Source of the DNA: Gemmatimonadaceae bacterium | GTDB taxonomy: Bacteria > Gemmatimonadota > Gemmatimonadetes > Gemmatimonadales > Gemmatimonadaceae | Direction of reading: 5' to 3' | DNA: 64,000 bases | NCBI GenBank assembly: GCA_045803545.1 | Contig: JBJMOW010000004.1 | Location: 736,001-800,000, forward strand | Shown: positions 1 through 64,000 of the stretch, piece by piece | How the letters are laid out: each line of letters starts with the position of its first letter | How positions within the stretch are numbered: the first letter of the stretch is position 1 | Position numbers and translations under genes: made by a program | The notes under the pieces: generated by a model | The model's input: only the letters and a program-made list of their open reading frames with translations | What the model was told of the DNA's origin: nothing | Database searches by the model: none

Positions 1-1332
1 GTCACCGTCGCGTGGTCTCCGGATGGGTCGCGGATCGCCTACCACGAGACAACGCCGGGCGATCCGATCTTCGTGGCGGACAGCAGCGGCCGAAATCCGC
101 GCCGGATCTTCATGTCGAATCCTGGCCTGCACAACCATTACGTATCGTGGTCGCCCGATGCACGCTTCATTTATTTCTCGCACGGGCTTCCGCCTGACGA
201 GATGGACATCTGGCGCGTTCCCTCCACCGGCGGACCCGCCGAGCGAATCACCAATCATGTTTCGAGAGTTGCGTATCCGGTGCTGCTGGACCCGCGCACG
301 CTTTTATACACGGCAACGGCGGAGGACGGAACTGGTCCGTGGCTTTACTCGATCGATGTCGATCAACGCGTGCCGCATCGCGTGACCGGAGGTGTCGAAC
401 ACTACATATCCCTCTCGGCGAGCGGAGAGATGCCCAACGGCGCGCGACGTGTGGTTGCTTCGGTTTCCAATCCCAGCGTGCAGTTGTGGAGCGTACCGAT
501 CACGGACGGCACTGTCGATGAAACGGCGGCTGCGCCAATTGCGTTGCCCACTGCCCGAGCTGCGGCTCCGCGCTTCGGACCTGATGCATCTCTATGGTAT
601 CTGGGCGCGCGCAGTGCCGGCGACGAGCTATGGCGACTGAGTGAATCCGGACCGAGTGTCGTGTGGAAATCCGCTCGCGGCGCCGTAATTGGAGCTGCGG
701 CTGTCTCGCCCGATGGCAAAACTGTCTGCTTCCCGCTGCGGGAGCCTGGTCAGCCGTCTGCGCTTTACTGCGGCAATTCCGACGGGACAGGAATGCGCGC
801 GGTCGCCGAGTCGCTGAATGTGAGGGGCGCGCCGTCCTGGTCTCCTGATGGTAAGTGGATCGCCATCGCCGCCGAGGAAGGAAGAGGATTGCGACTGTTC
901 AAGATTCCTGCTGAAGGCGGAAAGCCGTTGCGGCTCGTTGATTCCGTTGCGTCCAATCCTGTCTGGTCGCCCGACGGAACATTCATTCTTTATTCTGGAA
1001 CTCCGCGCGCGCGGAGCGCTCCCATAAAAGCAGTCACTCCTGACGGAAAACAGGCGGCGATGCCCTCGCTCGTGGTAGATCGTCGTGGCGATAGCTATCG
1101 CTTCCTTCCCGACGGCAAGCGCCTGGTGGTGAAGCAGGGAGGATTCCGTCGTCAGGATTTCTGGCTTTTCGATCTTGCGAGTGGGCGAGGCAGACAGCTC
1201 ACCAACCTCAAACCCGGCGAGTCGATTCAGCGCTTCGATGTCTCGCCGAATGGGAGGCGCATCGTTTTCGAGCGCGTGCGGGAGAATTCCGATATCGTGC
1301 TTTTCGAATTACCAGGCCGTGCCGATCGCTGA
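1..1332 (+). CDS. TolB-like PD40 beta-propeller protein, 5'-truncated by the window
   Basis: Frame is open from base 1 (VTVAWSPDGSRIAY...); repeated WSPDG/SPDG motifs. Confidence 0.85.
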   Translation, partial: VTVAWSPDGSRIAYHETTPGDPIFVADSSGRNPRRIFMSNPGLHNHYVSWSPDARFIYFSHGLPPDEMDIWRVPSTGGPAERITNHVSRVAYPVLLDPRTLLYTATAEDGTGPWLYSIDVDQRVPHRVTGGVEHYISLSASGEMPNGARRVVASVSNPSVQLWSVPITDGTVDETAAAPIALPTARAAAPRFGPDASLWYLGARSAGDELWRLSESGPSVVWKSARGAVIGAAAVSPDGKTVCFPLREPGQPSALYCGNSDGTGMRAVAESLNVRGAPSWSPDGKWIAIAAEEGRGLRLFKIPAEGGKPLRLVDSVASNPVWSPDGTFILYSGTPRARSAPIKAVTPDGKQAAMPSLVVDRRGDSYRFLPDGKRLVVKQGGFRRQDFWLFDLASGRGRQLTNLKPGESIQRFDVSPNGRRIVFERVRENSDIVLFELPGRADR

Positions 1333-1357
1333 GCCGCCGCTAATGTCGGCGGCTCAG
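1329..1357. terminator. Hairpin between convergent genes
   Basis: CTGAGCCGCCG-N7-CGGCGGCTCAG, 11-bp perfect stem, no U-tract. Confidence 0.5.
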
Positions 1358-1387
1358 TGAATTCACGCCATTAATGACGTCCATTCG

Positions 1388-2839
1388 TTATCGGATCGGC
1401 CAGGTTCCCCCAACCGACTTGTAAGCCGCGACTAGCGCTGTCGCCGCCGCTGTCCGACCGAACGCCAACTGATTCTCCGCTTCGAGGAGCGTACGCTCGG
1501 CGTCGAGCACCTGCAGGAAATCAGTCAAACCGGCCTCGAATCTTTGCTGGGCCAGGTCCGCGGCTCTTACGCTCGAACGTACCGCGCTCTCCAGAATCGA
1601 CAGTCGCGCGTGCGCGCGATCGTATGCGACGAGCGCTGATTGACTCTCGGCGAGCGCGCCAAGCACGGTCGCGTTGTATTCGGCCTGTGCTTCCTGCTGG
1701 CCGGCTGTCGCGATTTCTACACGCTCGCGCACCCGTCCAATGTCGAACAGCGGAAAACTCACAATGGGACCCAGCAGCAATCTCGAGTTGCCGCGCTTGA
1801 ATAGTGAATCGACAGTCGTCGAGGTATAGCCCATTCGCGCGCCAAGAGTCACTCGCGGCAGATACTCCGCGCGAGCGGCTCCCACGAACAATGAACGCGC
1901 CGCGTACAGCCGCTCCGCCTGCAGCACATCCGGCCGCTTGCGAACGAGTTCGCCCGGCGAGCCGACATAAAGCGTATCCGGCAACCGCGGCAGCGGTCCC
2001 GAATCGACCAGTGCCGCGGGTAATGCGTCCGGTGATTTTCCAAGCAGTACCGCTAACCGATTGCGATCGGCGGCGATCTCTGCTTCGAGACCCGGTGTCG
2101 CGGAGAGCGTCAGATAGAGAACCGACTTCGCGCGCTCGGTATCGAAAGCGGTTCCCCCGCCGGCTGCCAATCGGTCTTCGGTGAGCTTCACGATCTTCTG
2201 CTGATTTGTCGCGTTGCGCTGGGCGACTGCCAGCCGACGCTGTGCACCGCGCAGCTCGAAGTACGTGCGCGCGACCTCGGAAGCCACACTGATCTGCACA
2301 TCTTCGAGTCCATGCTGCGTCGACTCGACAAGCGCGCCCTGCGCCTGAACGTTTCTGTTCACGCGTCCGAAGAAGTCGACCTCCCACGATGCGTCGAAGC
2401 CGACGTCATAAAGGTTGTACGCGGGCAGCTGACTGCCGAGGCCGGGAGTTTGGGCCAGAGAATTCTGGAGCCGAGAAGTACTGCCGGTTCCTGTAACTGT
2501 TGGAACGAGATCGAGGCGACTCAAACGCCGGCTCGCGCGAGCGCCGCTGAGTCTGGACTCGGCAACACGCACGTCGAGATTTGCGCGCTGTGCTTCACCG
2601 ACGAGCGCGGTGAGAACACTGTCGCCGAGCGAAGTCCAGAACGGTGTTGCTGCAAGTGACTGGCTGATATGAACTGACTCGGCCGATCCGTATCCCCGCG
2701 CATCTGTCGTCGGCGCAGCGGCAACAGCAGCCGGGCGATTGACGTCATAAGCGGTCGGCACGGGAACTTCCGGCGCGCGATAAGCTGGCGAAGCGCATCC
2801 AAGCGCGGTCGCTCCGATCAGAATTGCAATATTACGCAT
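1388..2839 (-). CDS. RND efflux outer membrane lipoprotein (NodT/OprN family)
   Basis: Lipobox ALGC; ASWEVDFFGR and FLQVLDAER motifs; overlaps the permease stop. Confidence 0.92.
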   Translation of the reverse strand: MRNIAILIGATALGCASPAYRAPEVPVPTAYDVNRPAAVAAAPTTDARGYGSAESVHISQSLAATPFWTSLGDSVLTALVGEAQRANLDVRVAESRLSGARASRRLSRLDLVPTVTGTGSTSRLQNSLAQTPGLGSQLPAYNLYDVGFDASWEVDFFGRVNRNVQAQGALVESTQHGLEDVQISVASEVARTYFELRGAQRRLAVAQRNATNQQKIVKLTEDRLAAGGGTAFDTERAKSVLYLTLSATPGLEAEIAADRNRLAVLLGKSPDALPAALVDSGPLPRLPDTLYVGSPGELVRKRPDVLQAERLYAARSLFVGAARAEYLPRVTLGARMGYTSTTVDSLFKRGNSRLLLGPIVSFPLFDIGRVRERVEIATAGQQEAQAEYNATVLGALAESQSALVAYDRAHARLSILESAVRSSVRAADLAQQRFEAGLTDFLQVLDAERTLLEAENQLAFGRTAAATALVAAYKSVGGTWPIR

Positions 2840-5800
2840 GGGTACCACCTTCTCTCTCCACCGTCAGCTGCGGACGCCACGTATTGATTGGTTGAACATC
2901 ATCAGGAATTGCCACCGGCTTTTCGACTGGACGCTGAGCTCGCCTGTCGACGAGGCCACGAACCAGCGTATAGAACAGCGGCGTGAACACGAGCCCGAGG
3001 AAAGTCACGCCGAGCATGCCTGAGAACACGGCGATGCCCATGACACGTCGCATTTCCGCGCCGGCGCCGCTGGCGATGATGAGCGGCACCACGCCGGCGA
3101 TGAACGCGAAGGAAGTCATCAGAATCGGACGCAGACGAATCCGCGCTGCTTCGAGGGCCGCCGTGAATCGATCTCGACCTTGCCGCTCCAGGTCACGTGC
3201 GAACTCCACGATCAGAATCGCGTTCTTGCACGCGAGTCCGACGAGAACCAGCAATCCGATTTGAGTGAAGACATTGTTGTCGCCGCGCGTCAGCCATACT
3301 CCGGCGATCGCCGACACCAGACACATCGGAACGATCAGCACGATGACCAGCGGCAATGACCAGCTCTCGTACAGCGCAGCCAGTACCAGGAACACCAGCG
3401 CGATACAAAGCGGGAAGACGAAGATTGCCGTGTTGCCGGCGAGCTTCTGCTGATAGGTCAGCTCGGTCCACTCGTAGCCCATGCCATTGGGCAGCGTCTC
3501 GCTCGCCAACTGCTCCATCGTCTGCACCGCGGCACCGGCGCTGACGCCCGGCGCGGCGCTGCCGCTGATGTCTGCCGCCGGATAACCGTTGTAATGCGTC
3601 ACCTGATCGGGTCCATACGACTGCTTCACCGTGAGCACCGATCCGAGGGGGACCATCTCGCCGCGGACATTCCGTACCTTGAGCTCCGCGATGTTCTCGG
3701 CGCTCGAGCGATACGGCGCGTCGGCCTGCGCAATCACCTGGTAGGTGCGCCCGAACTTGTTGAAGTCGTTCACGTATTGCGATCCGAGATAGATCTGCAG
3801 CGTTGCGAATAAATCGTTGAGCCGGATGCCGAGCTGTTTCGCTTTGTCGCGATCGACATCGGCGTAGAGCTGAGGGACGTTGACCTGGAAACTCGAGAAC
3901 TGTCCTCCGAGCTTCGGAGTCTGGTATGTGCGACCAACCAACTGCTGGGTCATCGCGTAGAGCGTCGAGTCACCGAGGCCTGCTTTGTCCTCGACCATCA
4001 GCTTGAAACCGCCGATTGCGCCGAGTCCGTTGACTGCCGGCGGTGGGAAGACCGCGGTGAAACCCTCCTGAATGGCGGAGAATTTCTGGTTGAGCGCCAT
4101 CAGGATCGCGCCGCTCTTCAGCTCCTTGCTCTTTCTCTCTTCGAAAGGCTTGAGGCCGAAGAAGATGATGCCCGCGTTTGGCTTCGGACCGAACGAGCTA
4201 ATCGAAAGACCAGGGAATTCGACCGCGTGCTCCACGCCGGGTTGCTTGAGTGCAATGTCTGTCATCCGCCGGATGACCGCCTCGGTACGATCGAGTGAAG
4301 CGGCGTCAGGAAGCTGGGCGATGGCGACCAGATAGCGTTTGTCCTGACTGGGTACGAATCCTTTCGGCACTCTCGCGAATCCCAGAATGCCGAGGAGAAC
4401 TAGCGCGCCATAAACGGCGAGCGCTGCCACCTTGCGGCGACGTACAGTCTGGACTGCTTTTCCGTAACCCGCCGAGCCGCGTTTGAAAACGCGATTGAAC
4501 GGACCGAACGCCCAACCCAACAAACGATTCATAACGCGAGTTGGTGCGTCCTCGGGAGCGCCGCGCGGCTTCAGGAGTATCGCCGCGAGCGCGGGAGACA
4601 ACGTAAGTGAGTTGAACGCCGAGATGAGCGTCGAGAACGCGATGGTGAGCGCGAACTGCCGGTAGAACTGTCCATCGAGGCCGCTGATGAACGCGACGGG
4701 CACGAAGACCGCAGACAGAACCAGCGCGATGGCGATGATGGGACCGCTTACTTCATCCATCGCGCGGTGGCTTGCCTCGAGCGGCGACAGCCCTTCTTCG
4801 ATATGGCGCTCGACGTTTTCGACGACGACGATCGCATCGTCGACCACGATTCCGATCGCCAGCACCAGTCCGAACAGCGACAGAGTGTTGATCGAGAATC
4901 CGGTGGCGAGCATGACGGCGAAGGTGCCGACGATCGAAATCGGGACTGCGGCAAGCGGGATGATCGAAGCTCGCCACGTCTGCAGGAACAACACGACGAC
5001 GATCACGACCATCAACACGGCGAGGAGGAGGGTATAGATGACTTCGCGAATCGAGTCGCGTACGAACAGCGTCGGATCGTAAACCGACGACCACTCCACG
5101 CCTTGTGGGAAGCGCGTCTTGAGCTCGGCCATCTTCGAGCGAATTCCGCTCGATAGGGAGAGCGCATTGGACCCCGGCGCCTGGAAGACGACGATTGCAA
5201 CCGCAGACTTGTTGTCGAGCAGAGCGCGCAATCCGTAAGTGCTGGGACCGAGCTCGATGCGGGCGACGTCGCGGAGGCGGGTGACCTGTCCGTCGGTCCC
5301 CGTCTTGACGATGATGTTGCCGAATTCGCCCTCGTCGGCGAGCCGGCCATGCGCGTTCACCGTCAGCTGGTAGGCGACGGGATCATTCGTTGGCGGCGCA
5401 CCGACGGTCCCCGCCGCGACCTGGACGTTCTGCTCACGAATCGCCTGGATCACATCGCCCGCGGACAGGCCGTGTGATGCGACTTTGTTCGGATCCATCC
5501 AGATTCGCATCGCGTAATCGCCGGCACCGAAGACGAATACCTGACCGGCGCCCGGGATGCGCGCCAGATCGTTGCGAATGTTGAGCAGCGCGTAATTGCG
5601 CAGATATGTCGGATTGTAGCGCCCGTCTGGTGAGAACAGGTGCACCACCATCGTGATGTCGGGCGAGCGCTTCTGGGTGATGACGCCGATCTGCCGAACT
5701 TCGTCGGGCAATCTCGCCAGCGCCTGTGAGACGCGGTTCTGAACCTGGACTTGCGCCAGGTCGACGTTGGTGCCGATCTCGAAGGTCACCGTGAGATTGA

Positions 5801-6068
5801 CGGTGCCATCAGCGGTGGAGGACGACGCCATGTACAGCATGTGCTCGACGCCGTTGATGGCGTCCTCCAGCGGCGTAGCAACCGTCTGAGCGAGCACCGT
5901 CGGATTTGCGCCCGGATATACGGCGGTGACGGTGATCGTCGGCGGTGTTACTTCCGGATATTCGCTGACTGCCAGGCTGCGCGCGGCGATAATACCGCCG
6001 GCGAGAATCACCAGCGAGATTACAATCGCAAAGATCGGCCGGTCTATGAAAAAGCGTGAAAAGCGCAC
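2832..6068 (-). CDS. HAE1 RND efflux permease, MexF-like
   Basis: 1078 aa; FFIDRPIFA, GIVVDDAIVVVENVER, RLRPILMTS. Confidence 0.96.
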   Translation of the reverse strand: MRFSRFFIDRPIFAIVISLVILAGGIIAARSLAVSEYPEVTPPTITVTAVYPGANPTVLAQTVATPLEDAINGVEHMLYMASSSTADGTVNLTVTFEIGTNVDLAQVQVQNRVSQALARLPDEVRQIGVITQKRSPDITMVVHLFSPDGRYNPTYLRNYALLNIRNDLARIPGAGQVFVFGAGDYAMRIWMDPNKVASHGLSAGDVIQAIREQNVQVAAGTVGAPPTNDPVAYQLTVNAHGRLADEGEFGNIIVKTGTDGQVTRLRDVARIELGPSTYGLRALLDNKSAVAIVVFQAPGSNALSLSSGIRSKMAELKTRFPQGVEWSSVYDPTLFVRDSIREVIYTLLLAVLMVVIVVVLFLQTWRASIIPLAAVPISIVGTFAVMLATGFSINTLSLFGLVLAIGIVVDDAIVVVENVERHIEEGLSPLEASHRAMDEVSGPIIAIALVLSAVFVPVAFISGLDGQFYRQFALTIAFSTLISAFNSLTLSPALAAILLKPRGAPEDAPTRVMNRLLGWAFGPFNRVFKRGSAGYGKAVQTVRRRKVAALAVYGALVLLGILGFARVPKGFVPSQDKRYLVAIAQLPDAASLDRTEAVIRRMTDIALKQPGVEHAVEFPGLSISSFGPKPNAGIIFFGLKPFEERKSKELKSGAILMALNQKFSAIQEGFTAVFPPPAVNGLGAIGGFKLMVEDKAGLGDSTLYAMTQQLVGRTYQTPKLGGQFSSFQVNVPQLYADVDRDKAKQLGIRLNDLFATLQIYLGSQYVNDFNKFGRTYQVIAQADAPYRSSAENIAELKVRNVRGEMVPLGSVLTVKQSYGPDQVTHYNGYPAADISGSAAPGVSAGAAVQTMEQLASETLPNGMGYEWTELTYQQKLAGNTAIFVFPLCIALVFLVLAALYESWSLPLVIVLIVPMCLVSAIAGVWLTRGDNNVFTQIGLLVLVGLACKNAILIVEFARDLERQGRDRFTAALEAARIRLRPILMTSFAFIAGVVPLIIASGAGAEMRRVMGIAVFSGMLGVTFLGLVFTPLFYTLVRGLVDRRAQRPVEKPVAIPDDVQPINTWRPQLTVEREGGTHA

Positions 6069-6092
6069 GTGAGTTTTCCGAAAAGAGTCTGA

Positions 6093-7271
6093 CTAGCGAG
6101 CGGCAGGTGCTTGGGTCGCAGTTTCGGCGACCATTGCGGCGTTGGTGGCGGCGACCTTCATCCCCGGCCGCACGCGCATCAACCCATTGATCACAACGCG
6201 TTCGCCCGGTTTGAGGCCGCTGTCGATGATGCGAAGTCCATCGAACACGCGTCCGATGGTAATCGGCCGGTACTCCACCGTCGTGTCGTTCTTGAGAACG
6301 AGCACGAACTTGCGGTCCTGATCGGTGCCGACGGCCTGATCCTGGATCAGCGTCGCGTTGTGGCGATCGGTGCCAAGCAACCTGACGCGCGCGAAGAGAC
6401 CCGGCGCGAAGAGCTGATTCGGATTGGAGAGCACCGCGCGGGCGCGGATCGTCCCCGCGGTTCCGTCGACGCGGTTGTCGATGAAGTTCAGCCTGCCCTG
6501 GTGCGGATAGCCGCTTTCATTGGCCAGTCCGACCAGCACCTCTCGGCCGTTCGGTCCGGCGAAAGCACCCGCGTACTTCAGGTATGCCTGTTCGTCGGTG
6601 TCGAAGTACACATAGATCGGATCCAGGGAGACGATAGTGGTGAGCAGCGTCGGCGTCGGCGCGCCACCCTGCACGACATTTCCTCTGGTGATCTCGGCGC
6701 GGCCAACACGACCGGAAATCGGTGCGCGCACAACGGTCCATTCGAGATTGAGGCGCGCGACCTGCAGCGCCGCTTCGGCGCCGTGGATCGCTGCGTCGCT
6801 CTCCGCGCGGCTGCTGGTCCGCGAATCGAGCTCCTCGCGCGAGATCGCCTGGGTGTTTACCAGCTTCTGCGCGCGGTCGGCTTCCATGTCGGCAAGCTGC
6901 TTGCGAGTCCGAGCCTGGGCAAGAACCGCTTCCGCTCTGGCGACTTCAGCCTGATACGGCCGCTGGTCGATGACGAACAGAACGTCACCCTGATGTACGG
7001 TCGTGCCTTCGGTGAATGCGACGCGGTCGATGAATCCACCGACGCGCGGACGCACCTCAACGGAATTCACCGCCTCGAAGTGTCCGGTGAACTCGTCCCA
7101 GTCGGTGACGACTCTTTCGATTGCAGGCGCAACCGTCACCTGCGGCGTCGGCATCTGCGGCGCATCCTTGCGACAAGCTGCGGTAGCGAGAACGAAGACA
7201 GCGGCGGCAGTCCAGCCACCGGGGTGAATTCTGAGCGAGGCCGAATGGGCGCGGGAGAGAGTGGAACTCAT
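6093..7271 (-). CDS. RND periplasmic adaptor (MFP), MexE-like
   Basis: VEVRPRVGG, VRAPISGRVG, lipobox ATAC; ATG at 7271 has a GGAG RBS. Confidence 0.92.
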   Translation of the reverse strand: MSSTLSRAHSASLRIHPGGWTAAAVFVLATAACRKDAPQMPTPQVTVAPAIERVVTDWDEFTGHFEAVNSVEVRPRVGGFIDRVAFTEGTTVHQGDVLFVIDQRPYQAEVARAEAVLAQARTRKQLADMEADRAQKLVNTQAISREELDSRTSSRAESDAAIHGAEAALQVARLNLEWTVVRAPISGRVGRAEITRGNVVQGGAPTPTLLTTIVSLDPIYVYFDTDEQAYLKYAGAFAGPNGREVLVGLANESGYPHQGRLNFIDNRVDGTAGTIRARAVLSNPNQLFAPGLFARVRLLGTDRHNATLIQDQAVGTDQDRKFVLVLKNDTTVEYRPITIGRVFDGLRIIDSGLKPGERVVINGLMRVRPGMKVAATNAAMVAETATQAPAAR

Positions 7272-7329
7272 GTTGCAAGACTCCGTGACGGTAAACCGAA
7301 ACTGGTGGCGATAATCTGCGGGGGCTGAT

Positions 7330-7393
7330 ATGTTACCGGTCGGTAACATGGCGCGCGCACCCCGATGTTACCGATCGGTAACATTTTTGTCAA
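7330..7393. promoter_or_regulatory. Two 20-bp TetR operators overlapping the efflux promoter
   Basis: ATGTTACCGGTCGGTAACAT (7330-7349) and perfect palindrome ATGTTACCGATCGGTAACAT (7365-7384); minus-strand TTGACA(7393-7388)-17-TAACAT(7370-7365). Confidence 0.85.
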
Positions 7394-7411
7394 GCGCGGG
7401 TACAATCTGTT

Positions 7412-8056
7412 ATGCAAACAGATATTCAGAAGAACGGCAGAAAAACGAAAGGGAAACGCAGCGAACGGTTGCCCGTGCGTGAGCGTATCCTCGTCGCCGC
7501 CGGCGATCTGTTTCATAAACAAGGCATCCGCGGGGTAGGCGTGGAGGCGATCGCGGAAGCGGCTGATACCAACAAGATGACGCTCTACCGTCACTTCGAC
7601 TCGAAGGACGAGCTCATCGCCGAGTGGGTGCGGGGAATGATCGCACACAAAGAGGATGAATGGAGCGATCTGACCGCCCATCACCACGGCGATCCACAGG
7701 GGCTGCTTCAGGACTGGAGTCGGCGGACCGCCGCCAAGCTCAAGGTCATGGAGGAGCGCGGCTCCGCGCTGGGGAACGCGCTCGCCGAGCTTCCTGACCC
7801 GGAGCATCCGGCGCGGCGTGTCATTCAGGAGTACAAGGCCCGAGAGCATAAGCGAGTCGTACGACTCTGCAAGGCCGCTGGTTTCCAGAATCCGGATCTC
7901 GCCGCCAATCTGTTCTGGATGCTGCTGGAAGGGGCGCACTCGTGTGTTCAGTGCGTCGGGATGCGCAAGTTCGGAGAGCATCTGGTGCAGCTCGTCGACC
8001 TGATGGTCGAAAACGCCAAGCAGCAAGAACGTGCTCCTTATCCGACTGCTCTCTGA
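7412..8056 (+). CDS. TetR/AcrR family transcriptional regulator
   Basis: HTH GVEAIAEAADTNKMTLYRHFDSKDEL; divergent from the pump. Confidence 0.93.
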   Translation: MQTDIQKNGRKTKGKRSERLPVRERILVAAGDLFHKQGIRGVGVEAIAEAADTNKMTLYRHFDSKDELIAEWVRGMIAHKEDEWSDLTAHHHGDPQGLLQDWSRRTAAKLKVMEERGSALGNALAELPDPEHPARRVIQEYKAREHKRVVRLCKAAGFQNPDLAANLFWMLLEGAHSCVQCVGMRKFGEHLVQLVDLMVENAKQQERAPYPTAL

Positions 8057-8195
8057 TCCATCTTTCGCTCGCCTCACAATAGATCGTCGTTCGGGCGCCC
8101 CCTGAATCGACATCGATTTGCAAGGATTTCTGACCCGCCGATCATTTGCGCCAAAAGGGCGATGAATTTTACGGCACCATTACAAGCGTTTTCTA

Positions 8196-8224
8196 TTGAC
8201 GGTCGCTGGCCCGGCCCATATCGT
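8196..8224 (+). promoter_or_regulatory. Sigma70-type promoter for a leaderless transcript
   Basis: TTGACG(8196-8201)-17-TATCGT(8219-8224), ATG 6 nt downstream, no SD. Confidence 0.65.
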
Positions 8225-8230
8225 CACCCA

Positions 8231-8329
8231 ATGACTTGTTTCCGCTTTGTCGTCTGCTGCTGCACCGCGGCGTGCGCGCCGGCCACCTGCGCGTGTCCGT
8301 GCTGCACCCGGTGTTGTGACGCGACATAG
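8231..8329 (+). CDS. Cys-rich leader peptide (putative attenuator)
   Basis: MTCFRFVVCCCTAACAPATCACPCCTRCCDAT*, 11 Cys in 32 aa; below the ORF-track cutoff. Confidence 0.8.
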   Translation: MTCFRFVVCCCTAACAPATCACPCCTRCCDAT

Positions 8330-8353
8330 CGGCTGACATCTGCTCTCGCGCAC

Positions 8354-8388
8354 GCCCCGGGCTCTCCAGGTCCGGGGTTTTTTGTTTT
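8354..8388 (+). terminator. Intrinsic terminator (attenuator) upstream of the carbonic anhydrase
   Basis: GCCCCGGGCT-CTCCA-GGTCCGGGGT followed by TTTTTGTTTT, ending 22 nt before the ATG at 8411. Confidence 0.85.
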
Positions 8389-8410
8389 ACCACTCTCCAA
8401 AGGACAGGTT

Positions 8411-9058
8411 ATGTCGAAAGTACTGGACGAAGTTCTCTCCGCGAACGCTGAGTACGTCAGCTCATTCGGATCGAAGGGCAACCTCGCTCTTCCACCCGCG
8501 CGTCGCTTCGCAATTCTCACCTGCATGGACGCCCGACTCGATCCCGCGAAGTACGCCGGACTCAGTGAGGGCGATGCACACGTAATTCGCAACGCCGGCG
8601 GCCGCGCCAGCGACGATGCCATCCGCTCATTGGTGATCTCCTACAAACTGCTCGGCACGCGCGAGTGGTTCGTCGTTCATCACACCAACTGCGGGATGGA
8701 ATTCTTTACCGATGAAGTGATACGGGGCCTTCTTTCGAACAGCCTCGAGACAGCAGAGCTCGGCGCCCAGGGTTTCCGCGATGTCGGCAAAGGACCGGGA
8801 TCAGCGGAAGCCCAGTTCATCGACTGGCTGACGATCAAGAACACGAGGCAGGCGGTGGTGGACGATGTCGCCCGGATTCGGCAGCACCCGCTCGTCCCGA
8901 AGAACATTCCGGTCTACGGCTACGTCTACGAGGTGAAGACCGGCAAGCTGGTAGAAGTCGAAGAGGCTACCCGCGCGGGTCGAGCCGAGGAGGCGCCGCG
9001 AGCGGTTCTAGCGGCTGACGTCAAGGTCCCGATTCAGGAGTCTGCGCTCAGTAACTGA
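8411..9058 (+). CDS. Beta-class carbonic anhydrase, clade D (COS hydrolase-like)
   Basis: CMDARLD, IRNAGGR, HHTNCGM Zn ligands, [11 protein letters not shown]. Confidence 0.92.
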
Positions 9059-9089
9059 CGACGGCTCCAGGAAAATCGTCTTTAGGCTG

Positions 9090-9686
9090 ATGACAATTAC
9101 CCGCCCAATTGAGACGCATTCCCCTGAGCTGGAAGAGCGCTTCTTCGATCTTTCGATCGACCTGCTGTGCATGCTCGATTTTAACGGCTACTTCAAACGA
9201 CTGAGCCCCTCGTGGGAGCGTACGCTCGGCTTCACCCGCGAGGAGCTCATGTCGCGTCCATTCATCGAATTCGTTCATCCCGATGATCGCGAGCGCACCC
9301 TCAATCAGAACGCTGCCGTGAGACGAGGCGGCCAGGCCCTCGGCTTCGAGAATCGCTACCTACGTAACGACGGCTCGTTCCGCTGGTTCCGCTGGAATGC
9401 GACGTCTGATCCATCGTGGAGCGTTATCTACTCCGTCGCGCGCGACGTCACCGAGATCAAGCGGGCGGCGGAAGAACGCGAGCGCCTGGTTCACGAGCTA
9501 CGAACCGCGCTTGCCGAAGTGAAGACGCTGCAGGAGATACTGCCGATCTGTTCGTTCTGCAGAAAGGTGCGCGACGATGAGAATTACTGGGACACCGTCG
9601 AGAATTACGTGTCAGCGCATACGTCGACGTTGTTCAGCCACAGCATCTGTCCGACCTGCATGGAGATGCACTTCGAAGGTCAGTGA
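9090..9686 (+). CDS. PAS domain protein with C-terminal Cys/His (putative Zn-binding) module
   Basis: FVHPDDRE and ARDVTE PAS/PAC motifs; LPICSFCRKVR...FSHSICPTC. Confidence 0.85.
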   Translation: MTITRPIETHSPELEERFFDLSIDLLCMLDFNGYFKRLSPSWERTLGFTREELMSRPFIEFVHPDDRERTLNQNAAVRRGGQALGFENRYLRNDGSFRWFRWNATSDPSWSVIYSVARDVTEIKRAAEERERLVHELRTALAEVKTLQEILPICSFCRKVRDDENYWDTVENYVSAHTSTLFSHSICPTCMEMHFEGQ

Positions 9687-9691
9687 GTCGC

Positions 9692-10735
9692 TCAGTGTTT
9701 GACGGCGATTAGCCACGACGCGATGATCGGCCCACGCGGTCCGCGCCGACCCGGCTGTGGCGGCGGGGCATTCGCCGGCGGCGGCCCAAACTCGGGCGTG
9801 AAGACATACGCCACGTGCGTCTTGTCGTTGACAGTGATCGTGCGGGCGCCCTGCATCGTCGGAACAGTCGCGAGGACGGTGTATTTGTCCGGCGAATCCT
9901 CGTGCACTACGGTGACATTCCCGCCGCGACCGTCGGGGATGTAGATCAGTTTCTGGGATTGGTCAAAGGCGAGTCCATCGACGCCTTCGCCATTCGGGAT
10001 TTGCGCCACAACCTTGCCCGTGCTTGCGTCGACGACCACCGACGTCTTGCCACAGCCGGAGAAAATGCGATTGGTCTCATGGTCCATTGCGATACCCGTC
10101 GGGCCATCGCACGGATCGATCTTCCAGGTGTCGACGACTTTCCACGTTTTGGTATCGATGACGTCGATTGCGTTCTTGTCTTCGATGTTGACGAAAATGC
10201 GACCCTTTCCGTCGCTTACTCCGCCCTCGGGTCCGTTGCCACTCAGCGTCACGCGACCGATCACATTGCCTGATTTCGCGTCGATCACGACAGCCGTGCC
10301 GGTGGGATGACTGTGGTTGAGCGAAAGCATCGTATTCGTCGGCGCGTCGTACATGAATCCGTCGAGACCGTCGACGCCTGCCGGAATCTTCCTGATCACC
10401 GCCAGAGTTTTGAGATCGAACATCGTCACCGACGAATCGCCACCGTTGGTCGTGAACCCGTGATTCTCGCTCGGCACCAACGCCGCTCCATGCACTCGCG
10501 GAGTGTTGAGAATGTCACCGACGACCTGACCGGTCGCGCCATCGACGACCATGATGTGCGTGCCGCGCGAAACGAACACCCGATTGGTGGCGGTATCGAC
10601 CGACAGGTAATCGAAGAACCCGTCGCCGCCGATGCTCATTTTCTGGGCGGTGAAGGTCTGGGCGCCAAGGTGGGTCGCTGCAAATGTGGTGATCAGCGCG
10701 ATTGCGAGTCGCGCGATTGTTGCCGGGCGGATCAT
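9692..10735 (-). CDS. Secreted YncE/YVTN-family beta-propeller protein
   Basis: Signal peptide; FDYLSVD, VHGAALVP, GPTGIAMD blade repeats. Confidence 0.85.
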   Translation of the reverse strand: MIRPATIARLAIALITTFAATHLGAQTFTAQKMSIGGDGFFDYLSVDTATNRVFVSRGTHIMVVDGATGQVVGDILNTPRVHGAALVPSENHGFTTNGGDSSVTMFDLKTLAVIRKIPAGVDGLDGFMYDAPTNTMLSLNHSHPTGTAVVIDAKSGNVIGRVTLSGNGPEGGVSDGKGRIFVNIEDKNAIDVIDTKTWKVVDTWKIDPCDGPTGIAMDHETNRIFSGCGKTSVVVDASTGKVVAQIPNGEGVDGLAFDQSQKLIYIPDGRGGNVTVVHEDSPDKYTVLATVPTMQGARTITVNDKTHVAYVFTPEFGPPPANAPPPQPGRRGPRGPIIASWLIAVKH

Positions 10736-10844
10736 CAATGCCTCTAAGGTCGGGTGGAGTAAAATGAAGGTGACGGGTGTGCGAAATGAATGCAACTCTT
10801 TAAGATCCCCAGGCACCTGATTTCCCATCTTACGGAGAGCTGAC

Positions 10845-11330
10845 ATGGCTAATCCAGCCAAGAACACCATTTGCCTTTGGTACGATCGTGGCGCCGAGGA
10901 AGCGGCGCGGTTCTACGCCAAGACCTTTCCCGATTCGTCGGTCGGCGCCTTGCATCGCGCGCCGGGAGACAATCCCTCCGGAAAAGAGGGGGATGTGTTG
11001 ACCGTGGACTTTACGGTAATGGGCATCCCCTGCATCGGCCTGAACGGCGGACCAATGTTCAAGCACAGCGAAGCCTTCTCGTTTCAGGTGGCAACCAAGG
11101 ATCAGGAGGAGACCGATCGCTATTGGAACGCGATCGTCAACAACGGTGGCCAGGAAAGCATGTGCGGGTGGTGCAAGGACAAGTGGGGAGTGTCGTGGCA
11201 GATCACGCCGATCGCGCTCACGAAAGCGTTCACCGGCTCGGATCGCGCCGCCGCCAAGCGCGCGTTCGATGCGATGATGCAGATGAAAAAGATCGACATC
11301 GCCAAAATCGAAGCGGCGCGCCGCGGTTGA
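10845..11330 (+). CDS. VOC-fold PhnB-like (3-dmu-9_3-mt) protein
   Basis: GLNGGP, CGWCKDKWGVSWQI. Confidence 0.9.
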   Translation: MANPAKNTICLWYDRGAEEAARFYAKTFPDSSVGALHRAPGDNPSGKEGDVLTVDFTVMGIPCIGLNGGPMFKHSEAFSFQVATKDQEETDRYWNAIVNNGGQESMCGWCKDKWGVSWQITPIALTKAFTGSDRAAAKRAFDAMMQMKKIDIAKIEAARRG

Positions 11331-11339
11331 AGCCTGTCG

Positions 11340-12029
11340 ATGCGACCGCGCGTGATCTGCCATATGGCGACGTCGATCGACGGACGGATTGTCGCCGACG
11401 GCTGGCCTGAAGCTGCTGCTGTGCGCCGAGAGTATGAAACTGTTCACAACAGCTATGGAGCGGACGCATGGATGTGCGGCCGCATCACCATGGAGCCGTT
11501 CGCCGGCGCGCTTCGTTCGGACGAGGAGATAAAGCGTGAGTATGCCGGTCCGCCACGCGAGGATCACATCGCGTCGAATGGGCATGATTCGTTCGCGGTG
11601 GCGATCGATCCGAGCGGTCGGCTGGCGTGGAAGAAGAACGACATCGAGGGCGATCACGTGATCGCCGTGCTCTCCGAGCGCGCGTCGGAGGAGTATCTCG
11701 CTTTTCTGCGTGACCGTGGAGTGTCGTACATCCTTGTCGGCAAGCGCGAAGTGGATCTCGCGGCTGCCCTCGAGAAACTCGCCGCGGGCTTTGGTATTCG
11801 CACGCTTATGCTCGAAGGGGGCGGCCACATCAATGGCGGAATGCTTGCCGCGGGTCTCATCGACGAATTGAGCGTGCTTGTTTCGCCGGTGGCCGATGGG
11901 CGCACCGGCACGCCAGCGCTCTTCGATGTTGATGCTGATCAGATCACACCGCACCGCCTGGCGCTCGATGCGGTGGAACGGAGATCAAACAACATCGTTT
12001 GGTTAAGGTATCGGGTCGAAGCAGAATAA
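11340..12029 (+). CDS. RibD C-terminal / DHFR-fold reductase
   Basis: HMATSIDGRI, LEGGGHING, GLIDELS. Confidence 0.9.
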   Translation: MRPRVICHMATSIDGRIVADGWPEAAAVRREYETVHNSYGADAWMCGRITMEPFAGALRSDEEIKREYAGPPREDHIASNGHDSFAVAIDPSGRLAWKKNDIEGDHVIAVLSERASEEYLAFLRDRGVSYILVGKREVDLAAALEKLAAGFGIRTLMLEGGGHINGGMLAAGLIDELSVLVSPVADGRTGTPALFDVDADQITPHRLALDAVERRSNNIVWLRYRVEAE

Positions 12030-12070
12030 TTCTCTACCAGACCCGGTCGGCACCCGTCAACCTGAAAATG

Positions 12071-15000
12071 TCACTGCGTGGCCACCCACCACATTCGCTG
12101 CAGCGGCTTGTCGCGCGGAGCTATCTCTCTCAATGTGTTCGCGTCGTACAGTCGGCCGTTCTTCATTACATAACGCAGACTGTTCGTGTTCCGGATGTTG
12201 TCCAGCGGGTTTCGGTCGAGGACCTGAAGGTCGGCAAGCTTTCCGGGCTCGAGTGATCCGAGATCTTTTTCGATGCCGATTGCCTCAGCGCCGAAGATGG
12301 TGCCGACCCGCAACACGTCGTGCGCCGGCATTCCACCACTCGCGATGTTCCAGAGCTCCCAGTGAGATCCCAGTCCTTGTAGCTGGCCGTGACCGCCGAG
12401 TCCGACTCTGCCGCCGGCGGCGACGAGCTTCGCACTCTGCGCCGCGATCTGGCTGAAGCTGTACTCGCTGTCGGCGAACCAACCCGGTCGGCGTAGCGCC
12501 CGCTCATCCAGCTCCGAGTGCGGCGTGAAACGCGCCAGCTTGGTGTCCGCATGAATGTCGTAATGCTCGTACCAATAATTCTCGGCCCAGGGACCGCCGT
12601 ACTCGACGATGAGCGTCGGCGTATTGGTGATACCACTCTTTGCCACAACCGTTATCACGTCCTGAAAGAGCGGAGTGATCGGGTAAGCGTGCTCGCTGCC
12701 ACCGTAGCCGTCGATTGCCTCCGTGAGATTCTTCTTGAAATCGAGACCACCCTCCAGAGTTGGCGTGATGTGCTGCTCGCGTGCCGCCATCAGAATCCAC
12801 TGCCGCTGCATTCGCTGCCCGACCATGTATTGCTTGAGGGTGTGCGTCTGGTAGAAGTCGGAGTAGCGCGTCAGGACTTCGCGTGCATCATCGAGACTTG
12901 AAATCTCATCGGACCAGAACACGCCCGGCCCAGTACTGAAGATTCTCGGCCCGATCATGTCTCCGGTCTCGACGAGATCGCCGTACGTCAGAACGTCCGT
13001 CGTGCTCGTCTGCGGGTCGCGCGTCGTCGTCACACCATAGGCGAGGTTGACGAGATACTCGTAGACCTGCGTCTTGTGGATCCCCCACGTCGGCCACATG
13101 TGGGAGTGAATGTCGATGAAGCCGGGAATGATCGTTGTTCCGCTTACATCGATGGACTTCGCTCCCGCCGGGATTGCGACGCTTCCGCTTGGTCCGATCG
13201 CGGTGATGCGATTGTTCGTCACGACGATGTCGCCGTTGTCGATGATCTCGTTGCCCTTCATCGTGATGATGCGCGCGCCGTGCAGCGCGATCACTCCCGA
13301 TGGACGATCCTTGAGAGCAGTGATCGACACGTCCATGCGTGTCGCGGCATAGGCCGGCTTGGGCTTCGCACTGGTGTCTGGTTTCGCGTTCGCCTTGGTC
13401 AGACTGTCGGCCCGTCGTGTCGAATCGGCGATAGCTTTATCCGCCGCCGCGAGATCATAAGTGAAAAACGATCGGCCGAGTGACCAGTACGCTGTCTGGC
13501 CATCGCCCTTCCAGCCGAGGAAATCACCGCCGACGCGCGTTAGCCTCCGTATCGGAACCGGAGCTGCCTCGGCGTTGGAGATCGAGATCGTCGGCGTGAC
13601 GCCACCGGTCACCGGCACCGCGACCAGATAGACCTTGTTGTCGACCTGGACGAGTGCCTGATCGCCGTCAGGATTGAGAATCACTTCGTCTGCCGGATTG
13701 GGCCGCGGCGGATCGTTGAGGTTCTCCATGTAGCCGGTGATCTTCACGTGCGCGCGTCGGTCCGTGCCGTCCCAGCGCATGGAGACTACTCCATCGACAG
13801 GGTCGTAAATGAAAACCCGGGCGGTATCGTGCGTGAAATGCGGACGGCCGTAATAATTGAGCGGCGCAATCTGAGTGACATCACCACCGTTCGCGGGCAG
13901 CCAAACGAGCTCCTGCACGCGCGGCCCTGGCCCGTCGAACTCGTTGCTCTTCTCGATGCGCTGTTCTCGCGGGCCTCGCACGACGACGAGTCGCCGGCCA
14001 GTCGGATCGTAGTTCAGATCTTCATAGAACGCACTCTGCCGTGTCAGTCGCTCCGGCTGCCGGCCGTTCCTGTCGACCGCTACGCGCCACACATCGCCGC
14101 CTTCTTCAGACCATGTTACGTACGCGACGTACTTGCCGTCGGGACTCCACACCGGTGAGTGTTCTCCCAGAGTGCTCGTCGTGAGTCGACGCGGACGCCC
14201 GTTTGGCAGATCCATCAGCCACAGCTTGTCCAACGCAGTGAACGTCAGCTGCTTGCCGTTCGGCGACGGCCGCGCGTTTCGAATCTGCTTGACCGTAAGC
14301 ACCGAGTCGTCGATCGGATAATCGAACTTTACCAGCGGTCCGAGGTCGACCTGGACATCCGCCGAGAATGGGATTGGTGTCGCGCTTCCGCCCGGAACAT
14401 CGAGCTTCCACAGCTTTCCGCCGTTGGTGATGACGATTGCTTTCGAGTCGGGCGTCCAGGCATAGCCCGGAAGCAGATCGCGCGTGAAGCGTGATTCCGA
14501 GTCGTCGCGTTGAATGTCGCGTGCCACCCATACTTCGTCGCCCGAAGCCAGATTGCGCAGCCGCAAGGCGGTCTTGCTGTCCAACCGGCTACCATAGGCC
14601 AGCCACTTTCCGTCTGGACTCACCGCGGGTCGCATCGCGCCGCCGACGCTGGTGGTGCGCTGATAGGTCTTTCCCGTGCTGCGGTCGTAGACGCCAAGCT
14701 GCCATCGATCACTCAGCATCTGGTTGTACCTGAAACCGCCCTGCTTGATCGCAGCGTAGATGTAGCGGTTGTCGGGCGCGGCCGACGCGCCGAGGTAGTT
14801 GTCGAACGACGGTGGATTGAGCGGATCGGGTGGCCCTGACGGTGCGCCGGTACCTTTGCCGGTAATCGCTATGCCCGTTCCACCATTCTTGTTGACCAGG
14901 ACGAGGTCATACTTGCTACCGAGTATGCCCTGCTTGTTGCGGGATACGACGATGTATTTGCCGTCGTGCGTCCATGCCGGCGAGATGTACTGCGCATCCT

Positions 15001-15436
15001 TGTCCTTGGTGATCGCGCGCACATTGGCGCCGCTCGGCTCGACCAGCCACAGGTTCTCGTAGCCGCTGCGATCGCTGACGAAGACGATGCTTCTTCCGTC
15101 GGGCGAGAATCTCGGCTGGCCGTCGAATCCCATCCCGCTGGTGATGCGCGTCGCTTTGCCGCCGCTGATCGGAACAGTGTAAAGATCGCCAACGAGATCG
15201 AAGACGATCGTTTTGCCGTCGGGCGAAACATCGAGCGACATCCAGGTGCCTTCCTCAGTAGTAAACGACGCCTGGCGTGCTGGCAGAATCGGAAGGTCGG
15301 AGTTGGGCGCGGTCTTCCGAGTGGTGTCGCTGGTCTTCTTTGCGGTGTCAGCCGGTTTGTCCTGTGCGGCTGCCATGACGGGTACAACGCAAAGAGCGAT
15401 CGCTACGGAGACGAGACGAACAGTCGGCCAAGGCAT
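12071..15436 (-). CDS. Secreted amidohydrolase with N-terminal PD40 propellers
   Basis: Signal peptide; SPDG repeats; PGFIDIHSH; GSLEPGKLAD. Confidence 0.92.
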   Translation of the reverse strand: MPWPTVRLVSVAIALCVVPVMAAAQDKPADTAKKTSDTTRKTAPNSDLPILPARQASFTTEEGTWMSLDVSPDGKTIVFDLVGDLYTVPISGGKATRITSGMGFDGQPRFSPDGRSIVFVSDRSGYENLWLVEPSGANVRAITKDKDAQYISPAWTHDGKYIVVSRNKQGILGSKYDLVLVNKNGGTGIAITGKGTGAPSGPPDPLNPPSFDNYLGASAAPDNRYIYAAIKQGGFRYNQMLSDRWQLGVYDRSTGKTYQRTTSVGGAMRPAVSPDGKWLAYGSRLDSKTALRLRNLASGDEVWVARDIQRDDSESRFTRDLLPGYAWTPDSKAIVITNGGKLWKLDVPGGSATPIPFSADVQVDLGPLVKFDYPIDDSVLTVKQIRNARPSPNGKQLTFTALDKLWLMDLPNGRPRRLTTSTLGEHSPVWSPDGKYVAYVTWSEEGGDVWRVAVDRNGRQPERLTRQSAFYEDLNYDPTGRRLVVVRGPREQRIEKSNEFDGPGPRVQELVWLPANGGDVTQIAPLNYYGRPHFTHDTARVFIYDPVDGVVSMRWDGTDRRAHVKITGYMENLNDPPRPNPADEVILNPDGDQALVQVDNKVYLVAVPVTGGVTPTISISNAEAAPVPIRRLTRVGGDFLGWKGDGQTAYWSLGRSFFTYDLAAADKAIADSTRRADSLTKANAKPDTSAKPKPAYAATRMDVSITALKDRPSGVIALHGARIITMKGNEIIDNGDIVVTNNRITAIGPSGSVAIPAGAKSIDVSGTTIIPGFIDIHSHMWPTWGIHKTQVYEYLVNLAYGVTTTRDPQTSTTDVLTYGDLVETGDMIGPRIFSTGPGVFWSDEISSLDDAREVLTRYSDFYQTHTLKQYMVGQRMQRQWILMAAREQHITPTLEGGLDFKKNLTEAIDGYGGSEHAYPITPLFQDVITVVAKSGITNTPTLIVEYGGPWAENYWYEHYDIHADTKLARFTPHSELDERALRRPGWFADSEYSFSQIAAQSAKLVAAGGRVGLGGHGQLQGLGSHWELWNIASGGMPAHDVLRVGTIFGAEAIGIEKDLGSLEPGKLADLQVLDRNPLDNIRNTNSLRYVMKNGRLYDANTLREIAPRDKPLQRMWWVATQ

Positions 15437-15583
15437 ACCGCGATTCCGTGGGAGGGGGATCTAACGTTGCACGTGATTGGGTCGACGGCAAGATCCCGTG
15501 CTCTAGATGTTCAAGGCGCCACCGCCAGATTGACACTCTTCAAGGCGTGCTGCAGGTTCTTTTCACAAGGCCGCGAACCAATA

Positions 15584-16441
15584 ATGATCGCAGCGCGCAC
15601 AATGCTGACTACCGCGGTCATCCTGCTCGGAGCCTGCGGGCGAACACAACCGGTATCGAGGACTAAAGATTCGTCCGTTGCTCACACGGATGCCGGCACC
15701 GCTTTGGTTAGCCGCGTCACGCAGGGAAGCTTCGCGTTCGCCAATTCCGACGGCACTCAATTGCTGGCGCTGGATTCCCTGGCGGATCCGTCGACGATTC
15801 TGGGTGCCGTCTGCTCTGGAGGTGTTGCTGTCACCGCCCGATACGACCATCGCGCTACTCGCCAGTCGGGTGGCAACGGCAGGCAGGTCGCAGCGAATTT
15901 CGCCAATGAGCAAGGCGACGTATTTCGTGTGAGCGGAAGCAAAGCTACCTCCGACCAGACCTGCTACCTCTCGGCCGACTCGCTGCTTATGGCCAGTGCG
16001 CGCGGGGCGACAATGCAGAAACCCGCGGATTGTGCGACAGAGCAAGTGTCCCGCATTGCGGCGGCCAAGAGTCGCCAGGTTATTCATTGCTGGGACATCG
16101 CCAGCGCACCGACTCATGTCGAGGTCCTGGCAGTTCAATTCGCCGACATCGATTCCGCTGCGCTCGCCAGTCTCGTGGTGTTCAGCGGCAGTTCCCTGTG
16201 GTTCGACGATTTCCCCGCCGTTCATCGCGCCGGCGATGAGAGTGTGTGGCGTGTGGATGACGAAGGTGTGTTCTCTCCCACCAGCTTCGATGTCCTGTTC
16301 GTCGCTGAGTCACCCGATGGCCTGGTGATCGCGATTACCTGGGCAGGCGCCGAAGGGGAGGACTCGTATCTTCTGCGCACCGACTCCGCAGCTAGCCTGC
16401 GCACATTGAGCAAAGCCTATCGTTACTGGTCGCCCACGTAG
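15584..16441 (+). CDS. Hypothetical lipoprotein
   Basis: Lipobox LLGAC after ATG 15584; C-terminal WAGAEG. Confidence 0.7.
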   Translation: MIAARTMLTTAVILLGACGRTQPVSRTKDSSVAHTDAGTALVSRVTQGSFAFANSDGTQLLALDSLADPSTILGAVCSGGVAVTARYDHRATRQSGGNGRQVAANFANEQGDVFRVSGSKATSDQTCYLSADSLLMASARGATMQKPADCATEQVSRIAAAKSRQVIHCWDIASAPTHVEVLAVQFADIDSAALASLVVFSGSSLWFDDFPAVHRAGDESVWRVDDEGVFSPTSFDVLFVAESPDGLVIAITWAGAEGEDSYLLRTDSAASLRTLSKAYRYWSPT

Positions 16442-16562
16442 ACCCAATGAGGTATGTGGCTAAGAATTGGCTGCAGGTTGTTGGTCAGCGCATAGGCCAG
16501 GGCTTTGCAGCATAATGTCGTACGGCTGTAAAACGTGGCCGATTACAATCACCGGAGCATCA

Positions 16563-16814
16563 ATGACCGAAAGGAACAACGACAACCGCAACAAGAGCGG
16601 CGCGGCAGACGACTCAGAGGAAAGCTTGGAGAAGGAACTGTCGCGCGAGGCGAAGGAAGGCGCAGACTCACTCGGCGACGTCGGGTCGAACCGAACGCTG
16701 AGCGGATCCTCATCCTGGGAAACGTTGCCCGACGAGAGTTCCGATGGCGGCAATGCGAAATCGGGAGACAAACCCAGCCAGTCGCCGTCGAGCCCGCGAA
16801 AAGAGTCGCGCTAG
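16563..16814 (+). CDS. Small acidic low-complexity protein
   Basis: GGAG RBS; 83 aa, hydrophilic D/E/S-rich. Confidence 0.55.
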   Translation: MTERNNDNRNKSGAADDSEESLEKELSREAKEGADSLGDVGSNRTLSGSSSWETLPDESSDGGNAKSGDKPSQSPSSPRKESR

Positions 16815-16816
16815 GA

Positions 16817-18898
16817 TTACCTCGGGTAAGGCGCCAACCCCGGCATACTGGCGGGTATGCCGAGGCTTTCCGCGGGCGGCAGCCTGTGACTCCGATACCA
16901 CTCCTGCCGTGCAAGATTGACCCTGTCGCCGCGCTCGATCCATAGCTGCGTCGCGAGATCGTAACGCGCCAGAACGTTGTGCAACCAATACGGGCGATTC
17001 TCTCTCAGCCACGCCTTTTCGTATTCGTCCCGGATCAACGAGAGACCGTCGCGCAGATCCTGTAGTCTGCCGTTGACGCCGGTGATGTCCGCGAGATCGC
17101 GCTGCGGCGCTTTACTCGTCGTGTCGCGCGCGCGGTCGTACATCGCCACTACTTCGTCGGCGAACTGAAACTTCATCCCGATGAAATCCATCCTTCGCGC
17201 GCCGAGCTTCATCGCCTCGATCGCATCGCGCTCACGCGCCACGGGCTCGGCTTGCGCAATCAACACCAGCGTCGATTCCGCGAGAATGCGCAGGTCGTGG
17301 GTGTAAGGTCTGATGCGCTGCGCCATGCTGCGTCCTTCATCGCTCCATGGATCCAGCCAGAACAAGTAGTTGCTCGCATCGCCGACCTTGGCGTTGGTCA
17401 ACAACGCGTGGGCCGCTGAGAGGCGTCGCTGCGCTTCGTCGATCTTGCCGCTCACGTCACCGTGAAACACTCGGCCGTAACTCGAAGCGAACGCGTCGAT
17501 GCTACTTTCACCTGATTGCCACGCCGCGGCCGCGCCGAAGAGATCGCCGTACCACGTCTGATTGAAAAGCGCCTCGCCGTCGTCGTCCCACGAAGTGTTG
17601 ATCATTCCGGTGGCGCCGAGTCGCTGTCCATCGCGCACGAAACGCTGGATGTTGACGAGAGCGTTGGAGTTGTTGGGATAGACCCGATTCCAGCTGCTGA
17701 CGCCGGGTGCGACCCAGGTCTCCATTCCGACGTCGCGAAACGGCTTGATGAACCGCACGTACGATGTATCCGCGCCGTAAGTCCATGGTACGGCAATCAG
17801 ATCTTTCGGGATCGTATTCACCAGCTCGGGTGAGCTCAACGCGACATCGCCCCAGAACAGAAATTTCTTCCCGCTCGGCCGCAGCGCGTCCGCGATCTGC
17901 CTGAGAAAGTCGAGATAGACGGTGCCGATTCCGACGGACTTGACCCTGTCCGCGGTTTGCCCGCGACCGAGCTCGAACGTTTCGTCGGCGCCGAGGTGAA
18001 CGAAGCGGCTCGGAAAGAGCGAGAAAATCTCCGCGAACATCTGCCTGATGAGCGGGAGCGAGCCTGGTTGTCCCGGCGCGAGCACATGTCCGTGCGACGT
18101 TTCTCCAAGCGGTGAATAGATCTCGTACTTCAGCAGGTGGTGCAGGTGTCCGAACGCTTCCTGCTCGGGAATGATGTCGACGTGATAGTTGGCCGCGTAC
18201 GCGACGAGCTCCTTCACATCGGCGTGAGTCATCGCGCCACCGGGCGGCGCGATCAGCGGATTCGACTCGTAGGCGAGAGTGTGCTCGAAGTACGGCGAGA
18301 AGAAGTTGACCTTGTACGCAGCGAGTGTTCGGATTTGTTTCTTCTGAAAGTCGAGCGTCGGTACGGGTCCGCGCGAGATATCGTCGTGAAATCCGCGGTA
18401 GCGCATCGCGGGCCAGTCGCGGATCGTCGCCCGATAGAGTTTCGCCTGTGCACCGTCGCCACTGACTAGCTGCTTCAGCGTCTGCGCGCCGTAGAACACT
18501 CCGGCCGCGGTTGCACCGATCACGACGAGGCGATTGCCATCGGGGATGATTACGTAGCCTTCGTCGTGCATCGCGGAATCAACGGTGAGCGAGTGGCGGC
18601 GCAGCACGGTCCTGGCGGCGGAAGCGTCCGCGCGCATCAGCACCACATTGGTGCCGGGACCGGACTCGCCATTCACCACGCGAATCCCGCGATCCTTGAG
18701 AGCCGCCGCGAGATCCGACGCCGCGAAGCGATCTTCGGCGGACGCCGGTCGGGCGATGGTGATTCCTCGAGCGACCGACAGCGCCGTGCCGTTCACGCTC
18801 ATCTCTCGCGGCTGCGGAATGAGGTGAAGATCCATTTGAGCGGCCAATGGTCTGGCCAGGCTGACCACGAACAGAGCGAAGACCGCTGGAGATTTCAT
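16817..18898 (-). CDS. GH20 beta-N-acetylhexosaminidase
   Basis: IRDWP, DISRG, catalytic HLGADE; ATGA overlap with the upstream esterase. Confidence 0.92.
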   Translation of the reverse strand: MKSPAVFALFVVSLARPLAAQMDLHLIPQPREMSVNGTALSVARGITIARPASAEDRFAASDLAAALKDRGIRVVNGESGPGTNVVLMRADASAARTVLRRHSLTVDSAMHDEGYVIIPDGNRLVVIGATAAGVFYGAQTLKQLVSGDGAQAKLYRATIRDWPAMRYRGFHDDISRGPVPTLDFQKKQIRTLAAYKVNFFSPYFEHTLAYESNPLIAPPGGAMTHADVKELVAYAANYHVDIIPEQEAFGHLHHLLKYEIYSPLGETSHGHVLAPGQPGSLPLIRQMFAEIFSLFPSRFVHLGADETFELGRGQTADRVKSVGIGTVYLDFLRQIADALRPSGKKFLFWGDVALSSPELVNTIPKDLIAVPWTYGADTSYVRFIKPFRDVGMETWVAPGVSSWNRVYPNNSNALVNIQRFVRDGQRLGATGMINTSWDDDGEALFNQTWYGDLFGAAAAWQSGESSIDAFASSYGRVFHGDVSGKIDEAQRRLSAAHALLTNAKVGDASNYLFWLDPWSDEGRSMAQRIRPYTHDLRILAESTLVLIAQAEPVARERDAIEAMKLGARRMDFIGMKFQFADEVVAMYDRARDTTSKAPQRDLADITGVNGRLQDLRDGLSLIRDEYEKAWLRENRPYWLHNVLARYDLATQLWIERGDRVNLARQEWYRSHRLPPAESLGIPASMPGLAPYPR

Positions 18899-20031
18899 TT
18901 CGGATAGCCTTGCCACAGCCATTCGAGCGCCTCGGGCAACGTTTGCTGTTTCACTGCCCGGTCGACGTGCTCGGCGTTGCGAGCGAACACGAACTGATAG
19001 TGATAGTTCCTGGCAGCGAGCACCTTCGCCATGCTCTCGCTGGCGATCACCCAGTCGTGCATACCGTCGCGCATGATGTTCGGATTGAGAAAGTCCCTGT
19101 CGCCGACTTCCAGCCAGACCCGAATCGGTTTGGTTGGGCTACCGGGAATCAGACGCTCGTGAAATTCCCAGGCGCCATGCGGCGTCTCCGCACTATGCGG
19201 CCATTGCTGGTTGATGGCGGTGATCGAATAGGTGAGTACGCGATGATAGAGATCGGGGCGATACCACGCCATGATGAATGCCGCGGATCCGCCGGAGCTG
19301 CCGCCCATCGTCGCCCGTCCGTCCGGATCTTTGGTGAGCGTCACGTTGTACTGCCGTTCGACGACAGGGAGTACCTCCGTCTCGACGAATTCGGCGTAGC
19401 GCCCCGACATCGTGTCGTACTCGAGGCTGCGCTCGCTGCCCTGCGCATCGCCGCCGCCATTTCCGATCGAGATCGCGATCATCACCGGCACCTTCTTCGC
19501 GGCGATGAGATTGTCGAGCGCGGTGAACAAGGAGTAATCGGGCCCATCGGCGCCTACTATAAAAGGTGCGGCCCGGCCGGGGACGTATTGGGCCGGCACA
19601 TAGACGGCGACGGTGCGCGTGTAAGGAGCCGGCCGACTGGTGGTGACGATTAGAGTGGCGGGATCGGTTGGACTTACGACGCCGAACGTACCCGAATCGC
19701 GAGCGATGCCGGGAAAGAGCTTGCTGTCTTTCGAGCTCATGATAAAGGTGTAGATCTTTCCGCGCGGCACACCTTCGCGCACGACCATCTCTGGAGCTGG
19801 AGGATGCGTCGGCCCGATGATGAAATTGCCCTCGACGTCGGCGGGCGGAACGGTGCCGTCGGTTAGCTCCGTTGCTGCGACGAATCCCGGCGTGTGCGGA
19901 TCACGTGTCGGAGCGAGTCGATTCTGAGCACTGAGTAAGCCGACATCCAGAAAAACTGCTGCCAGTACGGTCCCACTGCTGATTCTCGTAACGATGGCAG
20001 ATGGGAAAAACAGAGTCCGCTTCGATCTCAA
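18895..20031 (-). CDS. Fes-like alpha/beta esterase
   Basis: VYVPAQY, GGSSGG nucleophile elbow; start uncertain. Confidence 0.85.
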   Translation of the reverse strand: MRSKRTLFFPSAIVTRISSGTVLAAVFLDVGLLSAQNRLAPTRDPHTPGFVAATELTDGTVPPADVEGNFIIGPTHPPAPEMVVREGVPRGKIYTFIMSSKDSKLFPGIARDSGTFGVVSPTDPATLIVTTSRPAPYTRTVAVYVPAQYVPGRAAPFIVGADGPDYSLFTALDNLIAAKKVPVMIAISIGNGGGDAQGSERSLEYDTMSGRYAEFVETEVLPVVERQYNVTLTKDPDGRATMGGSSGGSAAFIMAWYRPDLYHRVLTYSITAINQQWPHSAETPHGAWEFHERLIPGSPTKPIRVWLEVGDRDFLNPNIMRDGMHDWVIASESMAKVLAARNYHYQFVFARNAEHVDRAVKQQTLPEALEWLWQGYPK

Positions 20032-20291
20032 TCAGACCTCATGGTGCGCGCGTCCTTGAGTGCCTTTTTCGCCGCGTATAGTTAGTTGGAAACCAGACCG
20101 GTAGATAGACCCGGATCGGCGCGCCGCGTAAAGAATATTCAACAGTTCGGGGGACGGAGATCGTATCGATGTCAGTACTGAAGCGATGACTCGTCTACGG
20201 ATGGTGCCGACGTGGCGGATGATCGTTGACAAGACTGAGGGTTCGCTTGGCAGCCTGGTCGCGTTACATTGAAGTCGCTGGTAAGCCTTAG

Positions 20292-20672
20292 ATGCGGATG
20301 ATGATCTCGCAGAGAAGACGTTTTTCCACTAAAGCCCGTCTCTGGATTTTTCTCGCTGGTTTCAGCCAGGCAGCAATGCCGGCAGTCACCAGCGTCGTCG
20401 ACGCGTTGCCCAGTGCCGCATCCGCGACGGCCGCGATTCGACCGCACATCGAGTCACATGGCTCGCCCAAGTGCCCGCGAGTGCACCAGGAAGACAATTG
20501 CGCACTGTGCCAATTCGTTAGAGGTGCAGTCGCTGTCACGCCGCCGCACGCGCCCAGTCCGGTCGCGAATGTCCGCTATACAGACGTCAAAGCGTCGCTC
20601 GAGCAGCAACCGCCTGCGGCTGCTTTTGAAGTCACACCCAGCCTACCCCGAGCTCCACCGGTAACCGCGTAG
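20292..20672 (+). CDS. DUF2946-like leader protein (TM, His, CxxC, C-terminal RAPP)
   Basis: Hydrophobic N-terminus; HIESH...C..VH...CALC; ends PRAPPVTA; precedes a TonB receptor. Confidence 0.8.
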   Translation: MRMMISQRRRFSTKARLWIFLAGFSQAAMPAVTSVVDALPSAASATAAIRPHIESHGSPKCPRVHQEDNCALCQFVRGAVAVTPPHAPSPVANVRYTDVKASLEQQPPAAAFEVTPSLPRAPPVTA

Positions 20673-20759
20673 TCGGCTAGAGGCCACAGGGCCTCGCCGT
20701 ATTTCCGTTCCGCCGCTCGAAAAAGGCGGACGAACTACGTCAATCTTACCGAGGAGATC

Positions 20760-23144
20760 ATGTCATTCGCACAATCGCGCATGGGCGTGCCCATCGCGCG
20801 TGCATTTCTTGTAGCTGCGGCAATGGTGTTGACACTGACTGAACCAGCGAGCGCGCGGGTAGCGCGCCGGGTCAACGCCGATGTGACCGGAGTGGTCACA
20901 GATTCGGCCAGCGGCCAGCCCCTTCCGTCAGCCGAAATCAGCGTCATGCAGGGATCGCAGGTCATCGCCAACGCATCGACCGACGCGTTTGGCCGTTACA
21001 CCGCGCACAACATCGCGCCCGGTACCTACGATATCACGGCGCGCTTTCTCGGATTCGGCCCACGGACAAAGTCGATTACGATCGGCGATGCCACCGGCGA
21101 TCTCAGAGTCGATTTCGGGCTCACCGCGATCGCAATCGCCTTGCAGGGCGTCACGGTCACCGCCTCAGTACCTCTGGCGGTCGACACCCGCAGTGGCGAT
21201 CAGCGCTTCAAGCAGGACCAGTATCACGGCGCTCCGACGCAAACCACGTCGCAGATCCTGCAACAATCAATCGCCGGAGCCGCGCGCGCTCCGACCGGCG
21301 AAGTCCATATTCGTGGCCAACACGCCGAATACACCTATTACGTCGATGGAGTCCCAGTTCCGGCCGGAATATCGGGAAGCCTCAATGAATTATTCGATCC
21401 GTCAGTCGTAAACGAAATCGATTTCAAGACGGGCGGCTGGGATGCTGAATATGGAAACAAGAATGCCGCGGTAGTCGACATCACGACACGAATTCCGACT
21501 GGTGGACTTCACTATCAGGTCTCTGGCTTTGCCGGCAATTACAACACTTACGGGCAGGGACTAACCGCAAGCACCAACGCGGGGAAGCTCGGCTACTTCT
21601 TCTCCGGATCGCACCAGACGACGGATATGCGACGTGAGCCTGTCATTCTCGATCCGACTTCGAACGAAATCGAGAACTTCCACAATCACGGCGAAGACTG
21701 GTTCGGATTCGGCAAGATCCAGTTTACGCCAGGCCTGAACGACGTCGTAAACCTCGAAGGAAATCTGTCGCAGACGAAGTTCCAGGTGCCGTTTGACACG
21801 ACGGGTAATACGCAAGCTGACGACAGGCAACGCGACGTCAACAGCTTCCTCAACCTCGGCTGGCGGCATCAATTTGCCGGGCCCGAGTATTCAGGCGGTG
21901 GCAGCGCCGCGAACGCAGGCGCGGCACCGGAGCTCTTCGCCGGACTTTTCTATCGCCACGGGAGTCTGACCTACACGCCCGGTACAAACGATGACCCGCA
22001 ATTCGTTTTCTTCCCCGATACCACGCATCGCAACATCAGCGAGGTGCGCGACTTCAACACCTACGGGTTGAAGGCTGATTATTCGATCCACCCAGCGCAC
22101 GAGCTCGAGTTCAAGTTTGGTACGCTCTCCAGCCTGACCCGCGGACAGGAGGACTTCTCGACGTTCGACGTCACCGGCGCCCGCGGACCCGGATCGAATT
22201 CGGCACTCAAGGGCTGGGACGCCAGCGGCTATGCACAGGTGGCGTACTCCCCGATCGAGCGATTCGAGATACGCACCGGCGTGCGCTACGACGCACACAA
22301 TGCGCCGTTTGCCGGGACGCAAACCCAGGTGAGCCCGCGAATCCGGCTCAACTTTTTCCCTAATACAGCAAATACGCTCTACCTCTATTACGGGCGGCTG
22401 TTCCTGCCGACGAACGTCGAAGACCTGCGCGCGATCACGAGCGTCGCCCAGGGCAATACCGCTACGACGCCGACGCTGCCGGAACGTGATCACTTCTATG
22501 AGGCGGGACTGCTACACCGCTTCCCGTTCGGCCTGGTCTCGAAGTTTTCCGGCTACTACAAGCAAAGCACTCCGGGCATCGACGACAATACGGTTCCGGG
22601 CTCGGCGATCGTCACTTCGGTGAACATCGCCAAAGTGAAGATTACGGGCATTGAAACGGTCCAGGAAATCCGGCCCCCCGGCCCGTTCTCCGCGTATCTG
22701 AACGCAGCGCTGAACCACGCCTACGGTATCGGTCCGATAACGGGCGGATTCTTCCCAACCGACGAGCCTCAGGGCTTCTTCGATCTCGATCACGATCAGA
22801 GACTGAGCATAGTCGGCTCCGGCACCTACTCTCTGTCGCGTAGTTATCTGAGTCTGACCGGAACTTACGGCTCCGGCCTGACGAACGGCGTCGATCCAGC
22901 CGACTGCGACTGCGCCTACGGAACAGGATTGTTCGATTTCAATCGCGGCATCAAGGTGAAGCCCAGCTTCATCGTGAACGCGAGCGCAGGGACCTCCTTC
23001 TCGTTCGGGCGCGCGCTGGTGCGACCCGAGTTTTACATCGACAACATCTTCGACAAGAAGTACCTGCTCAAGGGCGCCTTCTTCAGCGGTGCGTCGGTCG
23101 GACGTCCGCGCATGTTCCAGTTCCGACTCAACATCGCCCAGTAA
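20760..23144 (+). CDS. TonB-dependent receptor with N-terminal carboxypeptidase-regulatory-like domain
   Basis: VTGVVTD, YYVDGVP plug, GVRYD, GRPRMFQFRLNI C-terminus; GAGGAG RBS. Confidence 0.92.
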   Translation: MSFAQSRMGVPIARAFLVAAAMVLTLTEPASARVARRVNADVTGVVTDSASGQPLPSAEISVMQGSQVIANASTDAFGRYTAHNIAPGTYDITARFLGFGPRTKSITIGDATGDLRVDFGLTAIAIALQGVTVTASVPLAVDTRSGDQRFKQDQYHGAPTQTTSQILQQSIAGAARAPTGEVHIRGQHAEYTYYVDGVPVPAGISGSLNELFDPSVVNEIDFKTGGWDAEYGNKNAAVVDITTRIPTGGLHYQVSGFAGNYNTYGQGLTASTNAGKLGYFFSGSHQTTDMRREPVILDPTSNEIENFHNHGEDWFGFGKIQFTPGLNDVVNLEGNLSQTKFQVPFDTTGNTQADDRQRDVNSFLNLGWRHQFAGPEYSGGGSAANAGAAPELFAGLFYRHGSLTYTPGTNDDPQFVFFPDTTHRNISEVRDFNTYGLKADYSIHPAHELEFKFGTLSSLTRGQEDFSTFDVTGARGPGSNSALKGWDASGYAQVAYSPIERFEIRTGVRYDAHNAPFAGTQTQVSPRIRLNFFPNTANTLYLYYGRLFLPTNVEDLRAITSVAQGNTATTPTLPERDHFYEAGLLHRFPFGLVSKFSGYYKQSTPGIDDNTVPGSAIVTSVNIAKVKITGIETVQEIRPPGPFSAYLNAALNHAYGIGPITGGFFPTDEPQGFFDLDHDQRLSIVGSGTYSLSRSYLSLTGTYGSGLTNGVDPADCDCAYGTGLFDFNRGIKVKPSFIVNASAGTSFSFGRALVRPEFYIDNIFDKKYLLKGAFFSGASVGRPRMFQFRLNIAQ

Positions 23145-23198
23145 ATGAGACGTTTTCCGAAGTGCGCATTGCCGCGCCGCAGAGTGTCTGGAGGAATT

Positions 23199-24956
23199 AT
23201 GTCCATGAAGCAAACTACATCGCTGCTGCTCATGGTTGCCGCTGCCGCCTGTCACAGCAGCGATGGTACGGCTCCAGTTCCGCAACCGAACGATATTAGT
23301 GACATGAACGTCGGGGAGGTTCGCGTGCTCACACCAGGCGAGATCCCCAATGGTATCCATCTTTCGGCGACATCGTCGGCGCGTGATTACGTAATCATTG
23401 TCGGCAACACCAATCCGACCATTGATGTCGTCGCCAATTTCCTGGTGCGTGCGGATCAGTCCGCGGGTGAATCCGCGAACATCGCCGCGAACAAATCACT
23501 CGATGCCCGGCTCGATGTTTCGAGCCGGGCCATCACCTCGTTGACGTCTCGGCAACAGGCATTCGATGCGCAGGTGCGGGGATTCGAGCGACGCAATTTG
23601 TCTCTCCACGCAAAGTCGGGCGCATTTGGAGCCGCACGGGTCTCGGCCAGTCGAAGCGTTGCCGTCGCGACAACGCCAGCTCCGGGGGACGTGATCAGCG
23701 TCGATGTTCCTGATGGCAGCAGCAACGACCTGTGCGCCAACTTTTTTCAGACCCAGGCGGTTGTGGCGTCGGTCAGTCGCCGAGCGATACTCGCTGTCGA
23801 CACGCTCGATGGTCCGCCGACAACCCTGTTTCCACAGACCGTTCTCGACTCGATCACCCAGGAGTTCGATAACAATACCTTCGTCACCGACAGCTCTTAC
23901 TTTGGGAATCCGAGTGACGTCGACGGCAACGGTCGTGTCATCCTGCTTTTCACCGGTGAGGTCAACAAGCTGACGCCCGCGAACTCAAATGGTGGATTCG
24001 TCGGTGGGTTCTTCTTCGCGGGGGACTATTTCCCGCGTACGGGGCCGCAGGGTCAGTCCTGCGCGGAGAGCAACAACGCGGAGATCGTGTATCTGCTGTC
24101 GCCGGACCCAACGGGAAAGTACGGCAACGTGCGCGATGCATCGGAGGTGCGACAGGGAACGCGCGGCACGATTCCACACGAAGTCGAGCACATGATCAAC
24201 GCCGGCAATCGGTTCTTCAATCCCGCCGCCACGGCTTTCGAGGAGAACTGGCTCGACGAATCGCTGGCGCATATTGCCGAGGAAGCGGTTGGTCGTGTGT
24301 CACGGGGATTCGGTGATCTTCAGTTGCTGACGATCCAGGATATGCTGCCCAATGGAAACCGGGCAGCGGCCGACGATTTCAACGCGTTCTTCTTCGAAAA
24401 TTTTGCGCGGTTGTCGTATTGGATGGAGAAACCGGATACCTCGTCGGGGATCAGCTCCAACTCGGATGCGAATCTTTCCTCGAGCGGCGCCGACTGGGCG
24501 ATCGGGCGCTACGCCGCCGACAATTACTCCAACGGAGACGTACGAAATTTCACGCGAAAGCTGGCGGCTGGTCCTGAAAACGGAATCAAGAATTTCACCG
24601 ACGTTGCCGGCGCGCCGTTCGATTCGTTGATGGCAGGTTGGCTGGTGTCGATGTTTGCGGACCACGACGGCATCAGCGGTCTCGATCCGAAGTATCAGTA
24701 CCGGTCCTACAACTTCCGCAACATCATGCCGCCGGTTGCCGCGTCAGTCCTCAGCAACGGCGGTGCGTATCCGCTGGAGCTGATTCCGATTGCCAGCGGC
24801 TCCAACGTGTCGACGGAGGTGAAATCCGGAGATGGCGTCTACTTCCATCTCACCGTCTCAGCCAACTCCGGAGCGAAGAATGTGAAGATTCTGGATCCGA
24901 GCGGCGGGGAAGCATCATTTGTGGGCGCCCACGTCTATGTGCTGCGGGTGGACTAA
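23199..24956 (+). CDS. Lipoprotein, putative zinc metallopeptidase (M30-like)
   Basis: Lipobox AAAAC; DVDGNG; HEVEH plus WLDESLAH. Confidence 0.72.
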   Translation: MSMKQTTSLLLMVAAAACHSSDGTAPVPQPNDISDMNVGEVRVLTPGEIPNGIHLSATSSARDYVIIVGNTNPTIDVVANFLVRADQSAGESANIAANKSLDARLDVSSRAITSLTSRQQAFDAQVRGFERRNLSLHAKSGAFGAARVSASRSVAVATTPAPGDVISVDVPDGSSNDLCANFFQTQAVVASVSRRAILAVDTLDGPPTTLFPQTVLDSITQEFDNNTFVTDSSYFGNPSDVDGNGRVILLFTGEVNKLTPANSNGGFVGGFFFAGDYFPRTGPQGQSCAESNNAEIVYLLSPDPTGKYGNVRDASEVRQGTRGTIPHEVEHMINAGNRFFNPAATAFEENWLDESLAHIAEEAVGRVSRGFGDLQLLTIQDMLPNGNRAAADDFNAFFFENFARLSYWMEKPDTSSGISSNSDANLSSSGADWAIGRYAADNYSNGDVRNFTRKLAAGPENGIKNFTDVAGAPFDSLMAGWLVSMFADHDGISGLDPKYQYRSYNFRNIMPPVAASVLSNGGAYPLELIPIASGSNVSTEVKSGDGVYFHLTVSANSGAKNVKILDPSGGEASFVGAHVYVLRVD

Positions 24957-24972
24957 GCCCCGCTTGCACTGA

Positions 24973-25446
24973 TCACAGGATCTCGTCGATTTGGTGCACT
25001 GCCCCGGGGGGCCGAGTTTCGCCTATCCCGATGCTGATGATGCGATTCAGGAATCCGTATGCTTCGGCCGAAGTCTCGAATTTCGGCACTGTTCGAAAGT
25101 AGTAACGCGCGGGATCGACGAGCTCTCCACGGCTAAAGGCGGTGATCACTTCAGGCGGGGCGTTACGCAGACCCTGAAAGGTCATATAGATCAGCGCATG
25201 ATCGTCCGTCTCCAGCGTTATGCGCAGATCCAACTCCATTACGCCGTCGGAGCGCAGCAACAGCCAGTCGCCTCCTCCCGGCAGAACCTTTCCGCGGAGC
25301 CGCGCGCCTTCGAAGTCACCTCCCGCGACCGGCACGAAGCTGCGAACGCCATAGGGTACCGCACCGAACTTTTGCAGAGGAGCGGCGATGATTTTCACCG
25401 TCATGAGTGGTCGTGAGGTGATGACCTCGGCTTCGAACGTGGCCAT
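24973..25446 (-). CDS. DUF3237 family protein
   Basis: GKVLPGGGDW, YYFRTVPKFET. Confidence 0.88.
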   Translation of the reverse strand: MATFEAEVITSRPLMTVKIIAAPLQKFGAVPYGVRSFVPVAGGDFEGARLRGKVLPGGGDWLLLRSDGVMELDLRITLETDDHALIYMTFQGLRNAPPEVITAFSRGELVDPARYYFRTVPKFETSAEAYGFLNRIISIGIGETRPPGAVHQIDEIL

Positions 25447-25448
25447 GG

Positions 25449-25898
25449 CTACAGGATCTCGTTGATCGTGTAAATCGGCCCGGTCGCGCGGCGATCGCCG
25501 GACGCGACAGCGATCAAACTGTTCAGGAACGCATAGGATGGTGCGCTCGTTTCAAATCGCGGCGCGGTGCGGAAGTAGTACTTCGACGGATCGACGGACT
25601 CGCCTGTGCCGAGCGCCGCCAATATCTCAGGCGGGCCATGACGGAGCCCGAAGGACGTCATGTTGATCAAGGCGCCGTCGTCGGTCTCGAGCGTGATGCG
25701 CAGATCGAGCTCGAGAACGGCGTCGGACCGCGAGAGTGTCCAGTCACCTCCGCCCGGCAAGACCTTGCCGCGCAGGCGGGGCCCTTCGAAGGTACCGCCT
25801 GTGATGGGCGCGATGACGCGCGTTCCATGGGGCACAGCGCCGAGCTTTTGAAGCGGCGCGACGACAACCTGGAGCATCATCAGCAGGCGTGAGGTCAT
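25449..25898 (-). CDS. DUF3237 family protein (tandem paralog)
   Basis: GKVLPGGGDW, YYFRTAPRFET. Confidence 0.88.
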   Translation of the reverse strand: MTSRLLMMLQVVVAPLQKLGAVPHGTRVIAPITGGTFEGPRLRGKVLPGGGDWTLSRSDAVLELDLRITLETDDGALINMTSFGLRHGPPEILAALGTGESVDPSKYYFRTAPRFETSAPSYAFLNSLIAVASGDRRATGPIYTINEIL

Positions 25899-25959
25899 AC
25901 CATAAGAAGGATACCTTGCCAACGCCAAAACTGAATCCGTAAGGGTCAGGTCCTAACGT

Positions 25960-26848
25960 CTAAAAGCGCTGCAGATCCTCGGCGATGACAACCTGCCCAT
26001 GGTAGTTACGACGAATGTTCGCGAGCACCTCCTCCGACGACTCTCGGCGGGTGTTGTGCGAGACGATCAGCAGTTTTGGTCTTGCTCGCGCCGCCACTTC
26101 GCCAAGCTGTATCGATGTTGTGTGATGCTCGGCGATGTACTTCGCCCAATCGACGTTAGGTCGATTACCCGACTGTACTTGTCCGGAAGGTATGACTTCG
26201 TGAATCAGTACATCGACTCCCGTCGCCATCCTGATCAGTGTCTCGCTCGGCCGCGTGTCGCCGGAAATGACGATGCTTCTGGTTGGCGTGTCGATCCGGT
26301 AGCCGAAAGCCTGCAACCGGCCGTGCTCCACCCGGAATGCAGTGACGCGGACGCCGCCACTATCGTAAACGACCCCGGGCGCGATCTCACGTGCATTGAC
26401 GCGATAACCTCCGGCAACGCCGTAATCGATTTCGCGTGTCTCGATGTCGACGGCGAATGCCTGATAAAGATGCTCGAGCATCGCTTTAGTGCCGGTGGGT
26501 CCGTACACCGGGAACGGTCGGTCGCGACCGAAGCTCCACGATGTGAATACAAGGTCGCCGAGCCCGAGAATGTGATCGCTGCAAATGCGTCAAAAAGAGC
26601 GCATCCACGCCGTTAACTGGAAGATGCGCCGCTGCGAGTCGGCGCTCCACACCCGTACCGGCGTCGAAAAGAAAAACGCGCTGTCCGACCACCACCGCCG
26701 TCGCAGGGCCCATGACGGCGGGAAGTGGCCGCGGTGTGCCGGTGCCGAGGGTAATGATTGTCGTGGAATCGGCCGCCGATGGGATTGGCCGTGACTGCGC
26801 AGCGAGAACCGGACAGCATGCGGCGAGGGCGAACGCAACAATGCGCAT
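25960..26848 (-). pseudogene. Frameshifted secreted MBL-fold hydrolase (RNase Z/arylsulfatase-like)
   Basis: N-half TLGTGTP...FDAG...FLTHL and C-half SDHILGL...ISGDT...LIHEV...HT are in different frames; shift near 26580. Confidence 0.8.
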
Positions 26849-26883
26849 ACGGAAGTCTCCGATTGAGGAATAGACCAGATCAG

Positions 26884-28329
26884 TTATCTCAGTAGCGCTG
26901 GCAGCAGATCCTTTGACATGATCGACATCGCCGGCGACTGGGTGTTGTAGTTGCCGCCAGTCAGCACGACAATGAGGTCGAGGGAGGGAACGAGGTAGAT
27001 CTTCTGACCTCCATTTCCCGTGGCGACGATCATGTCCACACGCCGCGGCCCGCTCGGCGTCGATGCCATCACCCACTGATGCCACCAGAAGTATCCGTAT
27101 TTCTGGTCTCCGACGGTCGACCACTCACCTGTGGACCGTGCAACCCAGTTGCGTGAGATGACCTGTCGGCCTTTCCAGTTACCGTGCTGCTGGAAGAGAA
27201 TTCCGAGCTTGAGCATGTCGCGCGGACGCAGATAGAGCTGCGCGAAGGTCGCCGCGTTCGAGGCAGAGAGCGTGTAGTTCCAACGAACATCAGAGGCGCG
27301 GATGCCGAGCGGAGCGAAAAGATTCTGCTGCGCAAACGCGGGCAGGGGCTCGCCGGTCGCTCGCTCAACGATGCGTCCCGCCACTGCCACGTTACCAGAG
27401 CAATAGCTGCCGTGTGTTCCGGGTTGCGTCGCCATCGGAAGATCGAGCACGAATTTCACCCAGTCTTCCGATTGGTAAACGCGGGATTCGTTGCCCGGCG
27501 ATGCGTCGTTCCAGTCATCGCAGGCGAGGCCGGATTGCATCGTCAGCAGATCGCGAAGCGTCAGCGCATTCTTACGAGGGTCCGGATTCGCGTAACTGGC
27601 GTAAGGGAGGCGCTTCGTTACCAGCTCATTCTCGCTCGTGAGCGCGCCACGATCGATGGCGATCCCGACCAGCGCTGACACCACGCTCTTGGTTGCGGAC
27701 CGCATCTGGTGCGGGCGGTCGCGGTTGTATCCATAGAAATATTCTTCAAAGACCAGCTTTCCAGCGCGATAGACGAGAACGCTATGCACATCTGGATAGC
27801 TGCGATCCACGACGCTCCGCACGATGTGGGCAAGGCCGGCGGTATCGAATCCCGCCTGCCTGGCGTCGCCAACTATGAGGCCGTCGCCGAGGTCGGCGGG
27901 AATCGCGTAGCTATAAATCTTCGGGCGGCCATCGTTGCCGAGCGGCCGCGGTGCCGCGCGTACGTCGGCGGCGACGACCGGATCGATCTTCGATGTTCGA
28001 CGCCGAAAGAACACCGTGCGCTCGACGAAGCCTGAGACTGCTCCGTCGGCTTCGCGCCGAAACGGTATGGTGTCGCCACCCGCGTTCAGAAAGCGGTCAC
28101 CACCGATAGCGCGCAACGGATATTTCGCTTCGTCGATGACAGCAAACAGGTTGGTGTCGGCTGCAACGATCATGAGACTCGTGCGGCCATGATAATCGTA
28201 GACTCCCTCGTAGTCGGTGAGAGAGGCCTTCGGACTTCTGTCGAGTGACGGTTGTGAAATACCGCTGGTGCCCTGAGCGGTCATCGATGATGCAACCGCC
28301 ATGGAAAGCACGAATATCGACCTATGCAC
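26884..28329 (-). CDS. Serine hydrolase (beta-lactamase class C-like)
   Basis: SATK, LLTMQSG, YCS, ATGNGGQ; start approximate. Confidence 0.88.
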   Translation of the reverse strand: MHRSIFVLSMAVASSMTAQGTSGISQPSLDRSPKASLTDYEGVYDYHGRTSLMIVAADTNLFAVIDEAKYPLRAIGGDRFLNAGGDTIPFRREADGAVSGFVERTVFFRRRTSKIDPVVAADVRAAPRPLGNDGRPKIYSYAIPADLGDGLIVGDARQAGFDTAGLAHIVRSVVDRSYPDVHSVLVYRAGKLVFEEYFYGYNRDRPHQMRSATKSVVSALVGIAIDRGALTSENELVTKRLPYASYANPDPRKNALTLRDLLTMQSGLACDDWNDASPGNESRVYQSEDWVKFVLDLPMATQPGTHGSYCSGNVAVAGRIVERATGEPLPAFAQQNLFAPLGIRASDVRWNYTLSASNAATFAQLYLRPRDMLKLGILFQQHGNWKGRQVISRNWVARSTGEWSTVGDQKYGYFWWHQWVMASTPSGPRRVDMIVATGNGGQKIYLVPSLDLIVVLTGGNYNTQSPAMSIMSKDLLPALLR

Positions 28330-28552
28330 CGATGAGTATCGCTCGTGGAGACATCCGGAGAATGTCCCTCGGCGCCGGCTCGCCGTCAACGCCGACAGGC
28401 AGTCGTTCCACGGACGCCGTCGCTCGGCCAGATTAACGCCGCGTCCATCGACGGCCTCCGCACGTCCGGCTCGTTTTGGGAAGTGCTCAGTGGTATGCTT
28501 TGTCGGCTGATTTCCGCAGCGTTGCATCTACCTTCACCAAAGGACAACCAGT

Positions 28553-29062
28553 ATGCTTTCCGGATCTGTGCTTCGCTCAGCGACGACACTACGGCACCTG
28601 GGGATGTTCGCGTTCGTGTCCGTGCTGGCAGCGTGTGCGGCGAAAGCGAAATTCGATCCCGCCGCGGAGTCAGCCAAACTCCTCCGACGCGACGCGGAGT
28701 GGGCTGACCTCGCGTCGGCCGGAAAGAACGTCGACAGCATCGTCTCATACTGGAGTGAGGATGCTGTGGTGCTGGAGCCGGGCCAACCGGCGGTCGAGGG
28801 CAAAGCGGCGATTCGGAAGTACGTCGCCGAGAGTCTCAAGACGCCCGGCTTCAAGATTCACTGGGTGTCCGAGAAGCCAACGTTTTCGCCCGACGGCAAG
28901 TTTGCCTACATGCGCGGCACCGACGAGATGACAGTGCCGGGGCCTCAGGGTAAGCCGATCACGCTTCACCTTCGTGGCTACTCTATCTGGCGCCTCGAGC
29001 CGGATGGCCAATGGCGTTGTGTGGTGGACATCGCCAATGAGGCGCCGGCGCCAGCCGCCTGA
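28553..29062 (+). CDS. NTF2-like DUF4440/YybH lipoprotein
   Basis: Lipobox LAAC; IWRLEPDGQWR. Confidence 0.8.
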   Translation: MLSGSVLRSATTLRHLGMFAFVSVLAACAAKAKFDPAAESAKLLRRDAEWADLASAGKNVDSIVSYWSEDAVVLEPGQPAVEGKAAIRKYVAESLKTPGFKIHWVSEKPTFSPDGKFAYMRGTDEMTVPGPQGKPITLHLRGYSIWRLEPDGQWRCVVDIANEAPAPAA

Positions 29063-29116
29063 GATTGCCAGCGCGTGTCCTGCGCGCCGATGACGACTGT
29101 GAAAGACGTTAGGCGC

Positions 29117-30148
29117 TCATCGAGCGATGAACGCGCGAGTGGCAACGGCGACCCGCCTCTGCTCGCAAAAGATCATGATGTGACCGCACCTGCTGGCGAT
29201 CGACAAGGTGTCCGCGCGCACCAATTTCGCGAACTCAGCCATCGCGTCGGGCGTTACCATATGGTCGTCCCAGGAATAGACAGCGAGCATTGGCGCCCGC
29301 ACTCTCGCCGCTGCTCGCCGGATGTCTCCGTAATCGCCGGCAAGGTCATACCGCCTTAGGGCGGCAATCTGTGCAGCATAGTCGTCCAGGTCCCACGTCT
29401 GGTAGTTGCTTGCGTTCCCTGCGATGTCATGTGCAACGCTGTCCGTACCCCGCGCGTCGAGCCCGAGTGGCGTCACGATGAACAGCATTTCAGTGCGAGC
29501 GAGTCGCGGCCACAGGGAGTCGGGAGGTATGCGAGCTCGTCGCCCATCAGCGATTTGCTCGAGCATCGCGGTCAGGGCTAACCGATTGAAGGTCCCAACG
29601 CGCGGCGTTCCGGCGATCGGTATCGTCTTGTCGATGAATGTGGGATATCGAACCGCCCATTCGATAGCTTGCATTCCGCCCATCGAAAACCCAATGACGG
29701 CTCGCAGATGACGGATACCGAGCCTCTCCGTCAGCATACGATACTGCGCCTCAACCATATCACCGATTGTGAGATCGTCGAACGCCGAGCGGGCGGTAGG
29801 AGCGGTGTTCGATGGCGATGAGGAGCGTCCGTCCGCGAGTGCGTCCACTACCATTACATAGAAGCGCGTCGTGTCGACGAGTGCGTCCGTGGTGAGAAAT
29901 GAGTGCCAATCTTCCGAGCGGCCGAGCAGCCAGGTCGGAATAAGCACGACGTTATCCCGCGCCGCATTCAATTTTCCGTAAGCGCGATACGCGACGCGGC
30001 AATCTGGTACGACTGCGCCGCTACTAAAGCGACAGTCGCCGACGGATACAACGGTGACGGCCGGGACCTGCGCTCGGACTGTCCACGGCACGAACGCGCT
30101 CGCGAGCGGAGCGACGAAGCCAGCGAGCACCGCGATTCGTTTGCACAT
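29117..30148 (-). CDS. Alpha/beta hydrolase, MetX (homoserine acyltransferase)-like, with signal peptide
   Basis: YGKLNAARDNVVL, GFSMGGMQA, C-terminal GH. Confidence 0.85.
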   Translation of the reverse strand: MCKRIAVLAGFVAPLASAFVPWTVRAQVPAVTVVSVGDCRFSSGAVVPDCRVAYRAYGKLNAARDNVVLIPTWLLGRSEDWHSFLTTDALVDTTRFYVMVVDALADGRSSSPSNTAPTARSAFDDLTIGDMVEAQYRMLTERLGIRHLRAVIGFSMGGMQAIEWAVRYPTFIDKTIPIAGTPRVGTFNRLALTAMLEQIADGRRARIPPDSLWPRLARTEMLFIVTPLGLDARGTDSVAHDIAGNASNYQTWDLDDYAAQIAALRRYDLAGDYGDIRRAAARVRAPMLAVYSWDDHMVTPDAMAEFAKLVRADTLSIASRCGHIMIFCEQRRVAVATRAFIAR

Positions 30149-30374
30149 AGCAGGTAACTTCGGCGACCGGACCTTCAGTAACTACTACCTGCTATCGCGC
30201 CGCGCCAGACCAGTGGGCTAATTCTGCCCGTAGGCCAGAGCACGAATGGGGACCCGCTCGACGTTAATTCACTTCCAGCAGTGCCACCATTCCCAGCGTC
30301 CAAGATGTAGGGTGTTGCCGTTCGCCGTCGGAGACGTCCTCCCTTCGACGTTTCCTCTAGTCAGCAAGGATCTC

Positions 30375-30998
30375 ATGGGCGCGACGACCTCCTCTCTTAG
30401 CTCCACTGATTCACCCCGCACGATAGAGAGGTACCTCCGCCTCGCTTTCACCGCGCTTCTCGCGTTGCTCTCATGGCACGCGTTTCACGACCCCTACGGC
30501 AACGTACCGATCGTGACCGACGTCAGCACCGCCATCCACGAGTTCGGGCACATGCTGTTCATGCCCTTCGGCATCCCGATACTCGGCGGGACGATGGTGA
30601 TACTCGGCGGATCGCTCACCGAAGTCGCGTTTCCACTGCTGTTCGTCGGATACTTTCTGCGCAAGCGCGAGGACGGCCGGCGGCGCGACGTGTTCGCGGC
30701 GATGGTGTGTCTCTGGTGGTCTGGGATCGGCCTGCTCGCCACCGCGATCTACTGCGCCGACTCACGCGCCGGCAAGCTCATGCTCCTCGACGGACTGACA
30801 GGGCAGGAGAGCGACGGACATGACTGGTACAATCTTCTCACCATCTGGGGGAAGCTCGAGCAGGACACGGTGATCGCCCGTTGGATGCGAATGATCGCGT
30901 GGCTGATGTGCGTTGGCAGCATCATCATCGCAGTGTGGAGCGCGCTACAACACCCGCGCGAAGCTCAGATAGTCGTGGACCGAACGCACACCACCTGA
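30375..30998 (+). CDS. Membrane protein with HExxH (M50-like)
   Basis: HEFGH in hydrophobic context; GHDW; AAGGA RBS. Confidence 0.75.
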   Translation: MGATTSSLSSTDSPRTIERYLRLAFTALLALLSWHAFHDPYGNVPIVTDVSTAIHEFGHMLFMPFGIPILGGTMVILGGSLTEVAFPLLFVGYFLRKREDGRRRDVFAAMVCLWWSGIGLLATAIYCADSRAGKLMLLDGLTGQESDGHDWYNLLTIWGKLEQDTVIARWMRMIAWLMCVGSIIIAVWSALQHPREAQIVVDRTHTT

Positions 30999-31130
30999 AC
31001 CTCGCCGACCGCACCCGCGACTCGTTTCCTCGTAAACGCGATGTGACTGGCGTGTAAATTCGCGCGCTACGTCCAGCCACAACCCGACTTTCAGCGTAGT
31101 GCAGCTGTCCTAACTGCAACGGAGGCTGCG

Positions 31131-32939
31131 TTGTTGCTGCGTCGACTGTATCAGATCCAACTACTGGGATTCGCTTTCACCCTGAACTGCCTCGCGGCCG
31201 CCGAGGTGGATGTTCCGCGGTCGATACCGATTGCAAATGTCCGCTACGATGTGACCGTTGATTCGGCCGGCGCCACAATGGACAAGCTCAAAGTGGAAAT
31301 GAGCTTCTCGGTGACAAGGCCTGGGGATGTTTTGCTGGCGCTCCCGGCGTGGGCTCCCGGCGACTACAGTCTGAAATGGTTCGCGCGTCGCGTGTCGGAG
31401 TTCACCGCGAACCAGGATGGGAAGCCGCTCGAGTGGAACAAGGCCGATCCGCAAACGTGGCGCGTCGCAGTGCCTGCGGCGGGCCGCGTTCGGGTGGCCT
31501 TTCGATATCTCGGGGATTCAATCGAGTTGGGCGCCCAGTACACGCATTCACCCGAGTTCGCGACGCTTGACTGCGTTGGATTCTGTCTCTATCCAGTCGG
31601 CCAGGGCTTCCGCTGGCCAGCGACGATCGTCCTTCACGTCGATTCAACCGCGCGTGTTCTGACCGGGCTGAGTCGCACTGCCAATCACAACAGCTGGTCG
31701 GCAGCAACATATCATGAGCTGGTCGACGCTCCGTTCTTCGTCGGCAAGTTCGACATCGACAGCGTGAAGGTGTCGAAGGTGTGGGTGCGGCTCGGGAGCT
31801 CTCCCCGAGGTTCCGCCAGCCCTGAGAGTCGCGCGAGGACACTCGATCTCTTCTCTCGACTACTTCCGGTCGAGGCCGCCGTGTTCGGCGAGACGCCGCT
31901 CGATGACTACGTCGTTCTGCAGAGAATGGATCCGAGCGGCGACAACCGGGGCGGGCTCGAGCACGCGAACTCACAACTGGTCGATCTCCCCGAGGGAAAG
32001 GACTGGGAAGGGTGGCACAACTTCCTTTACGCACACGAGTTGTTCCACCTCTGGAATGTGAAGCGCCTTCGGCCCGCCGACATGAGTCCTTACCTCTACG
32101 ATTACATCCAGCCGTCAATGTGGCTCTGGGTAGCCGAAGGCATCACCAGCTACTATGCGAACGTCAGTCTCGTTCGCGCGCGCGTCAACGAGCCTGCTGC
32201 CTTCTACGGCGTCATCGCGTCGGATATTCAGCAGCTTCGCCACGCACCTCCGTTCGCCGTCACCGACGCTTCGTTGTCGGAGTGGATTCAGCCGACGCGT
32301 GGAGCTTCCGGTGACTACTACGCGAAAGGCGAGCTCCTCGGATTACTTCTCGATATCCTGATCCGCGATGGATCGAACAACCGGCACTCGCTGGACGATG
32401 TGATGCGCCAGCTTTACACGTCGACGTACAAGAACTCTTCGCGCGGGTTTACCGGCACTGACTGGTGGCAAACGGTGAGTCGTTACGCAGGCAGCAAATC
32501 ATTCAATGATTTCAATCGTCGCTACGTCAGCGGCCGAGACGACCTGCCGGTTGATTCCGTTCTGTCCTTGGCTGGACTCGCGCTGACGACGCCTAAGCAG
32601 CCCGCGATCGAGATGAGCGGCGAGCGGAACGGCGACTGTTTAAAGGTGACCAGCGTTCCAGCTGGAAGCGCGGTCGAGGCAGCCGGAATTCGCGCGGGCG
32701 ACTGCGTAGTGCAGGCGGCGGGAATCCCAGTCGTATCGGAATATTCGTTGCGCGAGGTGAGGGCGCGAAACGCGGACACTCGTCTCGCTTCTCTCCCGTT
32801 CACGATTCGCCGAGGTACGGATGTGATGACTGTGGCGGTGCCGGTAAGGCTCGTCGAGAGCGACGAGCTGGCGATCAGGGTCGTCGAGAGTGCGTCCCCG
32901 AAAGCAAAGAGTATTCGGGACGGGATTCTCGCGCGCTAG
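31131..32939 (+). CDS. M61 glycyl aminopeptidase with PDZ domain
   Basis: WAPGDY, GGLEH, HELFHLWN, EGITSYY, YYAKG. Confidence 0.92.
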   Translation: MLLRRLYQIQLLGFAFTLNCLAAAEVDVPRSIPIANVRYDVTVDSAGATMDKLKVEMSFSVTRPGDVLLALPAWAPGDYSLKWFARRVSEFTANQDGKPLEWNKADPQTWRVAVPAAGRVRVAFRYLGDSIELGAQYTHSPEFATLDCVGFCLYPVGQGFRWPATIVLHVDSTARVLTGLSRTANHNSWSAATYHELVDAPFFVGKFDIDSVKVSKVWVRLGSSPRGSASPESRARTLDLFSRLLPVEAAVFGETPLDDYVVLQRMDPSGDNRGGLEHANSQLVDLPEGKDWEGWHNFLYAHELFHLWNVKRLRPADMSPYLYDYIQPSMWLWVAEGITSYYANVSLVRARVNEPAAFYGVIASDIQQLRHAPPFAVTDASLSEWIQPTRGASGDYYAKGELLGLLLDILIRDGSNNRHSLDDVMRQLYTSTYKNSSRGFTGTDWWQTVSRYAGSKSFNDFNRRYVSGRDDLPVDSVLSLAGLALTTPKQPAIEMSGERNGDCLKVTSVPAGSAVEAAGIRAGDCVVQAAGIPVVSEYSLREVRARNADTRLASLPFTIRRGTDVMTVAVPVRLVESDELAIRVVESASPKAKSIRDGILAR

Positions 32940-33017
32940 CGTGGTCAGAACTTCGGTCGGCCCGCCGGGCCGACTGCTTTGGGCAGCCGTAGCGCGTTCA
33001 GGATGTTATTCTTTGGC

Positions 33018-33458
33018 ATGGTCCCGGGTGCCTTCGTCCGTTCAGTCGCCGCGGTAATCGCGATTTGCTTTGCATCCGCGAATGTGCTCCCGGCGTTCGG
33101 GGCGCCATGCGCGGTTCACGATCCGGCGTTCGCGAAACTCGCGGCGCACGGACATCACGCGCATGAGAGTTCAGCCGCCACGCCGAGCGCTGGGCACAAC
33201 ACTGCCGGCCATCACGAAGAGCTGAACGCGCCGACCAATCACTCTCAGCAGCGGCACCACTGCACCTGTGTCGGGTGTGGCGATTGTCCATCGCCAGGTG
33301 CTCTGGCCGCAAAGCCTGTCACCTTTGCGCCAGCCCTGGTCTCCGCTGGAACGGAACAGCCGCTACCAACTGCGACAACGCTGGGTCCACGACGCGCCGA
33401 ACATTCCCTACCGTACCCCACACCTCCTCCAGCTCCCTCCCCAAGCCTGAACGGCTGA
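33018..33458 (+). CDS. His/Cys-rich DUF2946-like leader protein with Pro-rich tail
   Basis: CAVH, HGHHAH, HHCTCVGCGDC, LPYPTPPP; TATTCT 5 nt before ATG; precedes a TonB receptor. Confidence 0.75.
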   Translation: MVPGAFVRSVAAVIAICFASANVLPAFGAPCAVHDPAFAKLAAHGHHAHESSAATPSAGHNTAGHHEELNAPTNHSQQRHHCTCVGCGDCPSPGALAAKPVTFAPALVSAGTEQPLPTATTLGPRRAEHSLPYPTPPPAPSPSLNG

Positions 33459-33560
33459 ATCCCGCCGGCGCGGACATCCGCCTGGCGACACGCTCGCCAC
33501 TGCGAGCGCAAATCAATCATCCGATCACTCGCTCAACGTCTCCTGGAGGGGCGTCGCTCA

Positions 33561-35624
33561 ATGTCAATTCACAGCATCAGTTTCGTCTCGGCCGCCGTAC
33601 TGGTCGCGACTTCGCTCACCGCGGATCCGCTCGCCGCGCAACAGCCAGTCCCAGATTCAGTGCGCGCCGATACTGCGCGCGCCGATACTGCGCGCCGATC
33701 AGTGCAGCTGCGCGCTGTAACCATCACCGCTGCTCCGGCCGACAGGGCCGAGGCATCGAACGCGACCCACGTATCGCAGGCACAGATTCAGTCGACACCG
33801 GCAACCAACCCCTGGGATCTGTTGCGTCAGACAGCCGGAGTCGAAGTACATCTCCAGGGTCAGGGTCCAGGCTTCGCCAGCGACGCGTCGGTGCGCGGGT
33901 TCAGCAGCGACCACTCGACCGATCTCGCGCTGTGGATCGATGGCGTGCCGATCAATGAGCCCGTCAATGGCCACGCCGAGGGCTACAACGACTGGAGCCT
34001 GATTTTTCCGGCGACGGTGCAGGACGTCGACGTGATCAAGGGGCCGACCAGTGCGCTGTTCGGAAATTTTGCGCTGTCGGGAGTCGTCAACGTCAGAACT
34101 CTGGAGCGGACAACCGGCACCCAGATCGATGTCAGCGGCGGCAACTTCGCGCGCGGAGAAGGATCGCTCATTACCGGCTTCGACCACGGCGACGGCGGCG
34201 GCGGAGTGTTCGGATTTCGCGGGCGCCACGACGGCGGCTTCAGGCCGCACGCGAAGAATGACGTCGCCCAGATTCACGGACGGCTTGTACGCAACATCGC
34301 GCGCGACGCGGTGGTCGATGGCGGCGTCGAGCTGTATGGCGGCCGCTGGGATTCGCCCGGATATCTGAGCGAGCAGGAGTTCGCGGATAAACAGTACGAC
34401 ATCATCTCGAATCCCAGTGACGGCGGATTCAAGCGCCGCGCACAGGAGCGTCTGAGTCTGCGCGTAACGCGCGGCGAGAACATGCTGTGGCGGACAACGG
34501 GGTACGCAACCCAGGGTCGGTGGCAGCTCTTTCTCACGATCCCGCCCGCCGGCGGACAGTTCGAGGGCACCGGCAGCCAGACCGAAGAAGAAGACACGCG
34601 CTATGGTTACGGCCTCACCAGCGCCCTCACCTGGAATACATCCAACATCGATGTCACAGTCGGTGGTGAAGGCCGGTTTGATCACGCCAGCTATGAGAAC
34701 TGGTTCACCACCGATCGGCAGCGAGATTCAGTCGCGGCAATCGTTGGCGGACGCCAGCTCTCCGGCGGAATCTTCGCGCAATCGGCGATCGATGTTGGCC
34801 GGTATCTCCGCATCGACCTCGGCGGACGCTACGACGCAGTTCGATCGACTTCGATTCCCGCCGGCGACGCGGAGATCACAATGAGTCACGGAGTGTTCTC
34901 ACCCAAGGTGGGCGCGCTGGTGCGGGTGCTGCCCGGGCTCGGCGTCTACGCCAACGCATCGAAGGGATTCCGATCGACCGATGGAATTCTCGAGGATCCG
35001 TCGCTCGAGCCGGTCACCGTCTGGGCGTACGAGACGGGAATCAAGCTCGATACGATTGGAGTGCAGGCCTCGCTCGATGTCTTCCGCATGAACGTGAGTA
35101 ACGAGCAGACCTTCAATCCGTTGACGTCGGGCTCCAACAACGGCGGGCGCAGCCGGCGGCAGGGCATTGAGCTCGGCGTCCGCGCGCCGCTGACGCGGCT
35201 TGCTTCGCTCTCAACGGAGTGGACGCTGAACGACGCGAGGTACGTGAACTTCATCGCCGAGCCTGAAGATCCGACCGCATCGCCCGAAGATGTGAGCGGG
35301 CTCCGCGTCTACAACACTGCGCGGTACATCGGAAGCTCCGCGCTCGATCTCCGCACCGACGACGGCGTCACTCCCGGAAAATGGAATCTGCACCTCGGTG
35401 GCAACTGGGTCGGTCCGTATTCGCCGTTCGACGAGCCGGGTGTCATCCTCGGCGGCTACGGTCTGTTCCATCTGGGCGGTCGCGTGCGTGCATCCCGCGC
35501 GGTGGTGATCGATCTCGGTGTGCGCAACGTGTTGGACCGCAGTTATCCCGAGCTGGTCGCTGGTCACCTCGTCGCGCCGGGTGAGCCGAGGTCTGGCTAC
35601 CTCAGTGTTCGATATCGGATGTAA
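33561..35624 (+). CDS. TonB-dependent receptor
   Basis: VRGFSSDHSTD, IDGVPIN, VIKGPTSALFG, RNVLD, PGEPR. Confidence 0.92.
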   Translation: MSIHSISFVSAAVLVATSLTADPLAAQQPVPDSVRADTARADTARRSVQLRAVTITAAPADRAEASNATHVSQAQIQSTPATNPWDLLRQTAGVEVHLQGQGPGFASDASVRGFSSDHSTDLALWIDGVPINEPVNGHAEGYNDWSLIFPATVQDVDVIKGPTSALFGNFALSGVVNVRTLERTTGTQIDVSGGNFARGEGSLITGFDHGDGGGGVFGFRGRHDGGFRPHAKNDVAQIHGRLVRNIARDAVVDGGVELYGGRWDSPGYLSEQEFADKQYDIISNPSDGGFKRRAQERLSLRVTRGENMLWRTTGYATQGRWQLFLTIPPAGGQFEGTGSQTEEEDTRYGYGLTSALTWNTSNIDVTVGGEGRFDHASYENWFTTDRQRDSVAAIVGGRQLSGGIFAQSAIDVGRYLRIDLGGRYDAVRSTSIPAGDAEITMSHGVFSPKVGALVRVLPGLGVYANASKGFRSTDGILEDPSLEPVTVWAYETGIKLDTIGVQASLDVFRMNVSNEQTFNPLTSGSNNGGRSRRQGIELGVRAPLTRLASLSTEWTLNDARYVNFIAEPEDPTASPEDVSGLRVYNTARYIGSSALDLRTDDGVTPGKWNLHLGGNWVGPYSPFDEPGVILGGYGLFHLGGRVRASRAVVIDLGVRNVLDRSYPELVAGHLVAPGEPRSGYLSVRYRM
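33662..33699 (+). repeat. 15-bp tandem repeat encoding RADTA
   Basis: GCGCGCCGATACTGC x2 plus a partial copy. Confidence 0.7.
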
Positions 35625-35626
35625 AA
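35580..35626 (+). repeat. Direct repeat copy 1 (3' end of the TonB receptor gene)
   Basis: 46/47 identical to 36524-36570. Confidence 0.95.
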
Positions 35627-35701
35627 CCCGATGTTCATTGATTTAGGGTCGTTCATTTTGTTGGAACTGCGCGGGCTCTCGCGGCCCGTACGAGCCAGTG
35701 C

Positions 35702-36256
35702 CTACTGGCACGGGTGGGTCGTGCAGGCGTCGAAGGAGCCATTCGCGCTGACGGAATTCGTGCCGTCTGTTCCCAGGAAGGTGAACGTACCGCGCATTTC
35801 TGACGGTGAGGAACTGGTGATCGCAAGGCGCCCGGACGTGGAATTGAACGATTGAAATTCTGTGCCGGACGTGTAGAGGGTAAGGAGCGCTGTGGGGTTG
35901 GTTGTGCTCTCTGACTGCGGCACGAGATCGTAGGTGCCCGCCCCAAGTTGCGACGAATTATTCTTGACAATCTGCAGTTCCCAGTCCAGGGAGAACTGAG
36001 TGAAGTGGGAAATCGTTATCCCAAACGTGGGCTCTCGGCCCACCAGGATTTGTTGAAAATCTGCGGGCCCGCTTCCCGAGAGGTTTACTGCGCCGGTCGT
36101 CGTGAGACTTCCTGTGCCCTCAGCCGGCGCCACTGGACCGTCGCTACCACACGCGCCGACAGTAAGAGAAACTATGGCCGCTGCTGAAAATATCTTCGCC
36201 CGGTGCCAACCGCCCCGAAGTGGAGAATCATGGAACAGCGCGAGCTCATTTCTCAC
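35702..36256 (-). CDS. Hypothetical lipoprotein
   Basis: Lipobox VGAC; beta-rich domain ending NGSFDA; start uncertain. Confidence 0.65.
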   Translation of the reverse strand: MRNELALFHDSPLRGGWHRAKIFSAAAIVSLTVGACGSDGPVAPAEGTGSLTTTGAVNLSGSGPADFQQILVGREPTFGITISHFTQFSLDWELQIVKNNSSQLGAGTYDLVPQSESTTNPTALLTLYTSGTEFQSFNSTSGRLAITSSSPSEMRGTFTFLGTDGTNSVSANGSFDACTTHPCQ

Positions 36257-36336
36257 CGTCGTCCCATGCAGGCGTAAAGGAATTCGACGAAAAGCGTCAC
36301 GGCGAATATAGAGCGAGCTACTGAAACGGGCGAGCA

Positions 36337-36520
36337 GTAATCGCTGGTCGCCCACTGCGTCTCGAGATCCTATTCGCCGGCGTGACTGACCAGCGCGCGG
36401 TAGCGAGTCGTCGTCACCGCCAGCCGGTTCGTTAAATGTCCACCGTATGACGCGCCGCCCGCGACCTGCTTCGACGCGTCGATGAACGGATACTGTTTGA
36501 TCGCAGCGTCGGCTGCTTCG
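36337..36520 (-). pseudogene. 184-bp degenerate fragment of the S9 peptidase gene
   Basis: Ungapped match to 47366-47549 with 12 mismatches by eye, including TGG>TAG. Confidence 0.92.
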
Positions 36521-36523
36521 CCC

Positions 36524-36570
36524 GGTGAGCCGAGGTCTGGCTACCTCAGTGTTCGATACCGGATGTAAAA
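36524..36570 (+). repeat. Direct repeat copy 2 (duplicate TonB receptor 3' end)
   Basis: GGTGAGCCGAGGTCTGGCTACCTCAGTGTTCGATACCGGATGTAAAA. Confidence 0.95.
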
Positions 36571-36602
36571 ACGGTTAGTCCTAGCCGCAGTCCTCGGGGT
36601 GC

Positions 36603-36836
36603 TTAATCTGTCTGATCGGTCTTGTCAGGAAGTTGTTTTGACCGTTCACGATTATCGAGGCGAATCGCCACCGCGCCGCCACCCATCAAACCACCCGCGG
36701 CGATCAGCGATAGCTTGGCCAGTGCGACGTTGATCAGCCACGAATTTCCCGGCCCGAGGTGCGCGACCATCGCCAGCGCGACGAGTACGCCGAGCGTCGC
36801 GCCGAGAATCATTAGTACTTCACCTAGTCTGCGCAT
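36603..36836 (-). CDS. Small two-TM membrane protein
   Basis: Two hydrophobic segments; TATAAT 7 nt upstream of ATG. Confidence 0.65.
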   Translation of the reverse strand: MRRLGEVLMILGATLGVLVALAMVAHLGPGNSWLINVALAKLSLIAAGGLMGGGAVAIRLDNRERSKQLPDKTDQTD

Positions 36837-36875
36837 ACGACCGAATTATAGCGACGGAATGCAGGCGTCAGCCAT

Positions 36876-37316
36876 TCATCGAATATCTGCGCCGATCGGG
36901 TGAGAGACAGCCAGGCCTTCGCTCGCGCGAGCAGCGAGCACCCACAACGGGCTAACCAGCAGGAACTGGACGATGGTGAATCCGGTCTCGATCGCCATGA
37001 AATCCGGAATCGACGTCATGGGTTGTTTCGCAGCAACGGCCAGGGTGGTGAAGGACCAAGACAGGACCGCGGCCACCGCGGCGAACTTCATTCCATCCGT
37101 AAACGACTCGGGACGGGCGACGACTCGCGGATAAATCCACGCAAAGAGCGCAGCCTGGATCAGCATCGATCCGAAGCCGAACGGAATGATCGGGTTCTCG
37201 CGATAAATTCCGAGCGCCTTGTAGTAAGAGTCGAACACCACCAGATGCCAAACGAATCCAAGAAGAAAGGTCGGAACGACGTAGGCGAAAACGAGGAGCG
37301 GATATCGTTTTGTCAT
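36876..37316 (-). CDS. Four-TM membrane protein
   Basis: Hydrophobic 146 aa; divergent from HxlR. Confidence 0.75.
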   Translation of the reverse strand: MTKRYPLLVFAYVVPTFLLGFVWHLVVFDSYYKALGIYRENPIIPFGFGSMLIQAALFAWIYPRVVARPESFTDGMKFAAVAAVLSWSFTTLAVAAKQPMTSIPDFMAIETGFTIVQFLLVSPLWVLAARASEGLAVSHPIGADIR

Positions 37317-37355
37317 GTGGCCGATCGAGTTTGGGATAAATAGATATTGTGATGG

Positions 37356-37376
37356 TTACTTGCTTTTCGCAAGTAA
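37356..37376. promoter_or_regulatory. Putative HxlR operator
   Basis: TTACTTGC-N5-GCAAGTAA between divergent genes. Confidence 0.7.
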
Positions 37377-37391
37377 TAGTTATATTGGCTA

Positions 37392-37820
37392 ATGGCCAGT
37401 CGGATCAGCAGACCTCGTCGTTCGAGCTGCCCAGTTGCAACGTCGCTCGACATTTTCGGCGACAGGTGGTCGCTGCTCATCATCCGCGACCTGCTGTTCA
37501 CGGACAATCGCCGCTTCGGCGACTTTGCCAGGGCCGGGGAGGATATTGCCACGAATGTCCTCACCGACCGCCTCGAGCTCCTCGAGTGCGAAGGTTTGAT
37601 CCTCCGCCGACGGGATCCCGCTGACGGTCGCAAGTTCGTCTACGACCTGACGCCCAAAGGTTTTGACCTCGCCCCCATAATCGTCCAGATGGTCATTTGG
37701 GCTGCCCGCCATGAGCGGACCGCCGCCCCGCCGGATCTGGTTCGCGAGATGGAGCGCGATCCGAAGAAATTCGTCCAGGGGCTTCGCGCGCGGTGGGAGC
37801 GATCGCCGGCCGGGGCTTGA
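37392..37820 (+). CDS. HxlR-family regulator
   Basis: CPVATSLDIFGDRWSLLIIRDL, YDLTPKG. Confidence 0.92.
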   Translation: MASRISRPRRSSCPVATSLDIFGDRWSLLIIRDLLFTDNRRFGDFARAGEDIATNVLTDRLELLECEGLILRRRDPADGRKFVYDLTPKGFDLAPIIVQMVIWAARHERTAAPPDLVREMERDPKKFVQGLRARWERSPAGA

Positions 37821-37860
37821 CACTCCGGTCATTCCCATTAGCGTAAGTCATGGCTTACGC
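37817..37860 (+). promoter_or_regulatory. Promoter and ArsR operator spanning the start codon
   Basis: TTGACA-16-TAGCGT; palindrome GCGTAAG-TCATGG-CTTACGC (37841-37860). Confidence 0.7.
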
Positions 37861-38161
37861 AGATGTCCTGACGGCTTTAGCCGACCCGACCCGGCGCAGA
37901 CTCTTCGAGGCGCTGCACAAACGGCCGCGAACCGTGACCGAACTCGCGAAGGGTCGGTCGGTGAGTCGGCCGGCGGTCTCGCAGCATCTGAGAGTGCTCG
38001 AGGCTGCGAGACTCGTGAACGTCGAGGCGCGAGGCAATCATCGGCTTTACCGGGTGCGGCGCGATGGCCTCGACGAGCTGCGTCGCTACCTGCAGGGATT
38101 CTGGTCAGATGCGCTGGCCGCGTACAGCGCCGAAATCGCCCGCCAGATAAAAGACGGTTAA
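37850..38161 (+). CDS. ArsR/SmtB family regulator
   Basis: ALADPTRR, SRPAVSQHLRVL. Confidence 0.92.
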   Translation: MAYADVLTALADPTRRRLFEALHKRPRTVTELAKGRSVSRPAVSQHLRVLEAARLVNVEARGNHRLYRVRRDGLDELRRYLQGFWSDALAAYSAEIARQIKDG

Positions 38162-38179
38162 CCGCAACGGAGACGAAAG

Positions 38180-38635
38180 ATGCTCGAACCATTCGTGACA
38201 GCGATCGAGGTGCCGTGTGGCCAGGAACAGGCATTCAAGGTGTTCGTCCACGACATGGGCACCTGGTGGCCGCTGCACAAGCGCTCCATGTCCATGCACA
38301 AGGGCCAGCCGGCCAAGTCACTGAGCATTGAGCCGAGAGTGGGAGGCAAAATCGTGGAGCACGGCCACGACGACACGTTATACCACTGGGGAACGATCGA
38401 GTCCTACGATCCTTATAACTCAGTCGGGATGTCGTTTCACATGGGGCTGCCTCCGTCGAAGGCCAGCCGCGTCGATGTGCGCTTCACTCCGCTGCAAAAG
38501 AACCGAACGCGCGTCGAGCTGACTCAGAGCAACTGGGAAGGCTTTGGCGACATGGCCGAGATGATGCGCGGAAGCTATCCCGCCGGGTGGGTCATCATTT
38601 TTGAGCAGGCATATGGTGCGGCGTGTAGCGCGTAA
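38180..38635 (+). CDS. SRPBCC/AHSA1 domain protein
   Basis: WWP, EPRVGG, TRVELTQ, GW; follows ArsR. Confidence 0.88.
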   Translation: MLEPFVTAIEVPCGQEQAFKVFVHDMGTWWPLHKRSMSMHKGQPAKSLSIEPRVGGKIVEHGHDDTLYHWGTIESYDPYNSVGMSFHMGLPPSKASRVDVRFTPLQKNRTRVELTQSNWEGFGDMAEMMRGSYPAGWVIIFEQAYGAACSA

Positions 38636-38670
38636 GGCCTCACCGTTCTCGAGCATCCAAAACTCTGCCC

Positions 38671-38700
38671 TTGACAATTAGTCCTCGCGAGGACTAATTA
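38671..38700 (+). promoter_or_regulatory. Promoter with a perfect 24-bp MarR operator
   Basis: TTGACA at 38671; AATTAGTCCTCGCGAGGACTAATT (38676-38699). Confidence 0.8.
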
Positions 38701-38706
38701 TATGGC

Positions 38707-39198
38707 ATGTCAGTTCCGACTCCCGCCGCCGCAATGGCGATCCACGATTCGCTGGAAGAGGAGGTGCTCATCGCCCTCGTCCGCGCCGCGTGGCTGGCCG
38801 CGGAACGCTCCACTGCGATCACCACCGCGGCGGGCCTCTCGCCCTCGCAATACAACGTTCTCCGTATTCTCCGCGCGGCGGGACGAAGCGGACTCTCCTG
38901 CAACGAGATCGGCGAGCGCATGGTCACCCGTGATTCGGATCTCACTCGCCTGATCTCGGGTCTCGAGCGCGAGCGACTCGTCGTGCGAGAAACCGACGCC
39001 AAGGATCGGCGTCGAAGCATCAACCGGATTACTCCGGCTGGCAGGGCAACACTGGGTCGGCTCGATCACGATGTCGCCGATGCCGCGAAGCAGACCCTGG
39101 GTCACCTCGGTCGTAATCGACTCAAAGCTCTCCTCAAACTGCTGGTCGCCTTTGCACCGCCACCTTCCTCCACCACTACACTTTCGGAGATCCAATGA
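38707..39198 (+). CDS. MarR family regulator
   Basis: SQYNVLRIL, DRRR, ITPAG. Confidence 0.92.
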   Translation: MSVPTPAAAMAIHDSLEEEVLIALVRAAWLAAERSTAITTAAGLSPSQYNVLRILRAAGRSGLSCNEIGERMVTRDSDLTRLISGLERERLVVRETDAKDRRRSINRITPAGRATLGRLDHDVADAAKQTLGHLGRNRLKALLKLLVAFAPPPSSTTTLSEIQ

Positions 39199-39659
39199 CA
39201 CCCCGCTCTCGCTTTTCCTCGCTGCTGTCGGCGTTCGCGTTTGTTGCCGCCGTCCCATCCGCTTTTGCCGGAGCGCAGAACACCGCCGAGAAACAGCTTC
39301 ACACGTTGTTGGCCAATTATGAAACGTCCCTGAACGCCGGGGACGCGGGTCGGATCGAACAGCTCTATACAGCGGACGGCGTCTTCATGCCGGCTGGATT
39401 CCCGTCGGCCGCCGGTCGGCCGGCGGTGAGAGGCGCCTACGACGCGGTCTTCAAGAACATTCGGATCGCCATCCACTTCACCGTCGACGAGCTGAAGGTG
39501 AAGGGCGATTTCGCGTATGCGCGCACACACTCGGCCGGCACGTCGACAGTGGTGGCCACCGGCGCAAGCGGGCCCGAAGAGAACCGCGAGCTTTTTGTTT
39601 TCGCGCGGACGGCGGACGGCTGGAAGATCGCCCGGTATCTGTTCAACAAACCGTCCTGA
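39195..39659 (+). CDS. Secreted NTF2-like DUF4440 protein
   Basis: Signal peptide; LYTADG; DGWKIARY; ATGA overlap. Confidence 0.85.
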   Translation: MTPRSRFSSLLSAFAFVAAVPSAFAGAQNTAEKQLHTLLANYETSLNAGDAGRIEQLYTADGVFMPAGFPSAAGRPAVRGAYDAVFKNIRIAIHFTVDELKVKGDFAYARTHSAGTSTVVATGASGPEENRELFVFARTADGWKIARYLFNKPS

Positions 39660-39717
39660 CCCAAAAACCTGGTGATGGCGTCGCCGCGTGCGGACGCCAT
39701 CCCATTTGGGCAGGTGC

Positions 39718-39747
39718 CTTGACATCAAGTATCTTGACGTTAAGATA
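39718..39747 (+). promoter_or_regulatory. Promoter with tandem palindromic MarR boxes
   Basis: CTTGACATCAAG and TATCTTGACGTTAAGATA; TTGACA-16-TAAGAT. Confidence 0.7.
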
Positions 39748-39752
39748 TATGT

Positions 39753-40241
39753 ATGAAGAATGTCGCCACACGAAAGTCAGCGGATGTTTCGGGCACACAC
39801 CTTTGGCTGGTGCTGATGAAAGCGCATCGCACCCTCCAGCGGCTGGCGACGCGCAGCATCGAGGCGTCCGACATCTGCCTCTCCGACTTCGCGGTGATGG
39901 AGATGCTGCTCCACAAAGGGCCACAGCCCGTCAACGAGATTGGCCGGCGCATCGAGCTCACCAGCGGAGCGATAACCACCGCGGTGGATCGGCTGGAGTC
40001 GCGCGGCCTTGTGACGCGCGAAGCGCACGAAAGCGATCGCAGGGCTCGGATCGTCGGACTTACGCCGAGAGGGAAAGAGCAGGCGGCGAAAGTGTTCGCC
40101 AGTCACAAAACGGCGATGGATTTGGCGGCGACCGGGCTCTCCAAAAAAGAGCGCGCAACGCTGATCGAGCTGCTCAGGAAACTCGGCACGTCTGCCGAGC
40201 TGCAGCAGCCTCGGAACAATCATAGGAAGAAAGGAGCATAG
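39753..40241 (+). CDS. MarR family regulator (MhqR-like)
   Basis: SGAITTAVDRLE, DRRARIVGLTPRG. Confidence 0.92.
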   Translation: MKNVATRKSADVSGTHLWLVLMKAHRTLQRLATRSIEASDICLSDFAVMEMLLHKGPQPVNEIGRRIELTSGAITTAVDRLESRGLVTREAHESDRRARIVGLTPRGKEQAAKVFASHKTAMDLAATGLSKKERATLIELLRKLGTSAELQQPRNNHRKKGA

Positions 40242-40246
40242 AGGAC

Positions 40247-41170
40247 ATGACCAGGCAGACCATTGCAGTCATCGGCGGTACCGGCGCGCAGGGTGGCGGT
40301 GTCGTCGACGCGTTGCTGGCCACCGGCCAATTCACAGTTCGCGTCGTCAGCCGTAATCCTGCGAGCAAGTCGGCTGAAGCGCTCGAGAAGCGCGGCGTTC
40401 AGGTGGTGAAAGGCGATTTGCTCGAGCCGAGCAGTCTGCGCGCTGCGTTCGAAGGAGCTTACGGAGCGTTCGTCGTCACCAATTTCTGGGACCCGGCGCA
40501 GATGCCGAGGGAAACCGAGATCGGCATCGCGGCAGTGAAGGAAGCGCGCGCGGCTGGTATCCAACACATCATCTGGTCGACGCTTCCCGATGCAGAAAAA
40601 CTGACAGGTGGGCGGCTCGAGCTTCCGCACTTCACGGGTAAGGCACGCGTCGACGCCGCGGTCGAGGCCGCGGGATTTCCGCGCCATACGTTCGTGCAGG
40701 CGCCGTTCTACTTTCAGAATTTCCTGGGGCTGCTTGCGCCACAGCCGTTGCCGAATGGTGGACGCGGCTGGGCGGTCCCCATCGAACCCGCGGCGCGGGT
40801 GATCCACGGCGGTGACATCAACGATCTCGGACGGGCCGTTGCAGCGGCTTTCGCAGCCGGCGACAAGCTTGCCAACGGGAGCTATCTCGCCGTGTGCGGC
40901 GGAACGTACTCGTGGAAGGACTTCGTCGGCACGCTGAACGCTCAGGGCCACGACCTTCAGGTGCAGCAGGTGGCCGCCGATCTCTACGACACGTTCTTCC
41001 CGGGTGCGCCCGAAATACGGGAGACGTTTCAGTACTTCGAGCAGTGCACCTACTTCGGCCCGAAGAGCGAATCGCGGATCGCCGCGGCGAACGCGTTGTA
41101 CCCCGCAGGGTTCATCGGCTTTTCGGATTGGGCGGCGCGCAACCTGGCGCCTGAATACGCCAAAACTTGA
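40247..41170 (+). CDS. NmrA/HSCARG family NAD(P)-binding protein
   Basis: GGTGAQGG, PHFTGK. Confidence 0.92.
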   Translation: MTRQTIAVIGGTGAQGGGVVDALLATGQFTVRVVSRNPASKSAEALEKRGVQVVKGDLLEPSSLRAAFEGAYGAFVVTNFWDPAQMPRETEIGIAAVKEARAAGIQHIIWSTLPDAEKLTGGRLELPHFTGKARVDAAVEAAGFPRHTFVQAPFYFQNFLGLLAPQPLPNGGRGWAVPIEPAARVIHGGDINDLGRAVAAAFAAGDKLANGSYLAVCGGTYSWKDFVGTLNAQGHDLQVQQVAADLYDTFFPGAPEIRETFQYFEQCTYFGPKSESRIAAANALYPAGFIGFSDWAARNLAPEYAKT

Positions 41171-41197
41171 CCTCATAAACTGGAAAGGAGACCACAG

Positions 41198-41683
41198 ATG
41201 CTTAACAGACTTTTTGCCACCGACGACAGTGTTTCGGTAGCCGCTTTACGGGTGGTGTTGGGAATTGTTTTCTTCGCGCATGGCGCTCAGAAAATGTTGG
41301 GTTGGTTCGGAGGTTTCGGCTTCTCCGGAACGATGGGTTTCTTCACGGGGACCATGCACATCGCGGCACCGCTCGCCGTGCTGGCGATTGTGGCGGAGTT
41401 CTTTGGCTCGCTGGGACTGATCCTGGGATTTCTCACCCGAATCGCTGCCCTCGGCATCGCCACGAATATGATCGTTGCGATTTTTCTGGTGCACAGAGCC
41501 TTCGGCTTTTTCATCAATTGGACCGGGATGCAAAAAGGGGAGGGTTACGAGTTTCACCTGCTGGTGCTGGCAATCGCAGGATTTCTGGTGGTCCGTGGAG
41601 CGGGCGCGTTTTCTGTCGATGGTGCGATAGCAAAGGCATTGGCTTCACCGTCGCGACAGCCACGTCTCGCCACCCAGCACTAG
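41198..41683 (+). CDS. DoxX family membrane protein
   Basis: HGAQKMLGWFGG, GYEFHL, GAGAFSVD. Confidence 0.92.
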   Translation: MLNRLFATDDSVSVAALRVVLGIVFFAHGAQKMLGWFGGFGFSGTMGFFTGTMHIAAPLAVLAIVAEFFGSLGLILGFLTRIAALGIATNMIVAIFLVHRAFGFFINWTGMQKGEGYEFHLLVLAIAGFLVVRGAGAFSVDGAIAKALASPSRQPRLATQH

Positions 41684-41688
41684 AAAAC

Positions 41689-42819
41689 ATGGAAGTCGAC
41701 AAGACGGCCGCGAAGAAAATTCGCGTCGGCATCATCGGCGCGAATCCGGATCGCGGCTGGGCGGCGCAGGCGCACATCCCTGCGCTGAGATCTCTCGCGG
41801 ATGATTTCGAGATTTCGGCGCTGTCCACCAGCCGGCGTGCATCTGCGGACGCCGCCGGCAACCGCTTCGGTGTAGCTCTCGCGTTCGACAATCATCATGA
41901 TCTCGTGAACAGTGCTGACGTCGATGTCGTCGCCATCACGGTGAAGGTGCCGCATCACTTCGAGCTGGCGACCGCAGCACTGCAGGCGGGCAAAGCAGTG
42001 TATTGCGAGTGGCCACTCGGCAACGGTCTGAAGGAGGCGGAGAGTCTGGCCGCTTTGGCGAAGAAAAAAGGAGTACTGGCCGTGGCCGGCCTGCAGGCAC
42101 GCGCTGCGCCGCCGGTCGCTTATGTGCGCGACCTGATCGAGCAGGGGTACGTCGGTGAGGTGCTCTCAACCACGCTGATCGGTTCCGGAATGGGCTGGGG
42201 GCCGACAGTCGAAGGTTACAACGAGTATGTCAACGATAAGAAAAACGGTGCGACCATGCTCTCGATTGCCGTCGGTCACGCGACGGACGCGCTATGCTAC
42301 TGCCTCGGTGAGATCCGACAACTCTCGGCGACCATGACCACTCGCAGAGAGTATTACACCGTCACCGGGTCGAGCGAAAAAAAGCCCATGGGGGCGGCGG
42401 ATCAGGTGGGCGTCAGCGGACTGCTCGAGAGCGGAACCGCATTCTCGATCCACTATCGCGGCGGCCGTTCGCGGGGCACCAACCTGCTGTGGGAAATCAA
42501 CGGCACCAACGGCGATCTTCAGCTGACGGCCGACGGCGGGCAAGCGCAGATCTATGACTTGACCGTTCGCGGCGGCAACGATGCGCAGTCTTCGCTCGAG
42601 ACACTGCCCGTGCCGCAGCAGTACCGATTGTCGCCAGTGCAAGGTCCCGCCCTGAATGTCGCCCAGGCGTACGCCCATTTCGCGCGCGACTACCGCGAGG
42701 GAACGCATCTCTGCCCGACTTTCGACGACGCGGTCACTCGGCATCTGATGCTGGATGCGATCGAGACCGCAGCGGCGACCGGTCAGCGTCAGCAGCTCAA
42801 TATTCGCCGGCAGCCTTGA
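41689..42819 (+). CDS. Gfo/Idh/MocA oxidoreductase
   Basis: IRVGIIGA, VYCEWP. Confidence 0.92.
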   Translation: MEVDKTAAKKIRVGIIGANPDRGWAAQAHIPALRSLADDFEISALSTSRRASADAAGNRFGVALAFDNHHDLVNSADVDVVAITVKVPHHFELATAALQAGKAVYCEWPLGNGLKEAESLAALAKKKGVLAVAGLQARAAPPVAYVRDLIEQGYVGEVLSTTLIGSGMGWGPTVEGYNEYVNDKKNGATMLSIAVGHATDALCYCLGEIRQLSATMTTRREYYTVTGSSEKKPMGAADQVGVSGLLESGTAFSIHYRGGRSRGTNLLWEINGTNGDLQLTADGGQAQIYDLTVRGGNDAQSSLETLPVPQQYRLSPVQGPALNVAQAYAHFARDYREGTHLCPTFDDAVTRHLMLDAIETAAATGQRQQLNIRRQP

Positions 42820-43113
42820 TACGGTCTGTAGCCTGAACGTGGGTGACCTTTGGATACGCTCTACCAGGGCCGGGCACGGCGGTCCACAGCAGAAGATCCG
42901 AAACCGAATACACCGTGTTGGGCCCGACCTATAAAGAGAACGGCAAGCTGGTGACTGAACACCACGGTTGTCACAAGATGAACGTGTAGAGCGAGGATCC
43001 AGGACAAAGGCGGACCCGCCGGATCGAGGATCGATCGTTGCTAGACATACCTGTGAGAGAAAAGCAGATTGCTACGCGAATCGACGTTCTGACAGGACAC
43101 TTCGGTGCGCTCA

Positions 43114-43818
43114 ATGAGTCAACCCGCCAGCTACGAGAGATCCATTCTCGCCCTTGTGGCCAGCGTCGCGTGCACCTCGCAGCCGCGGTCCGCGCCCGAA
43201 CCCGAACCCGTACCGATGAACGTCGCGGCTGTCGGCGTTCCCGGCGGTTGCGCTGCGCCCGCCGCTGAACACACGGGTGATGCCGGCTGCTATCTGATAG
43301 CGGTCGAGCCGCTGACTGCCGACGCGAGTCACCCAATTTATTGGTATCTGCACACATTCCCGAGTCGGACAGCGGCAGAAAACGCGCAGCCCCTTCGTGG
43401 AACGATTGTCGAGTCCTTCGGCAAAGTGTGGCTGTTGACGATGGCGCAGGATACCTGGCGTCCGCCGTCGGGGGAATTTGTCGCGCGCGTCGGCCCGATC
43501 CCACTGACGGCCGGAAAGTCGTATACGGTTCGGTATATGGAGGCCACGTTCAACCCGGGGATGCATACCGCTCCGCATCGTCACCCGGGACCCGAAGCCT
43601 GGTTTCTGTTGACGGGCGCGCAGTGCCTGGAGACTCCCGATGGAGTCACCGTTGTGCGCGCTGGTCAGAGTGCAATTGTACGGGAGGGTCCGCCGATGCT
43701 GCTGAGCGGCGTAGGAACCAAGGTGCGCCGCGCGCTCGTGCTGGTGGTGCACGATTCTTCACTGCCGTGGACGGCGCCGGCGCACGACTGGAATGCCAAA
43801 GGACTGTGCTCTAGCTAG
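43114..43818 (+). CDS. Cupin-domain lipoprotein
   Basis: Lipobox SVAC; HRHPGPEAW. Confidence 0.8.
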   Translation: MSQPASYERSILALVASVACTSQPRSAPEPEPVPMNVAAVGVPGGCAAPAAEHTGDAGCYLIAVEPLTADASHPIYWYLHTFPSRTAAENAQPLRGTIVESFGKVWLLTMAQDTWRPPSGEFVARVGPIPLTAGKSYTVRYMEATFNPGMHTAPHRHPGPEAWFLLTGAQCLETPDGVTVVRAGQSAIVREGPPMLLSGVGTKVRRALVLVVHDSSLPWTAPAHDWNAKGLCSS

Positions 43819-43877
43819 CCGCGGCTTCCCGAAATCCTGGTTCGCGACCACATTGTTCGTTCTCTCCTGAGTTCGAA

Positions 43878-44792
43878 TCAACGGAACTCTTCTGCGGCGA
43901 TCGGCACATTTATGCTGTAGCTGGTGACCCTCGCGACAGTAACCTGCCGTTTCGATCCATCCGACAGCATCTCGGTTACGCGCCACCCCTCAGGAATCCA
44001 GCCCCAGCGCGGGTCGTGAGTGTAATCGATGACGATGTCCGTCATCGTTTTCTGCTCGAAGGCAACCAGATATCGGCTGACGAGGAACCCGCGCTCCGGC
44101 TCGAGCCAGAGGATCGTCTTCCAGCCCGACGGATCGTGTCGCTCCTCGAGCAGGAAGATCGATCTCCCTCTATAGAATTGACGTCTCTCGTTGGTGACTG
44201 CGCGATCGATCAGGAGGTGCCCCATCGCCGGATCGAGTGGACGGAACGCCATCAGGATCGGTCGGACATCCAGATTCTGCGCGTCGATGTTTGCCGCCGT
44301 TTGCAGCGCAGTTCCTGGCGGGTGATCGAGGAAAGAGGTGATGCGAGTCCGTCCAATCTGACCGTCGAAGACGCTTACGTACGAGTAGTGACGTCGGACT
44401 CCGAGGCCGCGATTGTCGCCTTGCCGGGCAACGACGTCGACACCGTCGGGCTCTTCTCTGCGATCGAGCACGAAGCTGTACCGCATCCGGTCGCCGGAGA
44501 CGGCGAGGTTTTTTTCGACATTGTAACGCCGATCGATCAGCAGGTCTGGTTTGGCCAAGCGCTCACGTTCGGGGTAGCGCGGGTTCGCGAGCCAGCCTTT
44601 GGGATGGATTTGTTCTTCGGTCCAGGCGAAGCGAAAAGAATTCAACCCGCTCTGCCGTTTCTGCCACGCGGCGATGATCTCTGATTTGGTGGGAACCGAC
44701 TTGCTCGGGTCCGGCGGCAGCGATCGAGATTCGCTCTGCGCCAGTAGGAGCGCCGGCATTCCGAAAGCGAGGAGTGTCGCGTATCTGATCAT
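43878..44792 (-). CDS. Secreted hypothetical protein
   Basis: Signal peptide MIRYATLLAF; beta-rich. Confidence 0.65.
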   Translation of the reverse strand: MIRYATLLAFGMPALLLAQSESRSLPPDPSKSVPTKSEIIAAWQKRQSGLNSFRFAWTEEQIHPKGWLANPRYPERERLAKPDLLIDRRYNVEKNLAVSGDRMRYSFVLDRREEPDGVDVVARQGDNRGLGVRRHYSYVSVFDGQIGRTRITSFLDHPPGTALQTAANIDAQNLDVRPILMAFRPLDPAMGHLLIDRAVTNERRQFYRGRSIFLLEERHDPSGWKTILWLEPERGFLVSRYLVAFEQKTMTDIVIDYTHDPRWGWIPEGWRVTEMLSDGSKRQVTVARVTSYSINVPIAAEEFR

Positions 44793-44845
44793 ATTAGGAG
44801 CACGGAATCTGCCGATGCCGCCGGCAAGCGCTTGGATGTACCCGG

Positions 44846-45337
44846 CTACGGCCGAGCCGTCGTCAGCGCCGTTGCGGCTTTCAGGTCGGTGTTGTGATAT
44901 GCGACGACTTTCCATACACCACGATCTTTGGCAACAACCTGCAACAGTCGCGTATGGAACGCGCCTTTCTCATCTTTTGCGACCCCCGGCGGAGCCTGCG
45001 TGCTCGTGACGCTGGTGAGGGTTTCGACGACGGCGACGTCGGGGCGGATGAATCTCAGAGAAACGACATCCTGCGTCAGCGCGCTGTTCTTGAATATCCC
45101 GTCGAAGATTACCTGATGCTGTTTGAGAAAGGCGTCATAACCTTCGAAGTACTGGCCGCGGATGTTGGTGAAGGTTCCCGTGCGCGCGAAATCTCGCGAG
45201 TATCCGACGGCGTCGCCTTTATTCCAGCTCGCGGTCTCATTGTCGACGATTCTGCGAATCGCTGCCCTGTCTGAGGTCCGCTGAGCGCCCAGTTGAGCGG
45301 CGAAGGCAGCTGAGAGGAGGATAATCCGCAACTTCAT
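44846..45337 (-). CDS. SgcJ/EcaC (DUF4440) NTF2-like secreted protein
   Basis: WNKGDA, RFIRPDVAVV, WKVVAYHN. Confidence 0.88.
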   Translation of the reverse strand: MKLRIILLSAAFAAQLGAQRTSDRAAIRRIVDNETASWNKGDAVGYSRDFARTGTFTNIRGQYFEGYDAFLKQHQVIFDGIFKNSALTQDVVSLRFIRPDVAVVETLTSVTSTQAPPGVAKDEKGAFHTRLLQVVAKDRGVWKVVAYHNTDLKAATALTTARP

Positions 45338-45438
45338 GGGAATCTCCAGTTTGTCGGTTTGCCAAAGTTAGGGCCAGTCGGGTTGAAAGTATTCACGAAG
45401 CCCCCCATGAGCGGAAGCTGAGCGTAACGTTGATTCCG

Positions 45439-47001
45439 TCAAGAACGTCCAGCGCGCGAGCGGCAGACAAAGTTGGCGGCGTCCTTGGTGTCGCCCTTAC
45501 CGGAGTAAACTGCACGTCCGGGATACGCGCAAAGCGGTCGGGATATTGTGATTTTGCCGGTACTGTCAGTTTTGGTTGCGGTCACCTGTGACGGCGCGAC
45601 TCCATTCTCCACCCAACGCGTGATGACGTCCAGCCACGGCACTTCACTCGGCGATGGGCCACCGCTGCAATGTTCAACGCTCGGCTCCATGAAAAGTCGA
45701 ACGTAGGCGGAAGCTTTGGGGTCACGCGCGCGCACCTTGTCGTAGTAGTCGACGGTTGCAAGCGGGTTCACTGCTGGATCCGCCCAGCCATGCCAGAGTA
45801 TCAGCCGTCCGTTGCGAGCAGCGAAACGCGAGAGATCCGGGTTGTCCGCATCGACGATCTCGCCCCACGACTTCGCATCGTCCATCAGCGATCCCCGATA
45901 GCGGCTGTAATCCCAGGTCGAATCGTTGAAGATGAAATACTTGCCAGCTTCGGTGGCGAATATTGCTTGTACGCTTGGTACATGCATATTCTCCTGAGCC
46001 CACGCGTCGGGACCCGTGATCCAGCTCGACCAACCTTCGGGGTCGTTCTCTCCGCCTATCGGTTGTCCGGCATAAATGATCTTGCCGCCGCGATCGGTAA
46101 CTGGCGTGTAAATCCGCGCAATCACTCGACGCTGCGCCCTTGTCAGACAATCAGGCGCGAGGTGATCCTGCGGGCATGCCTTCACGCTCCCGAGGTCGAA
46201 GTGGCAGTCTCGCGGATCGTCGATGATTCCGTCCGCGATACCGTCGAGCCTGTCGCACTTCTCGAGAACCTTTGCACCGACTAGTGCAAGGTTCTCTTTC
46301 GTGACGATTGGGTGCTGGAAATAGCTCGGGTCCGGAAACGCAGCCTGCGTATTCTTGAGGAATGAAGCGACGATCCGAGTCCAGTGCGCTGCGGGTGCGC
46401 CGCTAATGATACCGTCAAAATCTTCCGGGTAGCGCTGCGCTTCCATCAATCCCTGACGGCCGCCGTTGGAGCAGCCTTCGAAGTAGGAGTACCGCGCCTC
46501 CGATCCATAGAACGCTTTGGCCAAAGCTTTGCCGACGACGGCGGTGCGATGCACGCCGAGATAGCCGTAATCCCGTTGACGCTCCAGCTCGTTCAATGCC
46601 CACCGCGCCGTTGCTCCTGATGCCTGGTGGCCGGTATTGGTGCTAATGGTGAGATATCCACTCTTCGCGCTTGCGAGCATCTCCTCGTTGATGCTTCCGG
46701 CGAAGCCGCCGTTGCCGCCCATCAGCAGGCGCTGGTTCCAGTCGTTCGGCAGGATCGCGGTGAAGCCGATGCTCTTGCCGATTACTCCGGACACCCGGCA
46801 ATGCGGCGCGCGAACCTTATAGCTGTCGCCCACGGAGTCTCGGACATCGACGACTTCTGTGAGCCGCACCTCATCGAGCGTAACGCTTCTCAGATTCGCG
46901 CAAGCGTTTGACGCAGCCGTGAGATGAGGGAGCTGCTGCGCGGAAAGATTGATGGCCGAAAGTGTGAAACTGATCGTCATTGCCTGCAGACATACTCTCA
47001 T
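45439..47001 (-). CDS. Tannase/feruloyl esterase family hydrolase
   Basis: GNGG, GCSNGGR, HGWAD, HCSGG, RPLCAYP. Confidence 0.93.
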   Translation of the reverse strand: MRVCLQAMTISFTLSAINLSAQQLPHLTAASNACANLRSVTLDEVRLTEVVDVRDSVGDSYKVRAPHCRVSGVIGKSIGFTAILPNDWNQRLLMGGNGGFAGSINEEMLASAKSGYLTISTNTGHQASGATARWALNELERQRDYGYLGVHRTAVVGKALAKAFYGSEARYSYFEGCSNGGRQGLMEAQRYPEDFDGIISGAPAAHWTRIVASFLKNTQAAFPDPSYFQHPIVTKENLALVGAKVLEKCDRLDGIADGIIDDPRDCHFDLGSVKACPQDHLAPDCLTRAQRRVIARIYTPVTDRGGKIIYAGQPIGGENDPEGWSSWITGPDAWAQENMHVPSVQAIFATEAGKYFIFNDSTWDYSRYRGSLMDDAKSWGEIVDADNPDLSRFAARNGRLILWHGWADPAVNPLATVDYYDKVRARDPKASAYVRLFMEPSVEHCSGGPSPSEVPWLDVITRWVENGVAPSQVTATKTDSTGKITISRPLCAYPGRAVYSGKGDTKDAANFVCRSRAGRS

Positions 47002-47035
47002 CGCGCCTCCCGGCTGCAGAATTCGCTCGCGATCG

Positions 47036-49153
47036 CTACCCGCCCGTTGTGCCCGTCGGCGACGGCCCATTGATCCACCGCGCCAGCCACTCGCGCACCT
47101 GGCTATAGAAGAACCTGCTGTCCTCCGGATTGAGAATCCAGTGATTCTCGTTCGGCCAGATGATCAACTTGCTCGGCACTTTCTGTCGCTGAAGCGCGGT
47201 CCAGAATTCCAAAGCGTTATTCATGGGGACTCTGAAATCCCGCTCGCCCACCGACACGAGTACCGGCGTCTTGAGATTCGCCGCCAGTCTCATCGGCGAT
47301 TGCACACGCCAGAGTGAGACCGTGTCCCACGGCGGACCGCCGATGTTGCGCTCGCGATCGTAGTTGTAATCGCTCGTCGCCCACTGCGTCTCGAGATCCC
47401 ATTCCCCGGCGTGACTGACGAGCGCGCGGTAGCGAGTGGTCGTGACCGCCAGCCAGTTCGTCAGATGTCCACCGTACGACGCGCCGCCCGCGACCTGCTT
47501 CGATGCGTCGATGAACGGATACTGTTTGATCGCTGCGTCGGCTGCTTCGTTGAGATCGTTCGCCGGACCCTTGAGCGGATCGAACTGGATGTCCTGCGAG
47601 AATTTCTCGCCGTAGCCGGTCGATCCTCGGTAGTCAGTCATCAACACCACATAACCCGGCGCGCCGAGCAGGTGCGGATTCCAGCGCAGGCCAAAGTTGT
47701 CGGTCCACATGTTGGCGGCGCCGCCGTGAATGAGAACGAACAGCGGATACTTCTTTGTCGAATCGAAGTTGGGCGGCAACGCCATGAAGCTGTGGATCTT
47801 CTCGCCGCGACTGTTGGTGAACCAGAATTCGCGCAGCGGCTGCCAGTCGATTTGCGCGACGCGGTCGTCGGTGAAGTGCGTGAGCGCCGCCCACTTGCCG
47901 GTGTTGAGGTCGATGCGACCGACCTCAGGCGGATGCACCGCGCTCTGCCAGTTCGCCACTACTATAGTATTGGTCGTTCCACCGACGCTGAGCCCGCCGT
48001 ACGCTCCAGCTTTCATGGTGCCGACTTCGCGCGTCTCGCCGCCATTCGCCGGGACGCGGTACAGCTTCACGAATCCCTGGTTCTCGGCGGTGAAGAAAAT
48101 CGTCTTGCTGTCGGGGCTGATCTCGAAATCTCCGACGGATAGATCGGGACCACCGGCGACGATTTTGTAGTCGTTCCCCATCTGCCCGAGCGTCCACTTC
48201 ACGATGCGAGTGTTGTGGAACGTCTTGCTGTCAGTGGGCTGCATGGGCGCGTACAACGACTTGCCGTCGGGACTGATTTTCGGCGAGCCGTAGTCTGCAT
48301 TGTCAGTCGTGATTTTCGGTAGCTCACCGCCGGACGCGGTCACTCCATAGAGCGCAGTCACGACATCCTTGTACGTCCACTCGTTGCGATTGGTGGTCGC
48401 GGCGAAGACGACGGCGTTGCCGTCCGGCGTCCACGCCGCGCTGATTGATTCACCAGCGTTGCCGAGCTGTCCACCGAAGCCGGCGTTCTTGACGAGCTGA
48501 GTGCCGGCGAGGATGTCGCGCGCCGGTCCGCTCGGATCGAGCGGCTGAATCCACAGACTCGCTTTGCGCTCGTCGAGCCAGTGATCCCAGATGCGGATCG
48601 GCGAGCTCTCAAACACGCGCGCGTTGTATTTGCGCCCACGTCGCTCGCCGACAGCCATGCGATTCGCCGAGTCGGTGAGCGCGCCCGGGTACGTCATGGT
48701 GCTGAAGAGGATCGCGCGTCCGTCGGGTCGCCAGTGCGGCGACGACGCGCCGGTCGAGACGCTGGTGACGCGCGCCGCCTCGCCGCCCTCGGCGATGTTC
48801 ATGACGTAGATCTGCGACGTCGAATCATCTTCGCGCCGCGCCGAGAATGCGATCCTGCGTCCGTCCGGACTCCACTCGACGCCGCTCTCGCCGCCTTTGG
48901 TGTTAGTGAGCTTTCTCGGTTGTGAGGAGCCGTCGGTGAGGACGATCCAGAGATCGCTGACGGTTTTCGACTCGTCGTAGGATGGTTCGGTGACGGAGAA
49001 GACTGTCCATTTGCCGTCGGGGCTCACGACTGGCGCTCCGACGCGCTTCATCATCCAGACGTCTTCGTGGGTGATGGTGTGGCGGGCCGACGGAAGCTGC
49101 GACGATGCAGCACGAGAACTCAGGACAAGTAGAATCGCAACACCAACTTTCAT
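47036..49153 (-). CDS. S9 family dipeptidyl/acylaminoacyl peptidase
   Basis: IHGG, GASYGG, DFRVP, ENHW. Confidence 0.94.
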   Translation of the reverse strand: MKVGVAILLVLSSRAASSQLPSARHTITHEDVWMMKRVGAPVVSPDGKWTVFSVTEPSYDESKTVSDLWIVLTDGSSQPRKLTNTKGGESGVEWSPDGRRIAFSARREDDSTSQIYVMNIAEGGEAARVTSVSTGASSPHWRPDGRAILFSTMTYPGALTDSANRMAVGERRGRKYNARVFESSPIRIWDHWLDERKASLWIQPLDPSGPARDILAGTQLVKNAGFGGQLGNAGESISAAWTPDGNAVVFAATTNRNEWTYKDVVTALYGVTASGGELPKITTDNADYGSPKISPDGKSLYAPMQPTDSKTFHNTRIVKWTLGQMGNDYKIVAGGPDLSVGDFEISPDSKTIFFTAENQGFVKLYRVPANGGETREVGTMKAGAYGGLSVGGTTNTIVVANWQSAVHPPEVGRIDLNTGKWAALTHFTDDRVAQIDWQPLREFWFTNSRGEKIHSFMALPPNFDSTKKYPLFVLIHGGAANMWTDNFGLRWNPHLLGAPGYVVLMTDYRGSTGYGEKFSQDIQFDPLKGPANDLNEAADAAIKQYPFIDASKQVAGGASYGGHLTNWLAVTTTRYRALVSHAGEWDLETQWATSDYNYDRERNIGGPPWDTVSLWRVQSPMRLAANLKTPVLVSVGERDFRVPMNNALEFWTALQRQKVPSKLIIWPNENHWILNPEDSRFFYSQVREWLARWINGPSPTGTTGG

Positions 49154-49321
49154 TGTGCCTCTCCCGAGCTGCGGTTGAGCGACGCGCGATTCGTACCACG
49201 TGAGTTGCGCTATGAAGACTCGGTATTTCTCGGCGATATCGTTGATTCTCTTGTACGAACCCTGCTTATCTCTTTCGATGACGTCCGCGCGCGCCGCCGA
49301 ATCACGATGGAGGCACTTTTT

Positions 49322-51097
49322 CTACCAAGCCGGCATATGGAATAGCCTGCCAGAATCGTCTACGTCATGCAGGCGGAGAATTATCTCTTCCTCGCCGAAA
49401 GATATGCGTTCGCCACGCGCATCCACGGGAAGCTCGGCATCGATGACCGTGATAATGTGTTGGGTTCCGACGCTCGCATACGCGCGAATAGTGTCTAGCA
49501 GGTTGAGTTTCTTCCGGTCATCTAACGTCTCCAAGACCCCATCATGGTAAACGAAATGCGGATATTTGCGGCTCGAATAGGTTCGCAGCATTGCCATATC
49601 AAACGCAATACATAAAAGACGACCGTACGAAAAGCCTTCAGCCGCGCTGGTTGGCTGTCCCTCGGAGTCGACTATCTCTGCATGAAAATCCGGGTGACCT
49701 TCCTTGTTGACCTCAGTGTACATGTTGCCATGACGCCCGATGACGCGAAATACCACGTCGTCGAGCGAGCGCCTGATGTCCCCATACACACCTTCAGTTT
49801 GAACTAGAGATCTTTCCAACCTGGCCTGCGTGGCCAGCTTCTCGGCTTCAAGTTCTCGAATCGCTTGGCGTATAGCGAGCAGTTCCTCGACTGACTTCTG
49901 TCTGAGGCGAAGGATCTCAAATTCTGCCTGTCGATGAGATAGCCTACGGGTCAACGCCTTATACGAGGCTATCGCCTCAGCGTTGCTTAGGCTTTGGAGG
50001 GCCTCAGTACGCTTCTCGTTAAGGTTACTTAGCTCCGCCTCTAGGTCACGTGCCTTGGCGTCAAGTTCCGAAAGCTCATCGCGCAGGTAGCCGTCCCGCT
50101 CTTCGACAAGCTCCTTATTAAAACGTTCCAAGGCGCTGTAGTCTCTTCTGATTTGTTCACCGAAATAGATGTTAGCCTGCGCGAAAATCGACTCCAGCGT
50201 TTGAAGATTTACTGAGATTCGCTGTTCAAGGGCGCCTATGATGCGCGCTTTATCCGTTTCGACTGCGTAACGCTCGTCGTTGAGAACAGCGATTTGTTTA
50301 TCGACATCGCCGACAAGCGCTCGCGTAGTGCGGGCTTCTGAAGGGCCCAAGTTGAAATCCGCGAGTTCTTTGCTCAGCTGCTCCACATCCCTCTGTGCGA
50401 TCTCGACTACCCCGCGCACTTGGTCCAGAGTCTCGGAGCCCCCTGCGGTGTTTCGCAGGGACTTCGCTAGCGCGAGCTGCTCTTCGATGGTCGCCTCTAT
50501 GTCGTAAATACGACTCACCAACTCTGAATCCAAACCGAGGATGTGTGCCAAGAACGGTTTCCACTCCGCATGTTTCCCGACATGCTTGGAGAGCCGGAAG
50601 GGATCGTCGTAATCACTCTGCGTCCGTAAAGCATAAGCGAGTGCGTTACGGTAGGACCAAGGCTTCACCACATCTAAATCAAGGGCCGCGTCGAGAAGTT
50701 CACGCGCCTTCTCGAAAGGAACGGCCCAGTGTGTCCACTGATCATCAGCGGCTAAGGACCAGTCGCGGATCTGATCAGTATGGTATGCGAACGCCGGCTT
50801 ACTCGATTCAGAGACAGATCTCCGAACCGTCATGTACGAGCCTTCTTGTAGCTGGATTTCAAGAAAGAACACGAACGGCTGAAATTGTTCATGCTGAAAC
50901 AAGAAGAACGTCGGCGATCGCTTTTTCACCAGACAAAAGTCGATCAGTTGCGCCAGCAGTGATTTGCCGAGGTTGTGAGTGTCGCGTTCGCGAAGTTGTG
51001 GCTTCAGCACCTTGCCGAGGACAACGTTCAAGCCGTCTCTGAACTCAATGGGCGTAAAGAGGGAGGGACTATTTGAGTAGAGCCGACGGAGCTTCAT
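49322..51097 (-). CDS. lmuB: Lamassu/ABC-3C SMC-like ATPase (DUF2326-type)
   Basis: Walker A-like THNLGKS, long coiled coil, FVYHDG..E.LD.RKK C-terminus. Confidence 0.82.
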   Translation of the reverse strand: MKLRRLYSNSPSLFTPIEFRDGLNVVLGKVLKPQLRERDTHNLGKSLLAQLIDFCLVKKRSPTFFLFQHEQFQPFVFFLEIQLQEGSYMTVRRSVSESSKPAFAYHTDQIRDWSLAADDQWTHWAVPFEKARELLDAALDLDVVKPWSYRNALAYALRTQSDYDDPFRLSKHVGKHAEWKPFLAHILGLDSELVSRIYDIEATIEEQLALAKSLRNTAGGSETLDQVRGVVEIAQRDVEQLSKELADFNLGPSEARTTRALVGDVDKQIAVLNDERYAVETDKARIIGALEQRISVNLQTLESIFAQANIYFGEQIRRDYSALERFNKELVEERDGYLRDELSELDAKARDLEAELSNLNEKRTEALQSLSNAEAIASYKALTRRLSHRQAEFEILRLRQKSVEELLAIRQAIRELEAEKLATQARLERSLVQTEGVYGDIRRSLDDVVFRVIGRHGNMYTEVNKEGHPDFHAEIVDSEGQPTSAAEGFSYGRLLCIAFDMAMLRTYSSRKYPHFVYHDGVLETLDDRKKLNLLDTIRAYASVGTQHIITVIDAELPVDARGERISFGEEEIILRLHDVDDSGRLFHMPAW

Positions 51098-51330
51098 GGG
51101 CCGACGTATTCAATCGCGTCTGCTTTCCGACGGTAGGCAATCAAACCAAGCAGGAACAGCGTATGAAGCGCTGGGACGATAAGGGGGTCGACCTCAGCCC
51201 GAGTATTGTTAAGCCTGAGTCGCAAGTCCGTTAAGCTCACGATGCGTTGACTTCGGACGAGCTGTAGAGCATTCGCCGCGACTGGAACGACTGTCAGAGA
51301 AGGATCGGAGTGTTTATTCGGCCGCAGCAT
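51094..51330 (-). CDS. lmuC: Lamassu/ABC-3C middle component
   Basis: 78 aa MLRPNKH...LFLLGLIAY; overlaps both neighbours. Confidence 0.78.
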   Translation of the reverse strand: MLRPNKHSDPSLTVVPVAANALQLVRSQRIVSLTDLRLRLNNTRAEVDPLIVPALHTLFLLGLIAYRRKADAIEYVGP

Positions 51331-52264
51331 CGCTGGTTCCAATATCGCAGTTCCAATACATGTAATACAGCACAAGCTTAGTAAGTCGCTTTTTACTTCT
51401 GAGGTCGCCATCGCGTTCAAAAAGCAAGTTCTGAATGCGTACTAGAACTTTATCGAACGTGTCGTGGTCTGCGCGATGCGCGACTATCTGATCATGCAGC
51501 TCGGCCGCCGCGTCCAAGTATCGTTGAAGAACGGCGTCGTTTGCTGGGAGAGCCAAGAATCGCTTTATCTTATCGAAATCCTTCAGGTACTTTGACGTAA
51601 TCAGTTTGGCAAAATCTTCGGAAAGGCCATTTTCAGCGTTTTTTTGGCGGAACGATACCCTCTCAAGTTCGTCCACCTCTTCTGTTGCCGCGCTGAACAC
51701 GTCCCTGTCGCGATCGAGCGCAGTGATGGTCTCGGCCAAGTCATCAGGATTTATTAACAGCGGAGCATTTAAGATCTTGACATCAGCCGTGGTCGCAATC
51801 GTTGGGTGGCGCTTTAAGAGGACATCCATTCGCTCAACTCCAAACAACTCCACCCTTGTTACTCCTGTTTCGTTCAAAATTCGCTGCCTGATCTGCGAAT
51901 CAGAGACGCCGGCCAACCGTCGGTTCGAAAACAACATGTAGTTTTGAAGTTCACCTTGATTGACGAGGTTCCTAATCCTAGGGATCTCTTTAGACAGTAC
52001 CGAGCTATCTGTCTGCCCGGAAAAATCTGTGTCGCTGAATTTTCCAACTGGATTTTCAGTGTGTTTCGCCTGAACAACGAACTTTCCCGAGAGTGGAGCA
52101 TTCTCGCTTGGAAACCTGCTAGCGGTTCCTTCAAAGCGGGCGTCCCGACCGCCGTCTGGTCCAGTCGAAAACGGCTGAACACCATCACCGAGAATTTCGA
52201 AACACGTTGCGACGACGATGCGTTCAAAGGAGTCCGATGTCGCATCAAAGTAGGGCACTCTCAA
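51314..52264 (-). CDS. lmuA: Lamassu/ABC-3C effector: Mrr-like PD-(D/E)xK nuclease plus CTD
   Basis: FE...GPDGGRD...VVQAKH; C-terminal YMYWNCDIG. Confidence 0.8.
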   Translation of the reverse strand: MRVPYFDATSDSFERIVVATCFEILGDGVQPFSTGPDGGRDARFEGTASRFPSENAPLSGKFVVQAKHTENPVGKFSDTDFSGQTDSSVLSKEIPRIRNLVNQGELQNYMLFSNRRLAGVSDSQIRQRILNETGVTRVELFGVERMDVLLKRHPTIATTADVKILNAPLLINPDDLAETITALDRDRDVFSAATEEVDELERVSFRQKNAENGLSEDFAKLITSKYLKDFDKIKRFLALPANDAVLQRYLDAAAELHDQIVAHRADHDTFDKVLVRIQNLLFERDGDLRSKKRLTKLVLYYMYWNCDIGTSDAAAE

Positions 52265-52352
52265 GCTTTTAGCTCCAAGTCAGGCGAAACTCTGATCCAT
52301 CGCCGATTTCTATACCCCAACCTCCGACAAGCCCTCATTTGCTGCAATTATC

Positions 52353-52538
52353 TCATAGGTGGCCTGCCGCTTCACAACGCCGAAGGTTTTCCTTAGCATT
52401 GCCGCCACAGCTTCTATCGATCCTCTGGGCGATTTCCGCCGTTGAATGATCGGGGGGTGGATTTACCGCATGCGTCTCAGTCCGGACGGCGGCAAATTCA
52501 ACGGCCGCGACGGATTTAGATCGTCTTGCCAATGTCAC
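52353..52538 (-). CDS. Possible small HTH-like protein
   Basis: ATGA overlap with the upstream gene; STAEIAQRIDRS...ENLRRCEAAGHL. Confidence 0.3.
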   Translation of the reverse strand: MTLARRSKSVAAVEFAAVRTETHAVNPPPDHSTAEIAQRIDRSCGGNAKENLRRCEAAGHL

Positions 52539-53338
52539 GGCGATAGCGATTTCTTGCCTGCTTCGATAAGAAGTTGCTTTCCGATCTCCGCCGTGGTCGT
52601 TTTGAGGAGCTTAGCGTTCTCGGGGTCGTTGAAAAAGGAGGAAAGTCGAACCATGACGCTCCCTGCGAATCCTGGCTTCTTGAGTGACTCCACCGTTCCT
52701 TTAAGGGTCTCGATCTCTTTGTGGAGTTGGTCGGCTTTCCGCCGAAGCTCCTTTTGATTGGCATCCGCGCTCTCGAGCTGCGCGAGCAGGTTAGTTTCTA
52801 GCTCATCGAGTTTGCGGCGCATCTCGGCCGCCTCTTCCTTGGTAAAATATTCATCCTCGAGAGTATCAAATTGGGAGAGCATCTCACTGATGGCTTTACT
52901 CTGTTCGGAGATCTGCCGCATCACAGGAGGAGCGACCAGATCCTCTAGAACTCGGTTAGCCCATTCTTGAATCGTGCCGCTTAGGTGATACGTCGAAACC
53001 GTGCCAGATTCTCGTTGCGCTACTGATCCAGGTGCCGCCATGTACGAAAAGTCGGATCCTGCGTTGGCCTTTACCGAAAGTCGGAAGAAGAAGCGCGAGT
53101 CGAATCTATAGGAAATCGTAAGAGTCGTCGTGCCCTCCTTCTCCGTCTGATCGAAGGTGAACTCCTCGACGGAAAATTTGCTACGCTCAAGGCTTTCACG
53201 AATTGACGAAATGATCTTGTCTCTTAACACCGGGTCCCTGCCGAGTAGTGGGCCAAAGTCATGGTAGATTCGCCCGATCGGAGTCTCGTCCAAACTTCCT
53301 ACAGGGTGCAAAAGGGCGAAATGTCTATTTTGTATCAT
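52535..53338 (-). CDS. Hypothetical protein with C-terminal coiled coil
   Basis: 267-aa ORF in the AT-richer island; start uncertain. Confidence 0.7.
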   Translation of the reverse strand: MIQNRHFALLHPVGSLDETPIGRIYHDFGPLLGRDPVLRDKIISSIRESLERSKFSVEEFTFDQTEKEGTTTLTISYRFDSRFFFRLSVKANAGSDFSYMAAPGSVAQRESGTVSTYHLSGTIQEWANRVLEDLVAPPVMRQISEQSKAISEMLSQFDTLEDEYFTKEEAAEMRRKLDELETNLLAQLESADANQKELRRKADQLHKEIETLKGTVESLKKPGFAGSVMVRLSSFFNDPENAKLLKTTTAEIGKQLLIEAGKKSLSP

Positions 53339-53463
53339 CCTACTGTCGTTTTTCTATCACTTGGAGGTCCGAGGCTAAAAAGGAGTGCTCAATCACGGCA
53401 AGTACGTCGGCCAAAAAAGAGGTAGTTCATTTCTCTGGATGGCTGCCTAGCGGGCGACATTCC

Positions 53464-54909
53464 CTAATATCCTACTCGCGCGCCCTCAGCATCGACCGCG
53501 TTCGTCGTGCTGCCGCCGAAATAGATCCCCACCCCAATGACATTTGCGACCAGAATCACCGTGATGATCTTCAGCGCGAATATCCGCCAACTTGCGACCT
53601 CGATAATCGGAAACACCGATAGCGTCGAATAAAGCAGCGACATCGCGAATCCGGATGCAGACGCGATCTTCAACCAGAGTGGCGGCTTCCGCTGAAGATT
53701 CCGAGCGCCGAAGAGTGGAATCGCAAACAGCCCCAGGTACGTGAACGCGTAAAGAATCCCCGCAGCGTTCTCCAGCAGCTGAAACGCTTCCTGGACGCCG
53801 ACGCCGATCTGACCTGCGAGTGAGAATGCGATCGTGATCGCGCTCACCAATAGAATGGAATTGACCGGCGTTCTGAACCGCGGATGCAGTCGCGTGAACC
53901 AGCTCGGTAGCAGATTGTCCCAGCCCGCGACGAGCGGCAGACGGGTGTTGCCGTTGAACAACATCGTCACCACTCCCATGTGTCGCAGCAGTAACAACAA
54001 AATCAGCGCGGGCGCGATGAGCCGCATTGCGCCCGTTCCCTCGAAGCCCACACTCAGCGCCTGCGGAATCGGGCTCACCAGATCGATGCGGTCTCTCGGC
54101 ACCAGCGAGATCACGCTGTCGGTGCCGAGTATGAACATTAGTGCGATGATCGGCGCGGCGACCAGCACCGAGCGCGTGATGGTACGACTGGCGCTGCGCG
54201 TTTCGCCGGCCATGATCGCGACGTACTCGAACCCACTCAGCGCGCCCAGTCCCATCTTCCCGAAGATGTTGAGGCTGAACGGAGTAAGTTTTGGCGCCGA
54301 GATGTCGAGCGGGTGGTACGCGACGGACCGCCCATGCGCGAGTGCAACGAACGGCACAATCAACAGCGCGGCGAAAGTGAGCACGTGCGCAGCTCCGCCA
54401 ACATCCTGCACCCAGCGACCAACACGCAGGCCGAACACCGCGATTATCGTCACCGCCATCAGCGCCAGTGTGCTGACGATCGGCGTGTACCACCACAGAT
54501 GCGAAAGTGCCGCGCTGCTTCCGCTCAGTAAATAGGCGGCATTCGTCGCGATGGTGACGCCGAAGGTGGCGCCGATCAGCACCGCGTACGCCCACAGATT
54601 CCAGGCGAGCATGAATCCGGCGAACCGCCCGAGAGCAATCGATGTCCACTGGTACAGGCCACCTTCGAGTGGCATCAGCCGCGAGAGGAAGATCACGACC
54701 GCGGCCTGCGGCAGATAATAGAACACGATCGCCAGCAGCCAGAAAACCGTATGCGCGCTGCCGAGTTTTGCCGCGACCCCGACCCAGCTCGCGCCGACCA
54801 CGTACATGATCTGCATCAGGACGAGGTCGGTTAGCCCGAGCTCTTTCCCGAGCCCGGCACTCCTGGCCTCGACTTCGGCGACACGATCTGATGCTAGCTG
54901 GGTGGACAA
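53464..54909 (-). CDS. APC family amino acid permease
   Basis: EGGLYQW, GFE, HPRFRTP, about 12 TM segments. Confidence 0.92.
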   Translation of the reverse strand: MSTQLASDRVAEVEARSAGLGKELGLTDLVLMQIMYVVGASWVGVAAKLGSAHTVFWLLAIVFYYLPQAAVVIFLSRLMPLEGGLYQWTSIALGRFAGFMLAWNLWAYAVLIGATFGVTIATNAAYLLSGSSAALSHLWWYTPIVSTLALMAVTIIAVFGLRVGRWVQDVGGAAHVLTFAALLIVPFVALAHGRSVAYHPLDISAPKLTPFSLNIFGKMGLGALSGFEYVAIMAGETRSASRTITRSVLVAAPIIALMFILGTDSVISLVPRDRIDLVSPIPQALSVGFEGTGAMRLIAPALILLLLLRHMGVVTMLFNGNTRLPLVAGWDNLLPSWFTRLHPRFRTPVNSILLVSAITIAFSLAGQIGVGVQEAFQLLENAAGILYAFTYLGLFAIPLFGARNLQRKPPLWLKIASASGFAMSLLYSTLSVFPIIEVASWRIFALKIITVILVANVIGVGIYFGGSTTNAVDAEGARVGY

Positions 54910-54961
54910 GACCTCAAAGCTTCACCGTCCAGAGAATAGCGCAACCGACGCCCTGCTTTTG

Positions 54962-56431
54962 CTAATCTTCTTCGTCAGCGCAGAACCACCAGGGGCTGGT
55001 GCGCACTCGGAGCATTAGTAGAGCACCCAGAGTCCATGCCTCACGCCGACGACTCTTGCTGTGGAGTGAAGCGAGCGCGATGCGAAAGTGATCGAGCGCT
55101 CGCATACGCGCGAGCTCACCTTCGGATTTCGGCGGCACAGAATCGACGTAGTCTCCAGAATCAGTTTGCGATAACTGGAATATCGCTGAGTACGCCGCAC
55201 CCACGTAGAACTGAACGAGCGGATCTCTGTCTCCACGTCGAATGTCGGCTTCGCCGCGGTCGATCATTGTTCGATAGAAATCAGCACTTTTCGCGCATTC
55301 CTTGTCCTCGTCGAAACCCCGAGCCAATAGTCTGACGAACGCGAGATGACCTACCCGACCGAGTGAGTCGAGTGCGTACGCTTGCCATAACCACGGACGG
55401 GCGAAGGCCGATGAGGGATCGAATCCGTGAACTTCCGAGCCCGTGTTGATCGACTGTAGAGTGTCGTACAGCCGGACCGCGGCTCTATTGCCATACGGTG
55501 GTGGCGGATAGGCAATGGTCGCAAAGCGGACGATGTCGGCAGCGAGCAGTGCAGCTGCCTGGCGAGCAGAATCGAGGTGCGGCGCGGTATCTCGCGTAGC
55601 GATGTAGGCGCGAATGAGCGCCGAGTCGGCTGCCGGATTGCGCAAGGTGTCCGAGTGCGCCTTAGGTCGGCGAAGCTCGGCGAGCATCGTTCGCAGATCT
55701 GCACCAATCGACGGCAGCCCGGCCCAGGCAATCGCTGAATCGGCATCGACCAGGGTCTCTTTGCCGGCTTCGCCATTCTGTTTAGACTCTTCCTGCCAAT
55801 TCGCGGTGAAGAAGTCGTTATCGGTTACGGCGCTGCTTTGGCTGTACGCCTCGACAATCACTTTGCGGCCAGTGGCGCCACGTGTAGTTGCGAGCAGGAC
55901 TCGCGCGCGCGGCTTGCTCCAGGTTTTGCTGTCAGTCCATCCCTCGATCGTGCCCTCACTGAGTCGCGTCCCTGCAGTCGGGTCTCCGAGCTTTGCTGCG
56001 ATTGCCTTGGTGATTTCATCGTCGAGCGCGACAGCGGTGACAGAATCCATTTCGTCAGTTTCGACCAAAATCGTCGTCAGGCGACACAGCTGGGCATCGG
56101 CGTCTAGTGTATCGGCAGGGAGTTGTTCGGCTGGAGGCGGGATAATTCTGAAGACCGCGAACCGCCTCGCGTGATGATTCGCTACGTTCGCGTCACTGAT
56201 TGAGGTTCGGCAGAAGGAGCGATCCTCGGAGTACAGCGGGTAGACGCTCGATAGACTGTCTTTCGGATTTGACTTGAGCCAGTTACCGAGTGTCGCGGTC
56301 GTGTCCAGCATCGTCGTGGCGGCGAGGACTGCGATATCGTCGCTGTGGACCTGTTGGGAGTCGACTTTTTCGCAGCAAGGAAGCAGAACGCACGCAAGAG
56401 CGGCCAGCGAGAGAGGAGAAGACAGGCGCAT
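54962..56431 (-). CDS. Hypothetical exported protein/lipoprotein
   Basis: 489-aa ORF with signal peptide ending LLPCC. Confidence 0.7.
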   Translation of the reverse strand: MRLSSPLSLAALACVLLPCCEKVDSQQVHSDDIAVLAATTMLDTTATLGNWLKSNPKDSLSSVYPLYSEDRSFCRTSISDANVANHHARRFAVFRIIPPPAEQLPADTLDADAQLCRLTTILVETDEMDSVTAVALDDEITKAIAAKLGDPTAGTRLSEGTIEGWTDSKTWSKPRARVLLATTRGATGRKVIVEAYSQSSAVTDNDFFTANWQEESKQNGEAGKETLVDADSAIAWAGLPSIGADLRTMLAELRRPKAHSDTLRNPAADSALIRAYIATRDTAPHLDSARQAAALLAADIVRFATIAYPPPPYGNRAAVRLYDTLQSINTGSEVHGFDPSSAFARPWLWQAYALDSLGRVGHLAFVRLLARGFDEDKECAKSADFYRTMIDRGEADIRRGDRDPLVQFYVGAAYSAIFQLSQTDSGDYVDSVPPKSEGELARMRALDHFRIALASLHSKSRRREAWTLGALLMLRVRTSPWWFCADEED

Positions 56432-56548
56432 ACTTCAAACACGATTTCCAATCGGCAGCGCAACGCGGTAACCAGCATGCGCGGCAGTAAAACTCAGGGA
56501 GTGTCGATTTCTTATCGGACGCCGCCGATCGAGGTGCGGTGAGACACG

Positions 56549-57910
56549 TCAACGCGCAGCTATATCTGCCGCCCGACCATACACGGAAACAAATCCGCGC
56601 CCGGTACTGACTAAGCCCTGATAGTCACCTGGCCACGAGAGCGGCATTGAGTCGAGCTCGCTCGATGAACCCGCGACCAGACCGTGCTCTGTCATCTGAA
56701 GCGGTGTTCGCTGCAATCGCATCGTCGTCTCCGCCTGTGTTCGTGCAGCGAAGTCAGCTTCCAGATACGTGATCGCCACCTCGTCGCTTGGACTCGCCGC
56801 GATCTGCGGCAGCCAGGCCGTCACGCTGCTGTCCGCGGACACCGGTATCGGTTCGGCCCAGCGAGCTCCGTCGGCCGACCAGGTGACCGATACTCTTCGC
56901 AGCGGCGCGATTCCCGGCCGCGCCTCCGTGAAAGCGATCGCGACGCGTCCGCTCTTCGGAAGTACAACTGCGTGCACGATGTCGTCGGCAAATACAAAGG
57001 CGTTGCTATCCGTCGGCAAGTGCGTCGGCGGCGCTTGTCGAATTTGTGCGGCGATATGCTCGGGGCTCCAGTCGTCACCGCCATTATCCGATGTCATGAC
57101 GCCGATGACCATCCCCGTAGAGTTGCGGCGTGTGTACACCGCATACAATCTCCCGGAGCGCGGATCCACTTTGATCTGCGGCGCGCCAATTCGCTCGCGG
57201 TTGACCCGTGGCGTGATGAGACGAAGCGGCTCCCAGCTGCGTCCTCCATCCTTCGAGCGTGCGAAGCCGAGTTGACCGAAATAGGTGCGAGGTGTCGGCC
57301 ACTCGCCGTGGGTGGTCGCGACATAAACCCACTCGTTGCGGACCGGATCCGCAGTGATCGCGAGATTGTCGAACGCGATTGTCTTTGACGACGCGATTGC
57401 GATGGCCCTCGGCCGCTCCCATGAGCGACCGGCATCGCCTGAGGCCGCCACGACGAGAGCGCTCACCAGATCAGGGCCACCGCCTGGATTCGGAGTCCAC
57501 GCGATGGCGGACGCGTAGACTCGATGGTTGGGTCCGAACTCAACCCACGGATCGCTGGCGCGCTCCGCATCCGGAACCGGACCGCCCGCGCATGCATTGA
57601 TCGCCGCAGTGTGAGGTTTGGTCCAGGTCTTTCCACTGTCGGTGGATCGCGACCATTGAATGGCCGAACCGTGCGAGCCGTGGGTCTGCCAAACGGCGAT
57701 CAGTTTCGTTGCGTCGCGTGGGTCAGCGGCGATGTACGCTTCGTCGTCGACAAATGCGTGCGTTGGACCAGCCGCGTGTGTCAGACATCGAAGTCCGTAG
57801 CCATCGATGGCTGCATCGTTGCTAATGAGTACGAAGCGTTGTGGCTGAGTAAGAACGCCGAAAATAAGAAGCGGCGTAGCAAGCGCGACTGCCAGGCGAG
57901 GTCGCAGCAC
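56549..57910 (-). CDS. BNR/Asp-box (sialidase-fold) protein
   Basis: STDSGKTW, SKDGGRSW, SDNGGDDW, GDY; GGAGG RBS. Confidence 0.85.
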   Translation of the reverse strand: MLRPRLAVALATPLLIFGVLTQPQRFVLISNDAAIDGYGLRCLTHAAGPTHAFVDDEAYIAADPRDATKLIAVWQTHGSHGSAIQWSRSTDSGKTWTKPHTAAINACAGGPVPDAERASDPWVEFGPNHRVYASAIAWTPNPGGGPDLVSALVVAASGDAGRSWERPRAIAIASSKTIAFDNLAITADPVRNEWVYVATTHGEWPTPRTYFGQLGFARSKDGGRSWEPLRLITPRVNRERIGAPQIKVDPRSGRLYAVYTRRNSTGMVIGVMTSDNGGDDWSPEHIAAQIRQAPPTHLPTDSNAFVFADDIVHAVVLPKSGRVAIAFTEARPGIAPLRRVSVTWSADGARWAEPIPVSADSSVTAWLPQIAASPSDEVAITYLEADFAARTQAETTMRLQRTPLQMTEHGLVAGSSSELDSMPLSWPGDYQGLVSTGRGFVSVYGRAADIAAR

Positions 57911-58050
57911 GACATCCTCCAGAATCTGCAGACTCGGACTCCGCTGCCGTGGCACTTGGTTGCGGTTTCCGAGTCCGTGGATTGTCGTGCGGGGTGCCTC
58001 CCACAATCACAATATTACTCGAACGGCGGCGGGGAATCACGAAGTGGCGC

Positions 58051-58440
58051 TTACGGTGTGGTCCGCGGCTTAACCGCGCGCATGCGCCACAGCGCGCGCG
58101 CCGAGAGGATGACGCCAAACGTGCCGGTTACACCGAGGGCGTAAAGCGTCCAGACGAAAAAGAAGGCTCCGGCGGACCGTTTGACGCCGACGCCCGCTGC
58201 CGACATATGGATGACCGGCATACCTACGGCGATGATCGAGCCGATAAGAACAATGACGAGGCCCCATCGCCGATCGCTCCACAACAGCGTCGCGCAGAGA
58301 TAGACCACGAGTATGGCGATCCCGACGAGGTTGGTGAGCCCACCTGCCGCAAAACCGAGCACGATGTCCTCTGAAATGTGGAGCGACAACAATAGAATCG
58401 AGATCAGGGACGTCACCGTGAGCATCACACTGGATTTCAT
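58051..58440 (-). CDS. Small four-TM membrane protein
   Basis: Hydrophobic; HISED motif; GAGG RBS. Confidence 0.7.
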   Translation of the reverse strand: MKSSVMLTVTSLISILLLSLHISEDIVLGFAAGGLTNLVGIAILVVYLCATLLWSDRRWGLVIVLIGSIIAVGMPVIHMSAAGVGVKRSAGAFFFVWTLYALGVTGTFGVILSARALWRMRAVKPRTTP

Positions 58441-58518
58441 CGCAGGCCTCTTTTGTCGGTTGAAACAGAGTCGTCGTGTTCTGCGTACGAATAACTTAGT
58501 CCTTAGTTTCAGGCACCC

Positions 58519-59478
58519 ATGAGAGCGATCATCTATCGCGAGTTTGGTTCGCCTGACGTGCTCAAGGTCGAGCACGTCGATAAACCGGTGCCCGCTACCG
58601 GCGAAGTCCTCGTCGCAGTGCGCGCAGCTGCGGTCAACATGTTCGACTGGTACATGGTGCGAGGGAAGCCGCGCGTCTTTCGCCTCGTTCTCGGTTCACA
58701 TCCGAAGCCGCTCGGCGTCGATCTCGCCGGAGTAGTCGAGGCGATTGGATCCGGCGTCACCCGGTTCGGGCCGGGCGACCAGGTCTACGGAACCGGACGT
58801 GGAAAGTCGGTTCGCCCGAAGACCGGCTCCTTCGCCGAGTATGTGTGTGTCGCCGAAAATATGGTGGAGGCGAAGCCGCGCAACGTGACGTTCGAGCAGG
58901 CGGCGGCAGTCCCCGTTGCCGGATTCACCGCGCTGCAGGGACTTCGCAATCACGGCCTGCTGAAGCCAGGACACAAGATGCTGGTCAATGGAGCGTCGGG
59001 CGGGATCGGAACCTTTGCGGTGCAGATCGCCAAAGCGTTCGGAGCCGATGTCACCGGTGTGTGCAGCACGCGGAATGTCGAGATGGTGCGCCGGATCGGC
59101 GCCGATCACGTCATCGATTACACGCGTGATAGTTTTGCGGATGGTGCGATGCGCTACGACGTCATCCTCGACATCGTCGGCAACAAGTCGTGGGCGGAGT
59201 GCCGACGCATGCTGACAACGAATGGAAAGTATGTCGCGGCTGGTGGTCCGCCGCGCCGCGCGTTACCTCTGTTGCTGCGGGAGCCATTCACGCGAGGCAA
59301 GCTCACCACATTCGTTGCGCGCGCCAATCCCGGCGATCTCGCCGTGCTGCGGCAATTGATCGAAAGCGGCAGCGTAACTCCCATCATTGACCGCACCTAC
59401 CGTCTCGAGGAAACGGCCGAGGCAGTGAGGTACGTCGCGGCGGGTCACACTCGAGGCAAGGTCGTGATTACGTGTTAA
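58519..59478 (+). CDS. MDR-family NAD(P)-dependent oxidoreductase
   Basis: NGASGGIG, GADHVIDY, GKVVI. Confidence 0.93.
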   Translation: MRAIIYREFGSPDVLKVEHVDKPVPATGEVLVAVRAAAVNMFDWYMVRGKPRVFRLVLGSHPKPLGVDLAGVVEAIGSGVTRFGPGDQVYGTGRGKSVRPKTGSFAEYVCVAENMVEAKPRNVTFEQAAAVPVAGFTALQGLRNHGLLKPGHKMLVNGASGGIGTFAVQIAKAFGADVTGVCSTRNVEMVRRIGADHVIDYTRDSFADGAMRYDVILDIVGNKSWAECRRMLTTNGKYVAAGGPPRRALPLLLREPFTRGKLTTFVARANPGDLAVLRQLIESGSVTPIIDRTYRLEETAEAVRYVAAGHTRGKVVITC

Positions 59479-59495
59479 GCGCCGCGCCTGCCGGG

Positions 59496-60587
59496 TCAGG
59501 CAGTCCGGAGAACCGTGGTGGGCTCCGACTGGCTTAGCAGCTCACGCACCCGCGGAATGACTTCGCGACCATACAGCTCGATGCTTCGCATCATGGCCTC
59601 ATGAGGCAGCGGTCCCGAGCTGTATTTCAGCTGGAAACGCGACAGGCCGAGCGCCTTGACTGTTGCCGCGATTTTCCCAGCTACGACATCAGGTGAGCCG
59701 AGATACATTGACCCGCGCTCGATTTCCGACTCGAATTCGGCGCGGCTGGTCGGGCCCCAACCACGCTCGGCGCCGATTCGGTTGCGCATTTCGCGATAGG
59801 CCGGCCAGACAGTTTCGCGCGCCTCTTCGTCGGACTCCGCCACAAAGCCGGGTGAGTGAACGCCGATCGGTAGCTCGGGCATGCCGAGGTCGGCGAGTGA
59901 CTGCCGATAGAGATCGACGTATGGCAGGAAGCGACGCGGATTGCCGCCAATGATCGCGAGCATCAGTCGCATGCCGTAACGCGCGGCGCGCAGGACCGAT
60001 TCAGGACTGCCGCCAACGCCTACCCACGTTGTAAGTGCCTGCTCGGTAGCAGGGAATACACGCTGGTTGACGAGCGGAGCGCGCGTTGTTCCATGCCAGG
60101 TCACCGGCTCGCCCGTCCGATCTTTCTCGAGCAGTGCGGCGAATAGCTCGAGCCGCTCCTCGAACAGCGTCTCGTAATCGTCCAGCGAATAACCAAAAAG
60201 CGGGAACGACTCCGTAAACGAGCCCCGTCCGAGAATGATTTCGGCGCGTCCGTTCGAGATTGCATTGAGAGTGGAGAAGCGCTCAAACACACGGACTGGA
60301 TCATCCGAGCTGAGGACCGTCACGGAAGTTCCCAGCTTGATGCGGCTGGTCTGACCGGCAATGGCGGCGAGAACGATCTCGGGTGACGACACCGCGAAGT
60401 CGGGACGATGGTGTTCGCCGACGCCGAAGAAATCGACACCCAGCTGGTCTGCAAGCACTGCCTCGTCGACGACATGTCGAATGACCTGAGCGTGTGATTC
60501 AGAACTGCCGTCGGCGGCGCGGGTGACGTCGCCGAAGGTGTCGAGTCCAAGCTCGAGCTGAGCGTTCATTGATTGGGGGTCGTTCAT
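59496..60587 (-). CDS. LLM-class flavin-dependent oxidoreductase
   Basis: GVGEHHR, SSDDPVRV, GRGSFTES. Confidence 0.93.
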   Translation of the reverse strand: MNDPQSMNAQLELGLDTFGDVTRAADGSSESHAQVIRHVVDEAVLADQLGVDFFGVGEHHRPDFAVSSPEIVLAAIAGQTSRIKLGTSVTVLSSDDPVRVFERFSTLNAISNGRAEIILGRGSFTESFPLFGYSLDDYETLFEERLELFAALLEKDRTGEPVTWHGTTRAPLVNQRVFPATEQALTTWVGVGGSPESVLRAARYGMRLMLAIIGGNPRRFLPYVDLYRQSLADLGMPELPIGVHSPGFVAESDEEARETVWPAYREMRNRIGAERGWGPTSRAEFESEIERGSMYLGSPDVVAGKIAATVKALGLSRFQLKYSSGPLPHEAMMRSIELYGREVIPRVRELLSQSEPTTVLRTA

Positions 60588-60637
60588 GTTTATCGGTCGT
60601 TTCTGTCGTGAAAAGCGCTGGCCAGGCATGCGCAGTC

Positions 60638-60686
60638 CTATACTTTCTATAGTAAGAACTATACTTTAGCAAGTAACTAGTGTCAA
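60638..60686 (-). promoter_or_regulatory. LLM promoter with tandem HxlR-type boxes
   Basis: CTATACTTT-N4-AGTAA twice at 21-bp period; minus-strand TTGACA-17-TATAGT. Confidence 0.75.
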
Positions 60687-60713
60687 GCTAGCGTCGCCGC
60701 TATATTGATAAAC

Positions 60714-61133
60714 ATGCCACGCACCCGTGCCCGACGGCGAACGAGTCGGCCGAAACCAGTCGTTGCGCGCGCGCAGCTCAGCGACGACTCTGAACGCGAG
60801 GTCTGTGCGCGATTTCATCAGGCCATCGAGCTGATCGGGCGGCGATGGACTGGTGCGATCCTCCAAATCCTGCTCAAGGGCCCCGCGCGATTCAGCGTCA
60901 TCAAGTCCGCGCTTCCGGAGATGACCGATCGGATACTCAGCGAGCGATTGCGCGAGCTGCAGGCCGAGGGTCTGCTTAGCCGTTCGGCGTATCCGAGCGT
61001 CCCGGTGCGTGTCGACTACGCCCTGACCGAGAAGGCGCGTGACCTGACCCCGATGCTCGAGGGTCTCGCCGACTGGGCGCATCGTTGGCTTCCGGCACCC
61101 AGGGCGGAGCAGAAGCACTCACACCACCGTTGA
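60714..61133 (+). CDS. HxlR-family regulator
   Basis: C..F..AIELIGRRW, RVDYALTEKA. Confidence 0.92.
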   Translation: MPRTRARRRTSRPKPVVARAQLSDDSEREVCARFHQAIELIGRRWTGAILQILLKGPARFSVIKSALPEMTDRILSERLRELQAEGLLSRSAYPSVPVRVDYALTEKARDLTPMLEGLADWAHRWLPAPRAEQKHSHHR

Positions 61134-61257
61134 CGTTTACCGCACGTAGACATATCGGCCGTCCGGTAATGAAAGGACGACGGGCTCCATTTCGTAGCTC
61201 TGTTGGTCTAACCAGAAGAATTCACTTCATTCGCTGACCAATCGCGTCGAGGCAATA

Positions 61258-62703
61258 ATGTCGAAATCATGGCCATGCATGCTGGGCACGCTATTAATCG
61301 TGGTCGCGGGTTCAAGCCCCGCCCCCGCCCAAGCCACCGAAATCGTGGTAGCGCAAGGTCCGCAGGTCGCCGACTCTCCCGCTGAGCGACAGTTCCGCGC
61401 GTGGTTGGCGGCGTTCAACCAGGGCGATCGCGCGGCGCTGGAGAAGTTCATCAGCGACAACTATCCGTCCGCAGTCGGCAGAATCGATAACGAAATGAAT
61501 TTTCGCGCCGGCACCGGCGGGTTCGATTTCCGAAAAGCAGTGAGCGCGACTGCAACGGAGTTCACGGCGCTGGTTCAGGAAAAAAACTCTGACCAGTTCG
61601 CGCGAGCAGTATTAACGGTCGACTCGGGCGAGCCACACCGGATTCTCAGCCTCGGTCTTCGTGCCATTCCCCGTCCCCCGGAATTTGCCCTCCCTCGGCT
61701 GACTGAAGCCGAGCTGGTGAAAGAGCTGGGCCGCAAACTGAACGACGATTCCAGGAAGGGTTTGTTCTCGGGAGCGGTTCTGATCGCGCGCCAGGGCAAG
61801 CCCATTTTTTCGAGTGCCTACGGGATGGCCAATCGCGAGACGAAAGAGCCCAACAAGCTGACGACGCGTTTTCGCATGGGCTCGATGAACAAGATGTTCA
61901 CCGCGACGGCGATCATGCAGCTCGTGCAGGCGGGGAAGATCAAGCTCGACGATCCGCTCGGAAAATTTCTCACCGACTATCCCAACAAGGATGTCGCGTC
62001 GAAGGTGACCATCCATCATTTGCTGACTCACACCGGCGGGACCGGCGACATCTTCGGCCCCGAGTTCGACACCCACCGTCTCCAGCTTCGGACGCTCAAC
62101 GACTACATCAAGCTTTACGGCTCACGCGCTCTCGCGTTCCAGCCCGGGACGCAGTGGGACTACAGTAATTACGGATTCATTCTGCTCGGCGCGATCGTCG
62201 AGAAAGTTTCGGGGCAGAGCTACTACGACTACGTGCGCGATCACATCTTTACGCCGGCCGGTATGACACGCACGGCATCGGATCCGGAAGATGTGCTGGT
62301 TCCCGATCGCGCCATCGGCTACATGGGAGCTGGCGACGCATCGAAGCCAAACACGGAGACTCTTCCATATCGCGGCACGTCCGCAGGCGGCGGATACACG
62401 ACCGTCGAGGATCTGCTTCGCTTTGCCAACGCGCTCACCGGACACAAGCTCCTGAATGAGCGTTATACCGAACTGCTAACCACTGCCAAGCCGGAGACAG
62501 GTGATGCGCACTACGCCTACGGCTTCCAGGACGAAGTGCGCGGAGGTCTTCGCAGCTTCGGTCACAGTGGCGGCGCACCGGGCATGAATGGGGATCTGCA
62601 GATCTTTCCCCAGACCGGTTACGTCGTGATTGCGCTGGCCAACATGGACAGGGGAGCAGGAAGAACCACCAGCTGGATCTCGGAACGGCTGCCGGCAAAG
62701 TAG
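61258..62703 (+). CDS. Secreted serine hydrolase (beta-lactamase-like)
   Basis: SMNK, LLTHTGG, YSN, HSG. Confidence 0.92.
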   Translation: MSKSWPCMLGTLLIVVAGSSPAPAQATEIVVAQGPQVADSPAERQFRAWLAAFNQGDRAALEKFISDNYPSAVGRIDNEMNFRAGTGGFDFRKAVSATATEFTALVQEKNSDQFARAVLTVDSGEPHRILSLGLRAIPRPPEFALPRLTEAELVKELGRKLNDDSRKGLFSGAVLIARQGKPIFSSAYGMANRETKEPNKLTTRFRMGSMNKMFTATAIMQLVQAGKIKLDDPLGKFLTDYPNKDVASKVTIHHLLTHTGGTGDIFGPEFDTHRLQLRTLNDYIKLYGSRALAFQPGTQWDYSNYGFILLGAIVEKVSGQSYYDYVRDHIFTPAGMTRTASDPEDVLVPDRAIGYMGAGDASKPNTETLPYRGTSAGGGYTTVEDLLRFANALTGHKLLNERYTELLTTAKPETGDAHYAYGFQDEVRGGLRSFGHSGGAPGMNGDLQIFPQTGYVVIALANMDRGAGRTTSWISERLPAK

Positions 62704-62717
62704 CCGGTGCGAGCTTC

Positions 62718-63188
62718 TCACCGCGACTGATGCAGCTTCGTCTGCTGGTCCGGGGTGAGTACGTTCTTGATTCGGATCATCAGACTGAGCTGAGCTCGCT
62801 TGATTTCGCGCTCCACACCGAGCACGCGATCGACTTGCTCGAGCACCTGCGCTTCGTCCACTTTCGCCGGCTGTAGAAGGCGCTGCAGACTCTCTACCTC
62901 AGAGCTCATTTTGAACTGCAGCCCGACGAACTTGCTTTGGGCATCGGTCATCGCCTGCTGCACGGCGTTTCGCTGGGCGTCGCTCAGACCGATCGCGCGC
63001 TGGTTCGCCATGATCAGCTCGGGTGGGTATAGATAGCGCGCGATGGGGTCGCCGCCACCCGGCCCGCAATCGCTGGCGGGATGCGGAGTTCCATCGATCA
63101 CGCACCCTGGGCCCCGGTTTGGATCCTGGGCATGCGCAACTGACGTGACTCCCACAACGAGCGCTATTACCGCAAAAGTTTTTCGCAT
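62718..63188 (-). CDS. Periplasmic Spy/CpxP/heavy-metal-sensor-like protein
   Basis: Signal peptide; LSDAQ and LTPDQ motifs. Confidence 0.8.
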   Translation of the reverse strand: MRKTFAVIALVVGVTSVAHAQDPNRGPGCVIDGTPHPASDCGPGGGDPIARYLYPPELIMANQRAIGLSDAQRNAVQQAMTDAQSKFVGLQFKMSSEVESLQRLLQPAKVDEAQVLEQVDRVLGVEREIKRAQLSLMIRIKNVLTPDQQTKLHQSR

Positions 63189-63207
63189 CAGATCTCCTTG
63201 GTTTCGA

Positions 63208-63582
63208 TCAATCGGTTTTTGTGAGAGGCGTGCTCCTGATGCCATCGAAGACGGAAGAGAGCAGGGGCGGCGGCGGCAACAGACTGTGCGCCGCCGACCG
63301 CAGCAGGCTGGCGGTCGGCGATTGCCAGGCAGTGATGGTTGTTGGCTCGGCACCGCGCCGAGGCGCGGCTCGGTTCCAGGGCTGCGCGACGAGCAACGCA
63401 ATGATTAGGATCGACGCTGCCCAGGCGAGCCATTGCACAACTTGCCGGCGATTACGTGGCATTCTTCCCGACCGAAGCGCGGCCCAGTTCCGAATGGGCT
63501 CGAACGGCGGTGCGCCGCGCAGATCGTGCTCACGCATCGCCTCGAACCGGGCGCGGAGCTCGTCGTGGTTCAATTCAGTCAC
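63208..63582 (-). CDS. Putative single-TM anti-sigma factor
   Basis: WLAWAASILII TM; overlaps the sigma gene stop. Confidence 0.65.
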   Translation of the reverse strand: MTELNHDELRARFEAMREHDLRGAPPFEPIRNWAALRSGRMPRNRRQVVQWLAWAASILIIALLVAQPWNRAAPRRGAEPTTITAWQSPTASLLRSAAHSLLPPPPLLSSVFDGIRSTPLTKTD

Positions 63583-64000
63583 CTATGGTCCTCATCACCG
63601 AGCTTTTGGGCGAGCGCCTTCTTGCCACGCTCGTAGTGCGTGCGCGCAGAGCCGAGCGAGACACTCATCACGCCGGCAGCTTCATTGATCGTCAGGCCGT
63701 GATAGAACACCAGCTGTAATACCTCTCTCTGTCGTCTCGACAAATCGTTGAGCGCGTGAATCAAGCGCGCGCGCAGATCCGACTGTTCGACCGTCTCGTC
63801 GGCGCCGCGCGCCGAGTCGACGAAATCTTCGGCCGCCGTGGCGCTCACATGCCGCCGCTTCCAGAACAATTGTCGGCGTCGCTCGCCAAGCGCGGTCCAC
63901 CGAATTACGCCGAACACCCACGTCTTGAGAGTCGAATCGCCGTTGAAGAGTGCGCGTCGCGAAATGATGCTCACATACGCTGTCTGCAGGACATCCTCCG
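63579..64000 (-). CDS. ECF RNA polymerase sigma factor, 5'-truncated by the window
   Basis: EDVLQ...LKTWVF; region 4 LSRRQREV...SLGSARTHYERG. Confidence 0.92.
   Translation of the reverse strand, partial: EDVLQTAYVSIISRRALFNGDSTLKTWVFGVIRWTALGERRRQLFWKRRHVSATAAEDFVDSARGADETVEQSDLRARLIHALNDLSRRQREVLQLVFYHGLTINEAAGVMSVSLGSARTHYERGKKALAQKLGDEDHR

Follow-up and report, generated by a model that had tools for sequence, protein, structure and literature searches.

A cysteine-codon leader and a predicted switchable terminator upstream of a clade D beta-carbonic anhydrase gene in Gemmatimonadaceae

The window analyzed here, i.e., the whole stretch of 64,000 nucleotides from a Gemmatimonadaceae genome, harbors a beta-carbonic anhydrase (CA) family gene preceded by a short cysteine-rich ORF and an intrinsic terminator. 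Further upstream, a TetR gene (7412-8056) and a divergent RND efflux operon (7349 and below, minus strand) flank two copies of an inverted-repeat-like motif at 7335-7385 (TGTTACCG..CGGTAACA), which are likely to be TetR operators. On the other side, a lone PAS-domain gene (9090-9686) begins 31 nt past the CA stop codon and may share its transcript; it is not kept behind the orthologs. The features of the leader region are as follows.

8196-8201, + strand: −35 box of a sigma-70-type promoter (promoter scan); TTGAC and a 17-nt spacer are present in all 16 leader-bearing orthologs
8219-8224, + strand: −10 box (promoter scan), with the ATG 6 nt downstream here and 6 or 9 nt downstream in orthologs
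8231-8329, + strand: Cys-rich leader ORF of 32 codons with 11 Cys (orthologs, 27-33 codons with 4-11 Cys)
8265-8278, + strand: 5′ strand of helix 2, a pairing named in an earlier note; complementary to 8347-8360 in this genome only and not a conserved part
8273-8275, + strand: Cys15, the second well-kept Cys position, 12 codons before a conserved CGG codon in 12 of 16 leaders
8288-8290, + strand: Cys20, the conserved, predicted sensing codon, 7 codons before the CGG codon in 14 of 16 leaders and 10 before it in the two with a 3-codon insertion
8307-8313, + strand: region 2, the predicted antiterminator base (CCGG 8308-8311 with 8357-8360, G8313 with C8355; five pairs kept in 16 of 16)
8320-8350, + strand: post-stop hairpin, the predicted upper part of the antiterminator (8320-8324 with 8346-8350, 8328-8332 with 8340-8344)
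8354-8378, + strand: intrinsic terminator hairpin, −18.2 kcal/mol (terminator scan and folding)
8379-8388, + strand: terminator U-tract (sequence and scan), T-rich in all 16 leaders
8400-8404, + strand: Shine-Dalgarno-like AAGGA of the CA gene, outside the terminator and antiterminator helices
8411-9058, + strand: clade D (Cab-type) beta-CA family gene, 215 aa; PF00484 over cut-off, Cys-x-Asp and His-x-x-Cys zinc motifs (Cys38, His91, Cys94)

The ORF at 8231-8329 has the highest Cys count among the 18,151 ATG-started ORFs of 20-40 codons in the genome, the runner-up having eight. Scans confirmed the promoter with its spacer, the ORF, and the terminator with its U-tract where the earlier note had read them from the letters alone. 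Taken alone, the promoter-like and terminator-like matches are weak evidence, as the scans found two promoter-like sites against 0.4 expected and two terminator-like sites against 1.5 expected. No Shine-Dalgarno-like sequence was found before the leader ATG (8231), and the 6-nt gap between the −10 box and the ATG predicts a leaderless or nearly leaderless start; an in-frame upstream ATG at 8162 precedes the promoter. The terminator hairpin ends 32 nt short of the beta-CA gene. The leader peptide had no match in Pfam or NCBIfam, and a search of Rfam returned no match at gathering score or of fitting type, only three weak unrelated ones (E 0.14-4.6). Over the 16 leaders, TGT accounts for 53 and TGC for 44 of the Cys codons; the TGT share is high for a 60% GC genome with one tRNA-Cys(GCA) and may in part be imposed by pairing. 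Four of the 13 existing RNA runs were compared with the locus. Three pieces without a differing letter cover 8359-8599, 8414-8561, and 8407-8557, and no piece among all assembled contigs of the four runs bridges the terminator (31-letter rule) or covers the leader ORF.

The best solved relatives of the CA protein were 5ZTP, 6JQC (CafC), 1YLK (Rv1284), the COS hydrolase 3VQJ, and the CS2 hydrolase 3TEN. Similarity to clade D relatives extended across the whole domain (E 9e-42 to 3e-28), with the zinc ligands retained. With its Cys, Asp, His, Cys zinc site and clade D members as its nearest relatives, the predicted protein could be grouped into clade D. An alignment-free structure prediction gave a pLDDT of 39.5 and was set aside.

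The closest orthologs of the CA protein (80-84% identity) belong to Gemmatimonadaceae genomes. The protein was matched in 19 of 109 genomes of the genus, 15 of which, this genome included, carry the whole leader; the remaining matches are three divergent paralogs without a leader (72-74% identity) and a fragment without its 5′ end. Together with the leader of another Gemmatimonadota genome (L005), 16 distinct leaders were obtained. All of them share TTGAC, the 17-nt spacer, a −10 box, the ATG, Cys codons, CCGGTG near the ORF end, and the terminator, and the Cys-codon conservation that the earlier note had proposed to look for upstream of CA orthologs was found in every one. The distance from the ATG to the CGG codon takes five lengths (26-29 and 32 codons) and is always in frame. 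In a quick tree of 97 rows, the 16 CAs with a leader group together on a single branch (SH-aLRT 97), and the three paralogs that have no Cys leader fall elsewhere; these 16 sequences are close kin and not independent cases. As the flanking genes vary among the genomes, the promoter, leader, and CA gene appear to travel as a unit. The parts, their conservation, and their spacing are direct observations.

A covariance model of the leader (R1) gave 15 strong matches (80-113 bits) in the 109 genus genomes, all of them training loci, and none above 37 bits in 150 other genomes of the family; one Cys leader (L303, discussed below) was found among the 32 weak matches inspected. The genome itself holds no second leader of this type, and none was seen at the seven inspected loci of PAPS-reductase-family genes. 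In a class-wide sample of 401 genomes, a CA match at 1e-60 was obtained in this genome only. A pattern scan of metagenomes returned at least 119 stretches, with one true leader (L163) among the matches listed and the others chance matches.

The terminator helix was paired in 99.3% of 142 cells (16 sequences), with no change on both sides. In each ortholog leader, the stretch from CCGG at the ORF end to the terminator left arm folded as one long hairpin (−17.6 to −32.9 kcal/mol), the putative antiterminator. Of its 19 pairs, 82.1% of 302 cells were paired against 26-56% for slid partners, a comparison in which the antiterminator is favored because the structure was derived from the same 16 closely related sequences. 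Its five basal pairs are invariant and hence uninformative as to covariation, and CCGG can pair with itself and is frequent in GC-rich RNA. The stems of the post-stop hairpin, which is also compatible with the terminator, were paired in 86 and 77% of cells, and one of their pairs exchanges among A-U, G-C, and G-U in 16 of 16 leaders. As to helix covariation, which the earlier note had suggested as a check, the covariation score of the antiterminator was reached by 5 of 500 shuffles, but only three pairs change on both sides, a count reached by 154 of 500. A shared 1:2 anti-antiterminator or pause hairpin had no common register (3-7 of 8 pairs kept), and each leader folds some hairpin across its Cys codons and region 2. 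One fold of the window's copy pairs the leader 5′ end with 8396-8412. An RNAalifold consensus on the leader alignment, which contained the terminator and short hairpins without the antiterminator, was not retained.

The effect of ribosome position was modeled on transcripts cut before the terminator right arm, with a ribosome footprint of −15 to +12. These replaced an equilibrium folding of the whole leader, limited to the RNA ahead of the ribosome, in which the terminator had a probability of 0.85-0.98 at every position, because such folding is no test of a kinetic switch. At equilibrium, the terminator with the post-stop hairpin (−34.5 kcal/mol) is more stable than the antiterminator (−26.3 kcal/mol); therefore, control must be kinetic, and classical attenuators are under kinetic control. 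In the truncated transcripts, pairing of the left arm with region 2 averaged 0.58-0.85 with the A site at least five codons before the CGG codon (0.53-0.82 at the few earliest A-site positions) and 0.0-0.11 from four codons before it onward. With a stall at the conserved Cys, the left arm paired downstream with a mean probability of 0.80, compared with 0.36 in shuffled leaders and 0.06 with the ribosome at the stop codon. When the RNA behind the ribosome was blocked, left-arm pairing over three footprint sizes was 0.88-0.91 at the conserved Cys (at least 0.5 in all 16 leaders) and 0.23-0.32 at the stop (at least 0.5 in 3-5 of 16). When that RNA was left free, the left arm was paired at the stop as well (mean 0.60; 0.75 in this genome, via helix 2), so termination at the stop would weaken. 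In 6 of the 16 leaders, the window's own among them (9 of 25), at least 6 of 25 shuffles reached the observed stall pairing. The spacing is such that a stall is predicted to free the antiterminator strand and arrival at the stop to cover it, a prediction that depends on the RNA behind the ribosome being unavailable. In this folding, the sensing codons would be the middle ones (Cys20 and earlier, with Cys22 borderline) and not the distal Cys codons at which the earlier note had placed the stall.

It is proposed that the leader is a ribosome-mediated transcription attenuator which reads charged tRNA-Cys before the beta-CA gene, a reading to which we give a probability of roughly 0.85. The beta-CA gene is most likely turned on by the leader and its switchable terminator when this soil-type bacterium is short of cysteine. 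The transcript would begin with the ATG at 8231 or slightly ahead of it. When Cys-tRNA is sufficient, the ribosome would reach the leader end and cover 8308-8340, leaving the terminator left arm free, so that the terminator closes and an RNA of ∼155 nt is released. With Cys-tRNA scarce, the ribosome would stall at Cys20 or an earlier Cys codon, and the free 8307-8332 would pair with 8340-8361, forming a single long antiterminator ahead of the synthesis of the right arm; polymerase would then read into the beta-CA gene, as conservation and folding suggest. The wiring quite probably uses region 2, at the end of the ORF, and not the helices of the earlier note. The attenuator reading of that note stands insofar as a near-leaderless Cys leader would control a terminator before the beta-CA gene, for which the conservation and the separate tree branch of the leader-bearing CAs speak; the helices that it named are not supported.

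Cys leaders were also surveyed at other loci. Enough upstream DNA was available at 78 of 80 ortholog loci, and a leader was called at four or more Cys in eight codons. Ten of the 21 acidobacterial orthologs passed this threshold, against an expectation of 0.26 and none on the reverse strand, as did 1 of 52 orthologs from outside Acidobacteriota and Gemmatimonadota. A terminator of different sequence is present at five acidobacterial loci, namely, L024, L034, L075, and L078 (of the ten) and L069; folding gave a clear switch for L069, a partial one for L024 and L034, and none for L075 and L078. These five leaders lie ∼100-260 nt before the CA start, with the terminator left arm complementary to a GUGGG-type stretch a few codons past the last Cys, and judging from their sequences they represent a second leader family on the same gene. 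Six further acidobacterial leaders upstream of the CA gene (L011, L025, L027, L029, L049, and L056) have 3-5 Cys in a row and no U-tract terminator, and their control of the gene is possibly translational or Rho-dependent. Among 11 further CA loci of the family, the only Cys leader was L318 (G803), a 38-codon ORF with five Cys, a strong hairpin, and a poor U-tract upstream of a beta-CA ∼54% identical; this leader looks unrelated to the others, and its clade D gene is more distant.

A Cys-rich ORF and a terminator also precede a cysM-like gene (335 bits, cut-off 394) and a JAB-domain gene at L303 (1379-1605, G524). cysM-like genes were matched in 74 of 401 genomes of the phylum, and of 30 loci examined three had such a leader, with none on the reverse strand. 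A terminator and a competing stem lie before the cysM-like genes of L303, L343 (G198), L346 (G890), and L347 (G241). In these four leaders, the left arm paired ahead of the ribosome with a probability of 0.6-1.0 when the ribosome was at the last Cys codons, falling to 0.0-0.1 once it was at the stop; pairing behind the ribosome, computed for L303, was 0.58 at the stop. The four come from three Gemmatimonadota families and have three different sequences, with no Rfam match where searched; L343 and L346 look leaderless, and a Shine-Dalgarno-like sequence is present in L303 and L347.

Neither PAPS_reduct nor NIR_SIR was matched in the genome, which is 93% complete, and no gene passed the cut-off for cysE. 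An O-acetylhomoserine/serine sulfhydrylase and MetB were found over cut-off, and CysK-like, CBS-like, and cystathionine-lyase-like domains under it. Since no sulfate-reduction match accompanies the sulfhydrylase, H2S could feed Cys/Met synthesis here while sulfate could not, as far as the incomplete assembly tells. PAPS_reduct was matched in 12 of the 109 genus genomes (two of the 12, G454 and G455, and some of the 109 are unpublished genomes), in 1 of the 15 with the leader, and in none of five genomes with other leaders; the leader shows no special link to lost sulfate reduction because most of the genus is without both. A hairpin and U-tract lie just before the O-acetylhomoserine sulfhydrylase gene (G000:C4 1504401-1505666, minus strand; L247), where Rfam gave nothing at gathering score and a Cys leader was not seen; it is perhaps another sulfur-responsive attenuator. 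In the neighborhood of the CA genes, about 9 of 93 proteins are sulfur-linked (TauD, TauE, a Cys/Met PLP enzyme, three luciferase-like monooxygenases, an NMT1-like protein, SBP56, and PF03601), a number that has no background control and was not counted as evidence. In other bacteria, a Cys/Met PLP enzyme, TauD, TauE, SBP56, or an NMT1-like binding protein adjoins a clade D CA gene (upstream of the CA at L089 and L061; neighbors at L037, L048, L042, and L062), likewise with no background control.

Two alternatives bear on the attenuator itself. One retains a Cys attenuator with the wiring of the earlier note, in which 8265-8278 lies behind a ribosome stalled on the distal Cys codons and is thereby available for pairing with 8347-8360 (helix 2), while 8269-8278 with 8288-8297 (helix 3) acts as the anti-antiterminator. 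Both helices exist in the sequence as described: 13 of the 14 positions of helix 2 can pair (−26.1 kcal/mol in this genome), 10 of 13 pairs persist in the two nearest relatives, and folding predicts the helix when region 2 is covered, provided that the RNA behind the ribosome is free; helix 3 has 10 pairs, four of them G-U. In the other 13 orthologs, however, helix 2 keeps only 5-8 of 13 pairs, and over the 16 sequences 53.4% of its 208 cells were paired, less than the mean of the shuffles (54.8%). Helix 3 was paired in 60.6% of 160 cells, a value reached by none of 500 shuffles, yet 40% of its cells are broken. The ribosome-footprint folding that the note had called for gave no switch for either helix in this genome, helix 2 being populated at 0.99-1.0 with the ribosome at Cys24-29 and equally (0.96) at the stop, and helix 3 at 0.01 at most and thus not competing; helix 2 cannot tell starved from fed because it forms in both states, and it is region 2 pairing that separates stall from stop. 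Helix 2 also needs pairing around the ribosome, and a following ribosome stalled at Cys9-15 would presumably cover its strand. This wiring is therefore improbable, and helix 2 could be an addition peculiar to this genome by which sensing is extended to Cys24-29. Still less probable is the alternative, which the earlier note had raised itself, that the peptide, acting in trans, binds Zn like a metallothionein, or that zinc is sensed by the leader, with the terminator merely ending a small monocistronic gene. The 11 Cys in 32 residues and a downstream enzyme that binds zinc via two Cys and a His would fit it, as would the L303 peptide, which is metallothionein-like in look and has a Shine-Dalgarno site. 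Against it, the orthologous peptides go down to four Cys in a variable pattern with no family match, and His, Asp, and Glu make up only 12 of their 471 residues; the peptide is poorly kept, whereas the RNA pairing and the Cys-to-helix spacing are kept; and no second promoter-like site on the + strand lies between the terminator and the CA gene. The same leader logic before the acidobacterial orthologs and the four cysM-like genes points to cysteine and its supply, not zinc, as the signal.

The remaining alternative leaves the attenuation mechanism as proposed and concerns the role of the enzyme. Clade D includes known COS and CS2 hydrolases, with a fungal member supporting sulfur assimilation from COS (PMC10880591 and PMC8209446, in the parts available), and the fungal enzyme enabled COS as a sulfur source in E. 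coli (PMC10880591, same part). For the present gene, control by cysteine suggests that the enzyme helps the cell to gather sulfur rather than handle CO2, and the chances are about even that it is a COS/CS2-type hydrolase freeing H2S for Cys/Met synthesis in a cell without sulfate reduction. The wider proposal, which we hold tentatively, is that soil heterotrophs of Gemmatimonadota and Acidobacteriota have placed the clade D beta-CA under Cys attenuators whose sequences are unrelated, the reason being that the enzyme acts as a COS/CS2 hydrolase in sulfur starvation and supplies H2S for Cys/Met synthesis. It is also possible, if somewhat doubtful, that, although cysteine is sensed by the attenuator, the enzyme hydrates CO2 in the ordinary way or has another substrate, such as a thiocarbamate/thiocarbonate breakdown product, and is induced under sulfur or thiol stress for another reason. 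The high CA activity reported for Rv1284 of the same clade, in which no residue is known to predict the substrate (PMC12035519, available part), is in agreement with this, as are an atmospheric COS level of only ∼500 ppt (PMC8209446) and CA gene neighbors mostly unrelated to sulfur. Opposed to it are a second, canonical beta-CA encoded elsewhere in the genome, the COSase-like activity and very low CA activity described in the available account of CafC, which is among the nearest solved relatives, and the occurrence of cysteine leaders on this gene in two phyla.

Regarded as a mechanism, the switch is of the textbook kind, and the value of the leader lies in the label that it puts on the gene it would control. 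A Cys-starvation switch in a lineage mostly without sulfate reduction predicts that the enzyme supplies sulfur and is induced by cysteine limitation. If the enzyme is indeed a COS/CS2 hydrolase, this would give COS degradation a physiological role in heterotrophic bacteria and a part of the soil COS sink would depend on the sulfur status of microbes, not on CO2 metabolism. As far as the literature search showed, the leader is the first candidate regulatory RNA family of this kind for Gemmatimonadota, and the predicted attenuator is compact (∼190 bp including the promoter), small enough for in vitro work.

A literature search, with supplements and most subscription papers outside its scope, returned no cysteine-leader control of a clade D CA or carbonic anhydrase and no cysteine leader in Gemmatimonadota or Acidobacteriota. 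Nothing relevant was found on Rv1284, cysD, and cysteine. A 2010 attenuator survey from the Lyubetsky group reportedly may list cysteine cases. The available parts of PMC13236596, PMC13096801, PMC4833913, PMC2965389, and PMC3892789 hold nothing on this beta-CA gene or Gemmatimonadota.

Among known systems, the CA protein resembles the clade D beta-CAs (3VQJ, 3TEN, 6JQC, 1YLK, and the fungal COSases) in sequence and, by alignment, in zinc ligands. The polycysteine LL-sORFs of mycobacteria (Ms5788A and others) would share with the present leader the leaderless start, the Cys-codon sensor, and sulfur-related genes downstream. As the earlier note stated, they act mainly on translation, by Shine-Dalgarno sequestration, and Ms5788 is not controlled by termination, according to the text available of Canestrari et al. 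(10.1101/834739), in which, Table 1 aside, the word 'carbonic' is absent. Seliverstov et al. predicted mycobacterial Cys leaders without conserved terminator hairpins (PMC1262725, in part). In contrast, the terminator is conserved here and the Shine-Dalgarno site lies outside the helices, which is not the pattern of sequestration without a terminator. The novelty that the earlier note had claimed for an intrinsic-terminator version has to be trimmed, as the available part of Brewer et al. (2021; PMC8632094) already describes uORFC-8-2 before cysS in Rhodobacterales, a predicted Cys uORF with a U-run fitting an intrinsic terminator and a proposed read-through on Cys stalling. By that description, uORFC-8-2 has two tandem Cys at codons 14-15 and occurs only before cysS in Alphaproteobacteria, whereas the leaders here have 4-11 scattered Cys, a predicted near-leaderless start, and another phylum and gene. 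Leaderless leaders with U-tract hairpins (leuL2, trpL1, and ilvL) are described for Streptomyces lividans in the accessible part of PMC8079986. The closest likeness in design is to the classical attenuators (trp, his, thr, leu, pheA, and ilv), with which the locus shares a short leader ORF rich in one amino acid, a terminator with a U-tract between leader and gene, and an antiterminator that overlaps the terminator left arm and would exclude the terminator, here with invariant basal pairs and modest covariation. Unlike them, this leader would sense cysteine, has no fixed 1:2 protector helix that could be found, and precedes a hydrolase-type enzyme instead of a biosynthetic operon or synthetase. 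The proposed mechanism is classical, and what is new is this leader family, its phylum, and its target gene.

What the first reader, a model, noticed from the sequence alone, without database searches (positions are those of the whole stretch)
8411..9058. Clade-D beta-carbonic anhydrase as a candidate COS-scavenging sulfur-acquisition enzyme
Seen: CMDAR / RNAGG / HHTNCGM clade-D signature, directly behind the Cys leader. Known: clade D includes Thiobacillus thioparus COS hydrolase and the CS2 hydrolases, which release H2S. M. tuberculosis Rv1284 lies beside cysD-cysNC. Inference: control by cysteine limitation makes little sense for CO2 hydration but fits hydrolysis of COS to H2S for cysteine synthesis. 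This would be regulatory evidence for trace-gas sulfur assimilation in a heterotroph.
Basis: partly seen in the sequence, partly recalled or inferred. Interest (0 to 1): 0.82.

Follow-up and report, generated by a model that had tools for sequence, protein, structure and literature searches.

The report
Cysteine-gated carbonic anhydrase, likely COS scavenger
A soil bacterium in which no sulfate-reduction genes were found keeps a spare carbonic-anhydrase-type gene behind a tiny cysteine-rich reading frame and a transcription stop signal, so it likely makes the enzyme only when cysteine runs short, probably to release sulfide from the gas carbonyl sulfide.

Summary
Observation confirmed. 8411-9058 encodes a Cab-type (clade D) beta-carbonic anhydrase with all zinc ligands. 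It sits behind a predicted leaderless 32-codon ORF with 11 Cys, a predicted antiterminator and a terminator. A fixed rule finds such leaders before 30 of 148 homologues, against 2 of 2300 genes of this genome. In named genomes they occur only in Gemmatimonadota and Acidobacteriota. The genome has a separate housekeeping beta-CA, no detectable sulfate reduction, and a second Cys/Met leader on metY-metX, the sulfide-fixing step. Other homologues sit beside metY/metX, ssuA, tauD, sbp or rhodanese. So a link to sulfur status is well supported. COS hydrolysis is inferred, not shown: no sequence feature separates COS hydrolases from other clade-D enzymes, and the nearest structures are generic clade-D CAs. 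A rough estimate says ambient air COS (500 ppt) would need months to decades per cell quota, so local COS is the likelier source. COS assimilation by a heterotroph is already published for a fungus; my searches found no paper on bacterial cysteine control of such an enzyme. This scan reported the same arrangement before, on other DNA (four notes).

The parts
8196..8224 (+). Predicted sigma-70-type promoter TTGACG-17-TATCGT; spacing puts the start of transcription at or next to the leader ATG (predicted leaderless mRNA)
   Evidence: the same spacing is seen before homologous leaders
8231..8329 (+). Leader ORF, 32 codons, 11 Cys (runs CCC, CC, CC)
   Evidence: conserved in kind in relatives
8307..8361 (+). 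Predicted antiterminator helix: the 3' end of the leader (CCCGG at 8307-8311) pairs with the 5' arm of the terminator
   Evidence: -27.4 kcal/mol with the ribosome footprint on a middle Cys codon, -4.9 with it on the stop codon
8354..8387 (+). Intrinsic terminator: 10-pair stem (7 G-C) and U-run
8411..9058 (+). Clade-D (Cab-type) beta-carbonic anhydrase, 215 aa; Zn ligands C38, H91, C94, dyad D40-R42; insertion of about 15-20 aa around residues 109-135; low-confidence tail 197-215

Best explanation
This is a clade-D beta-carbonic anhydrase behind a cysteine-rich leader ORF and terminator that likely act as a cysteine-sensing attenuator, and the enzyme likely hydrolyses carbonyl sulfide to H2S for cysteine and methionine synthesis. 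Shown: promoter-like site, 11-Cys leader, terminator, intact Zn site, and a second Cys/Met leader on metY-metX. Also shown: cysK, CBS-like and CGL-like genes are present, and no sulfate-reduction genes were found. Predicted: with ample Cys-tRNA the ribosome runs to the leader stop, covers 8307-8311, and the terminator forms; with little Cys-tRNA it stalls on the Cys codons, the antiterminator forms, and the gene is transcribed. Inferred: Zn-bound hydroxide attacks COS to give CO2 and H2S, and MetY (released by the same kind of switch) or CysK fixes the sulfide. The useful COS is more likely locally raised soil COS (ppb-ppm) than background air. Odds: attenuator about 0.93; enzyme serves sulfur supply about 0.75; COS is the main substrate about 0.55.
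For: Leader enrichment by one fixed rule: 14 of 78 GTDB loci and 16 of 70 metagenome loci, against 2 of 2300 own-genome ORFs (one is this gene) and 4 of 568 neighbouring ORFs. Within 3 kb upstream: 40 of 160 loci, against 5 of 160 on the opposite strand. Among 34 leaders, 21 have a terminator by rule. In all 21 the predicted antiterminator comes from the 3' end of the ORF, with different complementary sequences in the two lineages (CCGG/CCGG type versus GTGGGC/GCCCAC type). The organism uses this device elsewhere: a Phe/Tyr leader before a pheA-like gene and a Cys/Met leader before metY-metX, kept in 3 of 3 relatives in which metY was found. A second, Can-like beta-CA exists for CO2. No PF01507, PF01077 or PF01747 match in a 93% complete genome, with controls ringing. 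Neighbours of homologues: metY/metX (L052, L061), ssuA (L062), ssuD-like (L004), tauD (L037), sbp (L142), rhodanese (L132, L153), methanethiol oxidase (L042). A shorter clade-D CA lies between metY and metX in 4 of 6 order-level relatives, and behind metY in a fifth. Clade-D COSases are known, and one supports growth on COS (PMC10880591). Both CafC gate leucines are present (L27, L81).
Against: There are no activity data. No sequence or tunnel feature separates COSases from CO2-active clade-D enzymes (PMC12035519, section 17). Structure matches to 3VQJ (Z 16.0, rmsd 3.2, 168 aligned) and 3TEN (Z 16.5, rmsd 6.7, 160 aligned) are weaker than to 3LAS (Z 19.0, rmsd 2.0, 165), CafC, 5ZTP and Rv1284. 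None of the 54 of 80 GTDB homologues outside the two phyla passed the leader rule, and family members L189-L191 showed no leader (L189 has only 157 nt upstream). Lack of sulfate reduction is family-wide (69 of 80), while the gene is rare (7 of 200; 6 of 24 in the genus), so that lack does not predict the gene. 11 of 18 leader-bearing genomes do have PF01507. Some neighbours fit other roles: SulP (L165, L169, L174, L187), CobW (L149, L167), peroxiredoxins and redoxins. No thiocyanate-hydrolase-like COS source was found in the genome (but its control was empty). Kin are not independent: the leader label needs only 4 changes on a quick tree, and some loci are near-duplicates.
Confidence: 0.55

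Rival explanations
1. It is an ordinary CO2/bicarbonate hydrase, switched on by cysteine shortage as part of a thiol- or oxidative-stress response (pH control, bicarbonate supply, or a stand-in for the housekeeping CA).
For: Clade-D Rv1284 is described as having high CA activity (PMC12035519). The nearest structures are annotated as CAs. SulP transporters, often bicarbonate partners (recalled), follow 4 of the metagenome homologues. Redoxins or peroxiredoxins share operons with it in several Acidobacteriota-like loci.
Against: A separate Can-like CA is present. There is no known bicarbonate need in cysteine or homocysteine synthesis (own knowledge). Placement inside metY-metX and beside ssuA, tauD and sbp fits sulfide supply better. 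The CafC gate leucines linked to low CO2 activity are kept.
Confidence: 0.2
2. It is a sulfur-scavenging hydrolase, but its real substrate is CS2 or another thiocarbonyl (thiocarbamate or dithiocarbamate breakdown products, or COS made inside the cell), not environmental COS.
For: For residues 82-190 the best PDB sequence hit is CS2 hydrolase 3TEN, whose insertion aligns with this one (E 1.3e-11 against 2.6e-11 for the next, effectively a tie). Known COSases also hydrolyse CS2 slowly (PMC12035519). Ambient COS is too dilute to matter quickly.
Against: The two positions recalled as the CS2-hydrolase FF motif are L80-L81, invariant in 44 of 44 aligned sequences. The whole-chain match to 3TEN is poorer. 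No internal COS source was identified.
Confidence: 0.15
3. The Cys-rich peptide is a metal-binding product or zinc sensor, and the CA is controlled by Zn rather than by Cys-tRNA.
For: The peptide has 11 Cys, the enzyme needs Zn, and CobW lies upstream in 2 metagenome loci.
Against: Peptide sequence and length (14-36 aa) are not conserved; only Cys codons and RNA pairing are. The same design controls metY, and a Phe/Tyr version precedes pheA.
Confidence: 0.05

Closest known systems
COS hydrolases of Trichoderma harzianum and Gloeophyllum trabeum, and COS assimilation in T. harzianum (PMC10880591, PMC12035519, PMC8209446)
   Same: Clade-D Cab-type beta-CA with the same Zn ligands and Cab-type residues (here L27, H57, I76); heterotroph; proposed COS-to-sulfide entry into sulfur metabolism.
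   Different: Bacterial. The fungal activity is described as constitutive, whereas this gene sits behind a Cys leader. It carries an insertion absent from CafC-like enzymes. Activity here is untested.
Thiobacillus thioparus COSase (3VQJ) and Acidianus CS2 hydrolase (3TEN)
   Same: Same clade and fold (Z about 16; 39% and 32% identity in the structural alignment).
   Different: Those serve sulfur oxidisers for energy; here the regulation points to assimilation. They are not the nearest structures. The recalled FF motif is absent.
Rv1284 (1YLK), S. mutans CA (3LAS), A. fumigatus CafC (6JQC), G. antarctica CA (5ZTP)
   Same: Nearest sequences and structures (41-49% identity, Z 18-19).
   Different: They are shorter by about 15-20 aa in the 109-135 region. 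I found no Cys attenuator described for them in the papers searched.
Mycobacterial polycysteine leaderless sORF attenuators, Ms5788A (bioRxiv 10.1101/834739)
   Same: Leaderless short ORF with consecutive Cys codons controlling sulfur genes; rhodanese partners recur in related loci.
   Different: Ms5788A acts on translation by hiding the Shine-Dalgarno site, whereas here there is an intrinsic terminator and antiterminator. Other phyla. 'Anhydrase' does not occur in that paper's main text (its Table 1 is an image and its supplements are closed).
Classical his/trp/phe leader-peptide transcription attenuators (recalled)
   Same: Regulatory codons upstream, antiterminator arm at the 3' end of the ORF, terminator with U-run.
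   Different: Senses cysteine, is predicted leaderless, and controls a lone enzyme outside the biosynthetic operon.

Membership tests
beta-carbonic anhydrase | Cys-x-Asp-x-Arg and His-x-x-Cys zinc site | tested here: met
   C38, D40, R42, H91 and C94 are invariant in 44 of 44; PF00484 over the cut-off
clade D / Cab type | Non-plant-type residues at the Gln/Phe/Tyr positions; closest to Cab-type enzymes | tested here: met
   L27, H57 and I76 correspond to M25, H55 and I73 of ThCOSase (PMC12035519) through the CafC alignment; the top 11 structure rows are Cab-type
clade D / Cab type | Placement in subclade beta-D2, which holds the validated COSases (PMC13098186) | not testable with these tools
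COS hydrolase | High COS hydrolysis with low CO2 hydration | not testable with these tools
   Needs an assay; no diagnostic residues are known (PMC12035519 section 17)
COS hydrolase | Extra loop G150-P158 of T. thioparus COSase | tested here: inconclusive
   3VQJ has about 20 more residues over the matched span; this protein has its own insertion, modelled as a hairpin plus helix; fungal COSases lack the loop
CS2 hydrolase | FF motif just before the GT of the strand leading to His-x-x-Cys (feature recalled, not read in a paper here) | tested here: not met
   L80-L81 at these positions, invariant
leader-peptide transcription attenuator | Short ORF rich in the sensed amino acid | tested here: met
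   11 Cys of 32 codons; enrichment over background
leader-peptide transcription attenuator | Terminator plus mutually exclusive antiterminator using the ORF's 3' end | tested here: met
   Predicted in the window and in 21 of 34 leaders; at full-length equilibrium the terminator wins at every stall site in the window, so the switch must be co-transcriptional
leader-peptide transcription attenuator | Leader is translated and output falls with cysteine | not testable with these tools
   RNA contigs give no strand, start or level
mycobacterial polycysteine leaderless sORF attenuator | Leaderless start and at least two consecutive Cys codons | tested here: met
   ATG 7 nt after the -10 box (start site predicted, not mapped); CCC, CC, CC
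mycobacterial polycysteine leaderless sORF attenuator | Control of translation by Shine-Dalgarno sequestration without a terminator (Ms5788A) | tested here: not met
   An intrinsic terminator is present; 13 of 34 related leaders lack one by rule and may work this way

The most novel reading that the evidence does not exclude
A widespread, highly conserved clade-D subfamily (70-80% identity across many phyla) is a dedicated bacterial sulfur-fixation enzyme. It has been wired repeatedly to sulfur starvation (Cys leaders, metY-metX operons, ssu/tau clusters) and lets slow-growing soil bacteria draw maintenance sulfur from atmospheric COS. The soil COS sink would then be regulated by microbial sulfur status.
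Probability: 0.2. Interest if true: 0.87.

Novelty: new variant of a known kind. Interest (0 to 1): 0.62.

Why it matters
Clade-D beta-CAs dominate CA expression in soil and track soil COS uptake (PMC6330096), but why heterotrophic bacteria make them is open. A cysteine-sensing switch on the gene gives a reason and a direct test. If right, bacterial COS uptake should rise under sulfur limitation, which bears on the use of COS as a tracer of photosynthesis, and Gemmatimonadota and Acidobacteriota join the list of COS consumers. It also extends cysteine attenuation to two more phyla and to a terminator-based form.

Tried and rejected
Rfam on 18 loci, including this one: 0 matches at gathering score, so no known riboswitch. 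Equilibrium folding of the whole leader was not significant (z -1.5) and keeps the terminator at all stall sites; only the co-transcriptional model shows the switch, and part of its energy drop is trivial because fewer bases are free. Soil metatranscriptome contigs identical to the CA 5' part occur in 3 of 4 runs laid (X1 8359-8599, X3, X4; a fourth with 3 differences). But the runs were chosen with this gene, other parts of the window are covered too, and no contig meets the 31-nt rule for bridging the terminator: no inference on expression. The search for a thiocyanate hydrolase had an empty control. 'Lack of sulfate reduction explains the gene' was rejected as a general rule. A pair count on the leader alignment was not obtained; per-sequence folding was used instead. 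The flanking tetR, RND efflux and PAS genes are not conserved neighbours and were rejected as parts of the system. Paper searches with no relevant hit.

Full report
Observation. The ORF at 8411-9058 (+) encodes 215 aa with CMDAR (38-42), RNAGG (60-64) and HHTNCGM (90-96). It passes Pfam PF00484. Nine of its ten PDB sequence hits are Cab-type enzymes, led by 5ZTP, CafC, Rv1284 and 3LAS, then COSase 3VQJ (E 2e-29) and CS2 hydrolase 3TEN (E 3e-28). An AlphaFold model (mean pLDDT 84.5) ranks the same way: 3LAS Z 19.0, CafC 18.4-18.6, 5ZTP 18.3, Rv1284 17.9, 3TEN 16.5, 3VQJ 16.0, other clades 15.2 or less. The organism is a Gemmatimonadaceae bacterium by its nearest named homologues; this is inferred.

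The leader. A TTGACG-17-TATCGT site ends at 8224, 7 nt before an ATG at 8231 that opens 32 codons with 11 Cys. A 10-pair hairpin with a U-run follows at 8354-8387. With a ribosome footprint on a middle Cys codon and the transcript ending in the hairpin loop, CCCGG at 8307-8311 pairs with the terminator's 5' arm (-27.4 kcal/mol). With the footprint on the stop codon that helix is lost (-4.9). At full-length equilibrium the terminator always wins in the window, so the model needs co-transcriptional folding, as for classical attenuators (own knowledge).

Conservation and controls. The rule was promoter, start, 8-45 codons, and at least 3 Cys or CC. It finds a leader before 14 of 78 GTDB homologues (2 of 80 dropped for short upstream DNA) and 16 of 70 metagenome homologues (10 of 80 dropped). 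Background is 2 of 2300 long ORFs of this genome (one is this gene) and 4 of 568 other ORFs in those loci, 3 of which lie upstream of the CA on its strand. Within 3 kb upstream the count is 40 of 160, against 5 of 160 on the opposite strand. By record title: 5 of 5 Gemmatimonadota, 13 of 21 Acidobacteriota (4 more by eye) and 0 of 54 others. The rule may miss other promoter types. The loci are the best 80 of 600 scanned matches in each collection, include near-duplicates, and are not independent; the label needs 4 changes on a quick tree. Of 34 leaders, 21 have a terminator by rule, all with the antiterminator arm inside the ORF and with different complementary sequences in the two lineages; 13 have none by rule. 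Of three further same-genus loci, two gave a leader and L200 did not. More distant family members L189-L191 showed none.

Genome context. The genome (93% complete) has a second, Can-like beta-CA. No PAPS reductase/CysD, sulfite reductase or Sat-type sulfurylase was found, with controls ringing in 14, 11 and 5 of 14 genomes. No CysE passed the cut-off. It has cysK, a CBS-like and a CGL-like gene, metB, and metY-metX. metY-metX sits behind its own leader with 4 Cys and an internal Met plus a terminator (C4:1505822-1505920, minus). Such a leader is kept in 3 of 3 relatives where metY was found, of 5 searched. A Phe/Tyr leader before a pheA-like gene shows that the organism uses this device for amino-acid sensing (gene name recognised by eye). 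So the putative sulfide maker and the sulfide user carry the same kind of switch. Against over-reading: lack of PF01507 is the family norm (69 of 80), the CA is rare (8 of 251 in the phylum; 7 of 200 in the family; 6 of 24 in the genus), and 11 of 18 leader-bearing genomes have PF01507. The gene is accessory.

Neighbours of homologues. I scanned 222 same-strand neighbours of the 80 GTDB loci and 101 of the metagenome loci (many were shadow frames with no hit), then 21 picked proteins against NCBIfam. Sulfur-linked cases include metY/metX (L052, L061), ssuA (L062), ssuD-like (L004), tauD (L037, L045), sbp (L142), rhodanese (L132, L134, L153), YeiH-like (L025), cysS (L078) and methanethiol oxidase (L042). 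SulP (4 loci), CobW (2) and redoxins fit the rivals as well. No control set of other CAs was run, so this is a list, not an enrichment. A shorter clade-D type (about 53% identity) lies between metY and metX in 4 of 6 order-level relatives, read by eye from translations. A fifth, L089, has metY upstream but comes from G057, an unpublished genome; L089 was also one of the 44 rows behind the model. No conclusion depends on it.

Substrate. The sequence does not decide it. PMC12035519 (abstract and section 17 read) reports that fungal COSases lack the T. thioparus loop, that their tunnels resemble CO2-active Rv1284, and that the CafC gate residues are not the primary determinant. This protein keeps both gate leucines (L27, L81) and lacks the recalled FF motif of CS2 hydrolases. 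Its insertion aligns weakly with that of 3TEN. I estimated supply with a recalled solubility and sulfur quota and kcat/Km of 2e5-1e6. At 500 ppt COS one cell quota takes 88 to 8800 days for 1 mM to 10 uM enzyme; at 1 ppm it takes 0.04 to 4.4 days; the diffusion limit at 500 ppt is 2.5 days. Ambient air could at most cover maintenance.

Literature seen. PMC10880591: abstract, section 4 part 1 of 3, and the conclusion. It shows growth of T. harzianum, and of E. coli with its COSase, on COS far above ambient, and suggests the same for prokaryotes. bioRxiv 10.1101/834739: passages only; 'anhydrase' occurs 0 times in the main text, Table 1 is an image and the supplements are closed, so a CA in that regulon is not excluded. 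PMC13098186: passages and section 11. PMC6330096, PMC8209446 and PMC7308577: passages. Searches joining carbonic anhydrase with cysteine leaders, sulfur limitation, Gemmatimonadota or O-acetylhomoserine found nothing relevant (listings only); subscription papers are not covered. Earlier notes of this scan describe the same arrangement in four other genomes and a sulfide-cluster case. They are not independent support. My reading was written before I saw them.

Verdict. A real, conserved cysteine-type attenuator on a clade-D beta-CA. A sulfur-supply role is likely, COS as substrate is better than even, and ambient-air feeding is unlikely but not excluded. New variant of known parts; interest 0.62.

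Noticed in passing
G000:C4:1505822-1505920 (-), L098: Cys/Met-containing leader ORF with terminator and predicted antiterminator before metY-metX; conserved in L196-L198.
   Followed up: yes
G000:C2:10096-10167 (+): Predicted leaderless Phe/Tyr-rich leader with terminator before a pheA-like gene; it switches in the folding model.
   Followed up: partly
G000:C2:990600-990626 (-): Short ORF and terminator before a metH-like gene; no Cys or Met codons, so possibly another kind of leader.
   Followed up: no
L142, L165, L187 (54-188 nt upstream of the CA): Palindrome TAGT-N10-ACTA, recalled as Rrf2/CymR-like, before CA-sbp or CA-sulP; 5 of 153 CA upstream regions against 3 of 596 others.
   Followed up: partly
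L080:141-5930: A homologue sits inside a CO dehydrogenase-type cluster (coxL-like, coxG, CA, AAA, coxE) in a gammaproteobacterium.
   Followed up: no
L042:194-3450: A homologue directly precedes methanethiol oxidase and a MauG-like gene.
   Followed up: no
L153:1640-3582, L122, L183: Cys leaders head operons of rhodanese, or a membrane redoxin, followed by the CA.
   Followed up: partly
L084:1100-1500 and upstream of the CA in L086: Long GC-rich or terminator-ended 5' regions with no Cys leader and no Rfam match.
   Followed up: no
window 29117-30148 (-): MetX-like hydrolase with a signal-peptide-like N-terminus; only the N-terminal half matches TIGR01392.
   Followed up: no
window 49322-53338: Cluster with a long coiled-coil ATPase-like gene and a nuclease-like gene, recalled as resembling an ABC three-component system; not searched.
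   Followed up: no
window 8999-9055: A low-confidence C-terminal tail of about 20 aa; most of the closest homologues are 214-219 aa long, while the wider subfamily ends near 193 aa.
   Followed up: no
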